NCBI GenBank assembly: GCA_964016885.1
Contig: OZ024746.1
Location: 70,680,001 to 70,744,000 of the forward strand
Reading direction: 5' to 3'
DNA: 64,000 nucleotides
Source: Eledone cirrhosa
Taxonomy: Eukaryota
Shown: positions 1 through 64,000 of the stretch, one piece after another
How the letters are laid out: every line of letters starts with the position of its first letter
Numbering within the stretch: position 1 is the stretch's first letter
Made by a program: the position numbers and the translations under genes
The notes under the pieces: model-generated
The model's input: only the letters and a program-made list of their open reading frames with translations
The model's database searches: none
What the model was told of the DNA's origin: nothing

Positions 1-815
1 GCCAGAGATATCAGCCAAATCTCTTTCAGATCTTAGCCTGAAGTTTTAATCAAATATATGCAACACTTTTTCTCAAGTTCAACATGTAACTCTTTACTGT
101 TATTGTTATCTAAATACCAGTCAAGGAGCTTTGTGTCTTTGGTGATGATGATGATGAAACTGCTTTCTGAATGCAGTTTAGTACGCTATCTCATCACCAT
201 GCAATTTACTATGTAGACAAACCTCTATACCAGCAACAATAAAACATAAAATACATCAACTCCGCACTAATTAATGCCATTAAGTTTACTGTCATCTAAA
301 TATATATATTATCTAAATGTGTGTGGAAACTACTATCACAGAGGCATCTTCCTCATTCAAACGTGTTTTTCTCCTATTGATAAATGTGTTCTAGTTTTTT
401 CTCAAATCCTACATAACCTAAAATTATTGATCAATAGACATGTTGTAATAAGGAATTGACATAATGTCATTGATCATTTACTCATTCATCTGTCTTGTTT
501 TCTGGTCAGAAAAGAAATCAATTATGTTTCTCACATCTCACCTGACTGGTGAATAAGCAGCTAGTCAACTGATTAAGAGCTAAGATTAATAAAACAGAGT
601 AAAAAAAAAATGCTTTGAAACGAGTTTAAAATTACAGCTTTAACTTGAAATCAATTAAGAGTAGTTCAGTATTTCAAAAGTTAAGTAAAATAATCTCAAC
701 CTTATCAAGCACAGACATCTACAACCAGGATGGATAGTAATAAAAATGGCAAAATAGTGATGTATGTCAATGAGTGACTTAAGGGAAAGGACAAGTTGGC
801 TAACAATACAAAAGG

Positions 816-1018
816 CAGGCATGTCAAACATGCCGCACGCGGGCCATATGCGGCCCTTTACAAGCACACCTGTGGCCCACACAAAGGTTTTTACAGTGCG
901 AGCATGCTTTATCTTTATAAAATTAGTTATAATGTGCTCAATTAGTCGTCATGCGTGGCCCTCAGATAACACATATGTGACCCATGTGGCCCTCGGGTGA
1001 CCCTGTTTGACATGCCTG
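816..1018. mobile_element. hAT-type MITE
   Basis: Perfect 14 bp TIR CAGGCATGTCAAAC/GTTTGACATGCCTG, gcggcc subterminal repeats, and a degenerate 8 bp TSD (acaaaagg/ccataagg). Confidence 0.85.
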
Positions 1019-1424
1019 CCATAAGGTTTGAAGAATATATTGATTGGTTTAATCAGAGATGACATGCAGCTAAATAAAACTACCACTCTGTATATAATTA
1101 ACACTTTGTTCTCAGGCATAATTTTCATTCTTTTTTCACTATCAACTACTTTATTCCAATATTTTCTTCACTTGTGTCACATTTACTGCACATGTTTATA
1201 TAATTAACATTTATTTACAATATCATGTTATCCCTCATTACCATTCACTTACTCTCTCTTATATTATTATTTTACATGTATTTCAGTCATTGGACTATGG
1301 CTTTTGTGTGTACCAGATTTAGAATAAGTACACTGTATCCCTGTGTGTCATAAGAGATGACTAAAATGGTTGGTGCCAGGGAGAGCAACTGGGTGTAAAA
1401 CATAGCCATAACCTATTATCATTG

Positions 1425-1621
1425 ACATTACTCTATATTTACTATTATATTTTTACGGTAAAGGCTTTATATCACATAATATTGAATCTATGAGATTTTT
1501 ATATTTATTTTGAGAACAATACATTTAACATCAATATGAGTGGCTGGTTACAGCCGGTTTGAACAGAAAGAAATGAGAGAATTCTGGATGGATATAACCA
1601 GTTTAAATGCTAAAGGGTTAA
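1425..1621. mobile_element. piggyBac-like MITE, partial
   Basis: Ends aaatgctaaagggTTAA and is homologous to the copies at 10718 and 29648. Confidence 0.65.
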
Positions 1622-2143
1622 AGAAAAGCCTGTGGTCTGCATGGCTAATTAACCCCTGCTTTAGCAAGAAACGTGACTATAAATTTTTTGTGATAATATT
1701 TCTAAAGGAATACACTCTACTACAGTTAATTAATGAAAAATTATATAACATATGGTTCTTATATAAAATTATTTTGGAAGATTTTAATTTAAAAAAGAAT
1801 GTGTTAAATTGGGTGACCTAGTTTCACAGAATCAGTGCTGGCTTTGGCTGTGATGCTATCAAAATGATTAAAGCATTTATTGCAATCACTGGTCTGTGGT
1901 AATGCTGAGGTGCTGCCTTCAAAGATTTAGTTCATCATATTAAGCCCAGTACATATTACAATCTGGTACTTATTTTATAAATTTATGTTTGTTGAACTAA
2001 GTTATGGGGCATAAAGAGACACAAAACAGTACACCAGTTTTTACACCATAAACATAAACAGTCACATGCACACATTCATGGTGGGCTTCTGCCCATATAT
2101 TCTTTTGCTTTTCTTTACTATTTGACTAATTTTAGTCATATAT

Positions 2144-2768
2144 ATCATCATCATCATCATTGTTTTTATGTCCATTTTTCCATGCTTGTATGGGTTGGAC
2201 AGGTTCTTCTCAGCACAGCATCTCTCAACTCGTCGCGATCCTTTGGCATCTCTCCACCCGTCGCAATCCTTTGTCATCTCTATGAGTATCAGTGATTTTA
2301 GGTCAGCTCTCACAACCTCTGCCCAGGTCTTTCTTAGTCTACCTCTACTATGGCTTCCTTCCACTGGCATTTCCTGGCACTCCTTCACCTAATGATCATT
2401 GTCCATGTCTATCAAATGTCCATACCAACGCAATCTTCTCTCCTGCACACCACTTCGGATTCCTCTTAAACCTCAACTCGTCCAAACTCTGCCTTTCTCT
2501 CACACTTACATTGCACATCCATTGGGTGTGCAATGGTTGCTTCATTTCTCTCCAGCCTATGCATCCTCTGTAGTCACAGCCCATGTTTCACAACCATGCA
2601 GCATCAGGCTTCACACGTGGGCATCATACAGTTGTCCTTTTGTACGTAGGGAGAAACCTTTTGTGGTCAACTGTGGGTGTAGCTCTCTGAACTTTTTCCA
2701 GCCTATCCTTATTCAAGCTATTATATTCTCAGAGCACCCTCACCATTGCTAATTACGTTGCTTAGGGT
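2144..2768 (-). mobile_element. RTE-clade LINE 3' fragment
   Basis: Decayed peptides (SRGRLRKTWAEVVRADL, WMCNVSVRERQS) homologous to the RTE at 59 kb, with a (GAT)n tail. Confidence 0.85.
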
Positions 2769-4664
2769 CCTTTATACACATACACACAAACACACAGACA
2801 CAGGCACACTCATACACACAAACATATTTTATGTACTATTATATTATTATAGCACAGTAAAATTTGTAGACAAGAAGTAAAGGAAAATGCTGAATACATT
2901 GTGTAGACTTACCATATTTCTTATAAACTGAAAACTTTTATTGAAGAATCAGCTTTGAATAAATATCATTCTATTCTACAATGGTATTGAGTATTTTTTC
3001 CGTTTTACATTTCATTTCAGGGTGGATTCATAATTTGTCACAATAAGATGGACCCAACCAATTCTGTGAAGTGGTAGTGCTTGGGCCACAATAAAATGCA
3101 CTCAGCCCATTCTCTAAAGTGATAGCACTGGTGTTGCAATATGTACCCAGCCCGCATGAAAAAAATGGTTGTGGTGATGCCAAAATAAATAGCACCAAGC
3201 CCACCCGGTTAGGTGGTAGTCCTGGAGTCTTGACAAAATATATCTGGTACACACTCTGAAGAGTTTAGCCTTAGAAAGAGCATCCAACCATAGAACCCAT
3301 GCAGGAATGTATGAGCAAGATATGATCATTTGGCCTGTTATGATCATCTGGACTCATCTAGCCCATACAAGCAGGGAAAATATGTAAAATGGTGATGATG
3401 ATAATGATGATGATGATGAAAGGTTTTTTTTTTATATATATATGAGTGCATATAGAACGTTCAAACATTAACTGAATGAGCACTCAATACATGTGAGCTA
3501 AGTATAAAATGTATTTTTCTGTGATTTTAAAGTTTCAATTTGATACGTCTTCAGTCTTTACAGAGTGAACTGCATGCATTTATCATGCAGGTCACCAACA
3601 CTAGAAATGTCATGCCCTTGACTCTTCATGTCATGGCTTCTACAGCAGGATGTCCTCCTGCCCCTTGCTAGCTTAAAGGGTGTACTGGGTGCATTTTTCA
3701 TGGCACCAGAACTAGGGTGGTTGTTGATCATTAACTCAACAGAAGAGTCCCCTAACCCTATGGAGTTAACAAGGACACACACGCTCGCTCTCTCTCTCTT
3801 TTCAGAAATATTACTCTTATAGTTTTGGAAAATTGTATTTGGTAATTTTATTATAGAAGGCTTTCTCTTTATATTTTTAAGCAATCTTACTATGAACATT
3901 TTCAACACATCTGGAAAGTAGACAATGCTAAGCTTAAAATAACAAGATTTAAAATAAGGCCATGGGAAACATCAAACTATATATAAATTCTTTTCTAGAT
4001 AGAAATATGGGTAGGCATGCATGATTATGAAGTTCATTTCATAACAATGTGGTCCACCAATATGTCTCATGTGTGGAATTTGGTAGACGGAAATTGTATG
4101 CAAGTCTATCATGTATACACACATACACATTTATAAACACACATACACACACACACATTTCTAATATATGATACCTGATGTGTTGGTTGGTCCGGTTTCA
4201 TGTTGATAACATAAAAAGAGGGACAAGAAGAGTATACATACTCAGTAGAGTGAAGGCCATGAGAATTAGAGAAGCAAAGAATGTTGAATTGGAGGTATGT
4301 GCACACATGCATACAAATATATATATGTATATACACACACACACACACACACACACATACATAAAAACATAAAAGTAATTGTTATCTGCCAAGTGTTTGT
4401 ATGAAGTTAAGGTTTTCTTTTCACCCTTTTTTCAGTCATTTTCATGAATGGACTATACAGATATGAAAATACATACTCCTTTTCTCAACACTATATACAT
4501 ACAGTTTTTTCTTTTGCGAGTTACCCATCTTTTTTAAATTTATTTATGAAATTTATGATATTTATATATATATATATATATCTAGCAGGAAAAAGTGGAT
4601 GTAAAATCATCATCATCATCATCGTTGTCACCGCACACCCCCACCACCACTACCACCATCACCA

Positions 4665-4908
4665 TACGTCCACTTTTCCCTGCTTGCAAGGGTGGGACGG
4701 GAACTGATTCTGGCTTGATTTCTACAGCTGGATTCCCTTCCTAACACCAACCTCATTTACAGTGAGTGCTGAGGGCTTTTTTTCCGTGGCGCCTACACGA
4801 CCACTTTGCAGTGGAATGATAGGGACCCCAGTCCCTATCATCTCATTTCTACAGCTGAGTAAACTGGAGCAATGTGAAATAAAGTGTCTTGCTCAAGGAA
4901 ACAACACA
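4665..4908 (-). mobile_element. SINE with RTE-derived 3' tail
   Basis: Near-identical to the copy at 38980-39288. It shares tttctacagctggat..ccttcctaacaccaac with the RTE 3' UTR. Confidence 0.7.
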
Positions 4909-6051
4909 TGATGATATATATATATATATATAACCCTTCAACTGTCATAAGTCATCATACAAATACTTTCCCTTTGAGATACAAAAAGCTGCTACCAAAA
5001 GATGACAATCGTCTAAACCCATGCTAGCGTGGAAGATAGACGTTAAACGACGATGATGATGATGATATAAGTGTGTGTGTGTTTATATATATATAATTAG
5101 TTCATAACCATTATTGAATCTAAATGCCATGTTTAAAAGAAATATTTTATTTAATTTAGAGAAAAACACTTTATATTCTCAGCTATGATGAAAGCTAAAT
5201 CTAGGCTGCTCATATCACCAAACCTCAACTTCTCATCCCTCACCATCACCTTCCTGCAGGGCACTTTACCCATCTGCCCATGTGAATTGCCCAAATGGCT
5301 GCCATTTACTGAACTAAATATGATCAGAACCATAACTTCTTGATAAATTATTCCACTAGTACCTATGAGATTTAACTAACCTTATAGTTAGTTAATTTCT
5401 ATAACTTAGTTGATAGTTATAATTGTATAATTAAAGTGTCTATGCATAGTATGCTTGTCTAGGAGAACAGTAACTCTGAATAAATAAATAAATAAATAAG
5501 TGTTTATAGATAAGCCACAGGTCAGAAAAACTATGAGGGCAGTCTTTCTGAAGACATATGATTGTACAGAATAGATGTGGACTCAATAAGTCATATTGAA
5601 GGCAATCCATCTCAGAGAGCAGTCATTCTGAAGAAAAACTTAAATAGGGTAGAGAGGGTTCTTAAGTCTTTTTACTATAGGAAGGGCATCCAGCCAGAAA
5701 AATCAAGCCGAAAACCCGCCCCCAAAAAAACATGAACAGTACAACTCACAAGATATCCACTAATTGTATATACAGGACTAACGCTAACAATGTAAATGCT
5801 ACACATGTGTTAGAAACCCTTCAACTGTCATAAGTCATCATACAAATTCTTTCCCTTTGAGATACAAAAAGCTGCTACCAAAAGATGACAATCATCACAG
5901 TCAGGTAAAACGTTTCAGGGCTGCCACTCTCAATATTGGCATACGGGAATCATACAATACCATAGATATCATTTAATTCAATGAGTTCCCAGGAATGTCC
6001 AAAGATTTTGTGAAATGATGTAGTGAGGTTCACCCAGGAAAAATAATTGAC

Positions 6052-9000
6052 AATAATAATAATGAAAATATTGTGTACAGTGCTCAGGTGCACTACAACT
6101 CATCAAAAGTGTATGTATAGTACATAGGGTAATGTACAAACATCAGGAAAATGAACAGTGCATGAGTCATGATATAGACATGTGTGCATGTGTATAGAAA
6201 GGGGACATCAGGTGTAGTTTTGGCGAATTTCGGGAAGCATGAGAGTTTTAAAGGATGCAGTGTCTCGGCAGCTAACAACTGACACAGGCAGTTTGTTAAG
6301 CGTGAAAAAATGTTTCCGAAAGTCATGGGAGCTGTGCTGTTTTCTGACTTTGTAGGCATGTCCACGTGTGTTGGACACATGGAGATCAAAAAGGTTCTCA
6401 GGGTTGTTGTTGGCGGCGAGATGGTTAATAACTTTGTGGGTGTTTACCAAGTCCATTGCCAGACGTCGGAGCTTCAATGAATCCATGCCCAGGGAAGCAA
6501 AGCATTCAGATTATGGTAGGTGTCTGATGGAGGGTATGCACTTGGTTGCACATCTCTGAACAGTTTCCAGGAGGTCAATGTTTTGAGCAAGATAGGGGTT
6601 CCAGACTGATGATGCGAATTCCAAGTGCGGTCGTACCATAGCTGTATACAGCTTTAAATGGATGGCTGGAGAGAGGCTAACAAAGGTCTTGCTGAGAGAT
6701 GCCAAGACACCCTCGGCCTTCTTGACAATCTTAGAGATGTGCTTTTTCATGCAAATCGCTGCTGACAGTATTACCCAGGTCACGTTCACAAGAGGACTTC
6801 TTGATATCAGTGTTGTGGAAGGAGTATGTGGACGCTGGATTTGTCCTCCCAAAATGCATGGTGGTACACTTGTCCACAGCCAGCTTCAGTTGCCAGTCTG
6901 TGATCCATTGCTGCATTGTGCCCAGGTCTGATTGTAGGAAAGAGTTATAGATTTCAGGATCTGTCCTTTTGATTTCAAGGTACAGCTTGATGTCATCTGC
7001 ATATTTCAGCACTGTGGCATTCTTTAAATTGGCATCTATGTCATTAATGTATGCAACAAACAAAAGGGGACTAAGAACAGATCCCTATGGTACACCAGAT
7101 GACATCTCATATGGTGAAGAATGCTGTCCTAGAACCGTGACTACCTCTTTTCGGCTGAGAAAGAAGGATTTCAACCAGTTAAAAAGATCATCCCTCACAC
7201 TCATTGCAGAGAGTTTTGCCATAAGTCTTTTGTGTGGCACAGAATTAAAAGCCTTAGCGAAGTCAAAGTAAACAACATCCACTCATGAGCCGCTGTCAGT
7301 GGTCCGGGTAATGTCTTCAAGGAACTCGATAAGCTGATCACAGCAGCTGGAGTTAGGGATAAATCCAAATTGCGAGGACCAGATGAGGCTGTGAGAGCTC
7401 CAGAAGTTCCAAAGTGTTTCTCTGTCACAGGATTCCATCAGTTTGGCAATACAGCTAGTAAGACTAACTGGACGATAGTTGACAGGTGACGTGCGGTCGC
7501 CCTTTTTGAACAGGGGAATGACACTGGCAGTTTTCCACTGCTCCGGAGTAACACCATTGTTGAGACAGTATTGAAAGAAGAAAGAAAGCTGGTGCAAAAG
7601 GAAGTACCCGCCACGTTTGAGAAGCAGGTATGTAACACCATCAAGACCAGGAGATGCATAGTTGCGCTTATTCTTAAGGTGACGTCGCAGCATTGCAGGT
7701 GTAAATTCCATAGTTGTTATGGAATTTGATGTTAGAGATGGTGGAGATGGAACATTCTGGTTTTCTTTGGGATCGTCAGTGATCTGGCTTGTGTGGGGAT
7801 GCGAAGAGGACCAACTAGAGAGTAAGGTCTCTGCTTTGAATGAACATATTTCCAGAACACCTTACTGTCAGGATTGGTTGCTATGCACTGTTCAAATTCA
7901 AGCCCTGCCTTTTTTGTCACTTGCTTGAGATGGTTGGAAGATTTATTCCGCTTTTTTCTGTTGGCATATGATTTATGCAGTTTATATTCCCGTTCAGCAT
8001 TCCGACGTTCTTTCCTGGCAAGTTGGACCGCTGAAGTTTCCCAAATTGCACTTTTGGGGTGGGTTTTTTTCTGCTTACGTGGCACTGATGCTGCACACGC
8101 TATCCATATTGAGTCCAGGATGCTCTGGAGTATAGTGTTCACATCTCCAGAGTTATAGAACTCAGCTTGGGCGCTGTAGCTCAGTGCAGTACAAGTTCCA
8201 ATCTGCTTTCTTCCAATCAAAGCAAGCAGATTGGAGATGGTTCTGGTTTTTGCTGCTACCCGTAAGAGCCAGATTGGCAATGATCATAGCATGATCAGAG
8301 TCACCTAGAGGTTCTTCAGTAGTACAGCTGATAACCACTTCAGGAGAGTGGTGAAGAGCAGGTCCAAAGTGTTGTCACCTGTTGTTGGAGAGGTGACTAC
8401 TTGTGACCAGTTTGAGTTCAGCACTAGCTCAAGGAAATCGTTTGTATTTTCCCAATCAATCTCAGGATGATTGGAGTCACCTGCAATAAACACATAAGTG
8501 GCTGTTTTCCTGGCAGCAGCTCTGAGGATATCGCAAAGCTGTGTCCTGATGGTAGTTTGGGGGTGGGAGGGGGAATAAACAACACCAAGCAGAAGTGTTG
8601 ACATGGTCATACGTATGTCACAGAAAAAAACTTCTTCCTGTGATTCGTTCAAATCAACGCAAGGAATTATCGAAAAGTTTGAACGAACGTAGACCATCAC
8701 ACCACCACCACGGCGATTAATGTGGTTCTTGTGGAACAGGTTGTACCCAGTAATGCTGAAAAGCCCATCACAGAGTAAGGAATGTGCCCATGTTTCCGTG
8801 ACTGTGAGGAAGTCAGGGTCGATGCTTCTTGTTGCATAAACTGCGAGCATTTAAGGACAACAATTTGTACCCTGCTTGCAGTTTATGATGGTGTGTAGAG
8901 GATGGCAGGTTGTTCTGGTTTATTTTCCCAGAGTTGTTGCAGTTTTTTCATTGCCAGTTACTGTGGGTAGAGCACACTCAGACCAGCTGGTATCTCTCTT

Positions 9001-10090
9001 CCACGTTTCACCAGCCTTAACAAACCTCCAGATCTGCCCATCATCACGCAGACTAAAACTTTCATGTTGTGCTGAGTTCCGATTCAAGGAACCTGCAGCA
9101 CGTAGCTTTGGACATACATCAGGTTGTAGGCCTGAGCGTGTTCGGAAGGTAATCCGATTTTCACGGCCCAGCTTTAACAGAGGCCAGATGTATGAAATTG
9201 CCTCAGCGGGGTCCGAAAAAGACAGCCTGATGAGTCTGGGTTTTGGACCAGATCGACCAAGGCGGAGAGCACCCTTTGGAAACACAGCCTAGGTCTTTGG
9301 CTGAGCTGGCAGCAAATGCCTGAAGATCAGCCTTGTCTTCTTGGCAATTACTTCATGGGTAGCAGATTTTGCGGTCTTCTCAGTGTGCCCAGATACAGCA
9401 AGAGGTACAGGCATTCCGATAAGACCCCTCATTGTGGGGTCCTACCCGAATGCTTGCCTTTATTCCTGTTACTGCCCTTCTTAAAGCAGAAATCATTTGT
9501 TGCAATTCTGCAAGATCTGTACTGGTCGGTTGTTGCTGCTGCAGCTGCCGTTGTTGTTGATGATGATGTTCCCCCACGGGAATGGTAGGGGAAGACAGTC
9601 GTCGGTTGTTGGTGTTGAGATGTACTGGGAGCGGAAGACATGGGTTGTTGTTGTTTCTGATGTTCTTCCACAGGAATAGCAGCAGAAGCCAGTGTCATAG
9701 GTTTTTACCATTGTTCAGTAACAATGGTAGAGGAAGATACAGTCATCGTTTTTTTTTGTTGCCGTTTTTCAATAACATTGGTGGAGGCAGGCACACAGGC
9801 CAGGCACTGAAAGGACCAAGATTTTAGCTGGACTATCTCCCAGAGTCCATCCATCAACGCAATATGATGTCTCTTTTTGGGGCCTGGGATCCTCCGGAAG
9901 CCTGTGACGCATTGAAGGCAGACAGAGATGCGACAGGTTCCACATTCGACCCAGCGATTACGGAACAAGTTTTTGGGTTCCGTACAAATATGGCAGATGT
10001 GATTTTCTGGGCAATGTTCTATTTTGGAACATCGACCAGTTTTGTTGCATACTTCATCCATGGATATCACCATGGCAATTTTGTTATTTC
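6052..10090 (-). mobile_element. Near full-length decayed CR1/L2-group LINE (PHD-finger ORF1, APE endonuclease, RT)
   Basis: Frameshifted ORF pieces: PHD-like C-x2-C..WVEC-x2-C..C-x2-C..FQC-x2-C (9705-10106), APE (VTETW, GGGVMVYV, NTLDLLFT) and RT (YRPVSLTS, DFAKAF, KYADD, VRPHLEFAS.VWNP). It ends in a (TTA)n tail near 6052. Confidence 0.92.
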
Positions 10091-10405
10091 TGCCCATACA
10101 AGTCATTGTATCTATTATGATTTTATGACACTGATAATCTATTTGTTAAATAGATTAAATAAACTGACTGAATGCAAGTTTTAACTGGAAATATTTGTAG
10201 CATCTTGTTTGAGATATGATAAGTGTTACACAGTATTTGTTAGGAGCCCTGTTCCACTTGTTTACCACTCAGCGATAAAGATTCACATTTCATCCCCACC
10301 TTAATTTGGGGGAGATATTTTTTTCAGGCTTAAAAAAAAAAAAAAAATCAACTTGTATGCTGCAATCTTAAAAGTAAGAAAAAATAAGAAAATGAAAATA
10401 CTCAC

Positions 10406-10543
10406 ATCCAAAATTTGAGACTGGTGGGAAAGATCAACAACTGGCTCATATTTTTCAGGTGACTTATGTAACAGTATTGCTGTAGATATTGCTCCTAACG
10501 TGAGGGCACCTACTCCCATGTACTTGAGGTAATAATCATCCAT
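10406..10543 (-). CDS. First coding exon of a probable long-chain fatty-acid--CoA ligase (ACSL1/5/6 family N-terminus)
   Basis: Acceptor gtttatttgttttAG, then AG-ATG, 46 codons MDDYYLKYMGVGALTLGAISTAILLHKSPEKYEPVVDLSHQSQILD, then donor GTgagt. A signal-anchor helix followed by PVVDLSHQS resembles ACSL1 PPCDLSMQS. The exon is well supported; the family assignment rests on one short motif. Confidence 0.6.
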
Positions 10544-10717
10544 CTCTAAAACAAATAAACAAAATTTATATTAAAATCATTTCAAAATTTTACTACAAAC
10601 ATTTTAAAAGTAATTCAAAGGTAATTCAATGCAAGCAAAGCATTCATTGAAAGACAATGTCTCAAGTTTTGTGTTCTAATCCAACAGATGTCAACAATAC
10701 TTTTTTTTATTATTCTT

Positions 10718-10942
10718 TTAACCCTTTAGCATTTACATTACTCTATATTTACTATAGTACTTTTTTGGTAAAGGTTTTATCTTACATAATTATCTCACAT
10801 AATATTGAATCTATGAGATTTTGATATTATTTATTTTGAGAACAATACCTTAATGTAGGTATGAACAGCCAGTTACAGCCGGTTTGAACAGAAAGAGGCG
10901 AGAAAGTTTTGGCCAGATACGGCTGTTTTAAATGCTAAAGGG
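10718..10942. mobile_element. piggyBac-like MITE
   Basis: TTAA followed by TIRs ccctttagcattt ... aaatgctaaaggg. Confidence 0.75.
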
Positions 10943-11261
10943 TGCTTTAAGGCCCCCTTCAGTCATAACTGGTTTGTATCTGTTACTCACCAAGGTGCAA
11001 ACAAAGGCAACATGTTTTCTTGAAAATCAGTAGTCACCCAGGCATACTAGTTTCACCATCTGATATTGTTCAAAACAAAGGCTGATACAGCTTAGCACCC
11101 GGGGAATCAAACTCACAACCTTACATACAATCATGAACCAAACACACCTATCATGAAGCCAAGTACCTTCTCTACTGTTAGGCACCTTTCCCTTTCCCTA
11201 AGGGCATTCATTATTGACATGTTACTATTTTCCCTTTGTCCAGCTTTATTACTATCCATTT

Positions 11262-11500
11262 CTCTCTCTCTCTCCTACTACTAGCAACCATTACAATCTC
11301 TCCATTACTAGCAGTTATATAGCTGTCATTATTGTCTCTCTCTCTCTTACCTGCAGTCATGTAGCTGCCATATCTGTCTCTCAACTAGCAGCAGTCATGT
11401 AGCTACAATCACTCTCTCTCCTACTAGCAACCACGTAGCTACCATCACTGTCTCTCTCCTACTAGCAACCATGTAGCTGCCATCATTGTCTCTCTCTCCC
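11262..11500. repeat. Degenerate ~35-40 bp tandem repeat
   Basis: Recurrent tctctctcctactagcaaccatgtagct..catca units. Confidence 0.6.
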
Positions 11501-13019
11501 GTTACTCCCCTACCACCACCCACTCCAATCACTCCATTTATCCTATACTCTCTTCTCTTGCTGTCTTAGTTTCTCTGCTGAAATTGTTACCTGTCCTATT
11601 TACCTTCATGGGCACAGTGCTTCAAACAAATGGAGAAAACAGAGTAGTGAAAACTCTTTAGTTTTGCAGAATATAAAGCAACCTAACCAATGCTGGGCTA
11701 CAATGGACACCTGTCAAGAGCGTATTTTCATACTTGTATATATATATATATAGTAAATATGTCCCCAGTACATTCTATAAAGTGGTTGGCGAATGTTCAA
11801 AGACAACACAGGGTCAAGAAGACTGTAATCCTACTGAACTGTAGAAACCATAACAAAAATAGAACATACATGTGAAATGTGGTCCCTACCCACTACCCCA
11901 CAGCCACGTGGAGAGGGAAGCGGGTGTCCTTAGAAACTACTTACGACAGCACTTTACTTCATACACTCTCTAACCAGGAATACCCCACCTCCAACCTCTC
12001 ATCACCCTGTCAAACTCCACTACAGCTGTTTTACAACCATGACATACTCTCTTCCCTCTTCTCTCCTCCACATCCCCACTTGAATTCCACACACCTGTCA
12101 TACACCCATGGCATCAAAGTGTCATTCTTCCTGTCTCCCCCATCCTGGTCCACCCTATAACACCCCCTCATAGGACAGTGAGAGCACAGCAGTGTGTATG
12201 TGTGTGTATGTATGCATGTGTGTATGTATGCATTTATCTAAATAAATACTGCAAAACTTCTTTCATATAATTGATATAAAAATAAAATTGATATTGGTAG
12301 CAAAGAAAGTTTTTTTTTTCTTTTGATTTTTCACCTACATTCATACTATAAACACAATTTATGTCTCACAAAATTTTCTTTTTTCTCTATATTTTCCGAT
12401 TTTTTTTCTTTTGTTTCCTTTTGTTTCCTTGCTGTATTAGCAAAAATTATAAATAATTTGTAATGTGAATAAATATTCTACCACCAAAAAAGCAAAAATA
12501 AAATCACAATAAAATCACCTTTTTAATAACAACCTGTCCAAAATCACCTCATGCTCAATGTAACAACCCCCCCCCCCTCCCCATTTTAAAAGGTTCCTAT
12601 TTAAATTTATATTTTCCCATCTAATTTGATAAGAACCCTTTGTTTAGTTACACATAGCATTTTAATATTGAAATAATTAATAATTTTACTAAATCTCTCT
12701 AAATTCTTCATTTATTATTCAAAATAGAGTGCATTTTATTAGAAATATGGTAATGAAAGGGTTAAACAATAAATATTTTATTTTCCTGTGACAGGAGGAC
12801 CATGTATGCATCCCTGAACAAACTAAACAATATACTTGACAATATGTTAATTTATGTACATTGCTAACCCATGCTAGTGTGGAAAATAGACATATGATGA
12901 TGATGATGAAGCCATTCTAAAAAATATATGAATTTGTTGTTGAACAAATGATGAAATTATTAATGTTTTTAATTATTCAAATAATAAACAGGAAAAGAGA
13001 AAAAAAATTATCATAATGA

Positions 13020-13280
13020 AAAAAGAGGAAGAGGGAAGGAGGGGAGGGGCTGACTATGTTTCTGGCTAGGTGATATATCTCAGCTACACCCTGCAAACAA
13101 GATAGCAGAAGCATTGCTGCAGAGAATAGCCAGTGACACCTGCTGCATCAGCTATCCCACTACAGAGGGGTCTTTCCTCAGGTGGAATGCACTCACACTG
13201 ATTTTGTGGAAGAAAACAGCAGATCAGGGACCAAGAGGTCTTAGCAGTGACCAACATGACAAAGAAGCAGTCAGTCAAAC
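13020..13280 (-). mobile_element. Old retroelement 3' fragment (L1/Tx1-like), related to 16615-16930
   Basis: Its reverse complement gtgggatagctgatgcagcaggtgtcact matches gtggaatggctgatgcagcgggtgtcatt near 16717. Confidence 0.4.
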
Positions 13281-14643
13281 CCTGATAATTGGATATCAAA
13301 CTGATTTCCTAGAAAACAATATCATCTGATTTCCAGCCAAAGATTGAGAAACATTGATCAGATTCCCTTGATTTTGAAGAGTTGCCTAGCAATTAACAGA
13401 CACACTAAATTGTCACAACTCACGGTTTTAAAATATCGATTTTAGAGAACATACAAAGATCTTGGGGCAAATAGCCAACCTCTGTATGTAGTTGTTCTGA
13501 GTCAAAGAAAGAGCTTCTGCATAGCTGCACCAAATAATGGGGGAAATTCTGCACAACTGCGTCAAGCAAATGAGGGAGACTCAACATGAATATTCAATCT
13601 GCTAAAAATAGCATTTGAATCTCCTTCCAAGCACACCCTACAAGCTTATAAAAGGAAGACATGTTGGATATGGTATCACTATGCCTAGGAAATAAACAAG
13701 ATTGTTATTGATCATATGTCTGCTTGATCAGGGCTTATCTGAGCAAAATAAAAACAAGAACTAAACAAGAACTTTTAACCTGAACTTTTAGCAACAAGAA
13801 AAGAAAATTTGTGTATTTTTTGAGACATAAGATGTACCAGTATTCGGGAAAAAATATTAAAATAATATTCAAGACTTTCATTCAGTGTATAGGACACGGG
13901 TAGATTTTTGACATAAAATTTATAGATAAAAAAAAGAGGATCATATACAGCGAAAAATATGGTAATTCAAAATAGTGACAGTGCCACGGTTAACTATATA
14001 CAGTTCAAAGTACTACTAGACTGAATGACTGCACCTCAGTCTTGCAATATACAAGTTATGATTTGTATATCTTGAGCTATTGTAGAAAGTGTGTCAAGAA
14101 CTACATGGCTATACTGTTTGATACTGCCAAGTCCCTCCACCCCACCATATTAAAACATATCCACTTATAGAGATAACACTGATAACAGCAATACATGAAG
14201 TGTTTTAGAATTTGTCATGGCCGGGTTTAAAAAGAAAATTCACTTAAAACTGATGACAAATATAATGGCAATGGCGATAATTACAAGGATCACCATCATC
14301 ACCACCACCATCACCACCACCACCATCATCATCACCACCACCACCATCATCATCACCGCCATCATTATTTTATATCTATTTTTCATGCTTGCATTAGTAT
14401 TTTAAAGAAAGTTTCCAGTCTAGCCTTGTTGTTTTTAATGAATATCTAACTCCATTCCTACCCAGCCATGGGATACCACATCTACTATGGGTGATTTGCA
14501 TAATGCCGAGTGCTTTAATTTATTGCATCATCGTTTACTAACCGGAATCACCAGTTCTACCCATTGGTAAACAACATAACATAAAATATATATTATATTA
14601 GGTATGAATCGAAGTTGTAGCTGCTATATAGCAGGTAGTAATC

Positions 14644-14660
14644 GAGTTGTTTGAGGCAAC

Positions 14661-14715
<55 letters not shown>

Positions 14716-14760
14716 TGTGGTATGTGTGTGTGTGTGTGTGTCTGTGGTGTGTGTGTGTAT
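14644..14760. repeat. (TG)n microsatellite
   Basis: Seen directly; the pure tract starts near 14665. Confidence 0.85.
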
Positions 14761-15499
14761 ACTTTAAAAGTCTCAATGCATCTATAGAATATCACATAAA
14801 TACCTAAGTGGCTTAGTGGTTAGTGTTGAACTCAGGATTATAAGGCACCGTGTTCGATTCCCAGATTAGGTGGTATATTGTCTTATTGAACTAGATATTT
14901 CATTTTATGTTGCTTTCCATGATAAAACTGGGGGAGGTGGCGTTATCATTAAAACACCCAGGAAACTTTCTATGAGATACAAGACTCGGAGAAGGAAGGC
15001 TAAACCTACATAGGTGTGAACTATAAATTTCATTTCCATGATTCATAAATTTAAGAACTTGGTTCTTTTTTTCTTTTCTTTTTTTTTTCATTAAACATTT
15101 CATTTAAAAATCAGTATGGAAGAATGAGATAATTTGTCTACAGATGCTTAAACAAATACTGCACATCACTGTAGCAAAATTAGCAGAATAAAAATAAAAG
15201 ATAAATATGGATTTATACACACATCACTGTAGTAAAACTAGCAGAATAAAAATAAAAGATAGATATGGATTTATATATGTAGTCAGTCACTCAGTATTAT
15301 CTGCAATCTGAGAAATGATTTTGAATAAAAACAAGTGCTGAAGGAGTTAAAAATCAATAAAAATACACACTATAAGATATATTTCCATAGTTTTTACATA
15401 ACTATTTGGGAAATAGTGAAATTACAATGCAAAGAAGTCTTTGTTTACTTCATAAAAAAATATAGTTAATGATAAAATACATTATTTATGAAAAAAATA

Positions 15500-15848
15500 C
15501 AGTGGAACCTCTGTTCACGAATGCCTCTCATCGTGAACAAATCGGTTCATGAGTCAAACAATTTTTCCGAACACAAAACATCTTGGTTCATGAATAGTGT
15601 CTCGAGTAGTGAACACACAAACCAGCAACAACAGTGGGCAACAAGCTTGGAGTATCAATGGGAAAACACCACTTGTTGTGTAGTTAGTTACTAGGGTGAT
15701 ATCCATCTGTCTTTCACACACAGTCTCTCTCTCTCACTGTATTTCTCTCTTAACATTTTGTATGGAAAAAAATAGTTACGGCTTATGAACATTTTAGGTG
15801 ACAACGCCCTTCAGGAATGAATTAAGTTTATGAAACAAGGTTTCACTG
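15500..15848. mobile_element. Tc1/mariner (Tigger-like) MITE
   Basis: TA-CAGTGGAACCT ... AGGTTTCACTG-TA terminal inverted repeats with TA target duplication. Confidence 0.8.
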
Positions 15849-16137
15849 TAGTTTTATTGTGAAGTTTATTTGATTAATATCTGAGAAATTACAGATATTG
15901 ATTCAACTAACTTTGTTACGATACATGTTCATTAAAGCTTTTCTGAACCTCTTATCTATCATCTTTAACACCTGTCAATATTCTAGAAGGGTCATGGATT
16001 AGCTGTATTGGTACAGCTATGGACAAAATACTTTGCGGTATTTAGTTATGATATTCTACATTCTGAGATCAAATCCGATTGAGGTCAACTTCGCCTTTCA
16101 TTCTTCTGGAGTCAATAAATTAAGTACCAGTTAATTA

Positions 16138-16420
16138 CCGGCCTAGTTGTAAGGGTGTTGGACTTACGATCATGTCGAGGGTTCAATTCCTGAACTGGGT
16201 TGTGTGTTGTGTGTTTGAGCAAAACACTTAATTTCAAGTTGCTCCAGTATACTCAGCTGAAAACAAGTAACAGTAATAGCTGGGGGGGGGGGGATAACCC
16301 TGTGATGGACTGGCGGCCTGTCCAAGGGGAAGTGTTGTACTCTCGGTCACTTCACGCCACAAAAACTGGGATAAACACTGGCCTGATGAGCCTCTGGGCT
16401 CAAGACAGACTTTAGACTTT
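16138..16420 (+). mobile_element. tRNA-derived SINE (family A, L2-type stem-loop tail)
   Basis: A-box ggcctagttgt and B-box ggttcaattcc, central aaccctgtgatggactggc, and tail ggcctgatgagcc..ggctc..cagactttagact. Siblings are at 50064 and 51275. Confidence 0.8.
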
Positions 16421-16614
16421 TAGATTCAATATAATCAACTTTGCTTTTCCCTTCAAACTTCTGGCCTTATACCAATGTTAGAAATCAATATTCTCGAACA
16501 AAGATTATTAGATAATGCAATCTTTAAAATACAGAACAGCAAAAAAGTGAACATGAAAGATGAAAGTTTATGAAAAGGAGCCAGAATTTAAAATAAAATA
16601 CACAGAGAAAACAT

Positions 16615-16935
16615 ACAGTTGCCATTGAGACCTCTGTTGTTCTCGGCCCCTGGACCGGCATTTTCCTCCACAAAACCAGGTGGAGTAGATTTTACCTGAC
16701 AAAGGAGTTTCGTGAAGTGGAATGGCTGATGCAGCGGGTGTCATTACCTGTTCCCCACTCAAGGTTTTGTCATGTTCTCCACAGGGCACAGTTGAGATGT
16801 ACTGTCCAACCAAGTGTGTAGAGATTGCTTCCTCCCATTCCCCTCATCTATTCACTTTTCTTTATTCCCCCCTTTCTCTCTCTTTTTCTTTCTGTTTGTA
16901 AATATATACAATTGAATATAAATAAATTATTATCC
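16615..16935 (+). mobile_element. Old L1/Tx1-like 3' fragment
   Basis: GC-richer coding-like remnant (FREVEWLMQRVSLP) followed by a pyrimidine tract and AATAAA. Related to the 13 kb fragment. Confidence 0.4.
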
Positions 16936-17929
16936 TTTACTTGCATTGAATAAAAACAAACTTGTGATAACAAATCTCAATAAAGATAAACAAATATAGA
17001 AACATCTTAGTTCTGTGTATCAGTCCTAGGTAGACAGAATGAGATGCAGCAGAAGCAATGCAGTTAACAGCTGTAGAATGTAATACAATTCAAGTTATAG
17101 TGACCTAAAATATGATTCATGTATCAATTGCATGAGCTGGCAAGGATATCATTAATTTCAGTTTTCATAGAATGCGTAAAAATTGTAGAAAGACATCACA
17201 TCTAAACATTAGATGCTCGGTTGGCAGAATCATTAAATCATTGGTTAAAATGCCTATGATATTTAATTGGCTTATATTTAGTCAAATTTGGTCCCCTTAC
17301 ACCAACTTTGCCTTTTATCCTTCCAGGGCTGAGAGAATAAAACAAAATTTGCAGATCACACCTATGCAGGTTTAGCTGGCCTCATACAAGGTTGCATCTC
17401 AAAGAAGATTTTCTGAATTTTTTAATGATAGGGTCCCGTCATGCTGTTGTTATAGCTCACACCTATGCAGGTTTAGCTGTCCTCCTGCAAGGTTGCATTT
17501 CATAGGGGGTTTCTTGGGTGTTTTAATGACAGGGTTCCCAATCCTATCATGAAAAGCAATGTGAAATAAAGCATCTTGCTCAAGAACACAACACACTGCC
17601 CAAATCAGGAATTGAACACACAAACTTAAGATCATGAGTCCAACCCCCTAACCACTAGACTAAGTACTAGAGTCAATTACATATTCTTATGAAGCATTCT
17701 AGATGTGAATGGAATTTTAATATAAGGCAACATATGGTAACAGTAATATTAAACTATATCCAGGCTACATCAGAGCTTTCCAAGCTGTTCACAGTCAACA
17801 CTTTTTAAAAGTAAAATTTTTGGTGACATATTAAATTTTGTTAGCTGCATGAAATTAATAAATAAACAATTATTTAAAAAAAACAAGTAAGGATTAACAT
17901 GGGGGGGGCGTTCTATAGAATATAGTAGT

Positions 17930-18210
17930 AGAACTCCATCGGTTGGTTACGACAACGAGTATTCCTGTTGATAAGATCAATGGAACGGCTCATGAAATTA
18001 ACATGCAAGTGGCTACACATACCTTTAACGTAGTTCTCAGAGGGATTCAGTGTGACACAGAATGTGACAAAGCTGGCCCTTTGAATTACAGGCACAACTC
18101 ATCTTTTTGCCAGCTGAGTGAACTGGAGCAACGTGAACTAAAGTGTCTTTCTTAAAGACACAGTGCACCACCGGGAATCAAAGTCACAGCCTTATGATCA
18201 CGCCTTCACA
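17930..18210 (-). mobile_element. tRNA-derived SINE (family B)
   Basis: Shared core tgtgacacagaatgtgacaa.gctggccctttgaattacagg..cagctgagtg.actggagcaa, also at about 20095-20340, 46725-47028 and 50350-50650. Confidence 0.75.
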
Positions 18211-20739
18211 ATATAGCAATATAATATAAATCAATATCACATCACATACCACCAGTTGTGTACCAAATTATACACAAGACTCCACTGCCAAATATTGGTA
18301 AAAATTATTCAGATTTGATTTAATTTTGTGATGCACCAAAAGATTATCAGCAACACAGTAAGGTGTCCTGACACACAATTTGGAAACGCTTGTGCTACAT
18401 GTTTAGATCATTCTTATTCTATCAACTAGACAGCAAATAAGAGACAAAATTGATGATGATGTCTGCATTGCTTACTACTGTGGTAAAAGTTAGCTAATAA
18501 TAATTGACGGAATGTAAGAAATCGACTCAACCAGACAGAGATAACAATTTGATGGCTGGAGAACAATTAGCAGCATGAGATATTTATAAATAAAGAATAG
18601 TGAACGAGGGAAAGAATGAAGACAGGGATATGAAAATGTTGTGTAACCGAAGGTCAGCCTTCAGCAAGCATACCAATGATGAAATGCATTCTAACCATGA
18701 CCATCTCATCTTTTTCTTAAGCACAATACAACCAGGATTACATTATACAATGTATTTTCCCTTAAGTCAATATAGTGTATGATTTGAAGGAGATTGGACT
18801 GCTATTTCTACCATGTAGAGGTTCTTTTGTAATTTGTAAATAAATAAATCATGAAAAATATGACAATTATAATAATTAGGAAGAAGAGAACCTAATAAGG
18901 AAATGAAGTAATTATTTGATGTATAGTATTAGACACTAATCAGTTCTAATCAACACAGTACAATGCTAATTTTAGAAACTATTATAAAAAAAAAATACAG
19001 TTCATACAGATAAAAATGGTTTTAGTTATTTTTTTCTTTTGTTAGAACAGTGAAACAGTTTGTGTAAATATACCAAATCATTATTGAAAACAGATTGCAT
19101 ATAATGCTAAAAGTATAACCATAGGCAAAAGTAACAACAATAACATCAACAAACATAGTCAACCTGATAATACTCTATAAACTTCATTACGCAAGTGAGT
19201 GACTAATAAATATGAGTGGTTTTTATTAGAGAAATATTTCCAAGAAAAGTTCATGCAGATATTTACAATTGACAGGCCATTTAACCGTATCAAATGAGAA
19301 GACAGAGATATTAAAGAAATAAAACATGAGGGGAAATTTACAAGTCACACATATGCAGCTTTAGCTGATCTCATAGGAGGTCTCTTGAGTGTTTTAATGA
19401 TAGCGATTCCAGGCCTTTCATGAAAAGTTATGTGAAATAAAACATTGTACTCAAGGACACACCATAACTAATAGGCAATGTGTTTTCACATTAGTTAATG
19501 AAATACAAAAAAAAAAATTTACTATTTTAGCAGAACAAGATAAAATGTCTCCATTGGCTTGATTGAGGGGCCAACTTTACAGATTAAGGTAATTAGGAAC
19601 ATAAACACTAATCAGTAGCTAGCCAGCATACAGGGAGACCTGAATTAATCCTGAAATCAATACCAACTCTTAACAAAAGAATAAAAAAGGGATAAAAAAT
19701 AGAAACAAACAAAAAATAAAAGCTAATAGAGAAGATAACTAACTAACATAGAAAACTAACTAACATAGAAAACCAATAGTAGTCTTAATACAAATCTTCC
19801 ATATACAAATGAAACAAGAACAGGACAGTTTCACTGTGACAGAGATGTATAAAGGAAACCAAGTGACTACAAATTTGCTTTTGTTAACCCTGAGAAAACT
19901 GCATTAATATTTCAATTAATTAGATTGCTCATCAGAAAAAAAGTATGATGTATATATGGCCTTAGGGCAGAAACAGTAAAAATAGAAACACTCCAAAAGC
20001 TAAACATAAACTTACGTTTTGTTTGGTTTCATTTACTGAAATGTAACATAGTTGGATAGATTTACTGTACATGTAATATGTAATATAATTTAGTGAAGGC
20101 ATGTGGTTTAGTGGTTATTGGGAATTCAATTCCCAGTGGCATGTTGTGTCCTCAAACAAGACAGTTGCTCCAGTTCATTCAACTGGCAAAAATTAACTGT
20201 ACCTTTAATTCCAAGAGCCAGTCTCAAAACCCACAGTGTCCTGCTGAATCTCCTTACGAATTACATTAAAGGAACACATTAGTTTCATGAGCAGGAAGTT
20301 CCATTATTCTAACAATTGGATCACTCATTGTCAGAACCAACAGATGTCAGCACATAATATGAATTAGTTGGATGGATTATGTTTAAAGAAACTAAATGAT
20401 CTAAACAACTGGGTTGCTTATGACAAACTGAAACAGTGACAAACTGAAACAGTAGACATGTGATGAACAGACAATAACTGAGATAAATGTACTATAGAAT
20501 AACAATTACCTGATAAGAAAATATATAATGTATTTTGAAAGCTAGATCAGTTTGAAAAATATATTGCAGTCGCCATCGAATATTGCAAGAACTGGCGATT
20601 AGCCTGCAACCTGTCCTGGGGGGCATGGGATGGATCCACAATCATCATCATCATCATCATGGTTGTGTATTCCAAGACCCCAAAGTGGGACCGGAAGAGA
20701 GCAAACCATAACACTCCAAAAATATAAACGACATATCTT

Positions 20740-21090
20740 ATTTATCTATTTTAATTGTTAGGTCTGGAGAAAGGGGCAGTATCCATGCCCAGGTCCTTGG
20801 AGGCCAGTGAGTTTGAAACTGTCAATATTCTGCTTAATTTGCTGCAAATTGAAGCTTGCTTGTAGAAAAGAAATGAGCAAGGAGAGGCTTTCAGAGGGGG
20901 GGGGGGGTCAATCTGGGCATAATGATTAATGTAGGGCAAAGGTGGTTGGACACAACATAGGTGTGATAAGAAGAGGAGAGACAAGTATGAGTAGATTCGA
21001 AGTGCCTGAATTGAGGTGATAATGAGACCAGCCAGCTCTGAGGAGCAGTAAGAATAAGAGTCTATAAAATAATGTTTGTCATATTTGTCC
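20740..21090 (-). mobile_element. Old LINE (L2/CR1/Jockey-group) 3' fragment
   Basis: Minus-strand peptide YCSSELAGL...SFLF resembles the C-terminal thumb region of such LINEs. Confidence 0.45.
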
Positions 21091-21863
21091 ATCAGTCATG
21101 CTATGATGTCACAGTATTGTTTCTAAGGAGATTTCATACGTTTAAAGCGCACTTGTAGAGAAAAAAAAAGTTTTAAAAATGTCCTACAGTCAAGTTATTT
21201 TTTGTTTTGTTTTCTTATAAAAAATGTTGTATCTTTCAATTATATCTACATTACTGTCTGTCACTCTCTCTTTCTCTCTCTCTCTCCTTCTCTGTATTTA
21301 TATATGTATCTCCATCTATACATAGGGTTAATGAGTCAGTTAAGGGAACAAGCTAGAGGACATAAACAAACAGCACTGGTTAGGCTGAGCAAACGTAAAT
21401 ACAGACATGGGCATACACTATATCATTCATCCTTAAGGGGGTCGATAAAATAAAGTACCAGTAATACACTGGGATAATTGCTGGCCTTGTGCCAAAAGTA
21501 GAAACAATTATTAAAATAGTTATGAAGAAATAAAGTCGGGGTGGGGTATTAAACTATAGTTATGCATATATATCATCATCATCATCATCATTTAACATTC
21601 ACTTTCCTGCTAGCAAGACATACACATAACTATTTCTATATTTGGCACAATGCCAGCAATTTCAAGGGCACACTTCTTGGGAAAAAATATTTGTTACACA
21701 TTAATTACCATATATACTCGTATATAAGCCAAGAAATATGAGACAAAAAAAAGATGGTAAAATGGGGAGTTGACTTAATTTTGAGATCAATATTTTGTTG
21801 ATTTTCACTATTTTCAGAATTAACATATGCTATGTTAATTCTGCATAAAATATTTTTGCTTTG

Positions 21864-22702
21864 TAGGTGAATATTACACCAGTTTCACTTTGGAGTTAAA
21901 TATTACGTTGGTTTCACTTTGGAGTTAAATATTACATTGGTTTCACTTTGGAGTTAAATATTACATTGGTTTCACTTTGGAGTTAAATATTACATTGGTT
22001 TCACTTTGGAGTTAAATATTACATTGGTTTCACTTTGGAGTTAAATATTACATTGGTTTCACTTTGGAGTTAAATATTACATTGGTTTCACTTTGGAGTT
22101 AAATATCACATTGGTTTCACTTTGGAGGTGAATATTACATTGGTTTCACTTTGGAGGTGAATATTACATTGGTTTCACTTTGGAGTTAAATATTACATTG
22201 GTTTCACTTTGGAGGTGAATATTACATTGGTTTCACTTTGGAGGTGAATATCACATTGGTTTCACTTTGGAGGTGAATATCACATTGGTTTCACTTTGGA
22301 GTTAAATATTACATTGGTTTCACTTTGGAGGTGAATATTACATTGGTTTCACTTTGGAGGTGAATATTACATTGGTTTCACTTTGAAGGTGAATATCACA
22401 TTGGTTTCACTTTGAAGGTGAATATCACATTGGTTTCACTTTGGAGGTGAATATCACATTGGTTTCACTTTGGAGGTGAATATCACATTGGTTTCACTTT
22501 GGAGGTGAATATCACATTGGTTTCACTTTGGAGTTAAATATTACATTGGTTTCACTTTGGAGGTGAATATTACATTGGTTTCACTTTGGAGGTGAATATT
22601 ACATTGGTTTCACTTTGGAGGTGAATATTACATTGGTTTCACTTTGGAGGTGAATATCACATTGGTTTCACTTTGGAGGTGAATATTACATTGGTTTCAT
22701 TT
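21864..22702. repeat. 29 bp minisatellite, about 29 units (GGAG[TTA/GTG]AATAT[T/C]ACATTGGTTTCACTTT)
   Basis: Period measured directly (units at 21921, 21950, ...). There are no unique spacers. Confidence 0.97.
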
Positions 22703-22789
22703 TCCAGTGAAATTCTTATTTCCTATTGTTTTTGATGTTTTGAATAAATATGGTCTTCAAAACAGTAAGAAATTGGTAAAAAATATTGG

Positions 22790-22986
22790 TTGCAAGGCCA
22801 ACAATTTTTGGGAAGAGGAAAATTGATTAAATCGGTCCCAGTGCATTACTGGTACTTTATTTTATTGGCCCCGTAAGGACAAAAGGCAAAGCTAACCTTG
22901 GCAGGATTTGAACACAGATCGTAAAGGACTGTAACTCAATGCCATAAAGCATGTTGTCCGATGCTCCACTGATACTGCCAATCCAC
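22790..22986 (-). mobile_element. tRNA-derived SINE (family C)
   Basis: Core cattactggtactttattttat..ccccgtaagga..aaaggcaaag.taacct..ggatttgaac, with many siblings in the window. Confidence 0.75.
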
Positions 22987-25900
22987 AAATCCAATATCAA
23001 AATATTAAAACTTCATAAATATAATGGATTTGGATTTTTGCCTATTTCTCAGACATAACATGGGGGGGGGGGGGGGGCTTATATTTGAGCATATAACTTT
23101 TGTTAATGACATGAAATTGACAAAATTACAAAAATAAATATGTCATATTGTGATCAGTAACATGACTAAGTGGACACAGGATGATCAGATTGCAGCAGTA
23201 ATTTGAACTCTTGGCAAAGTAGGTCAGTGTGACAACATGCTGACCTTGTAACACATAGATGTTCAGCTTTTCTTTGTCTCAAACTAACACCAGTTAGTCT
23301 AGAGAAACTGACCAACAAGCGATTTTTTAGATAATATTTTCAGGGGACAAAGCTGCTCCCAGTCAATCGTTACATTTTCAGAATTCCTACCAACGAGCTA
23401 AGATGTAGTGGTCAATTGTCTCCCATACAGACTCCTTTGGATCTCTCTCTCTCTATTAGTCTCATTGCCAGGCCAACGAAGTTCATCGCATCAACAAAAG
23501 TTTGGTAAATACAATCTTCTTTCACCTACATTCTACACAGCTGTGACCACACAACTGAGCAATCCAAGTAAGTACACACAACGGAATCAATGCCACAACA
23601 CACCACCATCTCATTTTAGCATCCAACACACTATAATAAGAGCTGCTATAAAATCTCAGATGGTGCATTGTGTTCTTGAATAAGACACTTCATTTCATGT
23701 TGCTTTTTCATGATAGGTTTGGGGAGCCCTATCATTAAAACACCCAAGAAACCTCTGAAGAAAGATGAGTGTGGCATAATAGCCAAGATGCAGATACTAG
23801 TCTGAATAAGTCTCCTTTCAACTTTTTTTTACGATAGGACTAGGGCCCATATCATTAAAACACCCAAGAAACCTCATGTAAGATACAACTTCGTTGGAGG
23901 CCAACTAAACTTGCATACATGTGAAATGTAAACTTCATTTTCACTTTTTAATCTCCAGATTAAGCAACCTCAAGAAACACAACTTGAGAAAAGAAGTGGT
24001 TGCTTTCAATAGTTGCCATTAAACTTCAATGTTACTAAGATTAATAAATTTTCTGAACATATGTATATAAGATGCACCCCTCTCTTAGTCAGTCTAGGTA
24101 CTGATCTTTGCTAGCAGAGAAAATGGATATTAAATGATGATAAATGTACCCCCTATCAAATATTCTGGCAATACTATGAAAAAATATTTGGCTTTGAACA
24201 AATGGCAGCAAAAACAATTCAGCTCATTAATCTTTAAATAAACCTAAAGTAAGTTAACCAATTCAATAAAGAACAGATTTCATATGACATATTAAAATTT
24301 TTTTTTTTTTTTTCTAGTAAACAAATTATTTTGAAAAAAAATGTCAGTTATGACTAATAGGTTGTTTAATGAATGTCTGTTTGTTTTGGGGGTTGGTTGG
24401 TTGGTGGACTAATTTGTTTCAATTCAAATAAGGATACACAAACACTCACACACAAAATAAAAGCCCTGACTATATGAGCATTTATCTCCTTTTATATCTG
24501 TTAGAAAAGAATGCAAAATTAATTAGAAATAGCATTAGCATTAGTATTCAGCTGATAATTAATAATTGGTAGATACATTCTCCATGTCACAAACACACAT
24601 ATTTATCTAAATGATATACATATATAAACTGTCTAAAAGAGCGATATAGGTGTAATTTAACAATGTAATTCAAGACTAATAATAATTGCTTATCTTCCAC
24701 TAATTTACATGAAAAACACTGGATAAAGCAGAGCTATGAGCAACGACATTCCAACCATGACCAACCTGTTTCATCCTTACGGGGGTCAATAAAATAAAAC
24801 ACCAGTAACATACTGGGATCAATTTAATTGACTTTCTCAAGAAACTACAATAAAAAAAAATACATTCTTGAAAAGTACAAAACAAAACTATGACAGTATC
24901 ACATTAAAAATTGGTCTTTACTTTAGTTTACTGCATATTTTCATAATAATAAATACTAGAACCATTTGAATTAACAAACCGATTTTTAGATATTGTCTGC
25001 TAAATTGTTACAAGATGTTAAGAGTTAATTACTCTTTTATTCTTTTACCTGCTCCAGCCAACAGGCTGAGGCCATACTGGGGCCCAACCATTAAAATTAG
25101 TAAGACCTTCTGAGTGTAGATCCTGACAGAGATTGAACTCCAGACCAGGATCTCCACCTTCTCTAATATCAACCATTAAGCCACTGTTGTTTTTCTTTTT
25201 ACTGCTTAATCGGTGAGCAAAGGAGGAAGGTATCCTTAAACTAAATATCTAACACAAATACTTGTAACAGAAAGAGCTCTGCTAAAGCACCCTTTAGGCA
25301 TCCTACAAAACTATCCTTGTATCCAGTCAAAAAGAAGTGAATATCATTATTAAACTATATTCAGATACACATAATACATGGTGACCTTCAAATTTCATTT
25401 CATTCATACATACCATTATGTGACAAAAAATATCAATAGTAAAATGATGGGAGGGTCAGCTTATATTCAAAGTCAATATTTTGACAAAATATATCTCTAT
25501 GGGGTAAAAGGATAGACTATTATATATCAAATTTTAATGATTTTCAATTAATAATCTGACAGATTTAAAAAATGTTAACCAGCTCACAATGTGTTCGCTT
25601 TTTTCGCGAAGATGTGTTCGTGAACGCAGAATGTAAAGGAAATTCATGTAATGCAAGTCACGTATTTCTGATAGAGAAAAAAATTTTAAACCATACACGT
25701 TATTCGCACAAAATGAGTATTTAATAATATTTTTTCAAGAGGCGTTAAAGCGAATTTGTGTACTTCAAATCCGCATAAAAAGTGAACAGACTGTACACGG
25801 TTTTTTTTTTAAAATCAAACTGAGTGTACTAATGAAGTAATAAAGACAAGTATATATTTTTTTCAATTACATCAGTGTTGAATATTGAATTCTTTAGTTA

Positions 25901-26213
25901 ACTGAGTAAGGTGGTAGGCTGATGCAAGATGAGTGTAATTGTAAAAATCTACCTAAAGCTATACTTGTAATATTAAAAATTGGTGCCTAGATTTTTAAGG
26001 CACCCATTTCATTCTATGCTTATATTAAATAAAAATCTGTTACAATCGGGAGATTGCACTATTGTTATATGCTAAACAAAAAAAAGAAACAAAATACTCC
26101 CATCATTTGAGTAGCTGAAGGTAAAGAAAAATTCAAGAAACTTGTTCAAACTTTAAATAATGATAAAAAATCATTATGAAATGGAGTTGTGAAACAAAAC
26201 CTATACTCTAAAC

Positions 26214-28645
26214 CACAGGTTCTCAACCCATTTAGGCCAAACGCCCCCTTTTGTCCCTCAAAATCACGAAACGCCCCCTCCCCCCTATTTTTCCATTTTT
26301 CAATATACTACTGATATTGATATCAGTAGATTACTAAAAAATTGATTAACAATATTCCAAAGATACCATTGCAGGCAGCTGAGAGTATAAATACATTCCT
26401 TGAAAAGAAATATATAAATTTCAAAAAAAGGAACATAAATGTTCTTTTTTATGAATAAGGACCAGTTGAATTTGTTATATTCCCACCAGGCGATACGAGC
26501 TATTTTGAACATTTATACAAGAGCAACTCTGTCTATCCAAAGAGTGCTCTTATCTGGAAGAAAGTGACAATTATATCATTTCAAAGCTTTCCAATTTTCC
26601 CCTTAATGGAACGGACAAAATAAATGTTGATATCTAACTTGATGTCCCCTCTGCTTTGTGAGCTTAGATACAACAGAAGAGGGTTTTCATGACCACCAAG
26701 GAGGGTATATTTATTAATAAATGGTAAAATATATACAACAAATGAGTAGGTGAATTGTAGTAGATGTTTTCCAGTTCAGTCAGACTGCAACTACAAATAC
26801 AAAAATTGTTAGTTTGCTTTGTAACAATAGCATATCCAAGTTTTCGGATAAATCAACTTACTTTAACTTTGACCTCATTTCAATGGGACCCTTGAACTTT
26901 ATGGAGTCTAGCTAACTCTTTGACGTCAGGCTGGATTTTCGTAAGATGTAGCCGGAGATCTCCACGTGTAATTACATTGTAGTGGTTGCGAGCCTTACTG
27001 TGCAGTCTGGGAACAGCACCAAACTTCCTCTTGACTAAGTATGAGCTTGGAAAAGGCAGAGCAAATCTCTTAGCCTCTGCATGTAGGTGTGGAAATCGAC
27101 GCTGAATTTCCTCTTGCATCCAAAAAAGGGGTTCACCTATTTGGGGAAATCTAATTTTGATCATGTCATCTGCTTGAAGTTCAATGAATTCTTCCTGAAA
27201 TATAATGTCCAAATCATCGACGTTAGCTATGAAGGGATCTGCTACCCACATTGGGATGTCCATCGGCAAAAGGTCGTCAAACCGTTCTCTCATGTTGTCT
27301 TGTAGCGCACGGAGATGAGCGGTATAAATTTGGAGTTGGTCATCACTTACAATGTTTTGAACATTGGCGACACTAGGAAAATTATAGAATTCCTGTCAAC
27401 AAAGATTCCTTACGATGACATTCAATTTGACCAGGAATGTTTTCACAGCATTTCTTGCTTTAAGCAAGGTGATCTTCTTCCCCTGCAAAGCCAAAATGAC
27501 GCTATTGCATTTGTCAAAGATATCGGTGAGGTAGGCGCAGTTTTGCCTCACATCGATGGTTTTCTTGTACAGTTCTGTGTTGCGTCCTCAAAGATACTCA
27601 ATGATAGAGTCGAACATTTCAAAGAAGTGAGTAAGGCACTTGCCCTTTGAAAGCCACGTCACTTCATTATGAAGGAGCAACTTGACGAATTCTTCGTCAT
27701 TACCTTGGCACAGTTGCCGGAAAATTCGTTCATTGAGGGAATGGCATTTGATAAAATTGATGACATCAATGGCCACCTGCAAGGACTTGCTCACTGGCTT
27801 GCTGAGTTTCTTCGCAGCCAAGTGTTGTCAATGAATGACACAATGAACAGCAAATACAGATAGATTTTCTCTCTTTAGAAGAGTGACGAAACCTTTATGT
27901 TGGCCAACCATTGCTCTTGCATCGTCCGTAGCACATGACACAATGTGTGTTGTATTTGGTCCTAGATGTATGTATTACCTGCCTGTGTGTTGTATGTAGC
28001 CCTAGATATATGTATTACCTGCTTATGTATTGCATGTGGTCCCAGCTGTATGTATTACCTGCTTATGTGTTGCATGTGGTCCTAGATGTTTGTATTACCT
28101 GATTATGTGTTGTATGTGGTCCTAAATGTATGTATTACCTGCGTGTGTGTTGTATGTGGTCCTAGATGTGTGTATTATCTGATTATGTGTTGTATGTGGT
28201 CCTAGATGTGTGTGCTACCCGCTTCTGTGTTTTTTTTTCTTTTTTTCTTTGTAATATTATTTATACAATAGAGAATAAAATAGATCTAGATAGTGTTAAT
28301 TCGTTACGGTTGAGTCAATAATTTCAGACATAAAATACATTGTTATCGATGAAGGAAAGACAATATTCTAACGGGCTACACTCAAAGTGTCCTTGACCCA
28401 GTTGACTGTGGCTTTTTCTATTGTTAGGATCTCAATTGCCGGTTAATGTCTAGACACGCCTGCACACCTGCTCACAGCTGTGGTCAGACCACAGTTATGC
28501 TGTCTGCATGCTCATTCAAATGCATTCACACTGGCCGTCTCAGAGACATACAAATATGGCTTATAAAACTTACCAAAGTAAAGCGCCTTCCATCACCACC
28601 ACCCACACCCCTAACGTCCCCTTGCTCCCAAACGCCCCTCTGGAG
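26214..28645 (-). mobile_element. Decayed hAT (Charlie/Buster, ZBED8/SCAND3-like) transposon
   Basis: Transposase pieces at 26880-27940: SCATDDARAMVG, HC..H...LAAK, LLLHNEVTWLSKG, LPFPSSYLV, RGDLRL, QGSH*. One end reads cacaggttctcaacc, and aacgcccc subterminal repeats occur at both ends. Confidence 0.88.
27944..28230. repeat. 40 bp minisatellite, about 7 units, abutting the truncated transposase
   Basis: cctaga recurs at 27961, 28001, 28081, 28161 and 28201, with variants at 28041 and 28121. Confidence 0.93.
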
Positions 28646-29647
28646 TTCTGAACCCCCCCCCCCCCCCCCTGGGGTGCATATGCAGGGTTTCGATTTTTGC
28701 CCATTTCTCAGGCATAAAATATGGGGATGGGGGTGACATATTCGAGTATATGTGGTAATTCTTATTATGTCAGCTTACATTGATCTACTACCACCTCCTT
28801 TATATTGATTTAGTAGTTATCATTCAATACATGAGTTTCAGCATATGCACTGATACAGGTTAGTAAATCTATTTACCCAAATTTGGCCACATTTCAAATG
28901 AGCAAAGAAAAAGTAATAAACTCACATGAAATAGAACAAATAAATCAAAATTAAGATTAGAAAATTCATAGATTTTGAATTGGCAAATATATATATATAT
29001 ACATATATATATATACATGCGTGTGTGTAGGTGCTTGCTTTGATATTGTTATATAAAACTGGGGCAAAGTCCATAACTGGTAAAGGTTGGTAAGTAGCAT
29101 TAACAAAGAAGGAAAAAGGATTAAGTCTCTTTGTTTTATCCCCCTCTCTATATATCTTTCTTTCCTACTCCCCAGAAAAAAGAAAAAAAACTAAAAGCTT
29201 TTATCTAAAGATGAACATAGTTGAATTACCTGTCCGTTTATGCTAGCTAATATAATATTCATTACCAATAACAACATTTACTTCTAAATATATTTGTTGT
29301 TGTTTTATAGTCAACAAAATAGACAAAAGAGAACTTGTAATGTTTATTTATTGTTCTTCCCAAAGCAATTGAAGCAACACCTACTGACATATTTTCTTGT
29401 GTATAATATGAGAAATTTTGAACTAAAATTATGGGGAAAAAAGGCAAGATTATATTATACAAGAAAATTTTACTGAGCTTAAAATTACTAAAATTACTCA
29501 CTTCAAATGGAAATACATGTTGATAACAATTGTTTATAAATGGTATTTGGTATATTGACAATATTTATTATTTAGTAACTAGCATAATTGAAAGTTGTTT
29601 GTCTCAAATAAAAGAAATTGATAAAATAACTGAGACCTAACTATTGT

Positions 29648-29880
29648 TTAACACTTTAGCATTTAAACCAGCCATATCCAGGCAGAATTCTCTCACCTCT
29701 TTCTCTTCAAACCAGCTGTAACCAGTCCCTCATACTGATTTTAAGGTATTGTTCTCAAAATAAATAACATCAAAATCTCGTAGATGCGATATTGTGTGAG
29801 ATATTATGTTAGATAAAGCCTTTACCACAAAAATACAATAGTATATATAATATAGACTAGTGTAAATGCTAAAGCGTTAA
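29648..29880. mobile_element. piggyBac-like MITE with TTAA duplication
   Basis: TTAA-cactttagcattta ... taaatgctaaagcg-TTAA; inverted relative to the 10718 copy. Confidence 0.8.
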
Positions 29881-30699
29881 AATATATTCTTTTATGTTTA
29901 AGATTGAGCTTTTGGTGGATAACAATGATGGAAATTTACAAAACAATTTACATCTACCTTGGTGTCATATTATACACAAGGATATAATTTATTTTCATTT
30001 TTTCAACTTCAGAAACAGGGGTTGTATTAAACAAAGAAATACAGTCAGGGTAACTGTGGCTTTTTGTGGGCTTTTTTTACAGGTGACCCTCAGGTCTCCT
30101 CACTTTTGGGGGAATTTGTTATGTTTGATTTTTTTAATGTTAATTTTTTGTAATCTTTGTTATAATATTTTTATTTTTCACAAAAAAAAACACACTGTAC
30201 CATTCTGTGTCGTTTTATTGTTCTCTTAATGTGAGCCCTGTGTGGCTGATAAAAAAACATTATTATTAGGAATCAAAGAACCAGAAGACAAAGTATCAGT
30301 TATTGAAAAACTACAAAATTAATGATAATCATTATGAATTAACTCTTAATCTCCTGTATCACATGAAATTGCAAATACAAAACACTATGACTACATTATA
30401 TTCAAAATTAAAGTCTTTCCTGGAATACAGCATATTTTCACAATTACCTGCCCATCATCACCATTTAATGTCCTCTTTCCCTGATAACAAGAATTGGCTG
30501 GGTTGAGGTGAAATAGTTGTGTAGTAATGGTGTTATCTAATGTGAGGTCGATTTTTGTAGTGAGTGGATAGCACAGAGGCCAAGATTTGGGTGGATTTTA
30601 AAGTTGATGCCAACATCATTTGGGTAATGTTGATGGAATATTTTCCACATCATACAAATGACATAGCATTGAATTGAGTTTGAATTTTTCTATTCAACC

Positions 30700-32005
30700 T
30701 CAAATTTCAAGGCCTGTCATGTTGTCTATCATTTTTGTAATTGACAACTGGGGTGCTTCAATTTTCATATTACTTTGTTTCATGTGGTGGGACCACACTG
30801 GGCAACATTATTCAAGGTGAGGCCAGGCAGAGGTAGTGAACAGAACGATAATGGTATGAATATCTCTAGACTGGAAAGTTCTAAGAATCCAGGAACACAT
30901 CTTGTAGGCCATGTCAACTTTGTTGTTTATGTGGGTGCTCCTGCTTAAGTTATTATCAACAATTACTCCAAGGTCTCTGGTGATATTGGTAGATAAATTC
31001 AAATTTACCCTTGTTTAGAAGCTTATTGTTTATTTTCACTCATTGTATAACAGCAAGCAGATCCAATTGAAGGCATGTCTAGTCTCCCACTCTGTTGATG
31101 ACCTTCTGGAGCTTTGAATCATCTGAAAGATTCTTATTGGAAATAGCAACAATGTGTTTTTTGGTATATGAAAAGAACACTTTGGGATTGAGTTTGATTT
31201 TTCTCAAAGGCTCAGTCCTCCTCAGTTGTTCTTTAGTTGTTGATGATGGTCTTCAAGCAAATTTTGAAGGTTATGTTATTTTGATTCAAGCAATGCAATA
31301 GCAGCTGAATGGGTGTATTGCTGCTGGCAGTATTTTAGTTGTTTTTTTTTTGTTTTTTGTTAATTCTTTTTATTTTTCTAATAATAGTTTTTCTATTTCT
31401 AGGAATTCTGGACTTAATTTTGCTCACAGATCTTGATGGGGTATGTTTTGCACATATATTTGTAACAGTGTCTACAAATATCTGCCAAGATGTTTTGAAG
31501 TTGGTGGAGGGATGTGTGTGTGCGAAAGATCATGAGTGATTGCATCCCAGTTTACATCATAAACATCCATGTTATCAAATAGATGGGCTGGAGAGAGATC
31601 ATTGGGTTTAACTTTTAGTTGATGGAATCTCAGGTTATAGAGAACCATGCCAGGACAGAGAAGAGAGTGTTTCCCACTGTAATATTGTGAATAGTGTTGT
31701 GGTTACTAAACAATAGGTCCAAAATGTTTGGGGGATATTTTGTTGGTGTGAACACAAGTTAGGATAGGAAAAATACATCCATAAAGTCCAAAAGTTACTC
31801 TACTGCTGCTTTGTCAGAGATTGAGGTGGAAACACCTGGTTTCAAACTGTTTGTAAACCAATCAACAGAGGGTAGATTGAAGTCACCCATCATTAATATG
31901 TCACTAGAATGGCATTGCTGGATAAAACACTTCATGCTGTTTAGCACAGTTAAGGCGTTTGGAGTGACCTATAGAGCCCAACTACTGTCAAATCCTGGGC
32001 TTTGT
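30700..32005 (-). mobile_element. Heavily decayed CR1/L2-group LINE
   Basis: Remnants ILMMGDFNLPSVDW (APE), ILDLL, RDLGVIVDNNLS and WILRTFQSRD...PHLE. Confidence 0.8.
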
Positions 32006-32066
32006 TGTGCACAGAAACTGTTTCACAGTAACCATATATATAACTATTTTCACTAATAACAAGTAT

Positions 32067-32263
32067 TTAACCCTTTCAACACCAACCTGCCTGAGCCCAC
32101 TTTATATTGAAACTGTCTATCATAATTTTATATATGAATACATTGAGTTACGTTCCAAATACCATCTTATTAACAACAAAGTTATTTGACTAAGTCCTTC
32201 CAAATTCTTAATTCAAAAACATAAGCAGTGTATTTCATCAGAAGCATAGTTTCAAAAGGGTTA
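32067..32263. mobile_element. piggyBac-like MITE, second family
   Basis: TTAAcccttt ... aaaagggTTA ends; relatives near 12.6, 50.7, 56.4 and 63.3-63.9 kb. Confidence 0.55.
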
Positions 32264-32944
32264 TTATGATGATCTGGAAGAAGAAATTATTGATCTATAT
32301 AAATAGTTATATTATTAACTATCATTATGTAGATCAAAGTAAGAGGCATACTACTGACTATATAAATGTGAATTCAGACCTTGCTACAACTGCTGCCATA
32401 ACATAAACAGTGATTGTATGCCTCTTGCTTGCAACAGTCTGTAAAACAATACACTGATGTGTACAAAGCTTAAGAACCAAACAATAGCTTATATATTTAA
32501 AATTTGAAGTAGTAACTAAAGATGTCAAAAATTAATATTAAATTATGAAGAACTAATAAATATATAATAATAAATCATCATCGTTTAACATCCATTTTTC
32601 CATGCTAGCATGGGTAAGATGAGTTGTCCCTTTGAGACAACCCAGATCAGATGACTGTATCTTGCTCATACAGAACTGATTTTGGCATGGTTTCTACGGT
32701 TGGCTGCCTTTCATAACACCCACCACATTTACAGTGTGTACTGCGCACTTTTTGTCATGACACCTATACAACCACTTTAGAGTGTGGGCGTGGCACTTTT
32801 GCTTGTTTCACCTACATGACCATTTTACAGTTTTTTGTTGTGGCACCAAAATGACAAACAGATTTCAAGATACTTGAAATAGCCAAAATGTGACAACTGT
32901 TTGAAAATGGAATTAATAATGCATGATTATGTGTGTATTTTACT

Positions 32945-33520
32945 TCAAATATAAATATACTTTAGTGGTTGAAGTGACGTCCGAACGAATATCCTCCACC
33001 ACCAACTAACTTGCTCTCCACCTCTGAGTTCTGACTGATAGGATGGAGAATGCAGTGTCCCAGAGGACGGGAAGGGAAATGCGCTGAAACAGCCACTCCA
33101 TCTGCGAGCAGCCAACTCCGCCATGATAGCAGTGAGTAGGGATGTGGTCCGGAGGCCACGAACGCCAGAAGTTTCCACTGCTACAGGCTCTACCACAAAC
33201 CTATCGGAGAGCGGCTAATACTTGGACAGTTTGCCTTGTTTGGCTCAGTGGGTAGCAGAGCCTGGGCTGATAGCCGAATGCACCAGGTTGCCACTTGAGT
33301 AATTGTCACAATATGTGGCCTCCTAGATGAGTCTAGCTCCGTGGAACGGGAAGACTGTCATGCTGTTTGGCCTTCTGCTGTCCCCTCAGTCCAACCCTAC
33401 TGGCTCGAGCTAGGAAAGGAAACCTGCGCCATTCAGGGCATGCTTTATGATCTCGCGAGCAGCATGACATAAAGGCAGCTAGCACTGTAACGCCAGACAG
33501 TGGGTGGAGACTGAAACAAT
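32945..33520 (-). mobile_element. CRE-like (restriction-like endonuclease) non-LTR retrotransposon 3' fragment
   Basis: Decayed EPVGL..DSRRPNSMTVFPF...KLSKY..L..RFVVEPVAVETSG aligns by eye with the 37917-38333 peptide. Confidence 0.7.
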
Positions 33521-35876
33521 CCACAATGATACCACAGCAACATTATTCTCAGTAGACATAATCCAACATAAAAACTATACAATTCTTGAAATAAGTTTTT
33601 ATTACTTTCACAAAACACATTCATTTTTTGGCTTTCTCTAAAACGAAAATGGCTTTTATCACGTGTTTTTAAGGCGTGTAACGCAATTTTAGATACACTA
33701 CATTTGTAGAATACTATTCCTATTTTATAGTATTTATTGCTTTGCCAAAGAAATTATACTAAGATGTGAAGGAAAATCTGTTCATATATTAGAAGGCTCC
33801 ACCCAATTCTTAACTGTTATATTATAACAGTCACTATTTCAAGTATTTCTAGTCAGTCTCAATTTCATGGTGACATGCTCATTGCTGAAAGTTAGTTGTA
33901 GCAGTGTGACAAAGGGTTTTGTATTTCACTGTAAATGTGTATACTGTATGAGGCTTTTAAAAAAATCATGATACTGTGTGTTAAAGAAATATGCGTAATG
34001 AATGCAATGATTGAAGAAAAGCAAGTAAAATACGAATATATAATGTTAATCTATGAGAAATGTTAAATGTGTGAATGAGTTAAGAAAGTAACAAGGCATA
34101 GTGTTGTTGTTTAGCTCCTGGTCAGCCGTAAATGAGTAGACATGTGATCAAAGTCATCCAAGCTGTTATCTTCTGCCTTTAAGATATAATGTATCCATAA
34201 TTATATTACCCTGAGACATAAATTCCTTTCCCTTTTTAAGAGAGAAAGGTGAGATTTGAGGAGGGTTTGGGTGTTATTTCTGGGTCATAGAGGCAATTAT
34301 GTTGGTATGGGAATGTGTTTAGATAATACATGTTGAGTAAACAAAAGCAGAGTTGGTGGCAAAATGTATCTATCTGCATATGAAGATTTGGATATATATT
34401 GGGTAAAAGTAGTTACAATCAAACCCGAGGACACTGGGAAAGCGACGGAGCAGAAAAACTGAGAATTTGCGAGCTGTAGATAAAACTAACATAAAAATGC
34501 TGTTATTTTCAACAGTTGTTAAACAAGAACTATTTCATCGGCATTCCTTTGATTTTCCTATAGCATACGCAATATCTTTACAACTATAAACTAAAACTTA
34601 TCCCTCGATGTATATATATTGCTTTCAAACAATTTTTATTTTTATAGTATTTTGGAAACGATTAACATATTTACCTAATAAAATATTTTAAGCTACTTTA
34701 ATCTAGGAAGCTTCTGTAATGCGGCAAAGCTTGAGTTAAACAATGACTGTTTGTTTAAAAACGGAAATAATGCCTTCCCTTATAAGAAATAGATTATAAT
34801 TTATAGCAAAAACAAAACAGATATTCTCCGTTTCAGTAATTTCACTCTATTTAATACAATTCTCAGATATGTAAATTACTATTTAGGAAAATTATTTTAA
34901 AAAATACAATCCACTGGGGAAATTGATTTACTGTTTTAAAATCATATTTCATTTAACAGCTGAATAAAATGACATTTTCAAATTATTGACTCAGGATTTT
35001 ACCAAAGGGTAGAGGAGAAAAGATGAGGTAATCACGGATGCAACACCTTTTATTATAAGGGTTGCACGATCAAAACTGACCTATAGCTGGACACGTTTAT
35101 ATGTAACGATGACAATATATCATAACGGTAACGAACAGTACAAGCTCACGCAGAGACACGCAGACAGTTTATTTACTGTGAATAAGCTTCGTATCGCAAT
35201 ATTTAACATAATGTATTTTTTAAAAGTCATTAGAAACCTTGATGCCCAGTAGTAATTAAGTGATCGAAAGAATTAGTTTGTTTGTCATATACTTCGTTTT
35301 AAAAAGAGTACTTTTCATTATTTATCTAAAATTCAACGTCATCGGAAATCTTAGAGATTCTGACGAAATATATCAAGATTCTGCTAATCAAAAGGTTACG
35401 ATGATCTGGTAATTGTTAATAGGAATAGTGGCTAGATTGTTGCGATATGAACTGGATAATGTAAATGATAATATTTTTTAAAACTATGCACAATACCATT
35501 AAAAAATATATATATATATATTTATATATATATAGTCACGACATGATCATACATACAACTGGTTCTTATTTAACTGAGTCTGACAGAATTTGAAGAAAGA
35601 AACATGAGATACTGAAATATGAGATTCTGAAGCACAGAGAGTGGGTTTTCTACTGTTAGGCCCCCATATTCATTGAATAAAATGTAACATCAAGTGGACC
35701 TTGAAAAGTAAAAACCTCAAGTGTCGTTTTATTTTGTCCGGTTCTTTTTTTTTTGCTTTCGTTTAAAAGATGAAAACAATTTATAGCTGAATAGTGTTGA
35801 TGTGTAATAATAATTCTAACGCAAATGATGGAGAGAGAAGGAGGGAAAGCTACGTGTCCCACCACAAAGGTGAAAC

Positions 35877-36520
35877 TCTATATATAATATAAAAGGGAGA
35901 TGTTTGTTGGTTGGTTGAAAAACACGAAAACTACACATATCTAAAAAGAGAGACACAGAGGGAGAGGCAGAAAGAAAGATATACAATTAAAGTGTTAAAT
36001 ATTCAGAAAAAGAGAGTGACGTCCCACAAAAGTCTAGAATCGACTTAAACTATAGATCCTTTGATCTATAGGAAGGTTTAACAATATTGCGTTAGCTTTT
36101 ATAAAGTCGTTTTACAGTCTGATTTTACAGAACAAAGAAAAATTGATACTATTTGAAATTAATCTACCCTCCAGCTTTTATCCATATACTACTTACAGAC
36201 CGTACTAACGAAGCTAAACACTTCAGAAGCAATGGTATGCAGTATATTGCTGAGTTTCAGATGACGTCCTTTGGAGCCGAAAAAGATCACAGTGACCATG
36301 GTTATTTCACATTTAAAATCCAAGGCCAATACTACCATTTAATCGGCAGTTTACTCCCTCAGCCTAACAAGGAAGTTTTATTATTGTTTTGTTTCTTTTT
36401 TGTCTCTCTCTCTCACACACACAAATTACGGTCTCACCTGATACCAGACAACACATCAAATACAGTCGTTTATCCGTCTTCTCTTAACTATTCTCCCGGG
36501 CGAAGCCGGGTACCTCAGTA
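35877..36520 (+). mobile_element. Internally deleted Helitron
   Basis: 5' TCTATATATAATATAAAA, RepHel N-terminal remnant FQMTSFG...FKIQGQYYHLIGSLLP, and a 3' hairpin CCCGGGCGAAGCCGGG followed by tacctcagta (degenerate CTAG end). Confidence 0.8.
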
Positions 36521-36964
36521 TCTTATATGTGAATGGATTATGAAAATAAGCACTGACAGCCGTAGCAGCACGAAGTATCAATTGCATTGTTTTTTTAATA
36601 TGCATATCATTCGATATAGTGGATAAATACAGAGCTTCATTTTTTAAGGATTGTTATGAAATGAACGAACTGTACTTTTATTATGTTGGTTGGTGAACAA
36701 AATCATAAATCTTGTAGAACATGATAGAATGCTTTAGTGCACTGTTTACCGAACGCACTTAATTATGTAATTAAAAAGACACACAAAATGAAAAAGAACG
36801 TAAGAAAAAGGAACCATAAATAATAAGATGATTTCAAGAAGTATTTTCATTTTCATGTCAGACACCATCGGTGGCTGACACGATCTCAGGCAACAGCCGC
36901 TTTCGGCATCATAGAAAGGGTTAAACATGATCGGAGAATGTTAAATAGAATGATCTACATACCT

Positions 36965-37150
36965 TTTGATTGGTGAAAGCAAAAACAATGCTTCAGAGAT
37001 AGACAATGATATATAAGCAAAGAAACGAATTCAATAAGATGGAAAAGAGTAGTAATCACAAATTTGTACTACTCTGTCAAGTACTTTTGAGTTATTAAAA
37101 GGATATATATAAGGATGCTTTTGATTGGTCACAATTCCTACGTCATCGAG
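36965..37150 (-). promoter_or_regulatory. Candidate promoter elements for the minus-strand ACSL-like gene
   Basis: Minus-strand TGACGTA (CRE-like, 37139-37145) and two CCAAT boxes (37124-37128, 36969-36973) sit in a locally CpG-retaining, non-repetitive stretch upstream of an exon that needs a 5' UTR exon. Confidence 0.25.
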
Positions 37151-37747
37151 TTGATGAGCTTATTCCGTAACATCATAACGTTTCATTAAGTCCGCGATAG
37201 TAAATATTACAATTTTATCATGTAACAATCGTGTTACTGTCCCAATAAATTTCATTCGTTAGTAATATTACATCCTGTTTCTAAAATATTCAAGCTACTG
37301 TTTGTTCTATTGTGATGTTTACTTTTATTTAAAAATCAAGACATTATCACTGTCCTAAGGATAGAATAGATTATTTTGACTAGAAGTTCAACGTTTTAGC
37401 CTGAACCTTTTATCTGAAAGAGAGAAAATGTTTACTAATAGTGCTGAATAAATATTATGAGATATATTTTTCTTCAATGAAGGTTACAGTCCGGAACGTT
37501 AGACTTCTCATTTCCACCACTGCGAACTTTTTGAGTTTACTAGTTTCTTCGAATAATACATTTTCACAATAACTGTTTCTGATTTTCGCACAAAGCCAAT
37601 AATTTTAGGGGGAGACTAAGTCGATTAAATCGACCCAGTACGTTACTGCTGCATTATCTTATCGACCCAGTAAGAATAAGAAGCAAACCTAGTCTCATTG
37701 GGATTTCAGATCTCCTAAAATACTTTCTCTCTCTCATATAATAGAGT

Positions 37748-38331
37748 TTATTTTAAATATTGTATAAATTTACAGTAGAATAACATTGCAAGTATGTTTA
37801 AAATAAATAACATTAGAAATGCGTAAATAACTTTATAAATGTAAAGGAAGGGGTGAACATCGAACCAACACCAGAGCAAAAGACAGCAACGTCGCGAGGA
37901 GTACTGGGCAACCTCTCTAATGATTTTTGAGGCAAGCCAGCACACTCGCAGCGTTGCTTCGGGTGATACGCTGAAACAGCCGAGCGCCCTCGCCAGATTC
38001 ACCAGTTACCTCTATTAGGCGAGCCGCCAGTGAAGAGAGGAACCTCGCAGTCAGCGGCCCGACTCTCCCAAACGTCCCGAAAGCCACAGGCTGAAAAATG
38101 TAGCTGGCCAACAGATCAGAGTATTTGAGGGTCTTACTTCGTTCGGCTGAGGAAGCTGTGGCTCTCGTCCTAACCGCAGCATCCAGGATGTGGGAAAGAG
38201 CAAAAGAGTCACTAACAGTGACGTCCCAGACAAGGCACCTGCCTCTCGACCAGGGGCACAGGGTAAGGCCCTCAGGTCTTTTGCCGTTACTTCTGGACAA
38301 CCCAGATGGTTCCAAGACTGAGGGAATATTC

Positions 38332-38335
<4 letters not shown>
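37748..38335 (-). mobile_element. CRE-like non-LTR retrotransposon 3' fragment (RLE endonuclease domain)
   Basis: EPSGLSRSNGKRPEGLTLCPWSRGRCLVWDVT...AE..K..KY...FQPVA.GTFG is the PD-(D/E)xK RLE motif. It is 5' truncated at a (TA)n tract. Confidence 0.85.
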
Positions 38336-38381
<46 letters not shown>

Positions 38382-38382
<1 letters not shown>

Positions 38383-38672
38383 AAGGTTAAAAAACACTTG
38401 TGAATAGTGCAGTTTTAAATGGTATGTTGATTTAAAACTGCACTATTCACAAGTGTTTTTTAACCTTCATATCATGTCTTCCTATTTTATCTGATGAAAA
38501 CACAAATGTTATTGCATGATGATATTTGTTTTTGAAATGCGCATAATAAAATACATGGAACTCTTTTAACCATCTTTTGATCTTATATATTATGTATACT
38601 CCAGTCCTACAAACTGTAGAGTGCTTCTTAACCGATATCTGCATTGCTTTACAATAAAACTCACCTCCTACA
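38382..38672 (+). mobile_element. Hammerhead-bearing non-autonomous element (Penelope pLTR/retrozyme-like) with a 5' fold-back
   Basis: Perfect 39 bp inverted arms (38382-38420 and 38430-38468), a hammerhead-like motif at 38487-38546, (TA)n flanks, and a relative at 42942-43190. Confidence 0.6.
38487..38546 (+). ncRNA. Type I hammerhead-like motif, probably inactivated at the cleavage site
   Basis: ttat-CTGATGA, long stem II (acaaatgttatt/gatgatatttgt), GAAA-tgcgc-ataa; it lacks U16.1. Confidence 0.5.
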
Positions 38673-38683
38673 TATATATATAT

Positions 38684-38887
38684 ATAGGAATGAGTAGTAC
38701 CCCGACGGCTGAGCTCAAGCCGTTTTGACGGCTAATTCTGGACTAAATTTAGTCCAGAATTAGCCGTCGAAATGGCTTGAGCTCAGCCGTCGGGGTCCTA
38801 CTCATTCCTATTACCCACTCTATTACCCTAAGTATTGAGTACTTTGGTGCATTATGGTCCACCTGGTTCCTTACCACATTTCCTCCG

Positions 38888-38890
<3 letters not shown>
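38684..38890 (+). mobile_element. Fold-back fragment of the Penelope-like 3' tail
   Basis: 128 bp loopless palindrome (64 bp arms, 3 mismatches). 38748-38890 is homologous to 42742-42885. Confidence 0.85.
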
Positions 38891-38934
<44 letters not shown>

Positions 38935-38979
38935 TACATACACACACACACATCATCATCATCATCATTCATCATCATT

Positions 38980-39288
38980 TTACGTCCGCTTTTCCTTGCT
39001 TGCAAGGGTGGGACGGGAACTGATTCTGGCTTGATTTCTACAGCTGGATGCCTGCCCTTCCTAACACCAACCTCATTTACAGCGAGTGCTGGGTGCTTTT
39101 TTGCCGTGGCACCTCCACGACCACTTTACAGTGGAATGATATGGACCCCAGTCCTTATCATCTCATTTCTTCAGCTGAGTAAACTGGAACAATGTGAAAT
39201 AAAGTGACTTGCTCGAGGAAACAACACATCACCCGGTCTGAGAATTGAACTCAAGGCCAATGCTCTAACCACTAAGCCATATGCCTCC
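38980..39288 (-). mobile_element. tRNA-derived SINE with RTE-type tail
   Basis: Minus-strand A-box tggcttagtgg and B-box gagttcaattc, with a tail shared with the RTE 3' UTR and a (GAT)n end. Confidence 0.75.
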
Positions 39289-39473
39289 ATAAAATATATA
39301 TATATATATATATATCATCATCATCATCATCACCGTTTTACGTCCGTTCTTCCACGCTAGCATGGGTTAGACGGGTTGTCCTGTTGTGGGCAGTGTCTGG
39401 TCGGCTGACCATGCCTTGCTCATACAGGAACTGATATATATATATATATACATATACATATACATATATATAT

Positions 39474-39600
39474 GAAAAAGTATGACCCCGACGGCAGAGC
39501 TCAAGCCGTTTCGACGTCCAGAAATAGCTGTCGAAACGGCTTGAGTTCTGCCGTCGGGGTCATACTTTTTCCTATTTCCCACTCTACTACCCTTTGTTAT
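39474..39600 (+). mobile_element. Second fold-back fragment of the Penelope-like 3' tail
   Basis: 42 bp arms (39474-39515 and 39530-39571) with a 14 nt loop, embedded in (TA)n. Confidence 0.85.
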
Positions 39601-39639
39601 ATATATATATATACATACATATACATATATATATATATA

Positions 39640-40016
39640 TCAAAGACAATGACACACGACCGTAACTTCTGGCGTCACGCAGTAATACAGAGTACCCGAC
39701 CTCCCATGGGTACATGCTGAAGCATATAAACAATATGCCCCCACACCCCCCACCGCAAGGTGGTCGTGGAGGTGCCACGGCAAAAAAGCACCCAGCCCAC
39801 ACTGTAAAGTGGACGTGTAGGCGGCACGAAAAAGCACCCAGCACTCACTGTAAATGAGGTTGGTGTTAGGAAGGGCATGCAGCTGTAGAAATCAAGCCAG
39901 ATCAGTTCCTGTATGAGCAAGGCATGGTCAGCCGACCAGACACTGCACACAACAGGACAACCCGTCTAACCCATGCTAGCGTGGAAGAACAGACGTAAAA
40001 CGGTGATGATGATGAT
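39640..40016 (+). mobile_element. RTE LINE 3' end (ORF C-terminus plus UTR)
   Basis: SKTMTHDRNFWRHAVIQSTR matches SKTMSLDRDLWRYSVTEKTR, followed by a (GAT)n tail. Confidence 0.8.
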
Positions 40017-40020
40017 ATAC

Positions 40021-40280
40021 AGCTCAAAAGTGACACAGAGGAGACTGAGGTTAGCTGGACATGCTCACTGACATCCAGAGTTGACATTGCACTCAGTGCT
40101 CCTGTGGGAGTCCCTACATGGACACACTGGAAGAGGAAGACCAAGGTTAACGTATGTTGATGCCCTAAGGACAGACACTGGTCTGTTGGAGACGCAGGAC
40201 ATGGCAGCGATAATGAGGGACAGAGACCGCTGGAGAGAACTCGTCCATGGATCTCGGGAATTTTACCCACCCTAGAGATA
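40021..40280 (+). mobile_element. RTE-clade LINE 3' fragment of a different family
   Basis: VLLWESLHGHTGRGRPRLTYVDAL....MRDRDRWR. Confidence 0.75.
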
Positions 40281-40299
40281 TATACATACATATACAGTA

Positions 40300-40900
40300 T
40301 ATATATATATTAAGTTGTAGTTCCTGTCTGTTTATTTATTCACAAACTCCTCCTATAGTTTTGGAGATAGACCCCCATAACTATATATATTCTGAAACTA
40401 CATTGCCCAGGTTACTTGGATAAGTATATTTCATTTTAACCAAAGGGTTCCCCGGGGACACAAACCTCCGTTGAAAATGTTTTCTCTTCGATTTATATGA
40501 AATTTAAACCATAGGTAAATGACTAGATATGATGCCTATTCACAAAATTTCAGTAATATTAAGACACACTAACCTCCTATAGTGAAAATTTTGGAAGCCC
40601 ATAACTTGAGTATTGGAACTTTGAATTTCTAATTTGAAAATAAGGCTTTACACAAAAATGAATTGATCAAGTTTTGAATTGATATTTTGAAAAAAATTTA
40701 CAAGAAACAAAATAAGAATAAGATTTAATAATGTAATTTTGATTTGATATATTACAAAAAATAATGTTTTCCAATTTTTCATGCATTACATTTTACATTG
40801 AATAATATTGAAATGCAGAGTTTTTCTCCATAAATTATATCAATCATTTTCTTACAAAAAAAATATGTGAAACGCAGCAAGGCGCGGGTAATTCGACTAG
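40300..40900 (+). mobile_element. Non-autonomous Helitron
   Basis: 3' GC hairpin acgcagcaaggcgcggg followed by CTAG-t (40897-40900), and a 5' tatatattaag..ctgtctgttt start. Confidence 0.7.
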
Positions 40901-40932
40901 TATATATTTATATAATTATATGTATATGTATA

Positions 40933-42882
40933 CCCCAGTAGTACAGACCGGGTCCGTAAACAACTAATCAACTTCTTCCGAGACTGGGAATTTAAAATCA
41001 CCCTACAAACGTCCCTAACCCGAGTCAATTTCCTGGACGTTACCCATAACCTCGAAAATGATCTGTACTACCCATACAGGAAACCAAACGACAACCTACA
41101 CTACATCCACCACCGCTCTAACCATCCTAGAAACATCACCAATAACCTGGTTAAAAACATTTCCCTCCGCATATCTCGTTTGTCCGCTAATGAGCAGATA
41201 TTCGACAAACACACGCCTCATTACAACCAGGCCCTCAAGTGGAGTGGCTTCCGGGAGGAAATATCCTTTTAACCAGCTTCCCTTAGCGGAACCAGCAGGC
41301 GACACCGCCACTCACGCCACGTAACGTGGTTCAATCCTCCCCATAAGGCTGAGGTGGCAACACCTATCGGGAAAATCTTCTTTAGGCTCCTCGAAAAACA
41401 CTTCCCACTAAAACACCGCTACCACAACATAATCAACAAAAACACCATCAAACTCTCATACAGCACCACACCTAACTTTGCACAAAACATCGTCTCCTCA
41501 AACAACAAAAAACTCAACCCCTATGGAAGAAACAACCTAGACATCAGTGGAGAGCCAACCAGGAGGTGTAACTGCCCTGATAGATCTACGTGCCCCCTCA
41601 ACAACAAATGCTGAGAACGTAACATGATCTACCAGTGCAACGTGAGGACGGACACCTCCAACAAAGCTTATATAGGATTAACCGCTTGTGACTTCAAGAC
41701 CCGGCTCTACCAACACCGACATACTTTCCAAAACTCGGTCCGGTGACTTGCCACTACACTTTCGGGCCACATCTGGGACCTCCAAGATAATAATATAACC
41801 TACAATCTCACTTGGAACTTACTGTCCAGAGCTAACTCTTACACAGGAGGACGCCGTCCGTGTAACTTATGCTCGGAGGAAACATTACAAATGCTGTTTT
41901 CTAAGGACCAACTCCTAAACAAGAAAGACGAACTGGTAACCGCATGCAAACACAGATTGCGTAGGACTTACCTCGCCCTCAAACCCCATAACGACCCAGG
42001 TGGGTAGACAAGGGGTGATACCCCCCCACTTGCCGAATAAGTTAGGGGAAACCCCAGCTTACATAGGTAGATGTATCTCTTTTCTTTTCCTCTTTGTCTT
42101 CTTCCTCCTGTCTCATCCTATCACTTCCTTCCACCCCCTATTTTCTTCCTCATCTGCTTTTCCCCTTTCACCTACCCCGATGCAGCCCATCGAGCCTCTG
42201 TAGCATCAGTTCCCCCACCCCTGTAATTTTAAGATAGAATTGGCCAAATACGTTTTACTAACTACTTATAGTAGATGTGTTAGACCCCTTTAATTTTGTA
42301 TCAGTTTTGTTACTACTCAATTTCTACAAGTTTTTTTCTATTCTCAACTTATTAACCTGTAATTGTAAGATAGTATTGTGATTTTTTTTTATTCATTTCT
42401 CACTATCTAATTTTATATTTTTTTTTTATTTCTTTCTATTATCTTTTATTGTCTCCTACTCTCATTCGAATCACCTATTCTATAACCACCCTTCTCCATT
42501 TCATACACTATCCTTAGATTCTGTTGTATATATATCACGTTTAACGCTTGACCGCTCCACTCACTCCCCTATTGTTCTACAGGCAAGTTCAGCCACCCCT
42601 ACCTCCCACCAAATGCCATGATAGACTTATTTGTGTTTACAACAAATTTTAACCAATCCTTTTGACAACTACAATCTTCCCATATAAGGAAGTACCCCCT
42701 TGACAAGTTCGGCTATTTATTCACCAGGCTAAAAATTCTAATTTAGTCCAGAAATAGTCGTCGGCACGGCTTGAGCTCTGCCGTCGGGGTCATACTTTTT
42801 CCTATTTCCCACTCTACTACTCTAAGTATTGAGTACTCTGGTGCCTTATGGTCCATCTGGTTCCTTACCACAATTCCTTTGT

Positions 42883-42885
<3 letters not shown>
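40933..42885 (+). mobile_element. 5'-truncated Penelope-like element (C-terminal GIY-YIG, CxCx5C linker; Hydra-clade-like) with pLTR tail
   Basis: One frame (40934-42007) with three internal stops: VNFLDVT..YRKPN..YIHHRSNHP (PLE RT), WFNPP, CNCPDRSTCPL, MIYQC...AYIGLT..FKTR...H (GIY-YIG), PCNLC, LLNKKDEL. It is flanked by TA tracts. Confidence 0.92.
42696..42789 (+). ncRNA. Type I hammerhead ribozyme, U3-A8 core variant (GAAA mutated to GGCA in this copy)
   Basis: cccc-TTGACAA-g..cggctattt/aaatagtcg..c-[GGCA; GAAA in the siblings at 38769 and 39533]-cggc/gccg-TC-gggg. Confidence 0.75.
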
Positions 42886-42930
<45 letters not shown>

Positions 42931-42941
42931 CATATATATAT

Positions 42942-43189
42942 AATGTAGGAGGTGAGTAATATTGTAGAACAATAAAACTATGCATATATCAGATAAGTAG
43001 CACTCAACAGTTGGTAGAACTGGAGTATAAATGGACACTTTCTTGTTCACAAGTGTTTTTAGGCCTCATATCATGTTACCTTATTTTATCTGATGAGAAC
43101 ACAATTTTTGTCCCAGGATGATGTTGTTTTCGAAATGCTCATAATAAAATATATGGAACTTTTTTAACCATCTTTTAATTTCTTCTTTA

Positions 43190-43190
<1 letters not shown>
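42942..43190 (+). mobile_element. Hammerhead-bearing non-autonomous element related to 38382-38672
   Basis: Shares ttcacaagtgttttt...ttatctgatga...gaaatgc..ataataaaata.atggaact. Its 42944-43028 block is the reverse complement of about 38594-38672. Confidence 0.65.
43086..43144 (+). ncRNA. Minimal type I hammerhead-like motif
   Basis: ttat-CTGATGA-gaa...ttc-GAAA-tgc-TC-ataa: stem I ttat/ataa, G10.1-C11.1 pair, and a single-pair helix III. Confidence 0.6.
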
Positions 43191-43445
<255 letters not shown>

Positions 43446-43487
43446 TGGTGGTGGCTGTGATGTGTGTGTATGATATATATATTATTA

Positions 43488-46388
43488 TAAATGAACAGTG
43501 CATGAGTCATGATATACACATGTGTGCATGTGTATGGAAGGGGTACATCAGGTGTAGTTTTGGCATATTTCGGGAAGCATGAGTGTCTTAAAGGATGCAG
43601 TGTCTCAGCAGCTAACAACTGACGCAGGCAGTTTGTTCCATGCTTCAGCAACTCTGAGAGTGAAAAAATGTTTACGAAAGTCATGGGAGCTGTGCTGTTT
43701 TCTGATTTTGTAGGCATGTCCACGTGTGTTAGACACATGGAGATCAAAAAGGTGCTCAGGGTTGTTGTTGGCGAGATGGTTAATAACTTTGTGGGAGTTT
43801 ACCAAGTCCATTGCCAGACGTCGGAGCTTCAATGAATCCATGCCCAGGGAAGCAAGGCGTTCAGAGTATGGTAGGTGTCTGATGGAGGGTATGCGCTTTG
43901 TTGCACGTCTCTGAACAGTTTCCAGGCGGTCAATGTTCTGAGCAAGATAGGGGTTCCAGACTGATGATGCGAATTCCAAGTGTGATCGTACTATAGCTGT
44001 ATACAGTTTTAAATAGATGGCTGGAGAGCGGCTAACAAAGGTCTTGCTGAGTGATGCCAAGACACCCTCGGCCTTCTTGACAATCTTAGAGACATGCTTT
44101 GTCCAACGCAAATCGCTGCTGACAGTAATGCCCAGGTCACGCTCACAAGAGGACTTCTTGATATCAGTGTTGTGGAGGGAGTATGTGGACGCTGGATTTT
44201 TCCTCCCAAAATGCATGGTGGTACACTTGTCCACAGCCAGCTTCAGTTGCCAGTCTGTGATCCATTGCTGCATTGTGCCCAGGTCTGATTGTAGGAAAGA
44301 GTTGTAAATTTCAGGATCAGTCCTTTTGATTTTTGATTTCAAGGTACAGCTTGATGTCATCTGCATATTTCAGTACCGTGGCATTCTGTAAGTTGGCATC
44401 TATGTCATTAATATATGCCACAAACAAAAGGGGACCAAGAACAGATCCTGTGGTACACCGATGACATCTCATATGGTGAAGAATGCTGTCCTAGAACCGT
44501 GACTACCTCTTTTCGGCTGAGAATGAAGGATTTCAACCAGTCGAAAAGATCATCGCTAATACCCATTGCAGAGAGTTTTGCCATAAGTCTTTTGTGTGGC
44601 ACAGAATTAAAAGCCTTAGCAAAGTCAAGGTAAACAATATCCACCCATGAGCCGCTGTCAGTGAACCGGGTGATGTCTTCAAGGTGATTCTTAAGGTGAC
44701 GTCGCAGCATTGCAGGTGTAAATTCCATAGTTGTTATGGAATTTGATGTTAGAGATGGTGGAGATGGTACATTCTGATTTTCTTAGGGATCGTCAGTGAT
44801 CTGGCTTGTGTGGGGATTGCGAAGAGGACCAACTGGAGAGTGAGGTCTCTGCTTTGAATGAACATATTTCCAGAACACCTTACTGTCAGGATTGGTTGCT
44901 ATGCACTGTTCAAATTCAAGCACTGCCTTCTTTGTCACTTGCTTGAGATGGTTAGAAAATTTATTCCGCTTTTTTCTGTTGGCATCTGATTTATGCAGTT
45001 TATATTCCTGTTCAGCGTTCCGACGTTCTTTCCTGGCAAGTTGGACCGCTGAAGTTTCCCAAATTGCACTTTTGGTGTGGTTTTTTTTCTGCTTACGTGG
45101 CACTGATGCTGCACACGCTATCCATATTGAGTCCAGGATGCTCTGGAGTATAGTGTTCAGATCTCCAGAGTTATACATCTCATGCCAGTTTGGGCGCTGT
45201 AGCTCAGTGCAGTACAAGTTCCAATCTGCTTTCTTCCAATCAAAGCAAGCCGAGTGGAGATGGCTCTGGTTTTTGTTGCTGCCCGCAAGAGCCAGATTGG
45301 CAATGATCATAGCATGATCAGAGTCACCTAGAGGTTCCTCAGTAGTACAACTGATAACTACTTCAGGAGAAGTGGTGAAGAGCAGGTCCAAAGTGTTGTC
45401 ACCTCTTGTTGGAGAGGTGACCACTTGTGACCAGTTTGAGTCCAGCACTAGTTCAAGGAAATTGTTTGCAATGTGTTTATTGCAGGTGACTTCAATCATC
45501 TCAGGATGATTGAAGTCACCTGCAATAAACACATAAGTGGCTGTTTTCTTGGCAGCAACTCTGAGGATATCGCAAAGCTGTGTGTCCTGATGGTAATTTG
45601 GGGGGCGATAAACAACACCAAGCAGAAGTGTTGACATGGTCATACGTATGTCACAAAAAAAAACTTCTTCCTGTGATTCGTTCAAATCAACGCAAGGAAT
45701 TACCGAAAAGTTAGAACGAACGTAGACCATCACACCACCACCACGGCGATTAATGCGGTCCTTGCGGAAAAGGTTGTACCCAGTAATGCTGAAAACCCCA
45801 TCACAGAGTAAGGAATGTGCCCATGTTTCCATCACTGTGATGAAGTCAGGGTTGATGCTTCTGACGTAGGAGTCAAACAGATGTATCTTGTTGCATAAAC
45901 TGCGAGCATTTAAGGACAACAATTTGTACCCTGCTTGCAGCTTATGATGGTGTGTAGAGGGTGGTAGGTTGTTCTGGTTTAGTTTCCCAGAGTTGTTGCA
46001 GTTTTTTCATTGCCAGTTATTGTGGGTAGAGCACACTCAGACCAGCTGGTATCTCTCTTCCACGTTTCACCAGCCTTAACAAACCTCCAGATCTGCCCAT
46101 CATCACGCAGACTAAAACTTTCATGTTGTGCTGAGTTCCGATTCAAGGAAGCTGCAGCACGTAGCTTTGGGGTGGTAGGCCTGGGCGTGTTCGGAAGGTA
46201 ATCCGATTCTCACGCCCAGATTTAACAGAGGCCAGATGGTATGAGATTGCCTCAGCGGGGTCCGAAAAAGACAGCCTGATGAGTCTGGGTTTTGGACCAA
46301 GCCGACCAAGGAGGAGAGCACCTTTTGGGGGAACACAGCCTAGGTCTTTGGCTGAGCTGGCAGCAAATGCCTGAAGATCAGCCTTGTC
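43488..46388 (-). mobile_element. Second copy of the CR1/L2-group LINE, 5' truncated with an internal deletion
   Basis: Colinear with about 6148-9338. It has a 379 aa APE ORF (44783-45922) and a 253 aa RT C-terminal ORF, and lacks about 350 bp corresponding to about 7322-7668. Confidence 0.93.
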
Positions 46389-46724
46389 CTCTGGTACCCC
46401 AATGCCAGCTATTAACTCTGGCCGAATAGATTAGAGAGATTAGAACTTTGAGTTCTATTTATACGGTCAGTACAGTACATGGCTGAGATGTGCTGCTCTC
46501 TTGTTGCTCCAATAAACTGGAGAAAATGGTGAAAGACCAAAACTTCAACTGGTTGCATGGGAGGAGGTTGGGTTGATACATCAGTATTGTAAACAAGTGC
46601 TGAAACATTTTTCATGAGGAAAGTTAAACAACTGCATACATATAAAACAGCACAATGTAAATGCTAATCCTAAAAATTAGAGTTGCATTTGTGTTATCCA
46701 TTAGCAAAATGTGTGAGTTGGACC

Positions 46725-47028
46725 TCTGCCGGTTCCAATGACGAATAACCCAATTGTTCATACAATAGAACAATTTGCTTATGAAATTAACAAGTGGCTG
46801 AGCATTCTGCAGACATGTGCACCATTAATATAGTTCTAAGGAAGATTCAGTGTGACACAATGTGTAACAAGGCTGACCCTTTGAATCACAGGTAGAAATC
46901 ATTTTTGACAGCTGAATGGATTGAAGCAATGTGAAGTAAAGTGTCTTGCTCAAAGACACAATGGGAATTGAACACACAGCGTTATGCTCATGAGCAAAAT
47001 ATCCTAACCACTAAACCATATGCCTTCA
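46725..47028 (-). mobile_element. tRNA-derived SINE (family B)
   Basis: Homologous to the 17930 copy; minus-strand A-box tggtttagtgg. Confidence 0.75.
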
Positions 47029-47043
47029 TATTAGTAAAATAAA

Positions 47044-47228
47044 TGTAGTGACTAGCGCCACCTTTGCCCGGGGAACAAAACTAATTGGAGTTACTTCCCC
47101 GTGGCCCAAATATAAGGGAGTGTTCTGGCGCCTCTCTCTCTCTTGCAGCTTGACCTTGCTAAGGTCAACACCAATTCTTCTTTTGCTCCGCAAGCACGAA
47201 CAATATGTAACGACAAAACATTACTACA
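47044..47228 (+). mobile_element. Possible short LTR
   Basis: TGTAGT...ACTACA inverted termini with an internal TATAA; no target-site duplication found. Confidence 0.35.
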
Positions 47229-47660
47229 GGCCTGGCCAACGCCTCAGCCAGTCGACCGTACTTTCTCTTGTTATTTCATTTCTTTTGGCATGCCAGCTTA
47301 ATCCACCTCTTAACCTTTGTTAATAAATTATGTAAAAACATGCTAAAAGTCTTGGTGATATATCTATTATATCTTATTGCAAAAAAAAAAACGAATCAGC
47401 AATAAAGGAAATATGAACTACTGTTTGATTAGATTAATTAATCTAAAACTGACTTTGTGAGAATATGGTGGAAATAAAGCAGAATGAAAAGATTTCTCTT
47501 TCTAATTAGATCAGAATTCTTTTTCTACTATTATCATATATAATCACTCTTTAGCAACAGTTCTCATCACCCCCGCCCAACTACCACCACGCCACTCTAT
47601 CCTACATTAGTGAGTCACAAACATGTCCATACACAACTCATCCATTATTACACTTTAAAG

Positions 47661-47852
47661 GGCAGTGGATTGGCAGTATCAGTAGAGGGTCAGACGCCAT
47701 GCTTTGCAGCATAGAGTTACGTCCCTTTACGATCTGAGTTCAAGTCCTGCCGAGGTTAACTTTGTCTTTCATCCTTACGGGGTCGATAAAATAAAGTACC
47801 AGTAATGCACTGGGATAATTGCTGGCCGTGTGCCAAAAGTAGAAACAATTAT
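47661..47852 (+). mobile_element. tRNA-derived SINE (family C)
   Basis: gtggattggcagtatc..gagttcaagtcc (B-box)..ggggtcgataaaataaagtaccag..agaaacaatt. Confidence 0.8.
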
Positions 47853-48819
47853 TACTCTTTAATAACTATTTCCATTATTGCTGTACACCACCCACTCTAT
47901 CTTACATTACTCCCACCCCATTTCTGCCTCACATTACTCTGGTAAATGCCACCACACTTGTCATACACAATGACATCATACTTGTCATCCATTTTACCCC
48001 ACCTCCTAGTCTCACCTTTTAAATGAATCTGCCTTGAGATAAGGCATCCCCGCTCCCCTCTAACCCTATAGGGACCTCCCTAATGCTGGTGTTATGACAT
48101 TAGGAAATCCCCCAGCTATAGAAACTTAGTGTCGGTAACATGATAAAATACAACCAATACACTTTGTAATGTGGTTGGTGATAGAAAGGGCATTCATCAG
48201 TAGAAACCATACCAAAACTAGAAACTACATCTATGACTGCTGGCCCATCTGGGAGGATAGTAGTTCCGATTAAGTGACTTGGTTTGTATGTTCAATTGAT
48301 GCAAGCATTGATGATGTTAAATGAATAATAATAATAACAATCTAAACTATAATAAAGTAAGGAGTGCGGGACAACGTCCAGAATATCCCATTAGTAAAAT
48401 AAGTTTGAATAAATAATGAATGAGTATTACATAATTTATTTACTAAATTTCGTAGCTGTTTATTTAAAGATTATTTATTGTTTATTTAAAGATTCACTTC
48501 TTTAAAATTTTCAAATGTCAACACTTCTGGTTAGCGATCGCTTAAATAAACATTCATATATTTCCGTCACTAATTTTCTCCTAACACTGTTTATATATAT
48601 AATATCGTGTTTTTTTTTAATGTATCATGGATTACGTTACTGATTACATAAGACAGTGTAACACAGTCTTTGTTCAATTTCTGTGTATATTGTCAATTAC
48701 GATTTTATTTGATGTATCATATCTACATGCATATATAGTTGCGTATAATATCAATATACACACTACACATGCTAGCAGAAAACTACCTTAAGGGTAGTTT
48801 TTCTGCTAGTAATAATAAT

Positions 48820-49545
48820 AATTGTTTCTACTATTGGCACAAGGCCAGCAATTATCAGTACATTACTGGTACTTTATTTTATCGACCCCGTAAGGATGAA
48901 AGGCAAAGTTAACCTCGGCGGGATTTGAACTCAGAATGGCAAGGACCGTAACTCTATGCGTCAAAGCTAGTAATAATAATAATAATTATAATTGTGTCTA
49001 CTTTTTGACACAAAACCAGCAATTACCCAGTACATTACTGGTACTTTATTTTATCGACCCCGTAAGGATGAAAGGAAAAGTGAACCTTGGCGGGATGTTG
49101 TTTTCTTTATTAACCATGAGGGTTGACATAAATATAAAATTAAGGACAGTACAGGACGATACAAATGGACATTTCTGCGTGTAAAGAAAAAAACAAAGAA
49201 AATGCTGTTTCTTATTTTCTGAGAATGCCAGAACCAACAGAAAGCTAACAAAGGTAATCAAGAACATTTTGAATAGATTGATGGTAAATTGTGTCAGAAT
49301 AAATCTTTAAAAAACAGAAAAATGAACAAAAAGTGATATGTGATAATGTGCTAGTGTCCTTTGTCTTCATTGTGATATATTCTTCCTCATGTGACACCAA
49401 ATATAATTTACATTTTGTTTATGACCTGTTTGACTCACAAATTGTTAATAATTGTTTCTACTTTAGGCACAAAGCCAGCAATTACCCAGTACATTACTGG
49501 TACTTTATTTTATCGACCCCATAAGGATGAAAGGCAAAGTTAACA
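48820..49545 (-). mobile_element. Cluster of three truncated family C SINEs
   Basis: Repeated cattactggtactttattttatcgacccc.taaggatgaaagg near 48861, 49033 and 49492. Confidence 0.8.
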
Positions 49546-49762
49546 AATTGTTAATAATGATTTCAAATTTAGACACAATGCCAGCAATTTAGAAGGGGGA
49601 AATGAATTACATCAGCCCAGTATTTTACTGGTACTTTATGTTATTGACACTTGAAGGATGAAATGACAAAGTTGATCTTGGTATGTTTTGAACTAAATAC
49701 CAAAAGGAATTTTGTCTGATGTTTTAATGGTACTGCTAACCCATCATCCAAGAAGGCAATGA

Positions 49763-49961
<199 letters not shown>

Positions 49962-50063
49962 GGCGACGACGATGGTCGTCACTGCCATCACCACCACCAC
50001 CACTGACAAAGATTATGTTAATATAGGCTTGTGCAGATATTTATGTTGGGTGAAAGCACATGA

Positions 50064-50342
50064 GGTGCATGGCCTAGTGGTAAGGACATTGGAATTACCA
50101 TCATAATATTGTGGGTTCAATTCCTGGTCTGTGTTTTGTGTGTTGTGTTCTTGAACAAAGCACTTCATTTCATGTTGCTCTAGTATACTCAGCTGAAGAT
50201 GAGTACCAGCTGCAGGTTTAACCCTGCAATTGACTGGCTTCCTGTCCAGGGAGGAGTCTTGTACTCTCAGTCACTTAACACCATGGAAACCGAGATAATT
50301 ACTGGCCTGATGAGCCTCTTAGCTTGAGACAGACTTTAGATT
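50064..50342 (+). mobile_element. tRNA-derived SINE (family A)
   Basis: A-box tggcctagtgg, B-box ggttcaattcc, and the same tail as the 16138 copy. Confidence 0.8.
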
Positions 50343-51274
50343 TCAAAAGCACATGGTTTAGTGGTTAAAATATTCAGCTCACTATCTTGAACTTGTGAGT
50401 TCAATTCCCAGCAATGCATTGTGCCCTTGTGCAATATATTTTATTTCACATTAATCCATGCAATTCCCTGGTAAAAAATGAGTTGTACACATAATTAAAA
50501 CAGCCAGCCTTGTCACACATGTTACGCTGAATTTCCCTGAGAACTACGTTAAGCATACATATGTCTGCAGAATGTTCAGCCATTTGCACATTAAATTTAT
50601 GAGCTGGCTGTTCTGTTAATAAAAAAACTAGAATACTCATCATTGGAAGACCAACAACAAAAATAGGGTAAAGATTTCATTTTCTTTGAATGTTACAATT
50701 ATTTGGGTGTTATTTTCTTCTGTGTGTTTTTAACCCTTTTGGTACTAACCCACTCGAAACTGCCCCTGGTTCTACGATACAAAACCGTAAAAGGGTTAAA
50801 ATGTTTATATTTATCTAAAACCCATCCATCTCTTGTTAAGTTATGTTCGAAACACCAGATATAATGAGATAGTTAGCTATATTACTAAAACCTTCCAAAT
50901 ATTTGATTAATTTTGAAGTGATTTGAAAATCACAGACAGTGTCTTTCAGAAAAGTGATAGCAAAAAGATTAAAAATCTCTAATTATTGAAATCAAAGAAC
51001 TAGTATGACGTAATCAAATTATGATTCCAAATTTCAATATCCTGTAAATTAATAGCTTACATAATATTCCATAAAGGTTAGTGGATCCATATTTGAAATA
51101 TGGGATGGCCAGATTGATCTGACAACATTCAAGTGTGTACAATAAACAGATTTATTTCTTTACTTGAAATGTAGAGATAAATGTTTAAGTGGGATGGGAA
51201 ATGTTTGTGAGGTTTATTTATTAATTTCTTGTTCCTGTTCCAAAAATCCTTTAAACTGATTTATTTAAAGTATG

Positions 51275-51546
51275 GCTATGTGTGGCCTAGTGGTAAGTGT
51301 GTTGGACTTATGATCATAATGTCATGGGTTCGATTCCTGGGCTGGATTGTGTGTTCTGTTCTTCAGCAAAACACTTCCTTTAATGTTGCTCCAGTACTCG
51401 CAGCTGAAAATGAGTACCAGCAATAGCTGGGAGTTTAACATTGTGATAGACTGGCATCATGTTCTGGGGTGAGTCTTGTACTTTTAGTCATTTCATACCA
51501 TGGAAACTAGGATAAGCGCCGGCCTGATGAGGCAGACTTTAGACTT
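51275..51546 (+). mobile_element. tRNA-derived SINE (family A)
   Basis: A-box tggcctagtgg, B-box ggttcgattcc, and tail cagactttagact. Confidence 0.8.
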
Positions 51547-51715
51547 CAAACTGATCAAAAATTAATATGATACAATTTTGAGCACTCAGTAGATTAAGCA
51601 AGATACATGCACCCGACTCCCAACTCCCACCCTAACCTGTCTGAGAGCTCCGTAGCTCCATCTGAGTATTCAGTTGGTCTGAAAAGATGTTTTTTTTTTT
51701 TGCTAGCAGGGAAGA

Positions 51716-51905
51716 TTAATTGTTTCTACTTTAGGCACAAGGCCAGCAATTAACCAGTGCATTACTGGTACTTTATTTTATCGACCCCGTAAGGATGAAA
51801 GGCAAAGTTAACCTCGGCGGGATTTGAACTCAGATCATAAAGGACCGTAACTCTTTGCTGCAAAGCATGGCGTCCGACCCTCTACCGATACTGCCAATCC
51901 ACCGC
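51716..51905 (-). mobile_element. tRNA-derived SINE (family C), young copy
   Basis: Reverse complement of the 47661 copy with CpGs retained. Confidence 0.85.
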
Positions 51906-52743
51906 TAGCAAGGAAGATTAATGTTAAATGATAATGACGATGATGATGAAATCTGCGAAGTTTATTACAGATTCCAGGAATTAAATAGATTTCAATATTG
52001 ATAATAGCTATTTATGTTCTTAAGTATGGGTGCAGGCGTGGCTGAGTGATTCAGAAATTTGATTCACTAACTATTGGGATAGGAAGGGGAGGCAAATCAT
52101 TGCTTGTAGGGTGGTGTATGGGTATGGGGCAACGTCTACGACAACAGTAGAAGGCATTTTCATTGGTTTGTACTCTCATTAAGAAAATAGAGCTTATAAA
52201 TAAAATATATCCTGAAATACAATCCTTGAAGTCTGCTCTAAACAGGAACAAAAAACAAAAAAAAGTAAACTAAAAAAGAAAATTTCGTAGAAAAATAACA
52301 GGATGATATTGAATAAAAACAAAAACAATATCAACAATGACAAAAGTCATAACTGTTTCTACTTTTGGCACAAGGCCAGCAAATTTCCTAGTGCATTACT
52401 GGTACTTTATGCAAAATGACAAAAGTAATAATCCCAATAAAATATAACCAGAAGCAGTACTGATAAAATGTAATATATATATAATAAAAAGAACGATTTG
52501 TTGTCTTCATTACGTTTATTGACGAGCTTTTGATTCAGGCTAAGTTGATACAGATCGAACCTTGCACTGCTCAATAGCGAAATGCGTGTCACTACTCAAT
52601 AGACGTAATGAAGACATAACAAATCGTCCTTTTTATTATTATTATTACACTCTGCTTAGTACTACACCTCTATACTTACTGGAAACTATGCATCGAGCGC
52701 TCACTCTGGTGAACATACAATAACAGGACGTTAGAACCCCCCT

Positions 52744-52794
<51 letters not shown>

Positions 52795-52934
52795 TAGAAG
52801 GTGAGGTTTTTTTTTACAAAATGAAAAATAACCGAGGTGTCCTACACGAGTGAAAGTATAAAGAAAAAAAGATGAAATCGAAAATGCAACTGGAGTCTTA
52901 TTTTTAAACAAATATATATATATTTATTTGGTTC

Positions 52935-52970
52935 CTTTACCGGTTTCGCAGTTCTTCTGCTTTTCAAAAG
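52935..52970 (-). ncRNA. Mirror copy of the same minimal hammerhead
   Basis: Exact reverse complement of 53041-53076. Confidence 0.65.
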
Positions 52971-53040
52971 TAGAGTTGAGGTGGAGGGTCTGTTGTTTTT
53001 CTCACATCTGATGTGAGAAAAACCACAGACCTCAACTCTA

Positions 53041-53076
53041 CTTTTGAAAAGCAGAAGAACTGCGAAACCGGTAAAG
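53041..53076 (+). ncRNA. Minimal type I hammerhead ribozyme, U3-A8 core variant
   Basis: ctt-TTGAAAA-GCAG aagaa CTGC-GAAA-CCGG-TA-aag; helix III ACCGGT is palindromic (dimer type). Confidence 0.65.
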
Positions 53077-53275
53077 GAACCAAATAAATATATATATATT
53101 TGTTTAAAAATAAGACTCCAGTTGCATTTTCGATTTCATCTTTTTTTCTTTATATATATATATATATAGTAATAATTGTTTCTACAAGTAATAATAATAA
53201 ATGTGAAGATCCGAAGAGGGCTCAATAAGGATAAATATATATCAAATATATAAAAACCATAGAGCAAATATTTAA

Positions 53276-53378
53276 ATATATTAAAATAACAGATTAAAGT
53301 TTAAGTAAAGTATCGCTGCTTTCACCCTTAACGTTAAGGGTGAAAGCAGCGATTCTTTACTTAAACTTTAATCTGTTA

Positions 53379-53389
<11 letters not shown>
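53276..53389. repeat. 114 bp loopless palindrome
   Basis: 57 bp arms with one mismatch, centred on cccttaac|gttaaggg and abutting (TA)n. Confidence 0.9.
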
Positions 53390-53430
<41 letters not shown>

Positions 53431-53431
53431 T

Positions 53432-54545
53432 ATGTTTCTTTATTAGCCACAGGGGCACAAAATAAGGGGACAATTACAAAGGGGGGAGTTTACATACAAT
53501 AAAAACATAAAATATTATCACAAATGCAAATTAAAAGTTAATCGATTTTCCCCAATAAGGGGAGACAGTTCGTATGGGTAGCACATACCCCCGAAAAAAA
53601 TGTGCAACCCTCATCTCCAGGAGTACGAAGAGTTTGTACCCCTTTCCTCTCTTCCTCTTTTTCCTCAACCTACAGGCTGATATAGAGAGAAGGCCCATTC
53701 TCGCCACTTTCACCCACCTTTCATAAAACTTGCTGGGGTACAGCACCTCTCTCTCCATCCTGATTCTTCTTCCAAAGTGGTATTTTAAAAAAAGAATCAG
53801 TTGTTGGCCGGAGAGAAAGGTGTCTGACCTCAGCCCTTTTAACCTCGTCCACCATACAACCTCTTTCGCCATAGCTATCACAAGGAAAACTGCCTCTCCT
53901 TCGTTTTTGAAGGAGGGTGTCGGTTTGATCATGACAATGGACTCGGTGGTCAACCGGATTGGTCCCACCCGCGACAATAGTCGTTCTACATAGCCTCACA
54001 GGTCGGTAATGCCCGGGCAGTGTATGAATGCGTGCGCGATGGTTTCTTCGTCTTGCACGTATCTCGGACAGATCTTTTTTGAAGGGTCCCTGCCCGGGCC
54101 CCCCTGTCTGTAGAGCTTGTCTCGAACTGGTAGAGCTCCTCGGTAGCACTGCCAGGCCAGGGACTTTTGGAAGTTGTCCATCGGTCCCAGGCGGAAGGTC
54201 CTACCGAACAGACTGGCCAGTTCATCTTTCTGCGAGCACGTCGTTGCACTTGCTGCGGATCAACCCTCTATAGAATGACGAAGTGGAATCTCCACTGATC
54301 GCCGGGTCCACCTGCCAGAGGGCTGTGAGCGCCTGAGCACATTCGATGTGCCAGTCGCCCATTTTCCTTGGTCTTTGCTTGACCCAGGACTGCAGCTCAG
54401 TCAGCGAGACGAGTCGTGGGAAGGCTCGCCTCACGAACAGGACTCACACCGGTTGTCCGGTGAGGAATATGTAGAGATGCCGCAGCCTGAGCGCGTGTTT
54501 GCGAATCGTCAGCCATGGCATTGCCAGACCTCCATTGAAAGGGTG
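53432..54545 (-). mobile_element. L1/Tx1-clade LINE 3' fragment
   Basis: zf-RVT region LAWQCYRGALPVRDKL...ICPR..QDEETIAHAFIHC and AMAKEVVWWTR. An AATAAA precedes the junction with a (TC)n/(TA)n tract. Confidence 0.85.
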
Positions 54546-54739
54546 TTGGCAAGATGATGTTGTCCAAGAGAAAGGCAAAAGCCAATACAGTATGACTGCA
54601 ACACATGATAAATTGAAATCCTGTTTCAGTAGTAAAGTTTGAATTAACAAACCCATCTTTAGATATTGTATGCTACAACATACCAGGATGTTAAGAGTTT
54701 TTACAAAAACAAAACAAATTAAATAAACAATAATATATA

Positions 54740-55091
54740 ACATGATGATGACACATGACACAATACAGAAGACCCGACTTCCCATGAGCACAAGCTGAAG
54801 CATATGTACAGTAACCCCCCCCCCCAGCCTACACTGTTAAGTGGGCGTGTTAAAAACACAGCAAAACGCATCCAGCCCACACTGTAAAGTGGACGTATAA
54901 AAGACATAGCAAAAAGAACTCAGCCCACACTGTAAATGTGGTTGGCATTAGGAAGGGCATCCAGCCATAGAAAACCAGCCAGAAACACCCCTATTTGAGC
55001 GAGACATGGTCACTCAACACAACTTGCCTCAAAATAGGACGTGTCTAACCCATGCTAGCATGGAAGATGGACGTTAATCGATGATGATGAT
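54740..55091 (+). mobile_element. RTE 3' UTR fragment
   Basis: Homologous to 39640-40016, with a (GAT)n tail. Confidence 0.7.
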
Positions 55092-55887
55092 ATAATGTAC
55101 CATTTAACGAAATATATAAGTTACATCTGAACTAGATTATGAACTGGATAAATTGAACCAGATAATGAACTTAATTTTCTGTGAAATACCAATATCAAAC
55201 TTCAAAACTGTGCTAATCTCCTGGAAACAGAATCATGCTACATAGCCTTCTTTCTACTCAGTTAAATGAGAGAGGCAGTTCTACCTTGTCACTTAACCAG
55301 CTAAAAATAGCAGCCATATTTTCTTAAAATCACTCTCCTACCTTCTTCACTCAGCTGAAGAAATGAGTTGTGATGTTACTGGTGCCAAGCTGTACCATCA
55401 TTGCCTTTCTCTTGGATAACATCGGTGACATGGAGAAGGAAGATTGCTATGTATAGGTGACTGTTGGTCTTCCATAAAAACACCTTCCCAGTCTAGTACC
55501 TCAGAGGGGAGCTTTCTAGATGCAAAACCCATAGTCATTCATGGCCGAAGGAGGTCTTTACTCTTTTTCTTTCCTTAAACAATGTAGTCCTAAATACACC
55601 TTAAAATATATATCTAAATTCGCTCAAATCACACCATTTAAAAAAAGTAGAGAAAAGTATACACACATTTATTAGAATACTATTGAAGTATGTATACATT
55701 TTTGGGGGACACCCTGTATGTATGTATGCATATATATATAGGCTTAGGGGTCTCGGACATTTCAATGCTAGCGTTGAAATATCCGAGACCCCCAGTAGAC
55801 AACTGATGAGGAAAACTCCCCCCTCCCATTCTTCTTGATTTTAAGCCTACCTTAACTAGGAACTACATAGCCTTCTTATTCTCCATT

Positions 55888-55923
<36 letters not shown>

Positions 55924-57390
55924 TTTAGAAAATGTAGGAATCTCAATTACAGAAAACAATTAACAACAGTTGATTGTTAGAAATAATAGATCAGAAAATC
56001 GGGTAAAATACCCCTATGGATGGAAAAAAGTGGCCTGTATTCACTTTTTTCTGTCCCTAGAGATATTCAACCCAACTTTCTAAGCTATTATTGGGCAATG
56101 GATTGGCAGTATCTGCAGAGCTTCGGACAATATGCTTTGTGGCATAGAGTTACAGCCCTTTATGTTCTGAGTTCAAATCCCATCAAGATTAGCTTTGTCT
56201 TTTATCCTTATGGATGAAAATAAAGCAATAGTAACACACTAGGGTTGATTTAATTGACTTTTCTCTTACCCAAAATTGTTGGCCTTGTGCCTACTAAATC
56301 AGAAACTCTTATAGCAATTGATTATTGTTAGTTATTTTCTGTATTTGGGATCCCACATTCTCTAAAGAATAAAGTTATCCCTCAAATTCTTGATTATTTT
56401 CAAAATTATTTGAAAATCATAGGCAGTGTCTTTCATTAAAAATATAGTATTGAAAGGGTTGAGATGAATATTATAAAGTAAAGGTAAATTTCTTATAACC
56501 ATATCCAAGTCCAGGTTTTAATTCCTACATCAACCAACCTTAATAATAGCATTTACCTCTCATGAGAAAGGCATAGAATTTACCTGTAACCCACATATCT
56601 GACATCTTAAGAAATCAATGTAGTACTATAGAGTATAGATTTTTAAAATCATTATTCTATTTCAAATTCATATATTGCATTAATACCAGATGCTAAATCT
56701 TCATTAATTAACTTAATGGCCTGATTTGGGGGTGAGGGTGCATTTATTAATTTTATTTTTTACTTTATGGCTGGGACAGTGAAAAAGATTCTTGTGAAAA
56801 GAATTAGCTGATTGGCAAAACATAGAACAGTAATTGTTATAAACAATTTGTTATAAACTGCAGCCTAAAGATTATTGAAAGAGGGTTTCAAGTTTTAACT
56901 GAACTGTACTGTTGCAAATTTTCCTTAATATGAGACCTAATTAATTTAAACTAAAATTTCTGAAGAATTTATAATCCATTGAAAGTAGCTTGTTTGTATA
57001 TTTTTTTACTCAATAAATTTATTTATAAAAAAAAAACTGTAATTAGGAAGAAGTGTTGGCCTTATCAGCAAGTATGCTTCTGACAACCATCTGGATTAAG
57101 TAGGGGAGGAAAGAAAGAATGCTTTGATGAAGATGCATTTGGCTAGAGAATAAATACAGGGCTTCAGTTTGGAAGGAGGATGAGAGATTTTAGATATGTG
57201 TTGAATGAAAGTATCATATATTCTTAATGATCAGCCAGTAGTGCTGGATTTTGGCTTGATGAGGTGCTCAACTATATAAAGCTTGTCTTCCTTTATTTAA
57301 ACTGTGTTTGCTATTGACCCTGTGATAAACAGTCAAAACTCCAGAGTAATAAGACTCACTATTTAGCCTTAATAAAATGGGTGTATGTAT

Positions 57391-57885
57391 ATCATCATCA
57401 TCATCAACGTTTAACGTCCGTGTTCCACGCTTGCATGGGTTTGGACGGGGGTAGTCCCACTTGAGGCAAGGGTGATTGTCTTGCTCGCATAGGACTGTCT
57501 GGCAGGTTTTCTACAGTTGGATGCCCTTCCTAACACCAACCACATTTACAGTGTGGGTCTGGGAGGTTTTTACCGTGTTGCCTACACGGCCACATTACAG
57601 CGTGGACTGTGTGTTTTTTTGTCGTGACACCTACACAATCTCATTTGTTTCGGCCTGGATGGCGCGGCACCAACATAACTTTACATAGAACGGGGTGGTG
57701 TGGATGGGGTGGTGGTGGTGGTGGTGGGACGGGGTGTATTTTGTTAGAGATGCCTACTGGCTGTAGTAGGTTTTACTATGTATTTAGGTAAAGCGGGTCT
57801 TCTCTGTTACTGAGTACCGCCAAAGGTCTCGGTCCAGTGACATTGTCTTGGAGAGGTGTAAGTGTGTGAGGTCGGAGTTTATCAG
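57391..57885 (-). mobile_element. RTE LINE short 3' fragment
   Basis: Near-identical to about 58650-59250 and truncated into (TA)n. Confidence 0.9.
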
Positions 57886-58649
57886 ATATATATATATATA
57901 TATGTATACACACAGACTGCCCACTGTAAGAAATGCTTGTAAATAAGATATTTTTAGCTAAAGAAAGTTATAAGTTTACCTTGATAAGAGACATTACAAT
58001 GCTGAATATCAGGTCATAGTAGATTGTACAAAGTCCAACTATTTATGAATTATATAAGAGATGTAATTATGAATATATTGTTAGATTCTAGATATTTCTC
58101 TTAGACCCCCCAAAAAATTTTATTATATAATAGATTCTCTCTCTCTCCCCCCTCTCTCTCTCTATATATATACACACACACACCCATGCTAGCATGGAAA
58201 ATGGCCATTAAATGATGATGATGATATATATATCATCATCATCATCATCGTTTAATGCCTAGTCAACAATGTAAAGAGTTGTGTTGGTGACAAGGTAAAA
58301 AGCACCCAGTCTACATTGTAAAGTGATCGTTTTGGAGCCATGACAAAAAAGCTCCCAGTCCACACTGTAAAATGGTTGTGTTGCTGTCTTGACAAAAAGC
58401 GCGCAATCCACGCTGTAAAGTGGTTGCTTTGGTACCACGATAAAAAGCACCTAGTCTACACTGTAAATGTGGTTGGCATTAGAAAGGGCATCCAGCCATA
58501 GACACCAAGCCAGAAACAGTTTTGTATGAGCAAGATATAGTCACCTGATCTCACTTGTCTCACTATAGGACAACTCGTCTAACCCGTGCTAGTATGGAAA
58601 AATGGACATTAAACAATGATGATGATGATGAGGATGATATATATATATA

Positions 58650-60380
58650 TCATCATCATCATCATCGTTTAACGTCCGTGTTCCATGCTTGCATGGGTTT
58701 GGATGGGAGTTTTCCCACTTGAGGCAAGAGTGGTTGTCTTGCTCGCATAGGACTGTCTGGCGGGTTTTCTACAGTTGGATGCCCTTCCTAACACCAACCA
58801 CATTTACAGTGTGGGGCTGGGAGGTTTTTACCATGTTGCCTACACGGCCACATTACAGCGTGGACTGTCTGGCAGGTTTTCTACAGCTGGATGCCCTTCC
58901 TAACACCAACCACATTTACAGTGTGGGACTGGGACGTTTTTACCGTGTTGCCTACACGGTCACATTACAGCGTGGACTGTGTGTTTTTTTTTCGTGACAC
59001 CTACACGATCTCATTTGTTTCGGCCTGGATTTTGTGGCACCAACATAACTTTACATTGAAAGGGGCGGTGTGGATGGGGTGGGGGTGGTGGGACGGGGGT
59101 GTATTTTGTTAGAGATGCCTACTGACTGTAGTAGGTTTTACTTTGTATTTAGGTAACGCGGGTCTTCTCTGTTACTGAGTACCGCCAAAGGTCTCGGTCC
59201 AGTGACATTGTCTTGGAGAGGTGTAAGTGTGTGAGGTCGGAATTTATCAGCTCGTCCCAGGTTTTTCTGGGTCTGCCTACTCCGTGGCTACCATCTATCT
59301 TTATTGCCCTGCACTTTGTTATACAGCTGTCGTCTTTCATGCGCATCACGTGACCATACCAACGTAGCCTTCTCTCGAGTAAACAACATCTGATCCCTCT
59401 TATTTCTAATTTTTTCCTTAGTTCGTTTATGCTTTGCCGTTCGCGTATATTACTATTACACATCCAGCGGAGCATGCAAGCTTCGTTCCTCTCTAGTCTG
59501 CGTATATCCTCTGCACACAATGCCCAGGTCTCACTGCCATGCAACATTGCTGTTCGTATGCAGGCATCATACAACCTGCCTTTCACTTTTAGGGAGAACC
59601 CTTTAGCGGCTAATAGTGGTATAAGCTCTCTGAACTTTTTCCATCCAGTTCTGACTCTAGCTACTGTACTTTCAGAGCACCCTCCCCCACTGCTGATTTT
59701 GTCACCCAGGTAACGGAAGCTGTCCACTATTTCTATAGAACCCTCTGCGCAGTTGAAAGAGCTAGTATTTTGTGGGCACTTGCTGCTACTTATTGCACCA
59801 GAGCACCAGCCACATGTAAAATCTGTGTTCTTAGTTAGCTTACCTGTGATCCCACTACATCTTTTATGCACCCATACTTTACATTTGGGACATAAAATGG
59901 AGTTTCTACCTACGCCTTTCCTACACACTGAGCATGGCCATTTCCCGGAAGGGACCGGTGCCTTATTTTCTTTCCTACAAACTAGAACTTTAGTCTTAGC
60001 CATGTTAATTTTAAGGCCTTTTGATTCTAGGCCATGCTTCCATGTTTGGAATTTCTTCTCTAGCTCAGCCATTGATTCAGCTATGAGCGTTAGGTCATCT
60101 GCGTATAGGAGTTCCCATGGGCAGCCGGTCTTGAACTCCTCTGTTATAGCCTGAAGAGCAATAATGAATAGTAGGGGGCTAAGAACAGAGCCCTGATGGA
60201 CACCAACTTTTACGCTAAACTCTTCACTATATTCGTTGTTAATTCTAACCTTGCTCACTGTTTCTTTATACATGGCTTGTATAGCTCTCACAAGCCATTC
60301 GTTAACACCTAGTTTTCTAAGAGCCCACCAGATAATGGAACGGGGGACTCTGTCGAAGGCTTTCTCCAAGTCGACAAAGG
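58650..60380 (-). mobile_element. 5'-truncated RTE-clade LINE with an open RT frame (59149-60380) and 3' UTR
   Basis: AFVDLEKAFD, GVHQGSVLSPLLF, LLYADD, FRYLG, HGSETW, RRLRWYGHV and GRPRKTW with no stops over about 410 codons, and a (GAT)n tail. Confidence 0.95.
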
Positions 60381-61070
60381 CTATATATATATATACATAT
60401 ATAAAGCAAACAGACCAATCAAAGAGGAGAGGAAAGTGATTAGTTAAGAAAATTACAAGCCAGTAGAGAGAGGGTTAGTGTGCTCAATGCGTATAGTGTG
60501 CTCAATGCGTTAGTGTGCTCAATGCGTATGTACTCTGTACATGCCAAACTTTTACTTCTGCTTCATGTCAGCTAGTTTTACACGCCAAAATCTTAGATAC
60601 ACTATACCCCCCACCTAAGTAATGTCAGGGTCTCCTCAAATAATTTATTAATAGCATTGTTGTAATTGTTGTTATTGTTCTAACTGAATGCCATTACTAC
60701 TTCATATAGTAGCCTGTATATTCTCTTCATTCTCGCACGCTCCGAAGAACTGACTGGTTATAATTTTGTATTGGCGATCGAGTAACGTGAAAACAAGCGA
60801 ATAGCGATCTCTAGACCTACCAGTTCAGAGAAACAATTGTCAGCTATGAGATTAAAAACCTTTTTTGTATAGCAAACCATGTCAACCTTCTTTTCTGATT
60901 TATTATTACTCCAAGTGTTTACAACATAGGAATTACAGCATACCCGCAGCATCACTATGAAAACGCCTTGTTGAGTCAAACCAAGCCAAGCGTTGATATC
61001 ATCCACTACCCGGAATACCATAACTGGACTATACCTAAGTGGGCTGCATCTAACTATTATTTGTTACCCC

Positions 61071-61129
<59 letters not shown>

Positions 61130-61459
61130 CGTAGAAAATATGTTTAGCATATGTCTAGCTAGACATATTTTATATATATATAAACACACTCGCACACATA
61201 TATGGATGTATGCATCCGTGTGTGCATGTGTCTATCTTTACAATGACATCATTAAAAAAAACAGTGTTCTTCATTATATTCTATAACATAGCTGTTGATA
61301 AAATAAGTACCAAACATAAAAATAGATGCTACTGCTGATATGATTACCAAACTAATCAAGGCAATGCTTCGGCATGGCCACAATCCTATGACTGAAGGCA
61401 GTAAAAGAATAAAACAATATTAACTAAATAAATAAATTATTTACTTCTTTAAATAGATT

Positions 61460-61546
61460 TTATTTGTGAGCATGGAATGTAGAAATGAAAACACCATTGT
61501 CAATATTTAATGTAGCATGCCACCAGCGGTCAGGAAAATATATAGC
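61460..61546 (-). CDS. JMJD8: JMJD8 terminal coding exon (AIYFPDRWWHATLNIDNGVFISTFHAHK*)
   Basis: Acceptor cttttcatttttAG. It continues the previous exon in frame, contains YFPDRWWHATLN (distal JmjC His) and VFISTF, and stops at TAA 61460-61462. Confidence 0.93.
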   Translation of the reverse strand, partial: AIYFPDRWWHATLNIDNGVFISTFHAHK

Positions 61547-62290
61547 CTAAAAATGAAAAGAAGAAAAGTTACATCACATCAATATAACAATAGTTTAATG
61601 ATGACATGTGTATTGTATGTTTATGTAAATGTTTATCAACTAACTCTGTAATGATTTAACAGAAAATATCTTAAAATGGCTTTGTTAATTCAAATGTTTA
61701 TAATATCTTTACTAGTGAACATATCTTTGTGAAAATTTGCAGTAAACTAAAGCAAAAACATTATTTTCTAAGGTGATGCAGTCATAGTTATCTTTTCTAT
61801 TTTGTATGAATGTCTTGCTAATGTGGTTTCATGTGGTACAGGACGTGTGTCTGTTAAATTACTGGTAAGAAAAAAACATACAGTAATGATCTATTGTACA
61901 TGTAATATTAATTGTTTGTATATGTAATATTAATGTCATCTTTTCTGTCTTTTAATAAAACACAAGGACATCCAGCCATAGAAAGCTTGCTAAACAAAGG
62001 GTTGTGAGGACTCTTCAGTCATGTTAAAGACATGACAGCCTCTCCAATGTTGGTGACCTACACAATAAATGCACCCACTATGCTAGAAACAGTAGTCAAA
62101 TTTCCTCAAATCACATCCTACTGTTTTTTAAAAAAAGGGAGAGTACATGGAACAAAACAATCCCAGACATATCAAAATCAGCCAGGTGGGTCACATTTAG
62201 AATGCCTTTGATCACAAGTTTGCTCAATCAGAGTTGGCCTAGGGTTAAACAACAACTACAGTAATTACTATCACCATAAAAATTACTCAC

Positions 62291-62425
62291 TTGTCCAACA
62301 CTGAGTGTGCATTCTAAAGGCCTGTCTTCTGGTTTAAGAGATGGATAATGTTGTAAGAGCCACTGCAGAGTTGTTTGGTTAGGATGAAAATCTGGAATCT
62401 TATCTGGAGGATATAAAAACCATCT
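62291..62425 (-). CDS. JMJD8: JmjC domain-containing protein 8, penultimate coding exon (RWFLYPPDKIPDFHPNQTTLQWLLQHYPSLKPEDRPLECTLSVGQ)
   Basis: 135 nt open phase-0 exon between ttttgtttttcAG and GTgagt. The translation closely matches the JMJD8 motif RWFLYPPEKTPEFHPNKTTL..W....YP.L....RPLECT as recalled. It is absent from the ORF track because it is short. Confidence 0.93.
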
Positions 62426-63409
62426 CTGAAAAACAAAAGTTAAATATTGTTACAAACAAAAATAAAATTAAATACATATACTTCTGCCAATCTTTATTAC
62501 CACATATAGCAGAGTATGAACTATTATGACCATATTTTACTTGGTATTTGAGAATGTTCCTGATTGCTTTTTTTTAGGCCAATTATTATTTCCCATGAAA
62601 GAAGTCAATCAATGTGCAAACATGGATGATTCAACAAAAGCAAAAAAAAACATATCACTTTCAATACCACAGGCCAAGTTAAAGATGAGAATAGCTGTTT
62701 GGATCAACTATGCATGTGCTGCATTTTGTTATCTTCAAAGCTGGCTCTAGTCTAGGTCAGAGATTCATCTGGGTACAAATATCTGCATCAGACATCCACG
62801 ATCCACTGTGCATGGGTGACCTCTATTTGCAAGGCTGTGGATACACTGGCTGAAGCTGGCCTAATCCTTCTGACTCAAGTGCAGTTAAGTACAAGTATCT
62901 CAGACATAGACAATGAAATGAGGAAATTAACCCTATGGTTTGAATACAGGGTTTGGTTCAAAATTCTAAGAAGTTTACCAAACACAATAGACACCTTAAG
63001 AATGCTGAAGGGTACAACAGTCGAAACAAGATTATGGCAACCAAAAATGAGAACACTAGTTTGAATGATAAAGAAAATTTATTACACATATTGAAAAGCA
63101 CAAACATACACAAATATAATTGCTATCAATGCAGTTATTCATTAATAATACTATTAATGTAAAGGCCACATTCCTCAAATGTTTTGTGAAGCCAGATCAC
63201 ATGATTTTCTTTCAAAATGCCTTAACATTAAAGTTTCATAGAAAATGAAAAAAATAAATGTAAAGGAAAAGAGAATGCTTTAACCCTCCTACCCATAAGG
63301 ATTAACACATCGGTTACCATATTTCTAATGAAAGACAGAGCCTATGACTTTCAAATAATTTTGAAAATAATCAAGAATTTGGAGGAATTTAACTTTTTTA
63401 TATTTTCAT

Positions 63410-63760
63410 TTGATTAATATACGCGAATGGCAAAACATAAATGAACTAAGTGAGAAATTAGGAATAAGAGGGATCAGATGCTGTTTACTTAAGAGAGGAC
63501 TACATTGTAATGGTCACATGATGCACATGAAAGACGACAGCTGTATAAAAAAGTGCAGGGCGATCAAAATTGATGGAGTAGGTAGACCCAGAAAAACTGA
63601 GACAATTTGATAAATTCCAACCTTACACCCTTGCACCTCTCTAAGACAATGTCACTGGACCGAGATCTTTGGCGCCACGCAGTAACACAGAAGACCCGCC
63701 TTGTCTATGTACAAAGTGAAACCTACAGTCAGTAGTCACCTCTTAACAAATATACACCCC
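63410..63760 (+). mobile_element. RTE 3' fragment in a JMJD8 intron
   Basis: NIREWQNINELSEKLGIRGIRCCLL...GVGRPRKT matches the 59 kb element. Confidence 0.85.
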
Positions 63761-64000
63761 CAACCTATTTAAATCATGATGGAAATTTTTTAGATAAATA
63801 TAAACACTTTGAAACAAACAGCTTGTTATTGAAGAACCACAGGTGGTTTTAGGCAGGTTGGTATCAAAAGGTTTATAACAAAGCTGAAAGACAAATTGAT
63901 AACTGACTTATTCTATTGAGATTTCTAAAAGTAAACTAAAGGTAAATAAGTTATATCAATCAATTGCTTTGATAAATATAATTTGTAAAACTTATTAAAT

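What the first reader, a model, noticed from the sequence alone, without database searches (positions are those of the whole stretch)
42696..42789. Penelope-like element tail encodes a hammerhead ribozyme with a compensated U3-A8 catalytic core
Seen: the 3' tail folds as a complete type I hammerhead. It has stem I cccc/gggg, core TTGACAA instead of CTGANGA, an ~11 bp stem II, stem III acggc/gccgt and a GUC cleavage triplet. This copy has GGCA where two sibling fragments (38769, 39533) have GAAA, so the family consensus is intact. Known: C3-G8 is a Watson-Crick pair in the active hammerhead, U3-A8 is a tolerated compensatory variant, and PLE pseudo-LTRs carry hammerheads. Inference: this is a functional variant that CUGANGA-based searches would miss, and it has a full helix III rather than the minimal one typical of PLEs.
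Basis: partly seen in the sequence, partly recalled or inferred. Interest (0 to 1): 0.8.

Follow-up and report, generated by a model that had tools for sequence, protein, structure and literature searches.

The report
Retroelement hammerhead with drifting core pair
This is a broken copy of a hammerhead (self-cutting RNA) motif at the tail of a Penelope-like jumping gene; its U3-A8 core is an already described variant, but the family kept multiplying through a long phase with that core pair mismatched and then restored it, so the ribozyme is likely weak and useful rather than essential.

Summary
The motif is there as described: a type I hammerhead fold at 42696-42789, in the 3' end of a truncated Hydra-clade Penelope-like element inserted in (TA)n. 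The window copy is defective (GGC for GAA, private to it). Across six subfamilies the twelve other core positions never change while loop II and flanks do, and stem II covaries, so the fold is under selection. U3-A8 in Penelope-element hammerheads was published in 2014, and U3-A8 was low-activity in one mutational scan, so 'functional variant' is unproven and not new. The two 'sibling fragments' are palindromic stubs without the 5' core. What is new: exact genome-wide matches number 4646 U3-A8, about 1119 mismatched C3·A8, 50 U3·G8 and only 9 canonical C3-G8. A tree built without the ribozyme core puts the C3·A8 copies as a ladder between older and younger U3-A8 subfamilies: the master lineage broke the pair, multiplied for about 0.1 substitutions per site, then reverted to U3-A8 instead of the canonical pair. 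Copy ends lie 17 and 97 nt past the cut site, so integrated templates were uncut there. Best reading: a weak, probably assisted ribozyme, selected but dispensable in the short run. Cleavage is untested.

The parts
40932..42884 (+). 5'-truncated Hydra-clade Penelope-like element (subfamily A), flanked by AT/(TA)n runs
   Evidence: Homology to intact copies from 40932 to 42884; flanks read
40952..42007 (+). Decayed ORF end: RT thumb, CxCX5C linker, GIY-YIG endonuclease, CxxC and CxH motifs; in-frame stops at 41270, 41612, 41744
   Evidence: Translation; stops; weak Pfam GIY-YIG E=0.0084, below cut-off; intact 719-aa relative at L121:4369-6528
42696..42699 (+). Hammerhead stem I, 5' strand (pairs with 42786-42789)
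   Evidence: 94.7% of cells paired, no two-sided change
42700..42706 (+). Core positions 3-9, U3 U4 G5 A6 C7 A8 A9; position 7 varies freely among subfamilies
42707..42762 (+). Stem II (G10.1-C11.1, 2x1 internal loop, 9 bp) with a 33-nt variable loop II; private C-to-T at 42758 leaves a G-U pair
   Evidence: (3 pairs with two-sided change)
42763..42765 (+). Core positions 12-14, GGC in this copy instead of GAA (two private changes; predicted inactive)
42766..42784 (+). Stem III (5 bp including A15.1-U16.1) with a 9-nt loop holding the palindrome GAGCTC
   Evidence: 97.4% paired; palindrome unchanged in 6 of 6 subfamilies
42785..42789 (+). C17 (predicted cut after 42785) and stem I 3' strand
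   Evidence: cut site inferred from hammerhead numbering
42803..42884 (+). 80-nt 'tail' between the two family end points, about 17 and 97 nt past the cut site
   Evidence: 108 and 108 of 262 ends
38684..38890 (.). Palindromic stub of a B/M-type subfamily: 3' half of the ribozyme head to head, plus tail; no 5' core
39470..39593 (.). Shorter palindromic stub of the A-type 3' end; no 5' core

Best explanation
This is a defective copy of the type I hammerhead fold in the 3' pseudo-LTR of a Hydra-clade Penelope-like retrotransposon, whose family-wide U3-A8 core likely makes a weak, probably protein- or dimer-assisted ribozyme that is selected over the long run but was dispensable for long stretches of amplification. 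Shown: the fold, its place in the element, conservation of the core, stem II covariation, the counts of the four 3/8 states, the U3-A8 to C3·A8 to U3-A8 order on the tree, and element ends downstream of the cut site. Inferred: tandem units are transcribed; occasional cleavage after GUC would cut multimeric RNA into units; reverse transcription would start 17 or 97 nt downstream of the cut site on RNA that is still uncut at its 3' ribozyme, so fast cleavage would destroy templates and a slow ribozyme is tolerated or favoured. Untested: any cleavage.
For: Core: 0 of 12 invariant hammerhead positions change between six subfamily majorities, against 38 of 69 columns of loop II and flanks (Fisher p=2.6e-4; D, E, M were sampled by core patterns, but D found by upstream DNA alone has the same majority at all 12, U3-A8 in 27 of 31). 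Position 7, the free one, takes all four bases. Stem II: 3 pairs with two-sided changes, 30 cells versus 18.3 shuffled, 0 of 500. Natural copies of the youngest subfamily fold as the hammerhead in 10 of 11 cases. State counts 4646 / 1069+50 / 50 / 9. Tree from ORF end plus upstream UTR: C3·A8 copies form a ladder of starred forks between subfamily A and B/C; one C3 clade rejected, AU p=1.5e-4, 2 changes; an independent segment set agrees. Ends: 108 at +14..22, 108 at +94..101, 1 within 10 nt of the cut, of 262. PMC11167929: a Poseidon-clade hammerhead cleaves only with the element protein, core mutants do not affect insertion in vitro, and reverse transcription starts at two internal sites that bound the tail. 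PMC4209133: animal Penelope hammerheads cleave poorly in vitro.
Against: No cleavage data; no RNA reads were available. Stems I and III show no two-sided changes, and the number of covarying pairs is not above shuffles (3 versus 4.2). RNAalifold does not recover stem I or the three-way junction. Only 8 of 26 A, 3 of 14 B, 1 of 4 D and 0 of 18 C3·A8 copies are predicted to form all three stems. Conservation could reflect protein binding rather than catalysis. The reversion is one event and a common C-to-T transition; a short gene conversion is not excluded. The AU test group was fixed after seeing the tree, with three singleton mutants dropped.
Confidence: 0.6

Rival explanations
1. The fold no longer cleaves in any subfamily; it is kept as a structure that the element protein binds near the reverse-transcription start sites, so the 3/8 pair drifts among near-neutral states.
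For: About 1119 C3·A8 matches and a U3·G8 subfamily (22 of 25) amplified; canonical C3-G8 never spread; U3-A8 did not rescue in PMC9901934; no excess of copy ends or starts at the cut site; hammerhead activity dispensable in vitro.
Against: The invariant set is exactly the catalytic set (G5, A6, A9, G12-A15.1, U16.1, C17) while position 7 is free; the lineage returned to a Watson-Crick 3-8 pair and U3-A8 is the majority state from the oldest to the youngest subfamily sampled.
Confidence: 0.25
2. One reading: an efficient, monomeric U3-A8 hammerhead that is required to process element transcripts.
For: Five-pair helix III; B and C copies fold as the hammerhead in the minimum-energy structure; U3-A8 reported active in vitro (cited in PMC3088659; the primary paper was not available); fungal Penelope hammerheads with long helix III cleave as monomers.
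Against: The mismatched C3·A8 state held the trunk for about 0.1 substitutions per site; both element ends lie downstream of the cut site; loop III keeps a dimer-type palindrome; low activity of U3-A8.
Confidence: 0.15

Closest known systems
U3-A8 minimal hammerheads of Schistosoma mansoni Cercyon Penelope-like elements (Cervera and de la Pena 2014, PMC4209133)
   Same: Type I hammerhead in the pseudo-LTR, U3-A8 core, G10.1-C11.1 pair, long stem II, short stem I, palindromic loop III.
   Different: Here helix III has 5 bp and a 9-nt loop instead of being minimal, loop II is 33 nt, stem II has a 2x1 internal loop after the first pair, and mismatched 3/8 states amplified as subfamilies.
Hydra-clade Penelope-like elements and their hammerheads (Craig et al. 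2021, PMC8557442, Files S1-S2)
   Same: C-terminal GIY-YIG, RWK-like (RWR), DKT, CxCX5C linker, CxxC and CxH, (TA)n targets, inverted 5' copies, hammerhead near the 3' end with 3-4 bp stem III.
   Different: All 26 Hydra rows listed in File S2 have a CUGANGA core and 1-3 nt loop III; this family has U3-A8, a 9-nt loop III, a 0.7-1.1 kb 3' UTR, a 3.5-kb unit and an 80-nt tail.
Poseidon_Ac hammerhead of Anolis (Frangieh et al. 2024, PMC11167929)
   Same: Hammerhead upstream of two element end points that bound a tail; likely the same uncut-template logic.
   Different: That one has C3-G8, overlaps the start codon and was tested; this one lies about 190 nt before the next ATG in tandem units and is untested.

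Membership tests
Type I hammerhead ribozyme | Three helices around the core, open at stem I | tested here: met
   minimum-energy fold in natural B and C copies. Not met as a predicted fold in the window copy.
Type I hammerhead ribozyme | Invariant U4 G5 A6, A9, G12 A13 A14, A15.1-U16.1, H17 | tested here: met
   Family majorities, 12 of 12 positions in six subfamilies. The window copy fails at A13 and A14.
Type I hammerhead ribozyme | Watson-Crick pair between positions 3 and 8 | tested here: inconclusive
   Met as U-A in 4646 matches; broken in about 1119 (C·A) and wobble in 50 (U·G); canonical C-G in 9.
Type I hammerhead ribozyme | Loop I / loop II tertiary contact | not tested
   Stem I extension and loop II vary among subfamilies; no contact was modelled.
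Type I hammerhead ribozyme | Self-cleavage after N17 | not testable with these tools
   No raw RNA reads hold the element.
Rfam hammerhead families | Covariance-model match | tested here: not met
   No hammerhead family among 60, 19 and 25 weak matches for the window, an intact U3-A8 copy and a natural C3-G8 copy.
Minimal (min-HHR) Penelope hammerheads | Helix III absent or 1-2 bp | tested here: not met
   5 bp, 97.4% of cells paired.
Minimal (min-HHR) Penelope hammerheads | Palindromic loop III allowing dimers | tested here: met
   GAGCTC unchanged in 6 of 6 subfamilies; two stem III hairpins cofold 14-17 kcal/mol below two monomers in A and B copies, 5 in a D copy with a damaged loop (naive energy comparison).
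Hydra-clade PLE | Single ORF, RT then C-terminal GIY-YIG | tested here: met
   719-aa ORF with YRDD and AYIG; Atlas look-alikes carry GIY-YIG/RVT_1; Pfam gave no hit on the full ORF and a sub-threshold GIY-YIG hit on the window piece.
Hydra-clade PLE | RWK motif, DKT for DKG, CxCX5C linker, CxxC and CxH in EN | tested here: met
   RWR, DKT, CNCPDRSIC, CNLC, CKH read against the definitions and the alignment text (by eye).
Hydra-clade PLE | (TA)n insertion, tandem and inverted copies, tail | tested here: met
Hydra-clade PLE | Placement in the Hydra clade on an RT tree | not tested
   Reference proteins were only seen in a supplement and were not available as sequences for a tree.

The most novel reading that the evidence does not exclude
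A retroelement lineage holds its hammerhead in a deliberately attenuated state: it sat one transition away from the canonical C3-G8 core twice (U3·G8 in subfamily E, C3·A8 for about 0.1 substitutions per site on the trunk), never fixed it, and went back to U3-A8, because a fast ribozyme would cut off both reverse-transcription start sites. The genome then stores a dated natural mutational series of the 3-8 pair that can settle whether Penelope-element hammerheads are needed, tuned down or parasitic.
Probability: 0.3. Interest if true: 0.7.

Novelty: new variant of a known kind. Interest (0 to 1): 0.45.

Why it matters
Why Penelope-like elements carry hammerheads is stated as unresolved in PMC8557442 and PMC11167929 (passages read). 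This family supplies natural, ordered variants of the key core pair in one sequence background, plus intact young tandem copies, so cleavage rate can be set against evolutionary success directly. It also shows that thousands of such motifs escape both CUGANGA descriptors and Rfam. The U3-A8 variant alone is not news.

Tried and rejected
Rfam: no hammerhead match. Selenocysteine reading of the TGA codons at 41612 and 41744, prompted by Naiad selenoproteins: rejected, intact copies have Arg there. G5U core seen in L048-L051: one duplicated lineage, other B copies have G5. Register with the fifth C as C3 in subfamily A: rejected, B, C, D and E have four C before U3. Register shift in C3·A8 copies (C3 pairing G7, deleted N7): not excluded; 1069 have G7 and 50 another base, which fits simple descent too. 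Idea that C3 traps the core on loop III (CUGAG with CUCAG): weak, median probability 0.22, above 0.5 in 1 of 18. Peak of 5' starts at the cut site: none, 1 of 249 in the 0-9 bin and 2 in the bin before, but the loci were chosen for upstream sequence so the test is biased. Position of subfamily E on trunk or side branch: unresolved (noisy tree with long rows). Expression: no RNA holder listed; two guessed-RNA runs laid 0 contigs; no evidence either way. Papers on 3-8 pair kinetics (Przybilski and Hammann 2007, Nelson and Uhlenbeck 2008a and b, Martick and Scott 2006, Lunse 2017) were not held, so rates for C3·A8 and U3·G8 are not cited. Earlier scan findings: none by sequence or by the narrow words.

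Full report
Observation. Stem II is 10 pairs with a 2x1 internal loop. The window copy has GGC at positions 12-14 and is not predicted to form stem III. A descriptor for such a fold hits 0.02 times per shuffled window. The two 'siblings' at 38684-38890 and 39470-39593 are palindromic stubs lacking the 5' core; stubs of the first kind are a large population in the genome (3517 candidates, 40 scored).

Host element. The motif ends a 5'-truncated element at 40932-42884 between AT-rich runs. Its reading frame has three stops. Intact relatives exist in tandem arrays of about 3.5 kb; one 719-aa ORF shows RWR, DKT, YRDD, a CxCX5C linker, AYIG, CxxC and CxH. These are the diagnostic features of the Hydra clade in PMC8557442 (section 11; supplement alignment passages), compared by eye, not on a tree. 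Pfam found nothing on the full ORF; the Atlas returned GIY-YIG and RT-bearing look-alikes.

Family conservation. In 36 ribozyme instances from the 29 best other loci, G12-A15.1 is intact in 32 and the 5' core is U3-A8 in 35. Six subfamilies were sampled (D, E, A, M, B, C; median within-group distances 0.179, 0.098, 0.029, 0.068, 0.039, 0.010, biased by how each was sampled). On an alignment of 38 natural copies, 91.8% of cells pair, three stem II pairs change on both sides, and slid controls fall to 26-56%; stems I and III show no two-sided change, and the count of covarying pairs does not beat shuffles. RNAalifold recovers stems II and III in part but not stem I. Between subfamily majorities 0 of 12 invariant core positions change against 38 of 69 loop and flank columns. 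D, E and M were collected with core-containing patterns, so this is partly circular; D collected by upstream DNA alone gives the same majorities and U3-A8 in 27 of 31. Position 7 takes all four bases. Loop III keeps GAGCTC in all six subfamilies, which could support dimers. With an intact core, all three stems are predicted in 10 of 11 C, 8 of 26 A, 3 of 14 B, 1 of 4 D, 1 of 7 E (U3·G8) and 0 of 18 M copies; older copies carry more private changes, which confounds this.

The 3-8 pair. Exact genome-wide patterns with shared flanks give U3-A8 4646, C3·A8 1069 with G7 (slightly stricter prefix) plus 50 with another base at 7, U3·G8 50 and C3-G8 9; reversed controls are 0. These are matches, not insertions, since direct and inverted copies both count, and exact patterns favour young copies. 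Most C3-G8 matches sit in the C3·A8 background and look like single-copy mutations. Subfamily E is U3·G8 in 22 of 25. A tree on the ORF end plus upstream UTR, without the core (47 of 53 rows, six near-duplicates dropped), rooted by D, places A-type U3-A8 copies at the base, then a ladder of C3·A8 copies over five nested forks (four starred below the first, one at 93/93) summing to about 0.10 changes per site, then U3-A8 subfamilies B and C inside it. With three singleton mutants also dropped (44 rows), holding the eight C3 rows as one clade is rejected (AU p=1.5e-4) and two changes suffice; the group was fixed after the tree was seen. A second tree on UTR plus ribozyme with columns 3 and 8 masked (79 of 211 instances) repeats the ladder but is noisy and leaves E unplaced between trunk and side branch. 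So the master lineage went U3-A8, C3·A8, U3-A8 (shown by tree; a short conversion instead of a point reversion is not excluded).

Ends. Of 262 instances, 108 end 14-22 nt and 108 end 94-101 nt after C17, 1 within 10 nt, 19 without a nearby (TA) run. This mirrors the two internal reverse-transcription start sites bounding the tail in PMC11167929 (parts 1-2 read), and implies, by inference, that integrated templates were uncut at the 3' ribozyme.

Mechanism. Most likely a weak, assisted ribozyme: selected (catalytic positions fixed, pair restored) but dispensable for long spells (mismatched states amplified). Cleavage would occasionally cut tandem transcripts into units, while fast cleavage would remove both start sites. 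All of this paragraph is inference; no cleavage or expression data were obtained. Rivals: a non-cleaving protein-binding structure (0.25) or an efficient essential monomer (0.15).

Known work. PMC4209133 (parts 1-2 of 4 and supplement part 1 of 3) reports U3-A8 in Cercyon Penelope elements with about 1,300 hits, low in vitro activity of animal motifs, and long helix III in fungal and protist elements. PMC3088659 (section 8) reports natural U3-A8 and cites in vitro activity. [quoted passage not shown] PMC8557442 File S2 lists Hydra hammerheads, all with CUGANGA. PMC6765202 and PMC3884650 were seen as passages, the 2026 retrozyme preprint as part 1 of 5 (its supplements are closed). Ten searches of the open-licence library showed no report of amplified C3·A8 or U3·G8 subfamilies or of a reversion; subscription papers, including Lunse 2017 on Penelope hammerhead variants and the kinetic papers, could not be read and may bear on this.

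Verdict. Observation confirmed, interpretation partly supported. New variant of a known kind. The U3-A8 core is known; the value lies in the ordered natural series of 3-8 states. Interest 0.45.

Noticed in passing
window 42680-42689: A CCATATA(T/A)GG near-palindrome just 5' of stem I is conserved in all six subfamilies; could be a TATA-like promoter element, a small hairpin or a protein site.
   Followed up: no
window 38684-38890 and loci L032-L060: Abundant palindromic stubs fold back at nearly the same point in loop II (52 of 249 starts in one 10-nt bin, sample biased); may be a non-autonomous family or a recurrent fold-back product.
   Followed up: partly
L061-L071 (G000 C20 3.5-4.9 Mb and C27): Identical element copies with a G5U core spaced about 100 kb apart: a segmental or large tandem duplication rather than transposition.
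   Followed up: partly
L121-L122 (G000 C1 91.47-91.49 Mb): Tandem array of about 3542-bp units, several with intact 784-786 codon open frames, ending in a 55-bp tandem repeat made from an ORF fragment.
   Followed up: partly
window 43605-46006, minus strand: Fragments of a LINE-type element: apurinic endonuclease (Pfam E=3e-11) and weak RT.
   Followed up: no
window 59149-60474, minus strand: RT followed by a PHD finger in one 440-aa frame, a less usual domain order for a non-LTR element end.
   Followed up: no
window 53291-53374, 52944-53067, 58581-58699, 45456-45548: Further near-perfect hairpins picked up as weak microRNA-family matches; probably palindromic stubs or MITEs of other families.
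   Followed up: no
window 46953-47025, minus strand: tRNA-like match at the Rfam gathering score (29.1 bits); possibly a SINE head.
   Followed up: no
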